In this document: piece by piece, positions 1 through 64,000 of the stretch
How positions within the stretch are numbered: the first letter of the stretch is position 1
Layout: every line of letters starts with the position of its first letter
NCBI RefSeq assembly: GCF_003704095.1
Contig: NW_020845941.1
Span: 186,001-250,000, forward strand
DNA length: 64,000 nt
Source: Pocillopora damicornis
Taxonomy: Eukaryota
Direction of reading: 5' to 3'
Translations under genes and position numbers: made by a program
Notes under the pieces: generated by a model
Seen by the model: the letters and a program-made list of their open reading frames with translations, nothing else
Told to the model about the DNA's origin: nothing
The model's database searches: none

Positions 1-651
1 GATTCTTAGTCGGGTTCACAATTTGAAAAAAAGTCTCTTCAACACTTTGTTTATACCGACAGATATTTCCGCACTGGTTAACAAAATCTTCAACTGCGAT
101 GTTTGAAAGGCTGACTTAGGCTCAGTGATGAGAACTTGACGACTATACTCAATCCTGAACCAAAATCCACTTGTAGCATTAGACAGAACTTAGGGAGGGA
201 GATTTTGGGGTCAAAATTAGAGAGCGGAAATCTTACTTGAACCCTCGACACTTCATCTCCTTATAGAGGGTCTTTTACAAAATTAGCAAAGATTCCAAAG
301 CAAAAAAATATCCTAAATATCTGTTGAGAAAATAGTTGGAAACTAGTTGGAAAGATCCTCACTCGCGTATGCCATTAGTGTAGAACGAAGATAATCTTAT
401 TCTACTACGAACTTGGATGAAAAAATCGGCCAGTTTCGGTTTTTCGCCTTTCTATAGAAAAGTCAAACATCACGTACATTTTAAGTTGACAGTGAACACA
501 CGTATAGTTTTATCTCATGCGTAGTCATTGTTTAAGTGTGCCTCTTGAAACAAAAGCGAAAAAATATGTATACAAATTGATTTATCAAGAAAATTACGCG
601 GATTTCATATCTTGCTGAGTCAATATCATCAGTTCTGTTCTTGACATGAAT

Positions 652-1050
652 ATAGTCGCACCTGTAATAAGTGGCAGTCGGTTGCCAAAGTCCCGAGTTT
701 GTTTCTCCTTGATCACTGTAATTTTCACTTCTATTAAACGGTCACCTCTATCATGCGGTCGCGTTACACTTCGCTGAGTCCAAACGGCCTTTTTCTCTTA
801 TCTTTCACCTGTATTGAACGGTCAATTAAAGCCGAACCACTCAAATAAAACTAAGAATAATCTTTCAAGTAATTTTTGAACCATGTTTTTTCCCAAAATC
901 AAACTGTAAGTAGTATTTTTGAGCAAAATTCTGAACATTAAGTGGCGTAAGGTGGCGCTGTTTATCGTTTTTCTGTAGTAACCCCTAACCGTATTGAGCG
1001 GTCACCTTATCATTCCCCATGAGTGACCGTTTAATACAAGTTCGACTGCA
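652..1050. mobile_element. Tc1/mariner-like MITE
   Basis: Ends ATAGTCGCACCTGTAATAAG and TTTAATACAAGTTCGACTG are imperfect inverted repeats. Internal TATT(G/A)ARCGGTCA subrepeats. Confidence 0.55.
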
Positions 1051-1583
1051 CAAAGCTTAACTTGTATTTTTCCAGTGCTCTGGAAAATTAACTTAAAGAA
1101 AGAAATGAAGCATTGAGGTTTATACGACCCTTGAACTTTCAAGATTTTTGTGATTAGTAATTCGCCCTTGTAAGTACTACACATTTCTTTTTTGATGAGT
1201 TAGGAGAATTTCATGTTAAATAGAAGTGTTACCTTTTGGCTGATGAACGGTTTGTCTTCTTTTCATCGCCCGGGAAATGTACGAAATTGCGTGGAGAATC
1301 TAAATGTCAATCACTTCTGAAAGCACAAGGGGTTTTAATTCGATGGAGCCGAAAATTGAAATTTCAGCACAATTTTTCTTCTTACGGAGTAGTCGAGTAG
1401 GAATTGTTCAATAATGAATCTTTGCTGTGAAGTCTGGGAAAAAGTTGCGCGGAAACCTCATCTCACCCCTAAGTTTAGCAAAGAACAAGGAACTTTATTA
1501 TTTTATTGACAGTGGACTGGCAGTATCCGTATAAAATGCGGGATGCACTTATTACTGGATTTTACTCTTTTCTTTTCTCCTAG

Positions 1584-1862
1584 AACAACTATAACATTCC
1601 GAAGCATCGAACGCAAGCTGAAAGATGCGCGGCAGCCCAGCTTCTTCTATCCCATAATCCACCGTGCACCGTCACAGTGGACACAATGCTAGACGCCGCT
1701 AACCTAGCTTATGGCGCAAGCCCAGAAAGATTTTATATCATCCGGGACAGTAAAATAGTCTACCAGGGAGGGCCCGGGCCCATGTCATACAATGTAAATG
1801 AAGTAAGAGCTTGGCTGGAGAATTACGCTGGAAAGCTCTCAAGTAAAGGGCGAGGAGAATGA
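1584..1862 (+). CDS. Iodothyronine deiodinase (DIO1-like), terminal exon only; upstream exons lie outside the window
   Basis: After a polypyrimidine-TAG acceptor (1581-1583) the frame reads NNYNIPKHRTQAERCAAAQLLLSHNPPCTVTVDTMLDAANLAYGASPERFYIIRDSKIVYQGGPGPMSYNVNEVRAWLE. This matches the deiodinase C-terminus (H..xxDR, VVDTM, AYxAxPERLY, YxGGxGP.xY). Confidence 0.9.
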   Translation, partial: NNYNIPKHRTQAERCAAAQLLLSHNPPCTVTVDTMLDAANLAYGASPERFYIIRDSKIVYQGGPGPMSYNVNEVRAWLENYAGKLSSKGRGE

Positions 1863-2270
1863 TGCAGCTACCAAACGAACGTCGTTAAATGTGGAGTATA
1901 TATTTTAAACAGCCAGTCATGGCTCGTATAATAGTGTGAATCAAAAGAGTTTGTGCCCAGAGGAACGATAGCCCATCTCAGAAATTCTATCCGATTATAA
2001 TTATCCAATCAATAGTGGGGCGAGCCTTTCCCAGAATGACCGGAAAGTAGGAAACGAGAACGGTACCAAAAAAACTATATTTATACCGTCGAGTCTTACT
2101 TGCCAAGTGCAATTGTCAAGAATTCAAAAGGTTTACGTGATAGACTTAAGCAAAAAATCCTTGTTACACCACGATATGAGAAGGAAACCTTGCTAGAGCA
2201 AGAATTTGTTTTAAACATTTCAAGTCTCCTTGTCATCAAATGTCGTTCTCGAATTGCATATTTCAGGAAA

Positions 2271-2333
2271 TTTATTATTATAATCATCATTATTATTAAT
2301 ATTATTAATATTATTACTATTATCATTATTATT
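2271..2333. repeat. Imperfect (ATT)n microsatellite
   Basis: ttattattataatcatcattattattaatattattaat... Confidence 0.85.
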
Positions 2334-3726
2334 TTCACAGAAAGGAAATTTCTCAAGGGGCAATTTGAATGGGAAAAATTGTTGCTCAAAGAAGAGTCAT
2401 TTATCGGGGTAGCGAAACTCCGAGCTCTGCGGGTTTTCGCCCTGCGCTGGTCAATCGTTCCTCTGGTCTGTATCCTCTCTGTAAGGGGTTCTGAGAGTGC
2501 TGTAGGTTTTAAATATGAGCAGTTAGCTTTTAAAACTGCTTCAAGACGGATTAGTAGTTTGGCGTGAAAAACTAGCCATGACTTATTTCTCGGATTTCGA
2601 AAAAATTAAGAGGTTAATATTTTATTTAGCAATCGTATTCAGAGTTGTAGATATTTAACACATTACTATCATTTCCTATGGTTCAATACTCGTTTCCCCT
2701 GAAAATTTGTTTATGTTCACAATGGCTTAAGTATTTGCTGGTATTATTGGGAAAAGGCGAAGACTACCAAGTTCCTTAAGCTACAGCAAAAACCGATCGA
2801 ATTGATATGTCCAGATGTTAAGAGACTGCTAGATAATAAGGTGAAAATTAGTCAATTTTATAGACGGAAAAATTGGAAATATTGCGTTACTAATTTTATG
2901 CCAGGAAGAAGCCCATGACAATATTAGAATTCTTAGTTAATGATTGAAAAGAAATCTATAGCTAACAGTTTGAAATGATAGAAAAAAACACCAACGAGAC
3001 ATGACATAACCGATGGGGTATGAGGATTAAAAGACCTGTTTTTTGTTAGAGAAAGGAGGAAGGGAGAGGGACCGTGCAATATGGGGAAAGTCATTATATT
3101 TTATGCAACCCAAAAGCGCAGGGCCACAAATATTTAAGGGCTTTAGGGATGGCCATATCTCTTTTGGATCACATTAGGAGAAGGGTTACAGTTTTTTTCT
3201 GCAAGAAGTAATTTAAGGGATATAAAAAACTGGTGTGGAAAAAAAAAGAAGAAATCTCCCCCCTCCTTCCTCTCTCATCTCTAATAAATGACAGGCCCCT
3301 GCCTGATTAAATTGAAAATGACCGCAAAAGGGGAAATTTAACGAATCAGGAAGTATTTTCAACGCGAGTTATACTTCCAATCTTTAGCCCCTTGACTTTT
3401 GAGATCTGATTATTTATTCTTCTAACTTATGTTGTTACATCTCCTTGTTGGTTTGTCTAGAGAATCTGGTTTTATATCAAAACAATGTCTCTTAATATTA
3501 CCAATTTTTTATTTTATTTTCATGACCTGTCTGCTTAACTGTGTAGCCAAATTGTCAGGAGAAGATAAGCTGTGATCACTTGGTAGTAAAAAAGGTTACG
3601 TCAAATCGATATATCAGCGATACGATGGCTAAAAAATGAATCTTAGTTGAACTGAAATCAAAGAATGAGAAGTATATTTAAACTAGGAAGCTCTTGTGGC
3701 ATGGCCTGTGTAGGAGGAAAGTTATG

Positions 3727-3808
3727 ACATCAAGTTGACGTTATGAAGGCTTGGACGCAAAAGTGCTTCAAGCACAACTTCTGAGCCAGAGGTTTATCAA
3801 CTTCATGT
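3727..3808 (+). promoter_or_regulatory. SECIS element (type II) in the deiodinase 3' UTR
   Basis: Helix I AAGTTGA/TCAACTT. Core ATGAA (3743) opposite AGAG (3788). Helix II GGCTTGGA/TCTGAGCC. Unpaired AAAA 12 nt after ATGA. Apical mini-stem GTGCT/AGCAC. AATAAA at 3866. Confidence 0.85.
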
Positions 3809-4069
3809 GGAAACTTATTTTAGTAGCCTGAACTGTAAAGAGCGACAATGATGACCTTGCCACTAAATAAATGTTCTCTAAATAATTCATATCAAGGCCT
3901 TGTTAGTCATCAGAGATGTGGGATTTTTGGTTCGTCGTTGCTGCTAGTCTCCTTCGCAGCCTTTGCTTGGTCTCGTCACAGATCGTTCTCTCTCAGCAAA
4001 ACACGCGATCTCCACGCCGTGTTTTACCTATCAAAAGGCCTATAAAGGGGAGGGAGTGACGGTAAGTAA

Positions 4070-4280
4070 TTTTGGATTGCCTTGCGTTACTTCACTCTGT
4101 GATTGGTCTAGAAAAATCGCGCCATCATAACAACCGATCAAATACAAAACTAGAACCAATCTCAACTTGCAATTGGTCACTCGCGTTTTCCCGCGCTTCA
4201 AGCAGATTGCCTGTTTTTACTTTGAGTTTTTATTGGTTAATGATGATGTTAACCTTTCTTCTGATCGATAAGTGATAAAC
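4070..4280 (+). repeat. Dispersed repeat; further copies at about 42545-42760 and 54530-54745
   Basis: Shared TGATTGGT...CCAATC...GCGTTTTCCC..GCTTCAAG...TTTTACTTTGAGTT...TCTGAT(T/C)GG. Confidence 0.6.
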
Positions 4281-5382
4281 ACAGACAATTCCGATCACTG
4301 AAACTAAACAAACTTTTCCCACAGGAATGAGAAAAATAGACATTGACATATAACGTCCAGACGTTCCTTCTTGAAAGACTATTCAAACCTTTAACTTCTT
4401 ACAGAATTGAGTTCTAGAGAAATATATGTGTTCTCAGAAAAAAAAAATTCTGCATCCCTCGAATTAAGCGTACTTGGAAAAGAACGTTTGTAAATCATGG
4501 TTACGTAACAAAAGAAACCCGAAAACACCTAAATGTTATTTAACACTGACATAAATATTGACTCAGGTCACAGTAGATAAGCATTGTTTCAATCAGGAAT
4601 CGAAAGGGTATCTTTCTTCAATCTTCAGATGACTTGTTGTCAGCTTTACATTAAGGCTCTCAAAATTGGTTGTTTAGAAACAAAAAACCTCAAAGACTAC
4701 CTGCTTCAGTCACAGAGTCAAAACGATACAGCTGGGTGAAATCATAGTTAGTAGAGGAGACTAACTACTAACTATGGTGAAATGAACAACACCTCACATT
4801 CCAGGGAAACGTTTGAGCATAGTTAGTTAGTCTCCTCTACTAACTATGGTTTGAGCAGCAACCTCTCTAACTCTCTTTTTCTATATCGGGGACAAATTCT
4901 GCGCATTAAAAGGTAATTTGATCAAATTTGGGCAGTCGCCTCTTCTAAACACATTCTCATTTCGCTGATGACAAGAAACAAGAAACAGTGAGAAAATAAA
5001 ACATTTAAAATGACCGATCACAATTTCTCTTCTCTGAAGAAGAAAATGTAAAGTGAAGGAAATGTATACGTTTAACAATAATTTCGATCGAGAAATCATT
5101 TTCCCTCCGGTCACTGTTTATTATTCAACAATATTCAGATTGAGTAATTCTATTTTTCCTACAAAACCTGTGATTCTTTGTTTTCTTAATTCTTCACCAC
5201 TCACGGGACATTTTACCCGCCTTATAAATATACATGTACCATCCACGTCGCGTATTTATAAGACGTCGCTCTTGAATTAACAGATATTTAAAAGCCCAGG
5301 AGTTAGTTTTTTTTGTTTAAATGTACTAAAGACATTAATAAATTATATACCAGTCAAACATTTTTAACAAAGTTCGTTACTC

Positions 5383-8300
5383 TCATGACTTATTTCCGGA
5401 AGCAAATAAATCTCCTGCAGAAGGCAACGGGGCTAAACCTCCTGCTAGATCTGGAAGCTTCGTTAGGTCTGGAAGATTTTCTAAATGGGATTTGAGCTCT
5501 TGTCTGACAAGTTGAACTTTTTCCTGTTTGGCCTTGTATTCCTGAAAGAAATACATAGATAAGCAACTCCCTTGTAAAAAACAATGGTGGTTTACGACAT
5601 TTATCTGAGGATAAAACTGTCTCTGTTACAGAATCTGAGAGATTTTGTGTTTGATCTATAGTTTGGTTTACCTTTAATTTTTCGTAATTTGTGTCAAACT
5701 GGAATTCAATGTAAAGGCAGCCTTCTCAGCAATGCTTGACCTTTGCACGAGGTACAGCATAGTGGCAAGTAGAAGTACATTGCAGCCACACCTGGCGTAC
5801 TTTGACATAAAAAAACCAGCTTAAAAACCTTTGTTTAGTATTATATACCAAACAGTACAGACAAAAGATTTGTAGCAAACATCAGAGGAAGGAATTCAAA
5901 CCTTCCAGTTGCCTTTTGCATTTGAATAGATCTGTGCCTAACCTCCCTAATCCTACTTCTTGCTTAGCACATAGTGTGTTAAGAAAGCTCTTCCTTCGGA
6001 ATACTTACCTCAAGTTTTTTCTCTGATTCTGCTAGTTTATCTTTCTGGAGCTGTATAAATGCAGCCAGCATTTTGGATATTGTTGTTCTATCTTCTAGCT
6101 CGGCAGCAAGTCTACCATTATAGTCCGCCAATAATAAACAAGCTTCATCGACAATTTTGGAGAGACGATCGCCAGTTTCTTTATCTAAATCATGCGACAT
6201 GTAAATTCTGTTAAAAAGACTACTTCTTACAAACATTGTTTGCTAAAATGGGAATGGACAAACTACACATAATGTACTGCCTTTACCTTCAATTTTTTCT
6301 AAAAGTGACACATCTTGGACTTCAGCTGGTAAATTAGCAATCTTTTCTCTGACAGCAGCATCTTGTGAAGCTGAGTTTTCAAGCTCCATTAATGCTTTAA
6401 TTAAATCCTCTGGCTAAGACCAAAACAACAACATTCATTAGAAAATGACTGATCACAAAGTCAAGTAAACATTGTGGTTAATAATTTCTATAACATTAGA
6501 CTCTAATAATGACTTCACTCAGGCTGTGGCAACATCCAACACTGTCATAAAAACAACTTATTAATGGGACTAATCTCACAAGCAAGACTGCTATAGACTG
6601 CATGATCAGTTTACCAGGATTTCCTGTTATTAATCAAGTGATAGTAGAAAAGTGTTGAGTTAATCTAAAGGATGTTTTCATCAGTACCAAGGGAAGAGCT
6701 CACTGTAAGTTTGATGTTATTAATTGGTTCATGCATGACAGCTGATTTGTTACTTTTGCCCTCATGTTCATGGCTGTAAGGCTCAAGTACAGTTTATCAA
6801 CTGTTTTTTTTTTAAATCTAACTCTTCACTTGTCTCTCATACTGACTCAGGTTGTCAAAATGCCAGTCATTGTCATTGTCGTTGTCCTTTTTAACTCTTT
6901 CACACCCACAAATGACCAAGAAGTATTATAACATAGCTAGTAAATTTGTCTAATCAAATTCAATTGNNNNNNNNNNNNNNNNNNNNNNNNNNNNNNNNNN
7001 NNNNNNNNNNNNNNNNNNNNNNNNNNNNNNNNNNNNNNNNNNNNNNNNNNNNNNNNNNNNNNNNNNTAACCTGTAAATATTAAGCACTCTCCCACCTCTC
7101 CTAATAAAGCAAAGAAAAAAACTGTTTTCCCCAGCACTGTATACAGAAACTCACCCAAACACTTGTGTAGCTTCACTAAGAAAGTTGCTTCATACACATT
7201 TCTCTCAGTCCATATTGATATCAGCCTTTCAAGACCACGTATAGCTTCCACTGATCCGCCCCTGGATTATAAAACAATTAACAGCTACATTGAATCGAAG
7301 GAACTTTGTATTTGCACAAATTCAAACAAACAACCAAAATATTTAGGTGTATCAAAAACTGAATTCAAAACTTCATCAATCTGGATCACAGTATTACTCC
7401 ATTGGACATACAGGAGGATTTAACCTTTTAACTCCCGAGATATCATTAGTAATTCCCCTTACTATCTGTCATACAGTTCTTGTGATGTTAGTTTGGAGAA
7501 TTTGGTATTGGATCAACTTATAATCCCCTAATTGATATTTTTCTTAATTCTTATCACTTGTCTGCTTGATATTGTATTGATATTTAAAGGAGAAATTCTG
7601 TCTTGGTCACTCATGGGAGTTAAAGGTTTAAGGGGTACATGTAAAAAACAAAGAGACCTTTTCTGGTTGCTAGTACAACTTAAATTATTTTAAGAATGCA
7701 GATAATTACTTACTGTGCACAATGCTGAAACGCAGCTGATAAGACATGTTTAAATTCATTTAAAAACTCTGTGCCTTTCCTTTTTCCATTTTGGAGTACA
7801 TCATTAGCCAGGAACATGAAGGTAAGCTTTTTGCTTGTCCTTGCTGCAAATAAACATGGAGAATGTTAAAGCTTACAAGATAATTAACAAAACTGAACAT
7901 AAAGGGTTTCTTGTCATTTGTACACAACACAGTTAGTGGGAAAATGTGAAATGAACAAATCAATTGGCCTGATGAGCTTCAAGGAGGTGAGCTATTAAGG
8001 TCCCTTCTATGTTTTGGTATCTACAGGAATAGAAATTTACTTACTGGATACTCTGCACTTGATAAAATCTGAGTATTTTAATATGGATTCATTGTAACTC
8101 TTTTAAAAAATGCCCTTATGGCTTTAACCATTGTTGTTAATCAATTGCTATTAAATTGCATTAAATAGATAAATAAGTCATAAGTTAAACAAAATATTAA
8201 AAAAGATCATGCATCAGTTTTCTGATAGATATCACTGGATGACAAGAGTCCGCCAAAATAAACTTAGAATTAGGCAAATCAAATAAAAATATAACACATA

Positions 8301-8861
8301 TTTCCTCCAAATCTTTTCATTAATAATCAATTAGGAGTTGAGGAAAGTGAGTTAGCTGCATGGGAAATCTTAAAAGCTATTTGACATATATTCAGCAAAA
8401 GCTATAAGCATCTGAGTCGATCGCCTTAGCATAAGATAATGAAAATGCCAAGAATGTGCACCACGTTATAATTAGATCGTTCAACCCCTCTAATGCAGAA
8501 CAGAACTTGATTAGAGACCTTTGCCTCATTCGTAAATATGGTATGGCAACGCACGCCACATGTAACATATATATGAGATATGTGAAAGGCATGTTGAAGT
8601 GATTCTTTCGCACCAGCTGAGCAAATGCAATGAAAATCTGTCAATGGAGATCAGTTTCTCCACAACCCACAACAAGTTCAAACAATTACTCTATGCACGG
8701 TTTTACTCACCTTTCGTCAGTTCTTTGTACCAGGACTGTACGATCGCTTTAGCGTGTTTTCTGTGGTGAATAAGCCACAGCGAAAGCGTCTGGACACTGT
8801 GTTGAGTGTTGGAAAGATCAGATAATTTCTTCTCCAAAGTTGCTGATGAAAAAGACGTCAT
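5383..8861 (-). CDS. RPRD1B: Regulation of nuclear pre-mRNA domain-containing protein 1 (RPRD1A/B, CID domain)
   Basis: Exons about 8861-8711 (MTSFSSATLEKKLSDLSNTQHSVQTLSLWLIHHRKHA), 7843-7714 (KLTFMFLANDVLQN), 7261-7155, one starting at 7070 and running into the gap, 6413-6287, 6184-6009 (EACLLLADYNGRLAAELEDR) and 5541-5383 (LPDL..GLAPLPSAGDLF). GT-AG junctions. Confidence 0.92.
7421..7631. mobile_element. About 210-bp TTAA-flanked MITE (piggyBac-like termini)
   Basis: TTAACCTTTTAACTCCC...GGGAGTTAAAGGTTTAA. Same family as 11564-11773 and 41709-41920. Confidence 0.75.
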
Positions 8862-9116
8862 TTTCACGGAAATTCGTGACACCAGCGAAATAAAAACAGT
8901 AAAACACACTTCAATCCCAAAGTCCTGTTTGAGTGAAACCTGGATATGAGTTTGCCTCGAGTTGGAGCTGAAGCCGCTGATATGGGTACCGCAGAAGAAC
9001 TTGGATTGAGGACATAATATGTGCCCATACATGACGTACCTACAATATTAACGTTCTTTCTCTGCTAACCGCTGATTCATGAGACTGTAGACTCAACCTT
9101 GATGCCAACATGGCGG
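8862..9116. promoter_or_regulatory. Putative bidirectional promoter between RPRD1 and SAC1
   Basis: Divergent ATGs about 250 bp apart. CRE-like ATGACGTA near 9031. YY1-like CAACATGGCGG overlapping the SAC1 ATG. Confidence 0.55.
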
Positions 9117-12100
9117 ATAACGCCGTCTACCGAGCGTTGAGGCTGTATGTTCTTTTCTTTACTGATGGCTCTTCCGATGTCTGTTCTCTGTATCTATGCG
9201 CTACTAATTTCTCCCAGTTGCCTTAATTTCCATTTTTTCCTTTTTCTTCAGCCACATCGCGCCTGACAAGTTTTATATCGAGCCGAGGGACCAGCAATCA
9301 GTTGGTGATCAAATACTCGAAATAGACCGTGTTACACAAGAGTTAAGTCTAGCAGGTAAAAATTGTGTCTAATTAGATTTTCAAAGGGTCACTTCACAGG
9401 CAGTTGTATGACAATCATCGTCTTAAATTTAAGGCGTGTTTTTGATTAGTGAAAATGATTTCGTTCTAACCGAGTAATAACTTTCATTAAGCATTACCTT
9501 ATTAAGAAACAGTCATTATCACGACGTGATTCTTCTTTGTTTACCTTCTCGCAGACCTTGGAAAGAACATTTTAACCTATCAGTCGTTACGATTCGTTGA
9601 TTTTTGTGTGAAATTAAAGATCGGTTTTTTGTTAAATTATCAAATTTTGTTAGTGTTACTTTAAAGCGTATCGTGGGAGTTTTAACGAGGTTATCAGATG
9701 CTGGCGTAAATAGACTATAAAAAAGCTACAAAGTCCAAGTATTTCGCCAAGTTTTATCTGAGTGCGTCCTTAAACATGTCAGATTCTTCTAAAATTATAT
9801 GTTATATAGTTTAACATTTGAGACATTGTACCTCCCGATATCTGCTGAAACGTAAACATTGTTGTCTTTACATATAAACTAGAGCATGTACTGAATGAAA
9901 AAGGTAAGATTTTTGCACAGCCCCAGACTTCACTATGAAAACAGTTCTGGGAAAAAAAATTTGGGAAAGCAAAAGATTGCCTTTTGGACTACAGCTTTGT
10001 TTTACAACAGCATCGGGTGTGCGGAAATCTTACCTTGAAAAAAATTGAGATCACCCCATTAATGTCGTGTATTCAAAAATCCATTTTCTTCCATCACATT
10101 GTTAGGTAACAATATTAATACTTGTTATTCACAGGCCAACATGTTGACTAAAAATATTCTGCTATGAGTTCAGTTTTCTTAGATGTCATTCTGTTTGTAG
10201 AAACAGGTAGTAATTTGTGATTTTTATCATCCCCATCATAGACAATGAGGGTCAAATCCCACCATCAGCTGAGAGTAGAGATATATTTGGAATTTTGGGA
10301 ATCATAAATTTGTTGGCAGGTAACTTTGAAACTAATTGCAGCAGTACTTGATGTAATTCTTTGTTGTTAGCCTGGAATTGTTTTTGATAATAAGTATGAG
10401 ACTTGTACACTTGAAGAGTATGGGAAATACAGTGTATATCTACATGTATATTCTTTATTCTACAACTTTGAAATTATATTCGTACTCTTTCTTGAAGGCT
10501 TGTCTATAGCATGTTATGTAAGAGGTAAGATACTTGCAATCCCAGCTCAACTCTTTTATTCAATGAAGGGAACCTTCCTGTTGGTATCTGGGATGCTCAA
10601 CCATATAATGAGCAATTAATGGATAAGGTGGGGCACGATATTACAAATTATCAATGGCAAGGTCTGAGTTATGGGTGGAAGCCAAAGGCTGAGGTGGGTA
10701 GCACATACATGAGGTTTGTGAATTTATAATATCATGTGGAAACCAAATTCAATAACTGTTTTATTTTACATTTTTGAACAATCTGCAAAAGATGACACTA
10801 CTCTTTAAGTTTGCAAAAGTTTGAGAAAACTCTATGGATGAGGGGCTTACAAACTGGGAAGACCTTGAATTAGACATGATGAGCCAGATATTGGGTTATC
10901 GTGTCAACTTCACATGCTATTGTATATTGATTGTATGCTCTCAACCAATCTCTCTCTCATTGTGAGTCTAATGTTTAATAACAATCATTAAACTTGCCAC
11001 AGTATTTTTTCCTAAGTTACTTTACATGTCAACTACTATTTTCTCATAGGACCATACTTGGTTGTAGTCACTAAGAAGACTCTTGTAGGTCATGTCAGGG
11101 GTCATGAAGTATGGGTGATCAAAGGAACAGATATTCTGGCTTTTCCAAGAGCAACATTGCATCTCACAGAGAGTCAGGTACATGGAGATGGGTTTTGACT
11201 GAATTATTCCTATTTGTGAAATTATATAAGTACTGATGATGATGATAGTAATAATAAGTATAATAACAAAAATAACAATGATGAAAAAAAATTCCTCTCA
11301 TCAATTTGACAGCAACGGAACAACAATATCTACTTATCAATGGTGCAGTCAGTTCTTCAGACCAGCAGCTTTTACTTCTCTTGTACATATGATCTAACAC
11401 ACACTCTGCAACGCCTCTCAAGAACCAGCCCAGACTTCCTTCAGATGCCTCTCTTTGAAAGGGTATGAGCACATTAAAAGTCACATTCATTATAAATATA
11501 GCAATAAGATAAGAGGAATATAAAGGTGGGCTGAACTGCAGATCAAGAGGTCTGGGTGGAGCTTTAACCCTTTAACTCCCATGAGTGACCAAGACAGAAT
11601 ATCTCCTTACAATATAAATTCATTATCAACGGGATAAGTGATGAGAATAAAGGAAAATATCAATTTGGGGATAATTAGTTGATTCAATACTTAATTCTCT
11701 GAACTAACATTATAAGAATTGTATACTTGACAGTAATGAGAATGACAAATTTGGTCTGGGAGTTAAAGGTTAAGCAGTTATTGTGATTGTTCTTGAGTAG
11801 GACACTTCACTTCTCAGTACCCCTCCCTACCCACAAGGTTGTGATTACTGGTAGGAACACAGCAGAAACCTTCTGTTGTTAGACCATCTCTAGGTGTCTA
11901 CTCTGTGAATTGTGATAAAAGACAGAAATGAGTAATTTTGAACTGATTCTAGCATCAATGTCTGGCTGAAAAAAGCTACTCAAGTGTATTCCAGAATGCT
12001 AGAATTCATGTCTCAAAGAATCCAAAATTTTCAAATTTTGCAGAAGGTGCATGCACCTAGACCCCCCATACAAGAGAATTTTTCTTTGCATCATGTCATG

Positions 12101-13996
12101 CTGCTATGTAAGCATAATTCAGTTCATCTGCTTACTCAGTTCAGATCACACTTCTGTTGTATTTCCTTAAGACAACCCTGCACCAGGAGTATAAATGAGA
12201 AATTAATTACAAAGTATAAGGAAAACTGACAAATAGCAGGGAGGTTAGTCAAGATGACATACTCCCAGTAACTTACTGGATTAGAAACAACCAACCTAAT
12301 GCCCACTAGAGAACATCCTAATTCCATTTTCACTGATGAAAATTTTCCCAATTTTTCCCATCAGGCTGATCCTCGATTTGTATGGAATGGTCACCTTCTA
12401 AGACCTTTAGTTGTGCAACCAGAGGTAACTGTCTCTCAAATACTACTTGAGTGTTATTTAAATTGTTAATGATGATGAGGCATTTATACAGTGCATTCTC
12501 CATATCAAAATTATTTTATCACTTTGTGGGAGACTTTGGCCAGACAGCATCAAGAAGTTTACAATTTATAGATGAAATTTTTACAGGTTTTCCCCAATTT
12601 AGGAATTTTCGGAAATAAGGCCAGACCAAAACAGTGGGAGTTACATTCCCAGGACTACTCCACATGATTATAACATCTTGTTGTTAAAGAGAGGAATGAT
12701 TTTTGATCATCTGAGGTTGACTGAATGAATAGTACTTAATTTATACTAACCAACTGACTCTCAACCAGAATCAGAATACCAGTAATCATTTCTTACTTCC
12801 TTGATTCACTGATTGATTTTCAAATGGTCCAACACATGCATAATACATCTTTTTGTTGTCTTGATCTTCTCTTACAGCTTTACAAATTTATACTTCCAGT
12901 TATGCATGGCTGTATCCTTTTTTAAAATAAAATGCTATGTACAACTGTACTTGTTAGTCTTGCATTTCTCTCTGTTATTAAAGAAATCTTTCTCCTTTCA
13001 GTTCCAGCAACATGTAGAAATTGACCATCAAATGTTCCAAGAGCTAATTTCAATCATGAATCCTATGTATGAATATTTCACTGGAAGCTCCTGGCCAGTT
13101 TTTCTTCTGTTCATCGTCTTGTCCATGCTTATTCAAGGCCATTTTCTCATCAGTCTCATCTCCAAAGCTGGTTGGGAGGCTGTTTTAGTTAACCCTTTCA
13201 CCCTCAATATCTTGACAAAAATTCACGTTAATACGTCTGTCTGTCTGCCATATATTTCATATAAATTTTGTTGTGAGAATTTGGTGTTGGATCAAGTGAT
13301 ATTTCCCCTTCTTACTGATAATGTTTTTCCTATTCTCATGCCTTGGCTGAGTCATATTGTATTGATACTGTATGGAGAAATTCTGTCTTGGTCACTCCAG
13401 GATTCAAACCAGTTCTCTATAAACTGTAACCCCAAAAACCTTTTCACTCAAAATTTGAGAGTTGGTACTTTCAGAGTAGCGTAATGTCTTATTCCAGCCC
13501 TACTGATTGTAGCATTCTGTAGCAATCACATTTAAGTTTTCTACTAAATGATGGTTCTTGAAATCTGCTCTTTTTCAAAAGTTTTCTTTTCAGCCTCAGC
13601 ATTAGTCAGAACATACCAACTAGACCTGACAATGTAATGATACTACTCCTCCTTTTGAGGTTTTCTTTCATTAAAAATGGAAAACAAACAAATGATCAAT
13701 TCTATTTCTCTGAGCAACTCTAATTCACAACAAAGTTTTCTTGGTCTATTTGTCAGTCTGGCTTGTTAGTAACATGGTAACTGTCTTCAGCCTGACTGTT
13801 GATTCACTGAAAATCTGAATATCAATTGTTTCCCTTAACACTGCTAAGTCATCTCCATCAATTCCTGTGTTATTAAGCAGAACACATTTGATTTCATCCT
13901 TATATCAAGAAGAAGTTGTTTCAGGGCAGGTATGTGTGAGTTTGTTTTTGTAATTTTGGTAACATCCTTGGGCCAGATATATGGTAGAGGGGCAAT

Positions 13997-14033
<37 letters not shown>

Positions 14034-17000
14034 TATAACAGGGTAATTTAGTATTATCAACTAAGTTGATAAGAAAAATTGACCACCATAAAGAGTTTTT
14101 TAAAGCTGATGTTTCTAGCCCTTTACAAAGCAAATGGGCTAACATGGCTCCATTTGCTCTGACAAAGGGCCTAATGCTCAAAACAATGCCCAATCGCTCT
14201 GACAAAGGGCTAACGCTCGAAACGTCAGCTTTTTTAACCTTTACAATGTCTAATTTACGTTTTCAACCCAGTTGTTAACACTAAATTACCTGCTAATGCT
14301 CAAAACGTCTGACTCAGCTTTAAAACTCTTTATGATGGCCAATTTACATCATCAACTCAGTTGATAATACTAAATTACCCAGATGTCTGGTAAGTTTTGT
14401 ATAATTGGAGTTCAGTGGGCCAATTATCTTGTCAATACAAAAATTATGATTTATATGATTTCTGTCTCCCGCAGGTACACGTTACTTCATTCGAGGACTT
14501 GATGCTGAAGGAAATGCTGCAAATTATGTCGAAACTGAGCAGATTACTCAGTTTGAATCTGGAGCATGTTCTTTTGTACAGGTATGAAAGCATTCAGTCC
14601 CCTGTTAGGTGCAGTCAAAGAATTTAAAAAAAACTGTGTCCTCTTTGCTCATGACTGTTATTCTTTGTCATAGACAAGAGGATCTATTCCACTGTTTTGG
14701 TCTCAGAGACCCAACCTTAGATACAAACCAGTACCTCTGCTAAATCCATCAGCTGACCATGTAAGTGTTGAAGATCTCCTCTATTATATGTACATCTTGT
14801 GCAAACTCTTTTGTGAGGTGGGGCAGAAAAGAGCAGAGGAAAAAAAGATAAAGAATTAGTGATTAAGACCCATAGATAAGAGGTTTGTACCCAGTACACC
14901 ATTAGCCCTTTTAACTCCTAAAAGTGATTAAAACGCAACTTCTCCCTATAATGTCCATACATTATCCAGCAAATCAGTAATGAGAGTCATCAAACTTTTG
15001 AGGTGGAAGGTGCTATCTTGACCTTAAGCCAAATTCTCATAACTAATTTATAAGGTAGAATATGTGTACATGAAGCCACCAGAGGGGAGAATTAACAATG
15101 AGATTTTGGGAGTATTAAGGGGTTAAGCCTGCACACAAGCTCTCTTTGGGGGGAGGGGGGTGGGGGCTGTGTATGGGGAAAGAATTAAGAGAGGACATGA
15201 GACAAAGCTTGCAATGTTGTCTCATAAGGTTAATTCTGCCCCCAGAAACCCTTGTTGTCTGCCAGAAAGACCACTTGTGGGAGCTTGCAGATTGTTCCTT
15301 TACCTTAGCCCTTAACTCCCAGAAGTGATTAGCATGTAACTTCTCCCTGTAATATCCATACATTAAACAGCAAACAGGTATTGAGAACACTCAAACTCAT
15401 CAGGTACAATTTATCACCTTGATTGAACACCTAATTCTCATAATCAATTTACAAGGAAATGTGTTGCAGTTACATGTAGAGGGGAGAATTGACAGTCAGA
15501 TCTTGAGAGTTAAAAGGTTGAACAAAATCAAATTAAATGTGTTTGAGAACAATATGTTCAGTTGAGCAAATTTTGTATTGCACAGGATGAGAAGTTGAAT
15601 GCATCTTCAATAATTTCTTTAATTTATCATTTTGGCAGAGAGGAGGATTTGCTCTCCATCTAGACAAAGAAAGAGTGTACTATGGAGAACATGTTTTAAT
15701 AAACCTTGTAAGTATTAAATTAATATTAGAATTTCTCTTATTTCAAAAGCATGCAAAGACCACTATGTTGTCTTGGGTGATGTCATTATTATCATGGTGG
15801 TTTCACTTTGAAGTGGGTCCTTGTTAATATTCTATAAAAATTATCAAGGTTGAATTGAACTTTTTGTCAGGAAGAAAAGTTGATTTTTAGCAAAATAATT
15901 CTCAAGAGAATTTAGATGTCATCACTCTCCTTCTTTTTAACAGATTGATCAGAAAGGCCCAGAGAAGATTTTAGGTGATCGATACACAGAGACTGTCAGT
16001 AAGGCAGGGTTAACAGACAACTTCTTGAGGTAAAATGTGGAACATGAAATTAACTTGAGTATTAGAACATTTTTTTGAGTTTTAAAATCTTCTCCAACAT
16101 GTCAACAAAGTAATTTTAGGATCATCAACTCATTCAACACATCATTCAGCATTTATGTTATCATGTTCTAAAGAAATTGTTGTGGTAAAATTGTAGGCAA
16201 GTACAACACTTTGTTCATTCTCAACAAGGCAATACTTGATGAAAATTAGGTAAACGGTGGAAGGGATTGTTGAAAAGCTGATGAGTCAACCATGAGCCTC
16301 TGATCAGGGCAAAGGCACCTATGATGGTGGTTCTTTGGACCTCTAAGAGTGACTTGCATCTAATTTCTCCTTACAATATCACCCCTGAATTACACATTAA
16401 GGTCATGAGAATGAAGAAAAGGATCACCACCCAAAGAGGCTCTTGATTGTTAAACAAATTCATCTTGTCAGCACCTTGGGAAATTTATACAGATCGGTAT
16501 TGAGAATATGCATACTGATGTCAGGGTGTAAAGGGTGAAGACAGTGTATTAGACTAGTGTCTTTTCTTTGTTATTACTTTTGAAATTGTAGATATGAGCC
16601 ATTTGATTTCCATAAAGAGTGCAGTAAGATGAGATGGGAAAGACTGTCCATTCTAACAGACAGATTAAAAGGAGATCAAGAGAAGTTTGGGTATGTCCTC
16701 AGTAGCTCTCACTCTATTTAAAAAAGAATTGGTGTGGTATGCATGCACTGTTCTTCTTTTCAGGTGGTAACCAGTAAAATTTACCACCACTAGTATCTCT
16801 TTTTACCACCTAAAATCACTTGAAATTCCTAAAATTGAATTAGTAAAAATATTACTCTAAGAGTTTGATAATTTCTTTTACCTGTTGCACTTAAAATAAG
16901 AGAGAACACTGGGTATGGAGGCAATAATAATGAAGTACAGGATACATGTGCTGTGTTGCTCACCATTTTTGTGACATGTTTGATCATTTTTATTTTGAAA

Positions 17001-20000
17001 ATACATTTATTTGCAAAGATATTTCTGTCAGTAACTACTGTATTCAAAGGCAGGAGCCATAGCTCTGGCAATCAGAAATATTCAAGTCTGAAAGAGAAGC
17101 AGCACTGAGCTGTCTCATACCCCCAGACATGGAACAAGATGTTGGAACAAAAAGTACCATGTGTACTAAACAGTTTACTGAAGAAGTTTTACGTCAGTCC
17201 ACAGTTGTTCAATTGATGCTTGTTACTAAATTAAATGTTATGTTATGTTCATTACATGTATTGTGATTTTGTTTTATTCCTGTACTAGATTTTTCTCTGT
17301 CAGAGGAAAAGATGGTCAAATTGACACTGAACAAAAGGGAGTGTTCAGAACAAATTGCATTGACTCACTTGACAGGTAAATAACCATACCCAAGGTTATA
17401 TGAATAGAATTCAAATCTCTATTTCTTCCTTCAATTGTTGCAATTGTCATAGAAGTTACAAAATAAATGTAAGGGTTTTAGAGTGATGCTTGCTTCTTAT
17501 TTTGTTGAAGAACTAATGTTGTTCAGAGCTTGTTCGCACGGAGAAGTCTTCAAGCACAGTGCGAGGTAAAGCCTGTCTCCTCTTTCATACTCACATGTAT
17601 GTTAGCATTAGAAGTCAATTGATGGCAAGAGTTGTATAAATATTATTTTGTTTATAAATCTGAGCTCCATGACGTCACACTTGGTCAAGTAAAATTGAAA
17701 ATTCTGTATTAATGGTAAATGTAAAGAAAAATCAATGTTAGTGTTTTCTTTGTGTGAAACTCACGACAGAAATGTGACTTCCATTATAGCGATTTGAAAT
17801 TCTAAGCCCAGGAGAGAGAATAGAGAGTTACGCAGGAATGGAGAAGGCATTCAAGAATGGTAGGTCAACATTTACAAGGAGTGGGGATAGCTCAGTGATG
17901 AGAGTGCTCATCTCCCACTGCTGATGCCTAGTTTCAATTCCTGGCATCATATTTGGGTTGAGTTTGTTCTTGGTTCTTGTCTGTGCTCAAAGGGTTTTCC
18001 TCCCTCCACAAAAACTAACATTCTAAATTCCAATTTAACCTGGAAACAGAGGTCAAGAAGAGTGACCTCATGAAATGTCCACTATATTCCGTTTCCCACT
18101 TGTACTTTCTGCGCCACTTGGTAATTCTTATGTAAAACTTTACTTGTGTGAAAAAATTCGATGAATGTACACAAGAAGAGAGGCTGGTGACTTTCCTCAA
18201 GTATAACACTATAATTATAAAGTTTGTTAACTAGTTTTTGTCATTCTCTCTCTCATTGTTTTGCAAATATTGATTTTGTTACAGTCTGGGCAGACAATGC
18301 TGATGCATGCTCTGTGCAGTATGCTGGAACAGGAGCTCTCAAAACAGATTTTACAAGGTATTACTCACAGTGTTAAAACACTTCTCAGTAAGCATGAATT
18401 TTCAGCTATGTTAAAACTAATTAAGAAACTTCTCAATCTGTAATATTTGATTATCATAACTAATTTTGGCTCGCTGAAAAATTGGGAACAATTCTGCAGA
18501 TTGTGGTACTGAGGATACGATTCAGAATACTCTTTACGTTGTTAAAGTTTAAAATGTTTTGTTCCTTCACATTAGCCTGTGAGGGAAAGACATTTGCCAC
18601 TTCTACTCCCTTCCTCATTCCAAACTCAAACTCATGCCCTTTATGCCTAAGTGGCATGTAGGGCAGCAACATGCTCCCTCAACAACAGATGCATCATGCA
18701 AGTTACATGTTGCTGTTTCCATAATAAAAAGCTTTTCACATGACAGGGTTGTTAGCCCTGTGCAAAACCCCTGAGCCTGGAAGACTAAGACTTAATTTCT
18801 CTTGAGTGGTCTTTAATTCTTATAAATTGCCAGATAATTCCCTCAAAAGAATGCTGCTACAATGATTTCACTTGATGATTTCATTTTATCAAGGGCATAC
18901 CACCATATCAAAAAACTTTAGCTTTCATTCCTTGGGGGAAGTGAGTGCAGCAACATCACACCACAAAAAAAAAATGAGGAAAAAAGAAAAAGGAAAGTAA
19001 TTATTAACCATCCATAGATATAACAAACATTTTGGTTGTTTTCCACAAATTTGTTGAATCAAGGTATTCGATATAACAAACCCTTGATAAAACAAACTAG
19101 TTTCCTTAGTCCTTTGGTACACAAATGTTTTAGTGGGAATTCAAGGTGAATGTAACAAGTGCAATGTTAAATAGGTTGTTGTTGACCTAGAGAAGGCTTA
19201 CCATATGTAATAACTTTGTGTCACACTGTGTATAGAACTGGAAAGCGTTCAACACTTGGAGCCTTAAAGGATGGTTTTAATTCAGCTGTGAGGTATTACA
19301 AGAACAACTTTGCTGATGGATTTAGACAAGTGAGTGAAATCAGTTTGCAAATATTTCTTTGGCACAAAGTATGTTGAATTGTGTGTAACTTATTTCTCTT
19401 CTTTTATGTTTATGTTTTTGCTTCAAGACTGTTCACAGATGACCTTAACTGTTGATCCTAAAAATGAGTTGCATCTAAATTTTTCCTCACAAGATCACCC
19501 CTGAATCAAACATTAACATCATGGGAATAGATTACATATTAAAAGTCTCTTGATTGTTAAGCAAATTCTCATTATCAGCTCTTTAGGAAATGTATAGAGA
19601 ATAGTCTGGAGAATATGCATACTGATCTTGTATAATGGTGTAAAGGGTTAAGAAATTTGACTTTATATGCTTTTAGGATTCAATTGACTTGTTCCTTGGA
19701 AACTATGTGGTAGACTCCAATGAAGGAATCTCCAAACCATCACCTCTTGAAATTCTCAGAGATTGGAGATTTATGGCTGTAAGTTCAGTGTTTCTATTTT
19801 TCTTGGTAACCAAAAAAAAGCATTTTCATGATTACGCTTTTTGTGTAGCTCATCCATTTGTTGTTACTGGAATTCTGTTGTTAGTTTTCCTTTTTACCTA
19901 TGCAGCGACAGCAAGCATCACCATTCAAACTTATAATTAAAACATTTGAGTTCATTCTCTTGTTTAACTAAAATCTTATTTTTCTGCTTCACTCTTTTAG

Positions 20001-20956
20001 CTCCCAATGATCCTTTTGCTAGGATTCTCCATGTTTGTTATCAGTGTTTTAATTCCGTCAAGTAAGTATGATATACCACATAAATAGTACACTTGTTTTT
20101 TGGGGTTTTTTTGTTGCATGTGAGTTTTGTTTCCCTGGCTGCCTTTCAGTCATGGTAGATTTTCTGCGACTTTCATTACTTAACATCACCTGTAGCTACA
20201 TTTTGTTTGGTTTAAATATCTTAAACAGCTACAAAATTTTAAATAATTGCTCAATTTTAATTCGTGTCTAGGGACATGCAATCAAAGTGAGCAATTATCA
20301 TTCTCTAATGGTCATTTGTGACTTAAAAGTAGATCATTTCCATGTACCATAATTTTTAGAAATACTATCATAATGATAAATTAGTAACCATACCTGTACA
20401 TGCTGTGGCCTGCATGGTAGGAGGAAGGAATCACAAGTGTCCACTTCTCCTGGACAGCATGCTAGTCCTTTCCTGGTATTGCAGAAGATTTCCCTTAGTG
20501 TTCACCAGTTGGTACCCAGGGAAGCAGTGTGCACAGAGATTAACACAACATAATAAGCCTGGCCAGGGCTTGAAACTCAAACCAAGCCTCCTTGATGCAG
20601 AAAATTTCAATTGGGTTTGTTTTATCTCCTGAGTTGATAATGTAAATTGACCAATGCAGAGAGTTTCAAAAAGTTTTATGTTTCAAGGGTTAGCCCTTCA
20701 TCAGAGCTAATGCAAATACAGAGCCTACTATCAGCCAACTTTGGGGCACACCTTCAACTTTGTGTGAAAGGCATTCCTGTGATGTAATAATTTCTCTCTC
20801 CTTTTTCTTGCAGCTGATTATGGAGTACAATTTCTTTATGTGTTGTTCTGGGGTGGTGCTGTGATGATGACACTGTACGTGGTGCTGTATTTCGGCAATG
20901 AATATGTTGATCAACCACGCCTGGTGCAAGTTCAAGCAAAGGACAAAAATGTTTGA
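9110..20956 (+). CDS. SACM1L: Phosphatidylinositol-4-phosphate phosphatase SAC1 (about 21 exons)
   Basis: [22 protein letters not shown] start, then [66 protein letters not shown] and [24 protein letters not shown]. Two C-terminal hydrophobic segments and a KDKNV (KxKxx) ER-retrieval end. Confidence 0.95.
11564..11773. mobile_element. About 210-bp TTAA-flanked MITE inserted in a SINE remnant
   Basis: TTAACCCTTTAACTCCCATGAGTGACCAAGACAG...GGGAGTTAAAGGTTAA. The flanks join into a SINE-like sequence. Confidence 0.78.
12912..13848 (+). other. U12-type (minor spliceosome) GT-AG intron in SAC1
   Basis: 5' splice site GTATCCTTT. Branch site CCCTTAAC at 13832-13839, about 9 nt from the AG, with no polypyrimidine tract. 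Splicing restores VMHG-F-ISI. Confidence 0.85.
13990..14381. mobile_element. Penelope-like or retrozyme remnant with degenerate minimal hammerhead motifs
   Basis: GCT-CTGACAA-AGGGCTAACGCTC-GAAACGTC-AGC at 14196-14229, a partial tandem copy at 14157, and inverted arms GGGTAATTTAGTATTATCAACT / AGTTGATAATACTAAATTACCC. Confidence 0.6.
14903..15521. mobile_element. Two neighbouring copies of a related TTAA-MITE subfamily (14903-15126 and 15305-15521)
   Basis: Both share ACTTCTCCCT(A/G)TAAT(A/G)TCCATACATTA..CAGCAAA and GAGGGGAGAATT..CA. A further copy is at 53216-53424. Confidence 0.7.
17884..18095 (+). mobile_element. tRNA-derived SINE
   Basis: A-box-like TAGCTCAGTGATGAGAG, B-box-like GTTTCAATTCC and body GGGTTGAGTTTGTT..GGTTCT..CCTCCACAAAAACTAACATT. 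Related copy at 22320-22560. Confidence 0.6.
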
Positions 20957-22319
20957 CTAGAATCATCAACAAATTCACCCCTTTATATCTTGGTGTAAAT
21001 TATATCTAGTTATTGTCAGTGATTAATATCATGGTAAAAATATATGAATTTAAGGATTTATGAATCAAGATAAAATTGGCAATGTACAATTTACATCCTG
21101 CAAACTTGGGTAGGTTATGAAGTGTTCTCCAATGATTTTTGGTAGCCATTTATTACAAAAACATTGGCTAGTAAAGGTTTAAAATTAAGATATTGGACAA
21201 AATAAGGCAGGGTAAGAGTTTATCCAAATCTCACCTCAAGGCTGTCAAGCAAGAGAAATTGAACATCAATTTCTTTAAGCTTCCTTTGACTAATTAAATA
21301 TGCACATATTTTTTGAGTTATATCACAAAATGTGAACAGTGTTACAATGATTTTGTTTAATGCCTAGTAAACAAGCTATGACAGGCTGCTGTATTTGCAG
21401 GGAACACCATCTAATCATATTAAAATTCCAAACATTGAACAGAAGGCTGTGATTGTTCTCCTGACTTGAGCCCTAAAACTCTTTATTGTAGGAGCTGTGC
21501 TATCTTAGCTTGCTAGTAGAATATTTAGGGCCATCATTGGTCTCCTGTAATCTTTTAAGAAAATCAACATTTTGTTATTTTCTGTATGATAATATTGTTA
21601 TCAGTTACACTTGCACAATGAAAGACCAGTGTTACCATATTGGCATGATGGGAGCCAAAAGAACTAAGTGTTTATTTGATTAATTAGGTACTTACATCAT
21701 GTAGTAAAGATATTAAGTACCATTGGTATATATTATTTGCCAGAAATTAATACTATAGTCATCTTTATGAAGAGACAAGAGACCATAATCACATCTAGTA
21801 TCAAAAAGTTCCAATACATAAAGTTGAATATCTACAAAGTTCATAATGAAGGGAAAATCAAGAGCTCCATGATTTTCCCTTTAAACCTTTTCACTCCCAA
21901 TATCTAGGGCAGATTCTCTTTACTGGTAGCCACACATTTCTTTATTGGTTGTTAGTGAGAATTTTAATATATATCAAGACAATGTTCCAATGAGATGATT
22001 TTCTTAATTCTCTTTTGCTGTTTGTTTGAAAGTGGGTGAAAATGTTGTAGAGAATGTATGAAATGATCCCACCTTGAGATGAAAGGGTTGTCATTGCTTC
22101 TTGGTGCTACCATCAGTTCATCAGAAATATCTCGCATTTGAAACTTGTTCATGCACAGTGACACAGTTTTAATATTTTAATAATTTTAAAATTATTTAAG
22201 GAAAGACAATTTTAATGGAGATACAAGAAATAAAGAGGTTGACATTGTTCATTTCATTTGTAAAGGTATTCTGCTGTCATAAGATTTTGCGCAATTTTGA
22301 CAAAGAAACAGGAAGTGGG

Positions 22320-22560
22320 TGTGGTGCTGTAGTGATAGTGTGCTCTGCTCCCATTGCTGCAGCTCAGGTTTCATTCCCAGACTTTGTGCCACATGTGGAT
22401 TGAGTTTGTCAAGGGTTCTTGTCTTTGCTCCGAGGGTTTGTTCTCCAGGTTCTTTGGTTTTCCTCTCCACAAAAACCAACACTCTAATTTCCAATTCTTT
22501 TTGGAAACACTGGACAACAAGAGCCACCTCATGGAATATCCATTGGTACAAAAATTACTA
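22320..22560 (+). mobile_element. tRNA-derived SINE, same family as 17884
   Basis: TGAGTTTGTC..GGTTCTTGTCTTTGCTCCGAGGGTTT..CTCTCCACAAAAACCAACACT. Confidence 0.6.
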
Positions 22561-23137
22561 TTTGACCTTTCCCATTGTTAATCTCCACTTTCATTGTTTT
22601 AAAACTATTTTCCCGTCATAAGTCACCTGGCTCTATTTTTACAAGTCTCCTCCAACAATAGAAGGAACTAAAAACTCCAAATAAAAAAAGTGCATTTCCT
22701 CAAATAAGTGCCCAGGCTTTTATTTAAAATTTTGGCTAAAAGGGAGGGTGCTCATTGGAAGGAGGGCATTTATTCAAGGAGGGTACTTATTAAATTAGCA
22801 CCGCAAGAGGAAAAAAAAGACAACTCACATTAAGGAACTCTTAAATAACATGATGATAGAAAGAACTGGAAGTGACTTAACATAAAAGAAATTATTCTCT
22901 TTTACTGATTCCCGCTGTAGTTGTAGCTTAAAAGTTATTAAGTGGTAAGGAAAACAGGTTTTCTGTGTGTCCTTGCTATTTAAAAAAATTGAGGGGGTGT
23001 GGTTCTTTTTTGACATTATGGCAGAGGGGTGAGCACTTATTAGAGTGTGGGCACTTATTCATGGAAATACAGACTACCAGTATGTGAATTATATTAATAA
23101 AGCTAATTTGAAATTTCTTAATATTTGACATAGCATT

Positions 23138-26100
23138 CTACTTGACTGTCACAACATGCACGGCTTGTCTAGTCAAGACAAAAATCCTATTATTAGATGC
23201 TTGGAGCCCAAGGATTTCATTGTCAGGAGTTGTCAATGTTACAACTTGTTGATTGGCATGTTTAGCACTCCCTACAGGTTGTTGGTAAACATAAACATGT
23301 CTTGTGTTGTCACATATCACAGCATAGGACAGATCTGGGGCACATGTGGAGAACTTGCGATCCCTTTTAGCAGCCTGGACATAACCTAAAGCATTAAATG
23401 TTCCGGTGTGAATCCAGTTAGCCTCACTGTCTGAGTGTGCCTTGGGCTGCCACACAAGGGCATCAACATCATGACGTATGCAGAAGGCAGGAGGAAGACT
23501 CTTATCAAGTGATGCATTGAAGATCCACTGATGACTTGCTAAACAAACCTGACAAGAAAAGAAGATTTGTCAGACATGTGCATCACCCATTACCATAGAT
23601 TCAAAGTAAACAGCCATGAACTTGAATGACCTTATCAAGGGAATTGGGTGGGCTCACAATCTAGACCACAAATAGATTACCTAGTTTAAAAGGGTTTTTA
23701 AAGAGCCTTTAGTGCTGCACCCAGGGTATTAAAAGATAATTAGGATTTATAAACTGAGTTGATAAATATAAATAGGCCACTGTGAAGAGTTTCTAAAGCT
23801 TGTGTTAGCACCCGCACACCATAAGCCCTTGATCAGAGCTTTCTAGTTTATTCTGAAGAAACATATTGCTTCATGGTAAAAGTGAAGCTGAGAGGAATTT
23901 CTCAAGATGTCCATTTTTGTCACTTGCTCTACACATAACCTTTGTGAGTCGGTAAAGAGTTCTGGAGGAGCTTACATCAAGTGGTTTGCAAATCATTTAT
24001 TAGATGATCTGATAGAAGGAGCCCTGTTAAAAAAAAAAATAACTACCAATACATACCTTGTGTGTTAATTCTCCAGTTTTAACATCCAACCGAAAAATAT
24101 ATTCAATATCCTCTGGGAAAGCATCACATTCTTCAAATTCGTCATTACTAAATGACATCTTAGTTGCCCGTGACTTTTCCACCTGGATTTCAAATATTGA
24201 TTGAAAAATTCAACATGATATCAATACTTTTGATGTTCACAATAAATTTTTTCTGCTAAAAATTGCTACATGAGATGAACTTAGCAACATAGGGATGTAA
24301 AACTGATTTTTTCCAAAATAATTGGCNNNNNNNNNNNNNNNNNNNNNNNNNNNNNNNNNNNNNNNNNNNNNNNNNNNNNNNNNNNNNNNNNNNNNNNNNN
24401 NNNNNNNNNNNNNNNNNNNNNNNNNNAATAAACTAATAAGAGCTCTGCTTTTAGGCTTGGCTAAATCTATATATTAAAATCCAAAGATTAAAATCCCTGT
24501 GGGCTGGACACAGATTTTTTAATTGTCTCCAAATTGTGAAAACATGAGTAACATCCTTTCTTTATTTATCAACAGAGCTAAACATTTACCATCTCTCCTT
24601 TTCTAGATACATGTACAATTAAAAGAAGTAGCAGTGTTCTCCCTTATTTTAAGCATGACAGGTAAAATAAATTTTCAAACCAGTAAAGCAATCCTTTTAC
24701 AAGTTGAATTTTCAAGAATTCCAAGCAATTTTAAACGGTAATAAGAGGTACTACAGGCAGTAAATGTTACCAGTTACTGCCTGAAAAGGAGAACACTGAG
24801 TAGTGTTAAGCATTATCAATTGCTAATGTCATTTCTCATTATTATGGAACAGTACATGTCACTTCCCAATGAGTGCAAGCCATTTTTAAGTCTTTTTGCT
24901 TGGCCGAGATGCTTAAGAGGGTTTCTTGTGATGCCAGTTGAATTCTAAACATAACTATTTTGTAACAGAGAAAGAAAAGGGGTAGAGAGAAAAGATACTT
25001 AAAAATAAAGACTGAAAACAAGTACTGCAAGTCACCTATTTTCCTCGACTGTCCATGTGCTTTCCTCTGAATTTACTTTTGCATAAAGAGGACCACTCAA
25101 CAAAATCTCTTTCCCAATTTGAAGGTCCACAGAATCTGCTGTTACATTACAAGCTATATCATCTTTCTTGGTGCCATCTGGTAGAACAAATTTTACAGTG
25201 ACGTCTTCACTATCCTGTGACCATTTGTATACTTTTACTGAAGAACTGTGGGACTTTACCTCAGCCATAACATCATCTGCAGAATGAAATGACCCTGATG
25301 GCTTTTCCTCACTGTCACCTATTCCAAAAAAAGAAAAAACAGGTCATGTCAGATAAAAAGGAACCTTCTCTATTTCCAAAATCTTCATTAAACTTAACCC
25401 TTGGACCCCTAAGAGCGACCAGCTTCTAATTTCTCCTAACAATATCAACTCTGAATCGTGCATTTAAGTGAGGAGAATAAAGGAAATAATCGCTAACTGA
25501 ATTAGCCTTTGATTTTTAAATGAACTCTCCTTGTCAGCTCCTTGGGAAATATACAGAAAGCAGTATGGAGATGATCATTATTCATACTGGTGATAGAGTA
25601 TTGACAAACAGATAAGGGAAGATGTTAACAATAATTGTGATCACTGCACAAATTACGTTCATTATGCCTCAAAGACAAGAAACTATATTTAGCTTCTAAA
25701 CAGAGTTCTATCGCTAAATTCAGATGCAGAGTTGTTATGTGGTATATTCCTTGTTAAACTACTCCAAAAAAATGTTAATCCCACAAATAAATAAGGTACC
25801 TTTCACCAGAGAAAATGGTCTTTCACTTGCCACCAAAATAGCTGTACCACCACACTCAATGCCAGCATACACTGGTGCACTGTGACCTCTGAACTGTTGC
25901 AGCATCTCGCAACTGTAACTTATGGAACCTGTGGCTGAGCAATTCACTTGTGAAAAGGTGATCAACTCCAAATGAACATTGTGAGCATCTTTCACTGACG
26001 TAGAAGCATCATTTTCCGTGATACTCAATAACAAGCAACTGACACATCCAGTTTCTGGGCTTTGAACAGCATGAAGGATCAAAGATGGCTGGTCAAACTG

Positions 26101-27069
26101 GTAAACTGAGCCTACCTTCCAACTTGTATTCTGAGAACAATCTCTTATTCTGTCACCTGTTTGCAGCAAGTAGAGTTTCCCACTTCCATCACACAAACAA
26201 GCCAGAGATTGTGAAGGAAGAAACAGTGTTGAGTTCAAGCTTTCTTCAGTTTTTTCTACTGCCGGTGTTTTGAATACTGTATCAATGGATGAAACATCTG
26301 TGTCCTTAAAATTATAAAGAGACACAAGTTAGATATTTTTTATCATTTTAAGTTGCATATTTAGATTTTCAATCCCTCTATGAGCATTCCAACCTTGTAT
26401 TAAAACAAAAGTAAATTAAATAAACATTTAATATTCAAACTATTGCACATTTTTTAAGTATAACTTCAAAATTTATTTCAATCGTTTTCCATGCCAATTT
26501 CAAAATCTCGGTAACAAAGGTTATGGGTCAAATCAGATCATCAAAATAAATAATCAAAACAGGACAATCTAGTTGACAACTTTGTCTGTTGTCATCGTCT
26601 GTCTGCTGAATCACTACTTAGAGTTCAAGAGTTAACTATTGGGAAAAGGTTCTGATGCTCCATCAAATTCTCCTTACCCACACGAGAGGAAACTGACAAA
26701 GAGCTTCACGTTTCACAAACGTTCAAGGAAACAATTTAACATTATTTTCACCTTTCGATGTTTTTCATCGTATCTCACGATTTTACTTATTGGTTCACTT
26801 ACTTTGACAACTGCCCTTTCAACTTCGTAGTTTTCATTAACGAAATAAACAACTTCAGTTTTCCCGCCATCAGTCCAAGAGTCAATCACCAGATGGTTAT
26901 GATTTCCAAAGGCTCGAATGTGTTGAAGGGAAAACGACTCCTCTCTGAGCGGTACATTATTCACTGAAGAAAGTAATCTAGTGGACGACAGTGTCAGGGG
27001 GTCCAAAGCTAGTTTATAACCTTCAAATTTTGGATTCAATAGTTGCCGATTTGGACGAAGAGACTCCAT
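23138..27069 (-). CDS. NUDCD1: NudC domain-containing protein 1
   Basis: MESLRPNRQLLNPKFEGYKLALDPL N-terminus, CS/p23 domain YKWSQDSEDVTVKF, EECD motif and C-terminal HTGTFNALGYVQAAKRDRKF. Exons about 27069-26803, 26304-25800, 25317-25035, 24182-24057 and 23548-23138. One exon is probably lost in gap 24327-24426. Confidence 0.9.
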
Positions 27070-28937
27070 CGTGATCTTCTCACCAGACTCTCACAGAGAT
27101 TTCGAACGAGGAGGCAGTCTGGGACGGTGACAAATTGCCAAATATCATGGAAGTGATATGGAGGTAGAAAGTTCAGGAAGAGCAAGGCGAAGATAAAAAT
27201 GGCATGAAAACGATCATACAATCTCTTTTAAATAACAAATAGTGTAGCTTAGTGGCTACTATATGTTGGATCTCTTTCTGAGGTGAAGGCCGTACCAAAA
27301 ATTTCTGTGACGTGCATGCGACGAATGAATTTCTAGCTGACACTCGACAAAGGGCACTTTTTAATGAGCCAATATCTCGACCGATAGCACAGCTGTATTA
27401 GTCTCCTTTCGAGCCTTTGTTACTGTCGACTGTCGATGTTAAGACGATGGAACTCGTTTGATATATTCATTCAAATTACGTAGTGCTAACCTTCGATTCA
27501 GCTCGTTCCTTTTCTCACTAAACGTTGGGGAGAAAAAATTTCTCAATGTACGTCGCTGAAGTGCCCGACGAATTCAGTAGAGCTTGATGGAAAACGAATG
27601 TGAAGAAGAAAACAACTTGAAAGGAAATTATCGCTTCTAAACTATTAAAATCTGGAGACTTGGCTATTGCCATACACTGTGAACACTGATAATTTGACAT
27701 TGTTTCTCATTTCACAGTCAAGAGTTCGCAGCATGATATAACGATTTTTGACACTCTAAAATTGTATGGTTGGTTAATTTATATTAAAGTTATGCTATGT
27801 TAGAAACAATAACGAATATTGCATCAGTTGTTTTAGTACAAGTGATTTATTTCAATCGGACTTGTTCGAATAATGTAGTCAAAGTAGTCAAAAGGGTTAT
27901 GACGTGCAGTGCAGTTCCTGTGGTCGCCGCACGAAAAATGAAAAATTAAAACTTTTCCTCTCAATGATAAGATCTCCTGAAAAACAAATATATTGATTCT
28001 TAGGGAAAAAAATGATAGTTAACAAGTGTGATATCGAGCACGATTAATTTAGCATTACCGGTAGTCTACTATCGTTAATTAAAATACTCGCGACGGCCCT
28101 CGTAAATAATTTCATACTACACTGCTCTCCGGAATGTAAAATCAGAGAAAAGTACACCAAAGAAACCTTATTTTTTTCCATCTGGTGTTCGAAATGATGG
28201 GTAAAAAAGTTATGAAAAGATGTCCTATCTCGACCAGCCGGTGTACAAACACCCCCTCCCCCCCCCACAAAAAAAAATCTGGGACGGGAAGGGGAGGAAA
28301 GGGGGCGGCTGCTATGCCAGAGCGAAATGCTCAAGATACTAGAGCGAATTTAATGAGCCGCACCCCTTCCGTTGCTATGATATGACACGTTCCAGATGAC
28401 ATAAATTTATTACGCCGCATGAGTTCAGTATCGCATAAATTCATCATAAGATGTCCTGTTGAGTATCGCAGCGGCAGACACCGTGACAACCTTCGTAGAG
28501 ACACAGAGTGAGAAATTGTAATAAGAGAATATCATACAATAATGTTTAAGTGCGGTTTATTGCGGTCTCCTCAAGAAAAACTGTTGTCACTAACGCCACT
28601 GAAATTTGCATTTTGCCTGTTCAAAGACATCATGTGTTACCGCAGCAGGATTTTTATTGGTTAAGCTTTTATTTAGCTTTGTCTTTCGCACAATAGCTTT
28701 CAGGTGTCGAGTTTTACCATGATCACCAATAAACACCATCAACAACATTCGATGGCTAGCCTTAATGACGTCACAAAAGCACTACTGTATATGGATGTGA
28801 GCCTATTGTTGACACACGAAGCCTCGCATAAATTAGTCGTTAAATAAAACCGCGCCACAATCTCCCCGACGACATTTTGCAAACTTGAAGACAAGGGAAA
28901 GTAGAACCTTCAACGTTCGCTGAAAAAATTTTCAAAG

Positions 28938-32403
<3,466 letters not shown>

Positions 32404-33066
32404 ACTGTGTGAAGACATAAAGTAACAATTCGCAGGAAACACATGAACTTTTTCTTATCTAGAAAGTAAACAGGATGTTCTAACTGCTTACCTCGTTTCA
32501 GTAGAACCACTGGTTTTGTTCTATCAAATAACTAAACTTGAAAACCTCTTTTCAGCTTTTTTTTTTCATAAAATGTAGATAGAACCTTGAAACACTCTGA
32601 AAATTTGATTCCGTAGTAACCGAATTTAAACTTGTCTTTCCGTATTTTAAATTGTGAACGGTTTTTGGTCAATAAAGACAACAAATTCCTGCAACATAAT
32701 TATCTTCGTCTTTTCTCTAAATTTTCTGAATATTTGCGTTTGCGACCTGCGTCATACGAGAGAGAGGAAGAAAGGTATCGTGTAGGGCTGCACGGTAACA
32801 CTTTGAAGAGCAAAATAAATTGCTCCACTACGACATTCACGCCGCTCAATGGGTGGAGTGCCCCATAAGTTCTTGTGAAGGATTCCTGTGGCCCATTCCA
32901 AAAATGCATTGCCACCCTGATAAAAATCCTAGGGGTAATAGGGTGGAAAGGGAGCAAAACTCGTTGCAAGAGGCTACTCGAGGTTTATCCTGTGTACTAT
33001 TCCTTTTCAAAATACAAGAATATCTTAAAACGTCTTCATGCCCTGAAACAGCCTTATCGCGTGCTA

Positions 33067-34053
33067 GGGGCGCCAAACCAGTCCATATTCTCTTTGTATT
33101 TCTGTGTCCCAGTTTACTTTTTATGTGGTCAATTCGACTTTTTATACGGTCAACTTTTTACTTCATAGATGGTCAACTCAAATTTTTTATGGTCAACTTT
33201 TTCCTTTTTATATCGGTCAGTGTAAAATTTAGACTGCAGACCGCAGACTGAGGGTAAAATGCGGAGTCTCTTCTAAAACAATCAACCTTTTATGACCGCG
33301 TTATTGACCTGATCGTGAAGCGCAAGAGCGAAGCGTTGAATGTCTTGAAGCTTCTGATACAAAGGACCATTCCAAAATCACGCCTACCTTCGCAGCACAA
33401 AACGAAGGTACGATAAACAGGTTTTTATCGTCCAAGTAATCGAAATTGCCCATGTGCAAAGAAAGTCTATCGCTACTACTTTTAAGGCCGCACAAAGTAT
33501 ACATGAGCTACATGTATGTTAAAGTAACCTAATGTTACTCAGCAGAACTGTTTATTCCTTATATGATGAATAGAGGAAATGTGTTTAGCTAACTGTGAAC
33601 TGCATATTCCAACACTAACGTTTCTAATTGTTGTTACCTCAAGAACAATATGTCAACGCCAAAACGAGGACGTGAAGTTCGAAACATCAATCCTCATGAC
33701 GATTATTGCCAGCCTCTCACAACTTACGCGGCCTCGATCCCAGCTCACTCTTAAAGTTTTTCCGGGGAAGCGGGTCGTTTTTGAACCGAGTCAGCATTTT
33801 ACCCCTGGTCTACAGTCTTCAGTCTGCATTTTACCTACAGTCTACGCTTAACTCCCGGTCTACAGTCTGCAGTCTGAAATCTGCAGTCTGCCCTTGACAC
33901 TGACCGATATAAAAAGTAAAAAATTGACCGTATAAAAAGTAAAAAGTTGACCGTATAAAAAAAAAGTTGACCTTATAAAAAGTCGAACTCACCATATAGA
34001 AAGTAAACTGAGTCACAGAAACACAGAGGGAATATTGACTGATTTGGCGCTCC
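33067..34053. mobile_element. Foldback-type element with about 200-bp modular inverted arms
   Basis: GGCGCCAAACCAGTCCATATTC...CGGTCAGTGT is mirrored by ACACTGACCG...GAATATTGACTGATTTGGCGC. GGTCAACTTTTT and CAGACTG subrepeats. Confidence 0.75.
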
Positions 34054-34454
34054 ATATACCATGGCTTGTAATAAAGCAAACCCGGTGTAGAAACGATTTG
34101 AGAGTTTACTATCCTCACAATACAGCGCAATTAAAGTTATTACAGTCATGGTCATACGCTGTAAGTAGCTGGGAATATACTTAAATCGAGAACTGTAGGA
34201 ATTTGTAAAGAAGGAAAAATGGCTTAACATGAAGAGAACGTTTGATCGAGCGAAAAAAATTTGAGCAGGAAAACCCCTCCAAGTTCACTTTAATTTTTAG
34301 CGCCGTGTTTAACGCGGCTCGCGCTGTTTTCGCGCGCTTTTCGTTTATTCGCCAGTCATTACAAATCTCCATGGTAATGTAATACGTCAGAAACCACTGA
34401 CGCGTTTTACAACATCAAAAGACAACCAGTTTTTCCTTGAAGTGTGTGTCGTGA

Positions 34455-37217
<2,763 letters not shown>

Positions 37218-38718
37218 GAACTCCTCTTATTTCTTGAGATCGTTTCCACTGTAAAGGATATTACTTAAAGGGCTGTTATTAAAGTTTGATGTATTTTTGA
37301 ATTGCGTTTTTATGGTATTGATTCATCGAGGCAAAAGTAAATATAGTCCAATATATTTGAATTGGAAACAAATGTGCCAGGAAAGTTAAGAGCAGCTCTT
37401 CCGTAAAAGAAGAAACGAGATGTTTCGGTAGGACCTTAATGGCTGTGGAAAATTAAATTTTTGTATATTTGAGTGTAGTGTGATTTGCCAGATATTGCCG
37501 TTATTGTAACATGTGAAACTCTTAGAGAATCTGTATTTGTTAAAACTTAGTAGTGGCAATAGCACTGAAGAAAACATACGTTTTCGTGCGATATTAGAAT
37601 TTTCATGATTATGTCAAAAGCCTAGATATTGGGCTACTTTTTATCGATAAATGCCTGAAAACCTGAAAGTATAGGAAAATATTCCAGAAAAAGAGTCACT
37701 TTTTAATCTGTCGCGAGGAATGATGTGGATGACTCCAGTTGAACAGAGAGGAGCTGAAGATATCTTGCATAGTTCCAAACGTTTGCATTTCTGCGTTCGT
37801 ATGTTTTCAGGGATGGCTTTTCATCCTCTGAAGAGTTAACGAGACCCTTTTTTTCTCACATTTTTCTCTGATAAAAATTTTAATATTTGACAAAAAGAAG
37901 AAGACTGAGCTGAGGAAAGAAAAAAAGAACTGCCCATCCTTTCTCTTCAATAGCAGCGCGCGGTAGTTTGGACATCAGTCGCTCTCAATTTTCTGGACAC
38001 ACGGGCCGGGTCTTGACTTGCGCCTGAAATTTAGGAGAGTAAGCTCGCAATCAATTACGAGTCACTAAAGCAAGGAAGTCAAAAACGTTTTACAATAACA
38101 TCGACAGAATGAGAGTCGAGCCAATACACGGAATGAACGGAGGAATGCCAAGATTTGACTCAATTCGCGACTGACTGCAATATAATTTCATACGTCAGCA
38201 AAGTTGCCCGCAAAAATATAATATCACCCGCTGGTTTAAGGAAGGATGCACCCGAGTTGCTGAACTCTCCTAGTTAGAACCAGAATTTCCATTCGAGCTT
38301 TTGACAAAGGATGAGAGAACTTCTCGCGGAGAGTATTTTTTTCTCTTCTTTTATCACATTCTTCTTAAATATTTGAGTTGGTTTGACTTTGATTGAAAGG
38401 GGGAGCAGGAAAACAAAGTGTACATATGGTAGTGTAAGAGACCCGGGTGAAAACAACCAGCCGGAAGTGTCTAGGGCATGGAAACGAGGGTTTCGACAAA
38501 ATTCAACAAACCTACCGGTTTCTGGTTCCTGTTTTAGTTCACGCACAGATTTTGAAAGAACAGATAGAGGAAAACATTAATTATTGATATTATCGCACAA
38601 GACGCAGATTTATCAATAGTCCGGTCGAACGGGCTAGATAGAGGCTGATTTCCGACAACGAAATGAGCCCAAACTGTGGGTTCATGCGAGGGAAAGACGC
38701 CTCGTGCTTCTCAATGTA

Positions 38719-41700
38719 ATGCGGGAAATTATCAACGTCCAAGTCGGTCAGTGTGGAAACCAAATTGGTTACAAGGTGGTTTGGTGTTCTGGCACTAATT
38801 TGCGTGTTGCTACGAAATTTAAAGGGGCTTTATTTCTTTTGTCTGTGGTTTAATTTTACACTTCGTAATCCTAAATGTCCGCTCTTGTCGCAGCTTTGGG
38901 AAATCATTTGCTCTGAACATGGAATAGACGAAGAAGGACGCTACATAGGGAACTGTAATTCCCAGTTGGAGAAAATTGATGTTTATTTTGCTGAGGGTTC
39001 TGGTGAGTAGTGAATGGTAATTCTGTTATCAAAAACTTCTTATTAAGTTCCCTTATCGTGGCCAAGTCGAATTCGTACTGTGATGCATGCTGTAAAAGTC
39101 TGAATAGTGCTGTATTTAATTTTGAGTCTTTCATTTTTTCCGGGTAGAAAGTAGATATGTACCACGGTCTGTTCTTGTCGACTTGGAGTCAGGTACGATG
39201 GACTCGCTTCGCTCTGCGCCGTTTGGAAAAGTTTTCCGACCCGATAACTTTGTTTTCGGTAAGTTTGGTTTTCACTTTTACAACATGTGAGTAGATTGTG
39301 TAATTAACGGGAACTTCATCGAAGAGATAAAACATTTTTGAATCAATATTGCCCCTCTTATTCTTGCGTTATTAAAATTTGAGACTTCATCGACTACTTG
39401 AAGGAATAAGATCAAAATTAAATCACGCATTTATAACTTTCCACTATCTTCAGCTGTTTTGTGCGTTTAATTGCAGCTAACCTTTCTGTATTTCATGCCT
39501 TTCTGTGCGTGACCCAGCTGACGCAAGAAACTCATTCAGAATTGTCGAACGAAAACTCAGCGTATTATGATAAAACAAATATAATTTAGTTTATTTTGAG
39601 AAATTTGGTTATTTTTCACAGTAAACTTCATTTTATTCAATATTATACATACATTTCTTTCCGAAGTGAGAATGCAACGATCATGTTAGTCTCGTTTAAT
39701 TATTGCTTCCTAACCGGCATTGTTATTTTGCTATCGTTACTATTCCTAAAACGCCTACAGCCAAATTTTTTCGCAAATAGGCACATTTGACATTTCCTCT
39801 TCACTCAATTTTCTTGAAAAAACTACATAAACAAAAAGCGTTTAATAATCGCTTCAAATTAGCGGTTTTCTTACGGTACTTGTCTTTGTTTACCTGTCAA
39901 AATCTTCAGAGAAGAACGCTAATTTGTTTCTCATCCGCACCACTAGCTTTTTCAGAAAAGACGCAATTTGCATTTTGTTTTGCAACGCACGACATGTCGT
40001 CAAGAGCCCGCGAAGAACATGCTAGTATGTAGGGAAATTTATTAGACTTCACGACACCTTTTGTTGTACAGACTTTTTGAAAGAATATTTAATAATCTTG
40101 GGCATCCTTTAGAAAAAGGCCGATTTTAAAAGCTTCGTATCAATATTTCTTTTTCTCTATAGGATCAACTGCTTTGAGAAATTTAGTGCTTGCCAAATTT
40201 CAACACAAATCAGCTGTGGCTTAGACGCGCATGATACGGCCAATTGAACACAGATATTAAATACCCCGGAGTCTTGCCCCATCAATAAACTGTTGTTTAA
40301 TAACTTATTAACAAAGAAAAAGAAAAAGCTAATTGACCCAGCTGATCCAGATTTATTGAACGATGTCGGCATAAACCTTAGAGGCTGAAACAGTTGTCTT
40401 CTGCTTTTGGCAGCTTATCTTGCCAAACCAGTTTTTGGATATAGAAACAACAGGCACTAGCCAATCGGCAGAATAAAATTTTACACTCGTGTTAACAAAT
40501 CATGCATGCCTCTCGTTCAATGCCTTGCGAACCAAGGAAGAATTCAGTCATCCTTATCTTTAAAACTAATTATGGCCTCCATTTGACCCGTGGTTTGAGT
40601 ATTACGACCTCTTTCATTGTGCTGTTTGTACGATTTCCAGTTTCAAAGCTCTGTTAGAGAAGATATATTTAGATTGTATAACACAACGCCTTTTTTCACA
40701 AATATATTCCAAGCCATTTCGCGTTACAATTGTGACACTGTTAAACGGGCCCAGTTGATTATTTCTGAGCTTCCTTTCGTTATTACTGACCTAACAGTAA
40801 GCAGGACGTTTTTCATGAAAGCGTGGTGAAAGTGGGAATACCCCGTCAAACTATGTTCAATGTAGCTCAGTGGTAGAGCGTCGGGCCGTGAAATCCCAAG
40901 GTCTACGGCTCGATTCCTCGTAGGGGGGCTCAGAATTTTCTGTTTTCCTTTTTTCCCACGCTCGTTACAAAAATGACATCAAAATTAATCGTATCTCAAA
41001 TGAGATGAGTAACNNNNNNNNNNNNNNNNNNNNNNNNNNNNNNNNNNNNNNNNNNNNNNNNNNNNNNNNNNNNNNNNNNNNNNNNNNNNNNNNNNNNNNN
41101 NNNNNNNNNNNNNNNNNNNNNNNNNNNNNNNNNNNNNNNNNNNNNNNNNNNNNNNNNNNNNNNNNNNNNNNNNNNNNNNNNNNNNNNNNNNNNNNNNNNN
41201 NNNNNNNNNNNNNNNNNNNNNNNNNNNNNNNNNNNNNNNNNNNNNNNNNNNNNNNNNNNNNNNNNNNNNNNNNNNNNNNNNNNNNNNNNNNNNNNNNNNN
41301 NNNNNNNNNNNNNNNNNNNNNNNNNNNNNNNNNNNNNNNNNNNNNNNNNNNNNNNNNNNNNNNNNNNNNNNNNNNNNNNNNNNNNNNNNNNNNNNNNNNN
41401 NNNNNNNNNNNNNNNNNNNNNNNNNNNNNNNNNNNNNNNNNNNNNNNNNNNNNNNNNNNNNNNNNNNNNNNNNNNNNNNNNNNNNNNNNNNNNNNNNNNN
41501 NNNNNNNNNNNNNNNNNNNNNNNNNNNNNNNNNNNNNNNNNNNNNNNNNNNNNNNNNNNNNNNNNNNNNNNNNNNNNNNNNNNNNNNNNNNNNNNNNNNN
41601 NNNNNNNNNNNNNNNNNNNNNNNNNNNNNNNNNNNNNNNNNNNNNNNNNNNNNNNNNNNNNNNNNNNNNNNNNNNNNCCTCCCCCGGCGATAAATAATGA

Positions 41701-44348
41701 CCGATCCCTTAACCCTTTAACTCCTATGAGTGACCAAGACAGAATTTCTCCGTACAACATCAATACAATATCAACCAGATAAGAGATGAGAATAAATAAA
41801 AATATCAATTAGGGGATTATAAATTGATGCAATACCGAATTCTCCAAACTAACATCACAAGAACTGTGTAGTAGACAGTAAGGAGAATTACTAATGAGAT
41901 CTTGGGAGTTAAAGTATTAATGTAAGTAGTTCGTATAGTGAAGTGCCCCACACACCGTTTATCCCCAGAGTAGACAGAGTATACAGAAACCTAAAGTTAA
42001 TTTTTTTTAACACAGGGGAATGTGGAGCAGGAAATAACTGGGCGAAAGGTTTTTACACAAATGGATGCAATCTCTTGGAAGAGGTCTTGGACGCGGTGCG
42101 AAAAGAAGCCGAGGGATGTGACTCGATCCAGGGCTTCCAAATTGCCCATTCCCTGGGCGGCGGCACGGGATCTGGGCTCGGTACTCTGATACTTTACCAT
42201 CTACAAGAGGAATATCCAGATCGCATTCTGAGCGCCATCAGTGTTTTTCCTTCGCCGAAAGTTTCTGAGATTGTTATTGAACCTTATAATGCCACTCTAG
42301 CTGTTCACCAGCTGATTGAGACCACTGATGAAGTGTTCTCGTTTGATAATGAAGCGCTTTACGATATTTGTTTTAGGACGCTTAAACTTGGCACCACAAC
42401 GTACTCGGATCTGAATCATATCATATCGACGACCATGAGTGGGGTTACCACCTGTCTTCGTTTTCCCGGACAGGTGAGTTCAAGGTGTAAAGAGGTCCTT
42501 CAAATAGAGCAAGTCAGGTTCCCTTAAGTGTCAAAAGTAGTCCGGGATTGAATTGCTAGTTTTTTTTTACTACGTTCTGTGATTGGTAAAGAATACTAAC
42601 TCCACCTTCTCAACCAGTCAGTCACACCATATTAAAATAATGGCTACCCATGACTGGATTGTTACCTTGCTCGTTCACATATATTTGCTTTGGATTCTCG
42701 CCAGCTTCACCATGCGAAGTTCACCCTAGCTCTGATCGGTCTTTGTAATTACTTTGATCAAGGAGTGCTTTGCGGTAGAGTGAAGTAAAACCAAACCAAA
42801 ATTATCGTACTGTGTAAATCACACGGAACCAATGAGAACTTACATAAACCTCCTGCGGCCCCTAGAGCGTGAGTTGTCTGGTCGCAGATGGTTTTAATTT
42901 CGTTCTGATTGATTGAGAAAGTGACTTGAATGTTATTGATCAATTAATTGGTAGAGTGGAGCAAAACTGACGCAATGACGTAATGCAAAAGAAATTTTAA
43001 TCCTCACAGTGCGTCTCCCTTGAATTCAGGTTGTGGAATAAGCCTAACTCGACTTGTTTTTCTAGTTGAACGCGGACATGCGCAAATTGGCCGTGAACAT
43101 GATTCCTTATCCACGCCTTCATTTCTTTATGCCTGGCTTCGCACCGCTGACCAGCAGGCAGTCACAGATTTTCCGCAATCTGACAGTTAGTGAACTGACA
43201 CAGCAAATTTTTGACGCTAAGAACATCATGATTGCATGTGATCCTAGAAATGGTAGATACCTTACCTATGCCGCTATGTTTCGCGGCAAAAAGTTATCAA
43301 TGAAGGAAGTTGAAGACCAAATGAAAAGCGTTCAGGACAAGAACTGCGGACATTTTGTGGAGTGGATTCCACATAATGCTAAAGTTGCGGTTTGCAATGT
43401 TCCTCCACACGGAATGAAAATGTCGGCCACATTCATCGCGAATAACACAGCTATACAAGAACTTTTTAAACGACTCAATCTGCAGTTTAAGGTTATGTAT
43501 CGCAGGAGAGCATTTTTGCATTGGTTCACTGAGGAGGGAATGGACGAGATGCAATTTAAACAGGTGAGAAATTTTTTCTTGATTAAATTGCTATCGCTGA
43601 TGTGTTGGGAATATTTTTGAGTTACCGTTCCGAGGGGGGAAAATATTGCAGGGACACTCTCTGTGGTCGGAACATCTCTATTTAGGGACACATTTCTTCT
43701 GGCTTTGGGTGTGTCACGAATGAAGGTTCCATTTTACTATCACCGTCATCGAAGGGACATTCTATAAAGAGGGCACTTTTTCTAATCCTGAGTGTGTCCT
43801 GATTGGAGTTTTCGTTTCATCTGTTACCTAATTAAGGAGATACTCCACGTTTAGGTAACACTTTTATGAGTCCCGAAGAGACGCTCTACTGTAATTTAGA
43901 GGTCTGGATAAATTTTGCACTTTGAACAAAAAGCGCAACTTTTGTCCCCTTAAGGACGGTCACATGGACTTTTCCCTTTCCCTAGGAAGAGCTTAACCAG
44001 TGGAAGGTGTGGTTACATATTGATTATTGCGTTCAGCTGATTTGTATGAGCAAGAGATACTCGAAACTGCTTCATGTTTTTGATGCATGATTAAGATTTT
44101 GAAGAATGGACGGACTTGCTTTTGAATTTCTTCAATGTCGCTTTTTCTCTTTGCAGGCGGAGTCTTGTATGTTGGACGTAATTTCTACGTATCAACAATG
44201 TCAGGATCTTAAAGTCGATACAAGTCTTGATAACTTAGAAATTACGGACTTAGAAGAGTTTGAGGATTCTCTCGAATCATGGGACTGTTTAGATGGTCAC
44301 GTGAACGGTCGCGCGAACAATTTGCCTCTCGTGACAGCCGGTCAGTGA
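38719..44348 (+). CDS. Divergent beta-tubulin, copy 3 (7 exons, intact frame)
   Basis: Exons start at about 38719, 38894, 39148, 42016, 43066 and 44157, at the same intron positions as the neighbours. [36 protein letters not shown] and [17 protein letters not shown] (beta-type Lys). Atypical tail. No frameshift or premature stop seen. Confidence 0.9.
40860..40985 (+). mobile_element. tRNA-headed SINE
   Basis: TAGCTCAGTGGTAGAGC (A box) and GGCTCGATTCC (B box) followed by a non-tRNA body. No good cloverleaf. Confidence 0.6.
41709..41920. mobile_element. TTAA-MITE copy
   Basis: TTAACCCTTTAACTCCTATGAGTGACCAAGACAGAATTTCTCC...GATCTTGGGAGTTAAAGTATTAA. Other diverged copies are near 1220, 3385, 13190, 16340, 19445, 21880, 25395, 48380, 52385 and 63720. 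Confidence 0.75.
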
Positions 44349-45315
44349 CTGTTTGACCAATAAAGATTGCTTTGGTTTGCCTTATTTTTGCATTTAAGGC
44401 ATGAGGCGCCATATTTGGCGTTCATGACAACCGTAGTATTTGGCGTTTATGAGTAACGTAATATTTCCTGTTCGATCACACTAGTTTAACAAATAAATAA
44501 AATCTTTTTCATATAAGTGCTCTTTCTATTTGTTATAATTTATCTATAACTTTAAGTTCTCATTTCAAGACCCGTGTCGAACCATTGATCCACCCCTGAT
44601 GAATCTTGAAAACTACCGAAAAGGTTCGTGATCTTTGGAGGATATCGGTAGCAAAAAAAACTACAACACAACTGCATCTGTATTTCAGATGGCAAGAGAC
44701 AAGCCGACGTGACTCAGACCGCGCGGAAGGAAGATTGTGAATGGGGGGGGAGGGGAGAGAAGGGGCTGTAGTCCCTTCCATTCTCACGCACCGATGTCAT
44801 TGACAATCAAAAAGTTAGAAAACTATTCCATGAAAATTTGATGCAAAAAAATTTGCAGCTGCCACAACTAACAGAGGTAGAGAGTGACACGATTTTCAGT
44901 TCTGGATTGTGTTTGTTTAATTCGTAATGTAGCGTGATATACAACAGGATGCACTGATAGTACTTTCCGTTTTCGCGCACCCTCAGATAATTTAGGGCTC
45001 CACCATTACATGTTGTAAATCAGTTGCGAAAAAAACTTTCAAGATTGGAACAATAGGCTGTCATTGTATCAAACTTATCATCCAATATGAGTTCTTCAAC
45101 TTACACGGCTACAACTGGTCCAAGAATTGTTATTTCTTTTCTTCAAATTCTAGAACATTAATTTTTCCAATCACACTTTTGTTTCAAAACCCTATATTCA
45201 GCGGGGGTTCGAGAACTCCTTCCACCAGCGGCTGTCAGTAGTGTGATGATGGCTGTGCCCGAAAAGGGACCGAGAGCCTGCCTGGAGGCTAAGCAGACGG
45301 CTAAAGATGTCTTAG

Positions 45316-46588
45316 GTCCTACTGAGTAACTGTAACTGAAATGGTATTGTTAAAGGAGAAAATTGGCATCTAGCAAGAATTTTCGGCACGTGTGTTTTAA
45401 CTTATCTAAGTGTTGGAGAATTAATGGAAAACATATATTACCATAAGCCGTTCAGTAAAAATTATAATAAGCCAGTTGATCATTTCTTACTCCTTTTGGC
45501 GGTCTTATCTTACAGGTAGAATTTCAGTCACCCTTTTTAAATCGTGGTCGTGAATTTGACATGGAGACAGATGTTTTTACGTAAACTACAATTTGACACA
45601 CACACTTTCCCTGAGAGATCTGAGTTAGTACCCGTTATAGTAACTTGTTTAGTAAAGGAGAGAATAAAGAAATAGTCAATAAAACGAGTGTTAGAAATAA
45701 CATCTAACAGGCTTGTGTAGGACAATAAGAAATAAATAAATGAATAAAATAAAGCAAGGTTCGTCTAGTTCATTCAGTTACATATTGTCCTGACGTCGTT
45801 TGCGTGTACGGTGCTGGTCGATGTCCATAGGTTCTCTACTAGCCAAAGATTCTTGTCCACGTTCGGTAACATTTCGTTCTTCTGGTCTTTTCCACGCACG
45901 GTGTTTTGTCTCTGTCCATAGGTGTAGTCCAAGTGCGGAGATGACTGTCCACACACGATAACATTTCGTTCTTCTTCGCTGCGTGCGGAAAGTCTCTCCG
46001 CGCGCGAGAATTTTGAGTGCCTGTGGTCTTGTCCATGCAAGGCACGAATGTCCAAGCCCTATAAATTTCTCATCTTTGTTTTAGACCACGTACGTCATGG
46101 TTGTCTACGCACGAGAGTTCCCCTTCCTGTAGGGTTTTTTTTTTTCATACCTTTCTGCGGCTACTAGCTCAGATCTCTCAGGGAAAGTGTGTGTCACCGC
46201 TTATAAAGGTGACGCTTACTGAAGTCATTTTCCTTCGTAATTAAACACCTTTTTGCAACATAATGGCAATGTACCAATATTTAGCCGAAAATTGTAGTTT
46301 ACGTAAAAACATCTGTCTCCATGTCATGTCAAATTCACGACCACAATAAGAAAAAGGTGACCAAAATTCTACCTGTAAGATAAGACCGCCAAAAGGAATG
46401 AGAAATGATCAACTGGCTTATTATAATTTTTACTGAATGGCTTAAGGGAATATATTATTTCTATTAATTTTCCAATGCTTAAATAAGTTAAAACACATAT
46501 ACAGAAAATTCTTGCTGGATGCCAATTCTTTCCTTTAACAATAACATTTCAGTTACAGGTACTCGGTAGGATCTGGGTACGAGATTAC
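45316..46588. mobile_element. Non-autonomous element with about 280-bp inverted arms
   Basis: 45316-45595 (TCCTACTGAGTAACTGTAACTGAAATG...TTTACGTAAACTACAATT) is the reverse complement of about 46290-46572. Confidence 0.8.
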
Positions 46589-47256
46589 TGTCGCCAATAT
46601 AACCGCTTGGCGGTGAAAGTTCTAGGAACGAAACTAAGGCGACGGTAGATTGCTTGCAACCGGCATTTATTGAGACCACTTCATTTAGATAAAAGAGAAA
46701 ATCTCCAGGAAAATTTGCTTTTATGTGGGTACCGCCCATAAGTCTGTGTTCAACCCTGCACTTGACATAAACACCTACAATCAACACTTCGGCTGATCGT
46801 TATTTTATTAACAGAGTGTGAGTACAAAATGACAAATGCCCATGAAAAATATACCACGTCATTAGTTGCAAGATTTTGTGGCCTGGTTATCATATAATAA
46901 GATTTTGTAGCGGGTTATCGCGGTATGAATGCCAAGAAATCAACTGATCAACTAAGGTTTTGCAGGGAAAATTCCGCTGTAGATTCCCTTCACACTTTGC
47001 GAATCTCCTATGCTCTGTGTGAGAAGAGTTTAGGAGGGCTATGTCAAGAGAGAAAGACGCAAATGACAACAAAAAGAAAGTTGTCTTCAATCTAAAATAA
47101 AGTTCTCCCCGATAGTACGATATATGATTGTATGTACACATTTCTATAGGGAGAGTTCCGATACAACAGACTCATTATAAAGGACTGATATATAATAGTT
47201 TCTTCCTGTCGATGAATTAAAATATTACGACTGTGTTTAACAAGCGATTCTCTGAT

Positions 47257-50342
<3,086 letters not shown>

Positions 50343-52642
50343 TTTGGAAGTGTTTTAGTCTCGATTACCTCTCTTAAGTAATGTCTTAGATGTTAGAGTG
50401 CTCTGTACGGCTCACAGATTCAAACTGAAAGAGCTCAAGGACCGGTTACGATTCATAAACTCTTGGTTGCCACGTCAACAAAAGGTGTCGCTATTAAGCA
50501 TGTTTGAATGTGTGTATTCCCAAGTGAAACGTAATCGACGAATTCAAAAGTCCCGCATATTTAGCGTGCTCCAGTATTTGTCTTTTAAATCGTTGTACAA
50601 ACTAAGCACTATTTTAATTAACTGAAGTAATAGCGCCAACAGAGCGACCTCTCGAGGGGGTGCTTATTCTACTGCCTTCTATTCAAAGTTCGTTTACACA
50701 TCACGTTTGGCTTTATTTAATAGACACAACGATCTGAAAGCTTAGCGTCGGACGATTCCTGCCGAAATTTCTTTGAAAATGTTGTCAGCAGAATCATCAA
50801 ATCTTGCCAACTCTGCAACCATGAACCAGTAGTCGGTTTTTAGAGATGAACGCACAGAGGCCTTTACTCGCTTTTCCTACATTAAAGGAAAATGGATTAA
50901 CGCTCTTTTTGAGGAAACAATCACTTGAATATGAACTGCCTTCACTCAATAGACAGGGCAAACTAATTAAGTGAGCATCTGTAAACAGGCCGTTCTGAAA
51001 AGTATAAATATAACACTTAGCACGAAGCTAATAGGTTAACTGACAGTTGGAAGCGAACAGTATTAAGGACTGTTTCCGTCTTTCCCATGACAGGAAAACC
51101 TCAGTTGTATTACAGAATGTGTCAAGGCAGGGCAAGGCAAAAGAACAAAGGGACTCCTAAAATGAATATTTATCTCTAACAATTAGCACTGATCCAAGTT
51201 TCGTTTGTTTTTTCTCACTCGTTTGGAAAACGAATAAAAGAAATGCCACATCCGCTGTCGAGCCATACATCAGAATTTAAACCTACGCAGTTTTCCGTAA
51301 ATTAACTACAGTTTCAAGCAGAGTTTATTATTAGGGTTCAGTGAGTTACAAGCATTCCAAAGTCTTACGGCTCTGCGTACAGAACTTCAATTGTTTGAAG
51401 GCATGTTTTTTGATGTCACAGAAAGAGCTCTTAATGTCGAAAAGATCGATATCAAAAGAAGTCAATTAGCTGCTTGTGTTGTCATTGTTTAGTTGACTTT
51501 GCGTTTCTCAAACTGGATCAAATTTTAAGCTTCTTTGCAATGGTCTTGGAATTTGATGAGTTTATCTACAAGATTTTACTCTCATTCCAAACGCACTTTG
51601 TTACAACAAGGACACCCAAACACTCGAGATATGAAATGCTACCTCGACATCACGTGAATGTTAAACCCATGCAAAGACGCCCTTTGCGTTTCCAAGTTAC
51701 GGTTTTCATGGTTACTCTTCAGGTTCCCATAGTTTGATTTTGATTACTTTATGCCTAGTGCTGAGTGCCCCTTATTGTCTCAATGTCCGCGCGAAGTCTG
51801 GGATAAACAGATGAGGTGAGCGAGGAAAGATTATTCAAGACGGTCATTTGAATCTTTTCCGTAATCTTTAACGTTATTTTGGGCCGTCCTTTGAGCTAAA
51901 AAAATAAATCAAGACACGCAATACAAATAACTCACACAAAATTCAGATTTATTAAAAAAATAACATAAAAGATGCTATTCATATAAAACGCATCGAGTAA
52001 CTTTCGGTGAACAGTTTTCATCATCTTTTCTGATAGTCACCGAAATCTCTTTGTTAAAACAGGCCTGAATTAAAATTAAAACCTTTGTTGTTAGAAGATA
52101 CTGGAGAACCCGACATACTTCTTTTTTAAATGTTTTGGTCCTAACGATTTTATCTAAATCCATCTAAAATGACTGGCCAGGAAACTTTCCCGTTGTTTTT
52201 TTCAAGACTGTTTGAACGCAAAAACAAAAGATTGTGAAGGATGTTGACAGGAGCTCCCGTCTTTGGTCTCATCTTCGATTTTCCAAGCACTAACGGGAGT
52301 GTAATAATTCATTTCGCGTTTAAAGCGACGTTGCGTCTTACTGCTACAACAATAAATTATGAAAATAATATTGTCAAGTTATATGAACCCTATGACTCCC
52401 ATCACTGACCAAGACATAATTTCTCCTTGCAATGCCGACACAATATCAAGCAGACAGGTGAGAAGAATTTCAATTGGGAGATTATTTGTTGAGCTAATAT
52501 CAAATTCCCCGAACTAACAGCACAAGAATTGTGCGACAGACAGTAAGGAAAATTATTAATGAGATCTTGGCAGTGAAAGGGTTACGTTTGTTTCAGTTGT
52601 TGTTGCTGATGATGGTGACTACGATGAAGACGAGTCGAGAGT

Positions 52643-55600
52643 TTATTCCGCTTTGAAGTACTTGAACACCTTGAGAAAGAAAAATTAAAACAGTTGCGAA
52701 TTACTGGAAAGGGACTGAACTGTGGCTTGAGTGTTTGGGGTGGTTACTGCGGTTGTTTACATGTATCTTCGCAATACACCAAACTCTGATAGCACATTTC
52801 TCCAGCCTGTAGTAAGAAGTCACCAGCGACCTGACGAAGGGATCTAACGAAATGCTGGGAAGTAGCCCGCGATAGATCAGCGTTGCATACAGGCAGAGCA
52901 GTGATGCGAACAGCTTATAAAATGTTTCTTAAGTCACATCTCAACTGTGATGTATGCAAACTCTAAATCACCTGTAACTGATAGAAGAGCCCCTTCTCAA
53001 ACGGAGTCTCAAAATAATAGCACTAATAAACATACCTTTATCTCCATATCCTCTGAGCCTGACAGAAGCATATCTTTATGAATAACAACACAGTTGACGC
53101 TCCCTTCGTGTCTTGAGAGTGTTTGCATTGGTAACATAGTATCCAGATTCCACACCTGATAGAAAACAAAAATTACCCCGAAACTCCAGGAATATTGAAC
53201 TGAGAATATTTTAAACCTAGCCTTAGTTCCAAGTGTTGATCAACATGTAACTTCTCCCTATAATATCCATACATTATCCAGCAAACAGGAAATGAGAATA
53301 CTCAAAGATATCAGGTAGAAGTTGTTATCTTCCTCCAACACCACATTCTCACAACTAATTTAGAGGTAATTGAGTAGCAGCTATGGAGAGAATTAATAAT
53401 CAGATCTTGGGAGTGAGTGGGTTAAGACAGGTTATTAAGGGAGTTCCGAGGGCACGTGACAGCTGCTAATCCTGCCAGTTAGGAGCATGCGCCCAAGTCT
53501 GACGAGTGAGGAATAAAGCGGATCATTCTCTTTATAGCTAAACGAACGAAATGATACCACGTGACTGTACCTGTACTGTTGTGTCGTAGGAGGCCGAGAA
53601 CAACAGCTTTCCCGTCACTGCTGGCGCCAATCCCGTGACTGTGCCAATATGACCAACAAGAGCCTTGATGGACTGGTAGGTGTTTACATCATAAACGTGA
53701 ATGTTCTGGTTGTACGTACCTAAGAGAGAGAGTGAAAGGGAAGGTGCTTCCTCTAGGAACTATAGTAATGTTTATGCGGAGAAGATACGCTTTTAATGGT
53801 AATTATTGACTGGGAGTAATGTCTTCCATAATAAAAACATTTTATGCATTATCGACCTTTAACATGAACAAAGTTTGATCAGTAAATTACCAGCCTGGGA
53901 CTAGAAGAGAGAAAAAAGGAGAGCTGGGTTCATTTCCTTTCCCCCAAAAGTTACAGATTCCTTTATAACTGTATAATTAGACATCTTTTCGTTTGCAATT
54001 CTCATCCCTATTTTAATCCTTCTTTCCATTCTTTGTTTTTTTTATATTGCCAAATTAATATTTTCTTGCTTTTTTTCACGTTGAAGGTAATTTCCCACGT
54101 CCGAACTTAAGACTAAAATTACGATTATATACCACCATAACGAGTGTGGGAAACTCACCAACAAGAATAAAGTGCTTAGTGACAGCCAACGAATACACAG
54201 AGCCCAGAGAGTGATCGATGGTTCCTCGGAGATCAAACGAGCCTGTGGCATCCCATATGTGGACTACATTGTGAGATCCACTGTAAAGCTTCTCCTGAAA
54301 ACATAAACAGAAAACATCAACTTGACAATTGAGACTGAACTTTTCACTTAAATTGAAGTACACTTGAAACCAAGGAATGATCGGCATGAAAAGTCTCCTC
54401 TCATTTCCAGTACAGTGACAAGCAAAGTTGTTATGAGAATTGAGAAAGTCATATGCTTTAGTTTATATACTACTCGGACCGAACTAAAAAATTCTTAAAA
54501 CACACCGACCAAGAAATATCACGTAATAATGCGATTGGTCCACACTGACTTGTTCCACTTTCTTAACCAATCAGATTCAAAACCAAAACGGATTACGATT
54601 TGGCTACCTGCGTTTTCCCCTGCTTCAAGTAATTTGCTTGTTTTAACTTTGAGTTCTCATAGGCTTTTTGCAATATTTTTCTTTGTTCTGATTGGCTGTC
54701 GTGATTACTTCCGTTCTGTATTTAAGACTCTCGGTCAAAATACGCTCTATATGCAACAAAAATAAGAAAAAACTAACTCTTTTAGCGTCCAAAGCCAGCG
54801 CTCGGACCCAGTGATGAAGGTCTGTCATCTCATGTACTTCTTCCAGACTAGAAGCATCCCAAACCTGTAAAATTTTCAGATTATACAATAAGCTGATTTA
54901 TACATACATTTTGATTGGTTATCATCCATGATCAACATCACTATTGACATCATTTTTTTGTTCTTGTCTCATCTTATGTCATCAATCATCTATTATAATT
55001 ATACTGAACAGTTTCACAACAACATGGAATCCATTGGCCAGTTGGATAGCCAAAAATTTATCTATTAGAGAAGTCTTTCACCTAAAGATGGGACATTTTA
55101 TCAAATAACGACCATTACAGGTAAAAGCAGAAGTGAGAAATTTATAAAATCAAATGATTTAAAAAGATTCAACAAGGCTACCTTAATGCAAGAATGTGAA
55201 GATGTGAAGAGGTACTGCCCATTGTAAACAATAGCACATATAATATTGTCATGGGCATTCTGAAAAAAAAAATTAGAAAATAAGAGAATAAAGTCAAAAC
55301 CCACCAAACCTACAAAAGAAATAAAACAAAAAGTCTCACCAATATGCAAAAGTATCAGGTATATGTAACGATATATGATAACAAACCTCTATTTTTTTAT
55401 GTAGAGTTAAATTTTCCAAGTTCCATGAAATAATTGCCTGATCAGATCCTGCACTATATAGTTTTCCACCTCCAACACACATGGTGTGAATCTTAAGAGA
55501 GAGAAGAAAAAAAAAATTTCAACAGAGTATAAGTTTAAAGCCTAAGAAAATAATATTTAGGCAGCACTTTCATTTAATCCCTCACCAGTCATATAATTGC

Positions 55601-58600
55601 TGTCTGTCAACCTGAAAGCAATGAATTATCCCCTGACCAGAACAAACACTTACAGTGTATATCACTTACAGTGTGGTTTTACAGTAGTTATCATACATCA
55701 TGATCATAACCAAAGACAAATAAAAGTAACATTACCCACTGATTGTTATTACAGGTGCAATCATATAATATAATAATAATAACAATAATAGAACAATTTC
55801 TATAGCACCCTATTATAGAGCTTTAAGGTGCTTTACAATAAAATGTCTAAAGCAGTAACTTAGTAAATAAATCAGAAAAATACTAGAGCAAAACTACAAA
55901 TTCAAACAGTGCTTAAAAAGATATGTTTTAAGGCTGCTCTTAAAAGATGTAAGATTTAGACTACATTTTAAATGCTCTGGAAGATTTTTCCAAAATTTAG
56001 GGGTGCATACCGAAAAATCATGATCACCATAAAATTTTAACCAAGATCTAGGTGTCACTAACAAGTTCATGGTTGATGATCATAAATATATTGTTATAAA
56101 AAGCACTCCTTACTTACATCATCAGCGTGCCCTTCCAGGACTTCCGTACATTTTGCTAGCCGCACATTCTCCATGTTCCAAACCTTGATAACTTGATCTC
56201 CACCAGCACTAAAAAGACGATGGCCTTTTGACACCATGGACCAGATAGTACCACGATGACCCCTGAAAAAAGTTTGAGTTAGGATGTAATCAAAACCAAC
56301 ACCACAGTACCTCCTCCTAACTAGAAAAACCCTTACTTCCTAATTTGAAATTTTTACTCAAGAATATAAACTTACTCATATCATCTCCTAATTAGTTAAC
56401 AAACACACAGATAGTATTAACACCTATAAATTTATTTCTGATAATCTTCTTGTTCTTTAAAAAAAGTGATGACAAAACCTGACATTTGATACTTTTTTCA
56501 CTGAGAAATACATAAATCATTAGATAATTACTCCCTTCACCAGGGGCAGCATCAGGAATTTTTTTTCCTTGGTGAGGCATAACTGAGAATATGTGTAATG
56601 GTGGTGCAATAACCGCGATGATAAGTGCCAAAGGCACAAGAAACTAGAGGGATTTGGGGATATGCTCCCCTGGGAAATTTCTCAGGTTGAGGTAATGAGA
56701 ATAAAGAAAAATCTCAATTGGGGGATCCAGACAGACAATCACTCTACATGATCAAACATTACTCCAAGTTAAAACAATTCACTGTTCACAGACAACTTTA
56801 TCAGTGACTAAAAATTACTGTAAAACACCTCAAGGTGCCAATACACTTGAAGACGCAAGGTATGCCCCAAACATCTTGGTGTGCTGCTGGTGATGTCTTG
56901 AGTCTGACGAGTGATTTATGTGCATGAGAATATGAAGTGGTATCATCAGGGCTTGTACTCTGAGAACTGTTGATTGTTTCAGGGATGGAGGTAATTGATG
57001 TTTCACGATAAAGTGATGATCGCTTCAGAATAACTGAAAGTTGTTCCACTTGAAATGCTAGGTCTTCTACTGTTTCTGACAATCTGGAAATAGCACTGAT
57101 AGAAAACAAAGAGAATGATTTTTATCATACTTGAACACATCACTCGGATACATGACTTTCTATGCTTGAGTCATTTAGACTGTGAGTAACTTATGAGGTT
57201 AGAGGTGGTATTTGCTGTGAATCTGCGTGGAGATACCAATTGCAAAACTGGAAAAATTATAGAGACTCAATTCCATAATAACTTTCAATGGATAAAGCTT
57301 TCTCACCACACCTCCCCCCTTTTAATTTTTTATGGTCATTATTTTTTAACTTTTTGTAAACTACTACCACTATAAATTAAATGCTGAACAGGAAAAATAA
57401 TAACCATGATAATTGCTCTTCTAATTTACCAACCTATTGCATTGTTCAACTTGTGTCACTAAAGCATCCTGATGGCTCTCTAGCCATGACACTCTATCTG
57501 AAAGGACCTTTATTGATGATCTTAGTTCTTCAGAGGACTGAAATCAGTGCAACAAAGATTAGATGATTGATACTGCAACAAATTTAATTAGGCACACTAA
57601 TCATTCTTGATCACAACACTGCATCAAAACATCAGGGTCACCCTTTGTGCTACTTTCAGACTAATAACAGGACAAGTTATCATGTTCTGTTTACAATTAG
57701 AAACTTAGTTTTATTGTGTTTATGTATCAAGGCTATTAAAAACACAATCTGAAATACAATGTATGGTTGTAGGGAACTTCCTCAAAAAGAAGCAAATCCA
57801 CTTGAGCAAAGTAATGTAATTTGATGGCAAAACAAATCTTTGGTAAAAAAAGTTTTGAATTTCTAGAAACGTATATCAGTCAAATATTCCCTATAACACA
57901 TCCACCTGGTGGGTACAACATTTAAAGTAAACAACAAATTGCTTAAACCCAGTCAGGGTGGTAAAATCTGAACAAGATGTGTTCTAATTGTCAGAGTAAC
58001 ATGTTTCCTTCCACTCATGTGGTAAAAACGGCAGTCACTGTCATGGAAAAGTCTTCTTTAGGACTGAAACATTTCACTCTCACAATTAGACCACAACATC
58101 ACCATTCAGAATAGCAAATGATTCATTTCGCATATTTGCCTTTGTAGAGGGGGGCATTGGGATTTTCCATTTTGAGGTTTTTGCTATTTTTTAGATTGTT
58201 TTTTCCATTTTTGTGTCAAAAATCTTTGGTTTTTCGGCTTTGGTGTTTGTCGCAGTTTATGGATTTTCCATTTTTTAGTATTTGGTTTTTACGAAAATAA
58301 TGGGTTTTCGGATTTGATATCTGATATGGTTTCGGTTTTTCCTATTTGACCAATTTAGGTACCAGTTTCTCTTTGATCTGAGTGGCAATTATGCACCTCC
58401 ACTGATCTTGCTAAATGCAAATGTTGAGAAAAATGCGTGAAATATCCCAGGGATCCCTAAGGGGGTTCAAGCATCTTGAATGATGCCCAAGACTTTGATC
58501 TTGCAATGTGGAGCACTTAGGTCAAGGTTGATCAGTTTGTGAACCATGTCTTCCAACGTGCCAAACGTGCTGGCAATGGAAGAAGGTCACTTTTTTTATG

Positions 58601-60329
58601 AAGAGAGGAAAGACAGCAAGAATTTCAGAAAGAAAAACAAGGTTAGATGCAAAGTAAAAATTGTAATCCCATAGAGGACTCTAGAAGACTTTGGTGTGAA
58701 TTTCTCTAATTTAACTGGGCTCCATTACCAGCCGATGAGTCTGCAGAGACCACTTGAGGTCCTCAAGAGAACAGCTAAAATAAACCGTATAATTTAAGCA
58801 GGTACAAGAAGATATGAATGCTTAGCCCATGGTATTCACAAATACTGTAATGAAATTAGTGTAGTTTACTCTGTATGCTCCACTTGTCACCACTGTATTG
58901 GATTGATCAGGATGATTTAACTAGGAAGTGAAAATGTATCAGTTTTGATGGTTTAATATGCGGTTTTCGGTTTTGATCAGATTTTTTTTTCAGTTTTCTG
59001 GTTTTGGATTAAATTTTTCTCTACAGTTTTTGTGGTTTCTAGTGGGCCCCAATGCCCCCCTCTTTACAGAACTAACTGGTTCTCATTACCACATAAAATT
59101 GTTGGCATTGATTCCAGTGAGAAATTCAAAATGGCATAATCTAAATATTTCAGTAGTTAGTGTCATTTCTGAATTTGATGTAAACAGCATTTTTACCAGT
59201 TCTTAAAGTAGGATATTTTGTCTCACATAATGGCCCCTTGTTGTAGGATTGTAAAAATTTCTAATAAAGGTTTGAATAAAGATCACCAAAGGGATGGAAT
59301 TCATATTTACTCATTAACAAAGTGACAAAATGAAGTTGCCATACTGTACCTCAGAATGGAGAGCTTGGCACTTAATCAGGTCTGAGCTGTGTTTAAATTT
59401 ACATTCTTCTGCATGTTCTTCCACATTCTGTTTAGTTCCAACATGTTCACAACCTTGGAGGAGTTATAATATCATTACAGACGACTACATTGAAACTTCA
59501 CAAACTCACATTTCCGAAGTGTAATCTGAAAGGTGCAAGTTGCTGCTCTAGCCTATAAACCAAATGACCTAAATTCAAAGTCATAATTTACAATTTCTTG
59601 GCCAGGGCCCAGTAGGCTATCATGAGAAAAAGACAGTTAACTGCCTTTCTGATACTGATAGAGGACTTTAAAGTACGCAATCTGTTCAAATTATGCATAA
59701 CACATTCCATGTATATTTAATTACCTACTAAATTATGATGAACTGCGAATCTAATGACAGGGAAACGACAAACTGAATTAAATTTTAATTTTTCAAGTTT
59801 TTCCCAAAATATATTCAGAGTATAACTGACAAGACCGACCAAATTACATACCCTTGACACTATACTGACAGCGGTACTGAGCACAAACTTTCAAGTGTTC
59901 CTCCAAGCATTTACGACGAAACTTTCCACATTGATTTGAGCTGTTTGGACAAGGGACCAAAGCGAATCCGCAGAGATCTTCATGTTCTCGCCGTCGACCA
60001 AATGAAATTCTCTCTTGACAACCACTACTGTCTATATCAAAGTCTTCTTCCGAATCAGATCGTGTTAAACCGTGCCTACAGTGTATCAACAAGTCTTCTA
60101 TCTGGCCTCGCACGGCTAAGTTCGACACTAAGTGAGTTCGTTGTAAAGTTGTTCCATCAAGAGGACATTTCGTTGTCGCATTTCCGGTAAGAGAAACCCC
60201 ATTTCGAATGCAATTTCTGCAAAACGTATGTCCGCATTGAGTTGAAATAACCGGATCTTTGAAAAGTTCTCTGCAAATGGGGCATTTTAGAGACTCCGAC
60301 GGCTGGACGACAAACTTTGTGGGTAACAT
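52643..60329 (-). CDS. TRAF7: TRAF7-like E3 ubiquitin ligase (RING, TRAF zinc finger, WD40 repeats; about 11 exons)
   Basis: RING CPICRELFKDPVISTQCGHTFCRNC...CPLD, then NLAVRGQIEDLLIHCRHG. WD repeats GHRGTIWSM..LFSAGGDQVIKVWN, HHWVRAL, LYSGSHNVVHIWD, GHIGTV..LFSASYDTTVQVWN and RHEGSVNCV. Ends VFKYFKAE*. Confidence 0.82.
55765..56080 (-). mobile_element. 3' end of an L2/CR1-group LINE
   Basis: The minus strand translates YGDHDFSVCTPKFWKNLPEHLKCSLNLTSFKSSLKTYLFK, like the GDRAFS..P.LWN.LP...FK..LKT.LF C-terminus of L2 ORF2, followed by an (ATT)n tail. Confidence 0.7.
58146..59063. mobile_element. About 920-bp non-autonomous DNA transposon in a TRAF7 intron
   Basis: TIRs AGAGGGGGGCATTGGG / CCCAATGCCCCCCTCT. 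Subterminal (C)GGTTTT repeats at both ends. Confidence 0.7.
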
Positions 60330-60505
60330 TTTTCCGAAAGATGAGTTATTGTGTCGTCGTTAAAACCAAAATTATGATACGAATATTGTCTTGTACATGT
60401 AGTAATCCGCTGATTTACTTTCCAACACTGTAGGCGCAGAGTTTTAGGCAAAACACGAACTTGCGGGAAACGTAGCAGGTACTTTTTGAGAGACACTTGC
60501 AAACG
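60330..60505. promoter_or_regulatory. Putative bidirectional promoter between TRAF7-like and NAGPA
   Basis: Only 176 bp between the divergent ATGs. E2F-like GCGGGAAA at 60463-60470. Confidence 0.55.
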
Positions 60506-63500
60506 ATGAGGTTGTTCGTTTGTTTTTCCACTGCTCTTCTGCAAATTTTAGCTTTGGAGCATGCATCCATTGAAACAACCAGCGACCCCTTCCCAGATGA
60601 CATTCTGACGCCGTACAAGGATTATTACAAAACGAAGAGAACACACAGACATGTTCGTGAATGCCAACCTATTTTATATGGTAATAGAACACACGAGACG
60701 CTTAAGATTCTGAGCCGCATAAAACCGGGTCAACCTTTCGTCCAGGTGAAGAATTTTTATCACAGATACACAAGAAATAATGTGGAAACGGACGTTGTCG
60801 GTCACGTTGTTTCTATAGAAGATCCTTTTCGGACGTTTTCGGTTCTTGAACCGAGGGAAGTCGGGGGTTGTAGCGATCCTTACAAACGAGCTACTGTAGC
60901 AGAATCTGCGAAACAGCGAAAATGCTGGGTAGCTACAAATGCAGGGTTTTTTAGAACTAAGGACGGCAAGTGTTACGGAAATGTTTTCACTGATGGAAGA
61001 AAAGTCCAGGATTCTGGTGGAGTGCAAAATGCAAATTTCGGTATTCGCAGAGATGGTTCTATACTTGTGGGGTACTTATCCGAGGAGATGGTTGATGACA
61101 AAGAAAATCCCTTTGTGCAGCTCGTATCTGGTGTGATTTGGATACTGAGAAATGGCATGGTGTACATAGATGAAAGCAAAACTGCGGAATGTCGCGACAC
61201 TGAGGAAACAGGTTCTATGGACTTGTTTGCCGATGTTATGTCCGCAAGAACAGCGTTGGGACACGACATAGAAGGAAGGGTTATGATTGTTCAGATTGAT
61301 GGAAAGACAAATCACAGAGGGCAAGTGTTAAACTTCGTTGCTTGATCTTATCTTTGCTGATCATTTGCCGTTTAGAAGATGGAGATTTTCTTTCAGGAAG
61401 TTTATTGTCACGTATCACATGACTTGAGAGTTCACATTACTCTGATCCATTTCCATGGAGCTGTAACCATTCTTCGCCACGTATCAGATTGTTTTTATTC
61501 TTTACTGACTGCCATTTTCTTTTGTGTTTGAAGGATTTTTGTACCTTTGACCTTGTTAAGAGCAGAATTTTGAATATTAATGTAATTGTGCTACTTGATA
61601 CAACAAACACAGCTGTTTCAAGGCATAGTTAGGCATATTTTTGCCTGGGGTCTGTTTTTGGAACTTTTGTAGAGGATAGCAAAGGAGGGATCCTGATCCT
61701 GTTAAATGTATGAATGTGAGATAAATTCATTTGATCTGTCATAAATTTAAAAGAAAAATTTCAAATCTTTCAGGGAAATCTTAAGGTTTTCACGAAACAA
61801 AAGAAAAAATTCACAGGACATGTACTGTATATTTCTGGAGGCAAATCATGCCTCATGCAGGGCCCAGTTGTACATACATATTATACAGTACATTATCCTT
61901 TATCCAGTGGATAGTTTATCCAGTGGATAGCATTATCCACCCTTCAAACTACCTGAACCTGGTCCATAAATTTACAAATCATGCTTGCCTTTCCGTAAAA
62001 TTCTCGCGTCATGTATCAGTTTTGGCCTTAAGTATGAACACATTCAAACCCTTTGCTACCCTCTGTGGATGCCGTGTTCAGTGTCCTTTCCCCAAGAGCA
62101 GCTTGTAACCAAGCCTATGTAGAAGTATGTCATCAAAATGCATTTCTTTGTGTTCTTTTATCATTTTGTTTCTCTACTATGTTATTATTTTGCGATAAGT
62201 GATCAATAAGACCTACAACTTGAAGTATGTTAGAACAATGGGTTAATGTGAACAGGAGCTGATGATGTGTTTGGTTCAATTAGGATTGATCTGTACAGCT
62301 TTGCTAGTCTTTTATCGAAACTTGGTCTGGTGAATGCAATAAACCTTGACGGTGGAGGCTCAGCTACAATGGTAGTGAACAACACACTGGTAAACTACCC
62401 TTCAGATGAATGGTGAGTCTGTTACTCTGTTTTTTGATTTGGGAGCACAAATCAGATGTATTTTTAGGGAAATAATTTTTTTTTCCAAAAATGTTTTGCT
62501 TTTTTTTATTTCTTTCTTACAAATGGAATTCATAAATTCTTTGTAGAAGTAATTTGTTGGTGTTGACACTGTATAGTTTTACAAAATAATATGTATATTG
62601 TAATTTGAAATTATTTTTAATTAGTTCAGTTAATTTTCCTAATTTGATTTGAACTGTCCTTTGTTCAAGGAAATCTAAGATAATTAATACGAATCAACAC
62701 ATTTTGAAACCATTCAATCTAAATTCCATGCTTACCTACAACATAACAGAAGTGTTTGATTCTTTTTATAAGAAGCACATTCTTTTCCTTTTTTTTTTTT
62801 TTTCGGTGCAGGGAGGGAGTGGGGACATTATGTTTTGGTCTTTATTGTAGTTCAATTTTATTCATAGTTCAAATTATTTCAAACTCAAAAGAAAATTGAG
62901 TACAAAATGAAACCACAGATGATATCTGGATTTTCTCCTCAACCTGAGTATACCCAAAATTTTTAAATCAGGAAAATTAAAAAACTGAGCGCCCATATAC
63001 TCGCCCATCCCAAAATTATTTCATTTTCTTCAAACAGGTTTAAAAATTTTCTTTTTTTACTTAAACTCTAGTGGTCTTTTCACATGCTCCAGAAAGGTAT
63101 CAACAGTTGTGTGTGCACACGAGCCTGACTGCATACCTAAGGATTGTAATGGCCATGGACAGTGTGTGATGGGGGAGTGTCTTTGCGACAGTCATTGGAC
63201 TGGAGGCTCATGCAATGTATTAAAATGCAGACAACATAACTGTTCTTCAAATGGAAATTGCACTACTGAAGGTGAGATCACAGGCCTTGTTTGCTGGAAA
63301 GAATATCAGTGACACACATCAATGCAGTGACACACTCATCACATTTTGCCACATTTTGACATCATCTGTGATTTATTTGTATACTAAACAAACGCTCAGC
63401 AACTTGGAATATATTTGTTAAAGGTAAATTTTTTTTGGGGGGGGGGTGGGGACTGGACTGATACTTTACATGATATTTAACTGAGGAACAATTGAGCAAA

Positions 63501-63581
63501 CAGGAATAAATCAGTGTGGTTTTTTTTTTCACAGATGGTTGCTCATGTTTTCCTGGTTGGAAAGGAGAGAAATGTAATGAA
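60506..63581 (+). CDS. NAGPA: N-acetylglucosamine-1-phosphodiester alpha-N-acetylglucosaminidase (uncovering enzyme), 5' part; continues beyond the window
   Basis: Signal peptide, furin-like RHVR|ECQ, FSVLEP, NAGFF, GVQNANFGIRRDG, QLVSGVIWILRNG, SARTALGHD and AINLDGGGSAT, then EGF repeats CNGHGQC. Exons 60506-61320, 62284-62412, about 63072-63271 and about 63535-63581. Confidence 0.93.
61321..62283 (+). other. Non-canonical GC-AG intron in NAGPA
   Basis: Donor AGG|GCAAGT and acceptor TAG|GATT. Joining gives GKTNHRG-IDLY, colinear with the family motif G.T..RGINL. Confidence 0.8.
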
Positions 63582-64000
63582 GGTTGGTATAAGTGATCTG
63601 AAAAAGAACTAAAGAAGGAATTGAAATAAAATTTTTTTTAATGCAGTCTTTGTTAAACAAAGACATCTTAATTTGAGCTTCATAATATCTATTCTCCTAA
63701 CAGTCTTCAATACCTTTAAGTTATTTCTTTCGATTTTTTTGCTCAGACTGAAGATTTTGTCTCAATCAAAGTTGAAACAATACACCATAGTTAACCTTTC
63801 CTTTTTTTCTTGTAACCTTTTTGCTTAAAAATGTATCACTATTGTAAGGAGAAAGTTGATTTTAGTCATTACTGAGAGTGAAAGGAGTAAGCCACATGTT
63901 GACCAACATATAGACTCAAACTTTTTCCTAATACAATTAAGAGTGCTAATTTGATTGAAAGAATATATATTTTCATTCTTTTTCAATCCTGATACTATAC

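Follow-up and report, generated by a model that had tools for sequence, protein, structure and literature searches.

The window analysed here, a stretch of 64,000 nucleotides of the Pocillopora damicornis genome (G000:C2576:186001-250000), opens within the single intron of a two-exon gene of the deiodinase family (Table 1). Positions given without a prefix are those of the window, and L025 is the locus record that spans the gene. By a family search of the genome, exon 1 was located 3.6 kb ahead of the window start. This exon encodes an N-terminal membrane helix (hydropathy peak of 2.29 at residues 11-30), one in-frame TGA at codon 120, in the context NFGSSS-U-QPF, and then the sequence EEAHPSDGW. 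Exon 2 follows an AG acceptor at 1582-1583 and is open from 1584 to 1859, with a stop TGA at 1860-1862. It supplies the C-terminal 92 of the 252 residues of the product, including the motif YGASPERF, with His168, the distal Cys188, Pro207-Glu208-Arg209 and Pro224 as landmarks. In profile searches, exon 2 alone matched PF00837 with 107 bits (E 9e-31), and the whole protein matched it above the family cut-off with 229 bits (E 5e-68) over profile positions 28-236. A preliminary description of this DNA had placed the last exon of a deiodinase with a PER motif at 1584, which the PF00837 match and YGASPERF bear out. It had also anticipated an upstream in-frame TGA within an S-C-T/S-U-P motif; the TGA is present, but the motif around it reads S-S-S-U-Q-P. 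A Cys codon in place of the TGA is ruled out by the reading of exon 1.

Table 1. Features of the deiodinase gene and positions of its paralogues (window positions unless a genome contig or locus record is named)
Feature	Position	Strand	Description
Exon 1	G000:C2576:181953-182432 = L025:553-1032	+	Outside window; 160 codons from ATG
Intron, 3' part	1..1583	+	Single 5151-nt intron, GT..AG, phase 0
Exon 2, coding part	1584..1862	+	Residues 161-252 and true stop TGA
3' UTR	1863..3895	+	About 2.0 kb; RNA contigs cover up to L025:8443-8495
SECIS element, type II	3727..3808	+	Helix I, AUGAA/AGAG core, helix II, unpaired AAAA, apical mini-stem
AATAAA; poly(A) site	3866-3871; 3895	+	Motif and contig ends
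Paralogues B, C	G000:C2576:127054-128071, 136048-137096		Cys, no SECIS candidate
Three Cys paralogues	G000:C3164:129082-130444, 133465-134561, 140372-141438		No SECIS candidate
Two TGA paralogues	G000:C472:251528-252977, 260101-264182		SECIS candidate each
TGA paralogue	G000:C3129:144855-146628		SECIS candidate

The surroundings of the gene hold several other features. Between paralogue B and the Sec gene there is a polycystin-1-like gene with PKD, REJ, PLAT and channel domains (L014:3189-7335, L013:2478-5132; minus strand), and the last exon of a CREPT-domain gene (5386-5544, minus strand) converges on the deiodinase 3' end. Several tubulin genes occupy both strands at about 29500-49700, one frame being assigned by Pfam and the others by similar translations. 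At 4746-4845 there is a near-perfect inverted repeat of 100 nt, possibly a small transposon remnant, whose match to a miRNA model was weak, at 27 bits against a cut-off of 70.

In order to follow the transcript, seven of the 22 sequencing runs listed were compared with the locus. The joint between exons 1 and 2, skipping 5151 nt and keeping the TGA, was found in all four RNA runs, which come from four studies. Differences in exon 1 numbered 0, 3, 4 and 4 per RNA run, with none at the TGA or the following codon. The codon after Sec varies (Arg, Gln, Pro), with CGA or CCA in orthologues; the Gln found here was kept in all four RNA runs, which rules it out as an assembly error. At the 3' end, contigs from runs X17, X14 and X8 ended at L025:8456, at L025:8484 with adapter sequence (X14) and at L025:8495, which is window 3895, with 20 A's (X8, a run that is only presumed to be RNA). 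The poly(A) site is 87 nt beyond the SECIS hairpin, and the DNA-like run X19 continues past it. With RNA contigs running across the hairpin and poly(A) at 3895, the SECIS lies inside the mRNA, as had been proposed, and an mRNA ending before 3727 is ruled out. Judging by its length, X14 record 1 would carry UGA and SECIS together, the other coverage consisting of separate contigs; for both spliced orthologues, L032 and L033, UGA and SECIS are in one record.

Further features of the transcript were noted. In run X1, one contig reaches over 500 nt ahead of the ATG (L025:300-552), three other runs beginning 18-38 nt before it, which possibly reflects a longer 5' form of the transcript. The 3' UTR holds an ATT repeat near 2270-2340 and a 175-codon open frame (2040-2564) for which no Pfam match was found. 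The Sec UGA is 117 nt before the sole exon junction (L025:913-1032). By the 50-55 nt rule for nonsense-mediated decay, this distance would leave the mRNA open to such decay when selenium is short.

The hairpin in the 3' UTR begins 1865 nt behind the stop codon. Its helix I spans 3727 to 3808, its core is formed by AUGAA at 3743-3747 and AGAG at 3788-3791, and the unpaired AAAA at 3759-3762 is 11 nt above the core. This is the anatomy of a type II SECIS, i.e., an AUGA/GA core, an unpaired AA 10-13 nt above it, helices I and II and an apical mini-stem. Together with the spacing and the AATAAA at 3866, it confirms the earlier call of such an element about 1.9 kb downstream and before AATAAA. The preliminary description had named a covariance model as a test; Rfam SECIS_1 (RF00031) aligned to the hairpin over its full length, but with 23.5 bits (E 0.53), below the gathering score of 35. 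When run genome-wide on G000, SECIS_1 returned three weak matches, the best at 33.9 bits and none at the cut-off, and missed 3727-3808. Applied to the five other candidates, it listed two, F (31.1 bits) and L032 (24.5 bits), and not E, G or L033. The Rfam model is insensitive for these coral SECIS candidates. Its best match in the genome lies at G000:C1708:1290035-1290099 (L026).

The unconstrained minimum-energy fold of the element, from a program that holds no model of the G-A core, is another, two-hairpin structure (-25.4 versus -22.9 kcal/mol for the SECIS fold, a difference of 2.5 kcal/mol). When the 2 kb UTR was compared with the orthologue mRNA L032 by local blastn, the best match covered exactly 3727-3808 (82 nt, 78%, E 2e-13) and the next-best only 42 nt (E 0.001); the SECIS hairpin is the best-conserved stretch of the 3' UTR in this comparison. 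No variant fell within the hairpin in any of four runs (X17, X14, X8, X19), and the preceding 330 nt carried eight substitution and two insertion sites. In a three-row SECIS alignment, 94% of cells were paired, compared with 26-40% in slid controls. Five one-sided changes left the pair intact, and two-sided changes were found in 0 of 24, with only two lineages to compare. Our own loose SECIS pattern gave 17 hits in 428 kb on both strands, 13 of them unrelated; a stricter filter, set after four candidates had been seen, retained just those four. In three orthologue loci, the loose pattern also matches within an intron.

The TGA itself sits at the catalytic position, aligned with the Cys/Sec of the structures 9H48 and 4TR3, and occurs at the same codon in all 11 orthologue loci. 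Compared with L032, dN/dS was 0.058 over 240 codons, and purifying selection acts across the reading frame. The genome also holds Sec machinery, i.e., two tRNA-Sec genes, SepSecS and eEFSec domain III. When the 4.5 kb downstream of each stop codon were scanned with the pattern, SECIS candidates came up in all four TGA paralogues and in none of the five Cys paralogues, a concordance expected by chance once in 126 by a hand count; the Rfam model likewise listed none in the five Cys loci. Taken together, these data indicate that the gene almost certainly encodes a selenoprotein. The earlier proposal of a true deiodinase-family selenoprotein in an animal without a thyroid is upheld by the conservation of the TGA, the SECIS and the splicing. 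Automated models of such genes had been described as often truncated, and those of orthologues are broken at the TGA: the Porites evermanni model is missing about 16 residues around Sec, that of Porites lobata likewise has no Sec motif, and that of Oculina begins downstream of the motif.

The family search of G000 identified nine two-exon deiodinase genes, four with TGA and five with Cys, and the intron position is identical in the eight further paralogues. The motif is P-E-R in all four Sec paralogues and P-I-R in all five with Cys. Among 63 full-length rows (near-duplicates included), Sec was accompanied by an acidic residue at the position of Dio3 Glu259 in 34 of 34 cases and Cys by a non-acidic residue, mostly Ile, Asn or Thr, in 21 of 23, six rows having another active-site residue. 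On the tree, this link amounts to five independent pairs (median p 0.125) and is not significant. Two peculiarities of single paralogues were observed. The SECIS candidate of paralogue G (C472:251350, minus strand), which is unlisted by Rfam, stands out by the stability of its upper stem (-20 kcal/mol) and has AAG at the loop. Paralogues H and I (C3164) have Trp at the proximal position, in an S-W-T-C-P motif that is also present in other relatives.

To place the protein within its family, a tree was built under LG+G4 from 53 rows selected among the proteins collected, with 179 columns and with those for the traits masked. The deiodinase gene and four orthologues formed a clade (100/99) within a 13-row anthozoan group (98/95), of which the other eight members, including Nematostella and paralogues B and C, all carry Cys. 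The nearest named relatives are from Porites and Oculina. The Cys forms all fall to one side in the best tree (77/90, unstarred), a position that fits a loss of Sec in those forms; an origin of Sec from Cys need not be assumed. The exon had previously been described as DIO1-like on account of its PER motif, and this placement did not hold. A clade with the DIO1 group, which was fixed for the test after inspection of a quick 115-row tree and whose rows, like those of DIO2 and DIO3, we presume to be correctly labelled by their motifs, was rejected (AU p 0.020). In addition, Pro precedes E-R in 65 of 115 relatives (17 were unmatched by the pattern); PER, the commonest state among them, is therefore no marker of DIO1.

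A structural model of the protein (P0066, with Trp at the Sec position) had a pLDDT of 83.6. A fold search with this model returned 9H48 and 4TR3 first (E 1e-17, TM 0.81-0.83 by target), with 42-45% identity in the structural match to these Dio2 and Dio3 structures, and the next fold at 9e-7. As modelled, the protein has a thioredoxin fold with the deiodinase insertion and an N-terminal membrane helix. The relay residues Ser167, Thr169, Tyr197, Glu200, His202 and His219 of Dio3 have counterparts in S117, S119 (Ser for Thr), Y147, E150, H152 and H168; by alignment, Cys188, Glu208 and Arg209 equal residues named for Dio2/Dio3, and U120 is the catalytic site. The roles of relay, cleft and substrate-contact residues are those given in the accessible text of the Dio structure papers (PMC11592359, PMC7506546), in which the Glu of P-E-R is proposed to contact the amino group of the substrate.

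The active site differs from those of all three vertebrate types and from the canonical S-C/A-T/S-U-P-P/S loop, reading S-S-S-U-Q-P, with Ser118 for the proximal Cys and Gln121 for Pro. There is no equivalent of Dio3 Asp211 or Arg275, and the DIO2 insertions are absent. An SSSURP loop was found in 11 of 15 close relatives, and Pro follows Sec in some orthologues as well. Among the 74 of 150 family representatives with a readable motif, 61 had Pro at +1 and 42 had Cys at -2. The active-site loop thus varies in invertebrates, and the departures seen here are unusual but not unique. The coral clade has no proximal Cys and mostly Arg or Gln in place of the Pro after Sec. In excerpts of published work, human DIO1 without its proximal Cys was not reduced by glutathione, and DTT still worked (PMC9141512); DIO2, with Ala at this site, may turn over once, the missing Cys alone being an insufficient explanation.

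With moderate confidence, we read the locus as a spliced, polyadenylated coral deiodinase gene whose UGA is recoded via the SECIS and whose protein, by prediction, is a reductive dehalogenase anchored in the membrane and acting, most likely, on a two-ring, iodothyronine-type amino-acid compound. All steps after translation are drawn from vertebrate and ascidian enzymes. The in-frame UGA is very likely read as selenocysteine through the SECIS at 3727-3808. As in vertebrate enzymes, the selenolate of Sec120 would abstract the halogen in the form of I+, and the ring would be protonated by a relay made up of Ser117, Ser119, Tyr147, Glu150, His152 and His168. Pro207 would give a wide cleft, and Glu208-Arg209 would hold the amino-acid end of the substrate. 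Lacking the Dio3 anchors Asp211 and Arg275, the enzyme would bind with low affinity and be broad in its specificity. The usual selenenyl-sulfide recycling by glutathione would fail, since Ser118 replaces the proximal Cys, and cellular turnover may be slow or single, or may proceed via the distal Cys188 and another reductant. Given that corals have no thyroid-hormone receptor, the role would be to clear or recycle iodothyronine-type compounds or to tune a non-nuclear signal.

Published work, as far as the accessible parts of each source go, bears on this proposal. Iodothyronines or their acetic-acid derivatives are deiodinated by homologues of ascidians and amphioxus, the Cys enzyme of amphioxus accepting the acetic-acid derivatives only (PMC8143656). 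Cnidarians are described as having no thyroid-hormone receptor (PMC10083991) and their iodinated compounds as poorly characterised (PMC6851572), and corals are reported to contain iodinated compounds, mostly T4 (PMC13078365). Further sources cited, in part, are PMC11126969, PMC13487179, PMC13134290 and PMC8222990. A more elaborate scheme, which we regard as speculative and rather improbable, would divide the nine enzymes into Sec forms that carry the amino-group Glu and act on iodothyronine amino acids, and Cys forms without that Glu that act on deaminated derivatives. The present gene would then be an independently evolved, coral-wide, DIO2-like single-turnover switch that gates an iodinated spawning or metamorphosis signal without a thyroid-hormone receptor.

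Among other explanations, the one that survives best, though unlikely, is that the same selenoenzyme, with the same chemistry, has brominated or iodinated phenols, together with hydroxylated diphenyl ethers, as its natural substrates, which would come from food, algae or microbes. It would then serve in detoxification or halide salvage and play no part as a hormone enzyme. The varied active sites of the nine paralogues point to a range of substrates. The wide DIO1-type cleft, the missing Arg275 clamp and the absence of a thyroid receptor in cnidarians (PMC10083991, accessible text) also agree with this explanation. Excerpts of PMC7144113 speak on both sides, in that some PBDEs are debrominated by fish enzymes but the calculated interaction between C-Br and selenolate is weaker. 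Against these points stands Glu208-Arg209, the proposed amino-acid site, which is kept here and in all four Sec paralogues.

We consider it quite unlikely that the protein is a membrane-anchored selenium thiol oxidoreductase or peroxidase built on a deiodinase scaffold, with no halogenated substrate. Thioredoxin and peroxiredoxin folds do come next in the fold search, and U-[R/Q]-P aligns with C-K-P-C of the thioredoxin-like 2M72 (E 0.016). However, the deiodinase structures are eleven orders of magnitude ahead of other folds, the deiodinase-specific loop (YIEEAHPSDGW, His168) is wholly retained, and the active-site loop has no resolving Cys.

The preliminary description had further offered free iodo- or bromotyrosines as substrates of a Sec-dependent dehalogenase, and on published grounds this is improbable, a two-ring, iodothyronine-like substrate being likelier. 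The amino-acid site is kept, and the niche may be open, since a search of G000 for a nitroreductase-fold (IYD-type) gene, itself weak for an intron-rich genome, gave no candidate. Published accounts, in the parts available, nevertheless assign halotyrosines across metazoa to the flavin-dependent IYD, and we found no report of the deiodinase family acting on single-ring tyrosines. Finally, that the TGA is a real stop, leaving a pseudogene or a truncated product of 119 residues and a chance hairpin, is hardly credible: a SECIS score below the Rfam cut-off and the 13 unrelated hits of the loose scan are outweighed by the TGA shared by all 11 orthologue loci, the purifying selection along the reading frame, the conserved SECIS and its four-of-four versus none-of-five concordance with TGA.

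The favoured reading, that of a selenium-dependent deiodinase, extends what the accessible text of earlier surveys reports. In Jiang et al. 2012 (PMC3473315), Trichoplax has 11 Sec deiodinases, in clusters, and the only forms described for Nematostella are of the Cys type; a review that follows that survey mentions putative deiodinase-like selenoproteins in sea anemones (PMC8143656), and five deiodinase transcripts were reported for Edwardsiella (PMC3909931). Coral deiodinase expression has been linked to lunar phase (PMC6851572) and seen in the week before spawning (PMC12573721). A search for papers on Sec-type deiodinases of corals found none, with subscription journals and selenoprotein databases outside its scope; relevant information may be contained in the supplements of PMC3473315 and PMC3909931. 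As compared with the Cys-only cnidarian survey (PMC3473315, in the parts available), the coral gene belongs to a known enzyme family, has an unusual active site and is one of four Sec-type genes, by which selenium-dependent deiodination would be open to corals. Expression studies in corals do not separate Sec from Cys deiodinases, and public orthologue models delete or cut the active site; with corrected models, the question of thyroid-like signalling in cnidarians can be put to a direct test. The naturally occurring Ser and Arg/Gln replacements next to Sec bear on current ideas of deiodinase recycling.

In comparison with vertebrate DIO1-3 (4TR3 for Dio3, 9H48 for Dio2), the coral protein shares the membrane helix, the thioredoxin fold with the deiodinase loop, the catalytic UGA, the 3' UTR SECIS, the relay residues, the distal Cys and the E-R floor. 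It is the orthologue of none of them, and has Ser for the proximal Cys (Ala in DIO2) and Gln/Arg for the Pro after Sec. Its Pro207 is as in DIO1, but the Pro at Sec+2 is as in DIO2/3, and Asp211 and Arg275 have no equivalent. Unlike vertebrates, the coral host has neither a thyroid nor a thyroid receptor. Activity has been shown in chordate and, indirectly, mollusc enzymes; none was found for a cnidarian, and that of the coral protein is predicted. IYD, in the sources available, likewise carries out reductive dehalogenation of halogenated aromatic amino acids, with an unrelated fold and cofactor and on single-ring halotyrosines. The nearest clade is that of the Cys-type homologues of Nematostella, Actinostola, Desmophyllum and Oculina together with paralogues B and C (13 rows, 98/95), the last two sharing contig and intron position with the coral Sec gene. 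These anthozoan forms have Cys, P-I-R and, in B and C, no SECIS candidate, whereas the coral gene has Sec, P-E-R and a SECIS. As far as the accessible literature describes them, the enzyme of the ascidian Halocynthia mixes DIO1 and DIO2 traits (PMC8143656), and the Sec deiodinases of Trichoplax, amphioxus, molluscs and Halocynthia resemble the coral set in that Sec and Cys paralogues are expanded and clustered and SECIS elements are present.

Follow-up and report, generated by a model that had tools for sequence, protein, structure and literature searches.

Among the described beta-tubulins, residues and tail motifs particular to an isotype set axoneme competence or protofilament number in Drosophila beta-2 and beta-3 and in C. 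elegans MEC-7, and the EGEF motif and Glu-rich tail are tied to axonemal use, polyglutamylation and glycylation. On the body of the protein, E410, D417 and E421 of helix H12 touch kinesin; lateral contacts are formed by the M-loop, the H1-S2 loop and H3; and T5 is located at the longitudinal interface. Vertebrate class VI beta-1 tubulin (TUBB1), found in the platelet marginal band, diverges more than any other isotype of its lineage, carries an unusual tail, is confined to one cell lineage and forms a special bundled array. In ciliates, Tetrahymena BLT1 and BLT4 are divergent beta-tubulins in which interaction surfaces and motifs for microtubule targeting are substituted; kept out of cilia, they serve only some microtubules, those of the nuclear and spindle arrays (PMC3382179).

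The window considered here, 64,000 nucleotides of the Pocillopora damicornis contig NW_020845941.1 (positions 186,001 to 250,000), contains a cluster of beta-tubulin genes, one of which is strongly divergent. In window coordinates, the features are:

23126-27076: gene with a CS domain beside the tubulin cluster, in synteny with Actinia and Nematostella
28938-32403, forward strand: canonical beta-tubulin copy A, 448 aa, same five intron positions
34473-37217, forward strand: canonical beta-tubulin copy B, 446 aa
38719-44348, forward strand: divergent beta-tubulin gene, six exons
38719-38775, forward strand: exon 1, aa 1-19, with MREI and the T1 loop GQCGNQIG; RNA joint 38775^38894 in four runs
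38894-39002, forward strand: exon 2, aa 20-56, ending on base 1 of codon 56; RNA joint 39002^39148 in four runs
39148-39258, forward strand: exon 3, aa 56-93, ending on base 1 of codon 93; RNA joint 39258^42016 in four runs
39259-42015, forward strand: intron 3, 2757 nt as assembled, containing an N gap at 41014-41677
42016-42473, forward strand: exon 4, aa 93-245, with T3, T4 (GGGTGSG), H4, T5 and H7; PF00091
43066-43563, forward strand: exon 5, aa 246-411, with T7/H8 and the beta-type Lys; PF03953
Within exon 5, forward strand: M-loop (43153-43176), insert FRGKKLS (43279-43299), PPHGM (43402-43416) and the start of H12 (43546-43563)
44157-44348, forward strand: exon 6, with the remainder of H12 (44157-44192), the tail, aa 424-474 (44193-44345), and the stop codon
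44247-44291, forward strand: 15-residue core motif of the tail, in exon 6
47290-50342, reverse strand: canonical-type beta-tubulin copy D, exon 5 broken by a run of N at 48119-48218

A sequence-only reading of this locus had described an intact frame inside a cluster of canonical copies, with six introns matching those of the neighbours. The frame is indeed intact, a coding sequence of 1425 nt giving 474 aa with no internal stop and with every intron bounded by GT..AG, and copies A, B and D do lie around it. The introns correspond to those of copies A and B in position and phase, five of five, and only the count must be amended, to six exons and five introns. The order of CS-domain gene, canonical tubulin, divergent tubulin and canonical tubulin is common to Pocillopora, Actinia and Nematostella, and exon 6 of the divergent gene occurs once in the genome. 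The assembly gap falls entirely within intron 3; the split codon G|GG carries exon 3 into exon 4 in frame, and the 13-residue product of the junction is collinear with a 16-residue canonical segment. Because the orthologous intron is of similar size (2380-3014 nt in L013-L015), no hidden exon is to be expected there. Intron 3 also contains a strongly expressed repeat (approximately 41680-41950) and a tRNA-like fragment (40862-40930); tRNA and Rfam scans of the gene found no match.

The divergent beta-tubulin is transcribed and spliced correctly. A search for transcripts, proposed with the sequence-only reading, yielded, in four runs that each belong to a different study, RNA contigs that join 39258 exactly to 42016, in frame; all five splice joints were seen, and one contig of 1725 nt spans the six exons. 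The Logan transcript product P0122 (1592 nt) matches the whole model at 99.4% identity, and a transcript-derived protein, P0342, is one residue off it. The libraries behind the RNA runs were made from whole colonies or holobionts and are stored as contigs, and expression cannot be ranked from them.

The product carries the marks of a beta-tubulin, including the MREI, GGGTGSG and beta-type Lys motifs that had been read as retained: MREI stands at aa 1-4, GQCGNQIG at 10-17, GGGTGSG at 140-146, and the Lys that replaces the alpha catalytic Glu in T7/H8 lies in an 11-residue stretch at 246-256. The GTP loops T1 (GQCGNQ), T3 (GAGNNW), T4 (GGGTGSG), T6 and T7 are retained in the window protein and in its clade, and the protein is collinear with beta chains across S9-S10, without the alpha-type insertion. 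The Tubulin domain PF00091 is recognized on exon 4 (E = 7e-38) and Tubulin_C, PF03953, on exon 5 (E = 6e-42), and the top PDB hits are chains of beta-tubulin (beta-2A/2B; E about 1e-217). The short Glu-rich tail (EGEF in axonemal isotypes) is missing from the window protein, but this feature varies within the family and its loss does not exclude membership. Over the whole body the protein is 68% identical to its canonical neighbour; copy B shares 95.5% identity with an insect beta-1 tubulin, and the canonical neighbour is 90% identical to a green-alga beta-tubulin. An AlphaFold2 model on a 26-sequence alignment had a mean pLDDT of 44, too low for use, and in the ESM Atlas the whole protein matched generic "tubulin beta" clusters only and the tail alone matched unnamed clusters.

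Similarity searches, queried with single exons or database protein ids, recovered intact orthologues from eight genera (Stylophora, Orbicella, Oculina, Porites, Acropora, Actinia, Actinostola and Nematostella). Three further full genes with the same six-exon structure lie on metagenome contigs, and the number of hexacoral species or contigs with an intact copy is at least 13. The divergent sequences form one clade (support 100/100), its stem 0.53 substitutions per site long, and this clade includes Stylophora XP_022779496.1, Orbicella XP_020602908.1, Acropora, Porites, Actinia XP_031560286.1 and Nematostella XP_032231891.2; between the window protein and the Stylophora sequence identity is 96.6%, and with that of Nematostella it is 73%. 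Placement of the clade among metazoan beta-tubulins has support of 84/82 or lower, with a long stem. As to whether the gene belongs to an isotype clade already characterised, such as vertebrate beta-3 or the Drosophila beta-97EF type, none of the bilaterian isotypes in the tree, which was built without TUBB1 and MEC-7, joins the hexacoral clade, and the Drosophila and Musca rows are placed elsewhere. Pairwise dN/dS, calculated without pairs that include L015, the most distant orthologue, for which dS is saturated, is 0.04-0.05 for the whole divergent gene and 0.03-0.04 for its body, compared with 0.005-0.012 for the canonical neighbours. Nowhere near 1, these ratios indicate that the divergent gene is under strong purifying selection.

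The substitutions first noticed in H12 (an 18-residue segment replaced by another of 18 residues), in the M-loop (SRGSQQYR to SRQSQIFR), in the S9-S10 loop (PPRGL to PPHGM) and in the one-residue insert FRGKKLS are each present when the gene is set against the canonical copies. The description of H12 as neutralised holds in part: its net charge falls from -6 in canonical copies to -2 in the Pocillopora gene, and three coral orthologues on metagenome contigs have a charge of -3 or -4. The same applies to the acidic residues that contact kinesin, since E421 is lost throughout the clade, whereas E410Q, found in stony corals, is missing from the three sea-anemone orthologues, and D417 is retained. 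E407Q, Y425C and S25C are likewise clade-wide, and T409K and N414C are confined to Pocilloporidae. The divergent copy does have 14 Cys, as counted before, against 8 in copy B, but copy A has 9. C25 and C425 occur in 13 of 13 clade sequences, C110 in 11, and C95 and the tail Cys in 9, and in this alignment the Cys excess is conserved in part only. Altogether, 33 positions are fixed differently between the clade and canonical beta-tubulins, grouped in the H1-S2 loop, H3, H4, T5 (D177E/T178I), H8-S7 and H11-H12. The M-loop sequence varies among clade members, a pattern that relaxed constraint would fit equally well as tuning.

The most conserved novelty is one that the sequence-only reading did not mention, the replacement of the C-terminal tail. 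In place of the poly-Glu tail the clade has an amphipathic, acidic tail of 38-49 residues (48 aa in the window protein), with no Glu run longer than two and no EGEF. A 15-residue motif is present in 13 of 13 clade sequences; the end of the tail is partly lineage-variable, and dN/dS for the tail is 0.11-0.15. By pattern match, an acidic run is followed by E-x-W-[DE]-x-[LV], which we take to resemble an Atg8/LC3-interacting (LIR) motif. The net charge of the tail, -10 to -14, is near the canonical -12, and the electrostatic pull on motors and MAPs may thus be less altered than the H12 substitutions suggest.

We suggest, with a probability of roughly 0.7, that the divergent gene is a functional, lineage-specific beta-tubulin isotype. 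The specialised isotype proposed at the outset is supported by transcription, by intact copies across hexacorals (at least 13 species or contigs), by a clade of its own and by low dN/dS, and the protein probably builds a special class of microtubules. The gene would have originated as a tandem duplicate within the beta-tubulin cluster, ahead of the divergence between sea anemones and stony corals, undergone one burst of rapid change and then stayed nearly constant in sequence. Because the full GTP-binding and heterodimer machinery is kept, we infer that the protein pairs with alpha-tubulin and enters microtubules. The outer face of these microtubules would be altered, H12 being less acidic (through E407Q and the loss of E421 everywhere, and E410Q in stony corals), and the poly-Glu tail, with its EGEF axonemal motif the usual substrate for glutamylation and glycylation, would have been exchanged for one whose conserved 15-residue motif may be of a docking type. 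Lateral contact appears to be changed on both sides, in the M-loop and in the facing H1-S2 loop and start of H3, and the longitudinal contact at T5 as well, so lattice stability or geometry is probably tuned too. The net result would be a dedicated, probably non-axonemal array that motors, MAPs and tail-modifying enzymes would read differently.

It seems unlikely, but deserves the first hearing among the alternatives, that the protein is no longer mainly a lattice subunit and has become a tubulin-fold regulator or adaptor, one that caps or poisons ends, sequesters alpha-tubulin or uses its tail as a scaffold for a partner. The length of the stem is what such a change of role might produce; both types of interface are substituted (T5 by D177E/T178I, together with the M-loop, H1-S2 loop and H3), and the tail is a conserved linear motif, not a low-complexity acidic one. 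Yet all of the nucleotide-binding loops and most interface residues are retained, the body is still 68% identical to canonical beta-tubulin, and its dN/dS of 0.03-0.04 is what is usual for proteins, lattice subunits among them, that make many contacts at once. Microtubules do take up other divergent beta isotypes, the Tetrahymena BLTs being an example (PMC3382179).

We find it quite improbable that the gene encodes an ordinary, redundant isotype whose differences arose while selection was relaxed after duplication, were then frozen and confer no distinct function, with only the expression pattern subfunctionalised. Many tubulin isotypes are largely interchangeable, and the M-loop, like parts of the tail end, differs between lineages as that explanation would have it; against this, the derived states (33 diagnostic positions and the tail motif) have been conserved since the anemone and stony coral lineages split, dN/dS is low in the tail also, and the adjacent canonical copies have not converted the divergent one. 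A decaying pseudogene, or an artefact of exons misjoined over the N gap, is suggested by the assembly gap within the gene and by its strong divergence from the neighbours, but is so improbable that we regard it as refuted by the intact frame and GT-AG introns, the RNA contigs of four studies that join exons 3 and 4 over the gap, gap-free orthologues of the same structure (intron 3 of 2.4-3.0 kb) and dN/dS of 0.04-0.05.

Beta-tubulin is among the most conserved of eukaryotic proteins, and here a neighbour that is 95.5% identical to an insect protein adjoins a copy only 68% identical to it, which purifying selection has nonetheless strongly maintained ever since the sea anemone and stony coral lineages parted. 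The gene may be viewed as a natural experiment in the "tubulin code", in which the motor and MAP face of H12 and the whole tail were rewritten once and then frozen, and in Nematostella it offers a practicable way to ask whether the sequence of an isotype is by itself enough to determine a microtubule array. It may also serve as a cell-type marker for corals. Databases label the orthologues merely "tubulin beta chain-like", an automatic name that conceals a distinct orthogroup.

Spirocysts are a capsule type not known outside Hexacorallia, and we would venture, as a decidedly speculative idea, that the isotype is restricted to this group and marks a lineage-specific array, for example a cage around developing spirocysts or cnidocysts, with the tail as a docking site for a partner. 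Were this true, the tubulin code would be genetically hard-wired in such an array, not written by tail modification. The searches made, which by their nature cannot prove absence, found no orthologues outside Hexacorallia; exon 6 matched only same-clade exon-sized ORFs and acidic-repeat noise in a representative library, weak evidence of restriction given that the library is clustered at 50% identity. The most distant tail match, P0361 (L024), lies on a 2-kb contig with an odd exon arrangement, and its SRA id was not found in the literature. Those portions of the literature available to us yielded nothing on the clade under orthologue accessions, product name, cnidocyte or spirocyte tubulin, or Nematostella isotypes, and the gene id is not present in the searched supplements of the Stylophora cell atlas.

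Compared with the canonical metazoan beta-tubulins (copies A, B and D, and vertebrate TUBB classes I-IV), the coral gene has the same Pfam domains, the five intron positions, MREI and the T1-T7 loops, but is only 68% identical, with 33 fixed differences, an H12 charge of -2 to -4 instead of -6, and a replacement for the EGEF/poly-Glu tail. Its likeness to TUBB1 is one of concept only; the two are not orthologous, and TUBB1 is not in our tree. The Tetrahymena BLTs have an independent, ciliate origin, and their GTP-binding sites are changed where those of the coral protein are kept. Drosophila beta-2 and beta-3 and MEC-7 provide precedents for an isotype that dictates the type of array, but these proteins are far closer to canonical beta-tubulin than is the coral copy, and they keep acidic, Glu-rich tails.

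We rebuilt the divergent gene directly from the raw sequence of the window. Its coding sequence of 1425 nt translates, once spliced, into 474 residues with no internal stop, and every intron runs from GT to AG, in agreement with the intact frame described in the sequence-only reading. That reading also had six intron positions matching those of the neighbours; the match is real, all five intron positions and phases being identical in the divergent gene and in the canonical copies A and B, but the count is not, since there are six exons and five introns. The window holds three beta-tubulin genes besides the divergent one.

Features of the tubulin cluster (window positions)
about 23126-27076: CS-domain gene adjoining the cluster; same position in Actinia tenebrosa and Nematostella vectensis
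28938-32403, plus strand: beta-tubulin copy A, canonical
34473-37217, plus strand: beta-tubulin copy B, canonical
38719-38775, plus strand: divergent gene, exon 1
38894-39002, plus strand: exon 2
39148-39258, plus strand: exon 3
41014-41677: run of N, wholly within intron 3 (39259-42015)
42016-42473, plus strand: exon 4; Pfam Tubulin domain, E = 7e-38
43066-43563, plus strand: exon 5; Pfam Tubulin_C, E = 6e-42
44157-44348, plus strand: exon 6
50342-47290, minus strand: beta-tubulin copy D, canonical type; exon 5 is broken by a 100-N run (48119-48218), so that its intactness cannot be judged from the assembly

Relatives were sought exon by exon with the divergent gene, and matches to exon 5 were graded from 99% down to 77% identity, all above the canonical tubulins (~72%). 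Later queries, the exon-5 part of one such match (P0009) and then the full-length transcript product P0122, yielded named full-length orthologues of Porites lutea, Acropora cervicornis, Actinostola sp., and Nematostella vectensis (XP_032231891.2, A7SJX8); through cluster look-ups the set grew by Stylophora pistillata (XP_022779496.1), Pocillopora meandrina, Orbicella faveolata, Oculina patagonica, Porites lobata, Desmophyllum pertusum, a further three Acropora species, and Actinia tenebrosa. The search for cnidarian orthologues proposed earlier has found intact full-length relatives in stony corals and sea anemones, and their database names are automatic only (e.g., "tubulin beta chain-like"). 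P0122, which derives from a 1592-nt contig and represents a cluster of 97 member sequences, is 99.4% identical to our model over all 474 residues; a second transcript-derived protein (P0342) differs from the model by one residue, and identity between the model and the P. meandrina protein reaches 99.8%. Three long ENA metagenome contigs (L013, L014, and L015) carry complete orthologous genes, each in six exons like the window gene and with its frame unbroken; canonical beta-tubulins flank those of L013 and L015. Intron 1 of the L014 gene has a GC donor (L014:1809/1810), and its remaining introns are GT-AG. Two public models are faulty: P. meandrina CAH3032175.1 (550 aa) carries additional N-terminal sequence and runs on into intron 1, and Porites lutea isoform X2 (P0121) is without exon 3. 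No octocoral or medusozoan orthologue was among the matches listed by two word searches and by an exon-6 search of a representative library clustered at 50%; since these searches were limited to candidate lists and to that clustering, restriction of the gene to Hexacorallia is only a lead.

We compared 13 members of this divergent clade with 20 canonical sequences, scoring positions at which the two groups differ and each shows at least 85% fixation of its own residue. There are 33 such positions.

Fixed differences (canonical to divergent); the structural elements are those in which we take the residues to lie, after published tubulin structures
H1-S2 loop: D41N, R46K, A54G
T3/H3 junction: H105F, E108N, E111N
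H4: M147L, L151I, I152L, S153Y, K154H, R156Q
T5: D177E, T178I
Further positions: H6N, S25C; M164L; S188A, N195T, P220T, V229I; V258I, F260Y; D327E, V349A, I356V, G369A; K392R, Y398F, G400E; E407Q, V419I, Y425C

What had been read from the single protein sequence stands, including retention of MREI, GGGTGSG, and the beta-type Lys, the replacement of PPRGL by PPHGM, and the claimed changes to the canonical 18-residue helix H12; the clade shows how far each extends. In H12, E407Q is clade-wide, E421 is lost throughout (to Thr, or to Arg in Acropora), and D417 is retained as D or E. E410Q is confined to stony corals and L015, the three sea anemones retaining E410, and T409K and N414C are found in Pocilloporidae only. 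The net charge of the helix is -6 in a canonical copy, -2 in the divergent protein, and -3 to -4 in L013-L015. The M-loop is indeed SRQSQIFR in place of SRGSQQYR, unlike the canonical loop yet variable inside the clade, and the extra residue in FRGKKLS is present but is a stony-coral trait only. The count of 14 Cys is correct; the 8 given for canonical copies holds for copy B, but copy A has 9. Among the additional cysteines, C25 and C425 occur in 13/13 clade members and C110 in 11/13; C95 and the tail Cys are shared by 9/13, C338 by 8/13. Canonical C129 is retained by none. Because the protein is cytosolic and only some of these residues are conserved, the disulfide stabilization suggested earlier is doubtful.

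As the sequences compare, the most conserved novelty of the divergent clade is one that the sequence-only reading did not mention: the C-terminal tail has been replaced. After YQQC, every member carries some 40-50 residues in place of the canonical tail of ~20, with a net charge (-10 to -14) similar to the canonical -12, regularly spaced hydrophobic residues, and runs of Glu never longer than two. The tail exon occurs once in the genome. In stony corals a C-x-x-x-H-x-x-G-H motif follows a W motif (window 44283-44318, tail residues 454-465, and the scleractinian orthologues), and it is conceivable that this is a metal site; sea anemone tails have neither its Cys nor its His residues. A tail variant that is more distantly related (...DLEDSLETWENWDSLE...) is found on a 2022-nt Logan contig from SRR23916682, where a piece reading IPYPRLHFF precedes it by ~230 nt.

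Since its nucleotide loops are intact, as are most of the contact residues, the divergent tubulin would be expected to form heterodimers and to be built into microtubules. Such microtubules would have an altered outer ridge and tail, the parts read by kinesins, dynein, MAPs, and tail-modifying enzymes; the lateral contact (on both sides) and the T5 loop also bear fixed changes. This combination leads us to propose, with a probability of roughly 0.7, that the protein is the subunit of an array set apart from the others, probably not an axonemal one, which would have motors and MAPs of its own and possibly distinct lattice properties. That it acts instead as a regulator or outside the lattice, a reading to be weighed against the same intact loops and contacts, seems to us unlikely.

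Pairwise dN/dS (Nei-Gojobori and YN00) inside the divergent clade is 0.04-0.05 for the whole gene, not near 1, at dS of 0.9-2.4, with dS saturated against the most distant orthologue (L015). The tail alone gives a ratio of 0.11-0.15, and the canonical neighbours give 0.005-0.012, except for one recent paralogue pair within L015 (0.03). The alternative that the protein is a redundant isotype, its differences being frozen accidents, has to be set beside these values and the 33 fixed positions, and we consider it unlikely as well. Maximum-likelihood analysis of 34 beta-tubulins (LG+C20+F+G4) unites the eight divergent sequences with 100/100 support, and their stem measures 0.53 substitutions per site. 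Within this group, sea anemones form the sister lineage of L015 and the stony corals, as in the species tree. The placement of the group among other metazoan beta-tubulins is only tentative, the stem being long and support no higher than 84/82. Nematostella and Actinia share a gene order of CS-domain gene, canonical tubulin, divergent tubulin, and canonical tubulin. The shared synteny and intron positions indicate an old tandem duplication within the cluster, a single burst of change, and then long stasis. The scale of that change is striking: identity between the divergent copy and copy B is only 68%, while copy B reaches 95.5% with an insect beta-1 tubulin and 90% with a green-alga beta-tubulin. 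The window does not contain the adh_short genes found after the cluster in Actinia (a pair) and downstream in L014 and L015.

The assembly gap in intron 3 falls between the parts of a split Gly codon, whose first base is in exon 3 and whose other two are in exon 4; the joined protein is collinear with the canonical sequence, so no residue is lost there. On gap-free contigs intron 3 of the orthologues is likewise 2.4-3.0 kb. Logan contigs from four RNA-seq runs (four studies), compared with window 38650-44450, supply the transcripts called for earlier: all five splice joints, with GT..AG ends and including the 2757-nt skip over the gap (39258 to 42016), are present in 4/4 runs, one run yields a single 1725-nt contig spanning all six exons, and word depth is several-fold higher in exons than in introns in each run. 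These contigs derive from whole-colony libraries, carry no information on cell type, level, or strand, and cannot rank expression, so we make no claim on expression level. Every sequence criterion marks the product as a beta-tubulin, and it is expressed and conserved; we give almost no credence to a pseudogene or an artefact. Within intron 3, a repeat right after the gap (41680-41950) reaches an RNA word depth of 20,000-76,000 in 4/4 runs with many loose ends, and probably represents a transposon or SINE family that is abundant and transcribed; a tRNA-like stretch at 40862-40930 (GTAGCTCAGTGGTAGAGCG...), called by neither ARAGORN nor Rfam, is probably a tRNA-derived SINE fragment.

Two other loci of the source assembly (G000) deserve mention. 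A second divergent beta-tubulin (C2740, ~205000-208900, minus strand), 62-67% identical to canonical, sits at the end of a very long branch (1.08), falls outside the hexacoral clade, and is unrelated to the window gene. A divergent alpha-tubulin (C3284, ~265.8 kb, minus strand), whose open frame of 382 aa ends in ...EKDYEEVETAQPDNDDDDY, could conceivably pair with the divergent beta-tubulin of the window.

In the portions of the literature accessible to searches by accession, product name, or topic, we found no account of the divergent clade, and the gene id of the Stylophora orthologue is absent from the Stylophora atlas supplements searched. The gene is annotated but uncharacterised, and on sequence grounds its conserved rewritten tail and H12 separate it from ordinary isotypes. 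Its closest functional analogues, neither of them orthologous, are vertebrate class VI beta-1 tubulin and the beta-like tubulins of Tetrahymena, which are kept out of cilia and used in nuclear arrays (PMC3382179).
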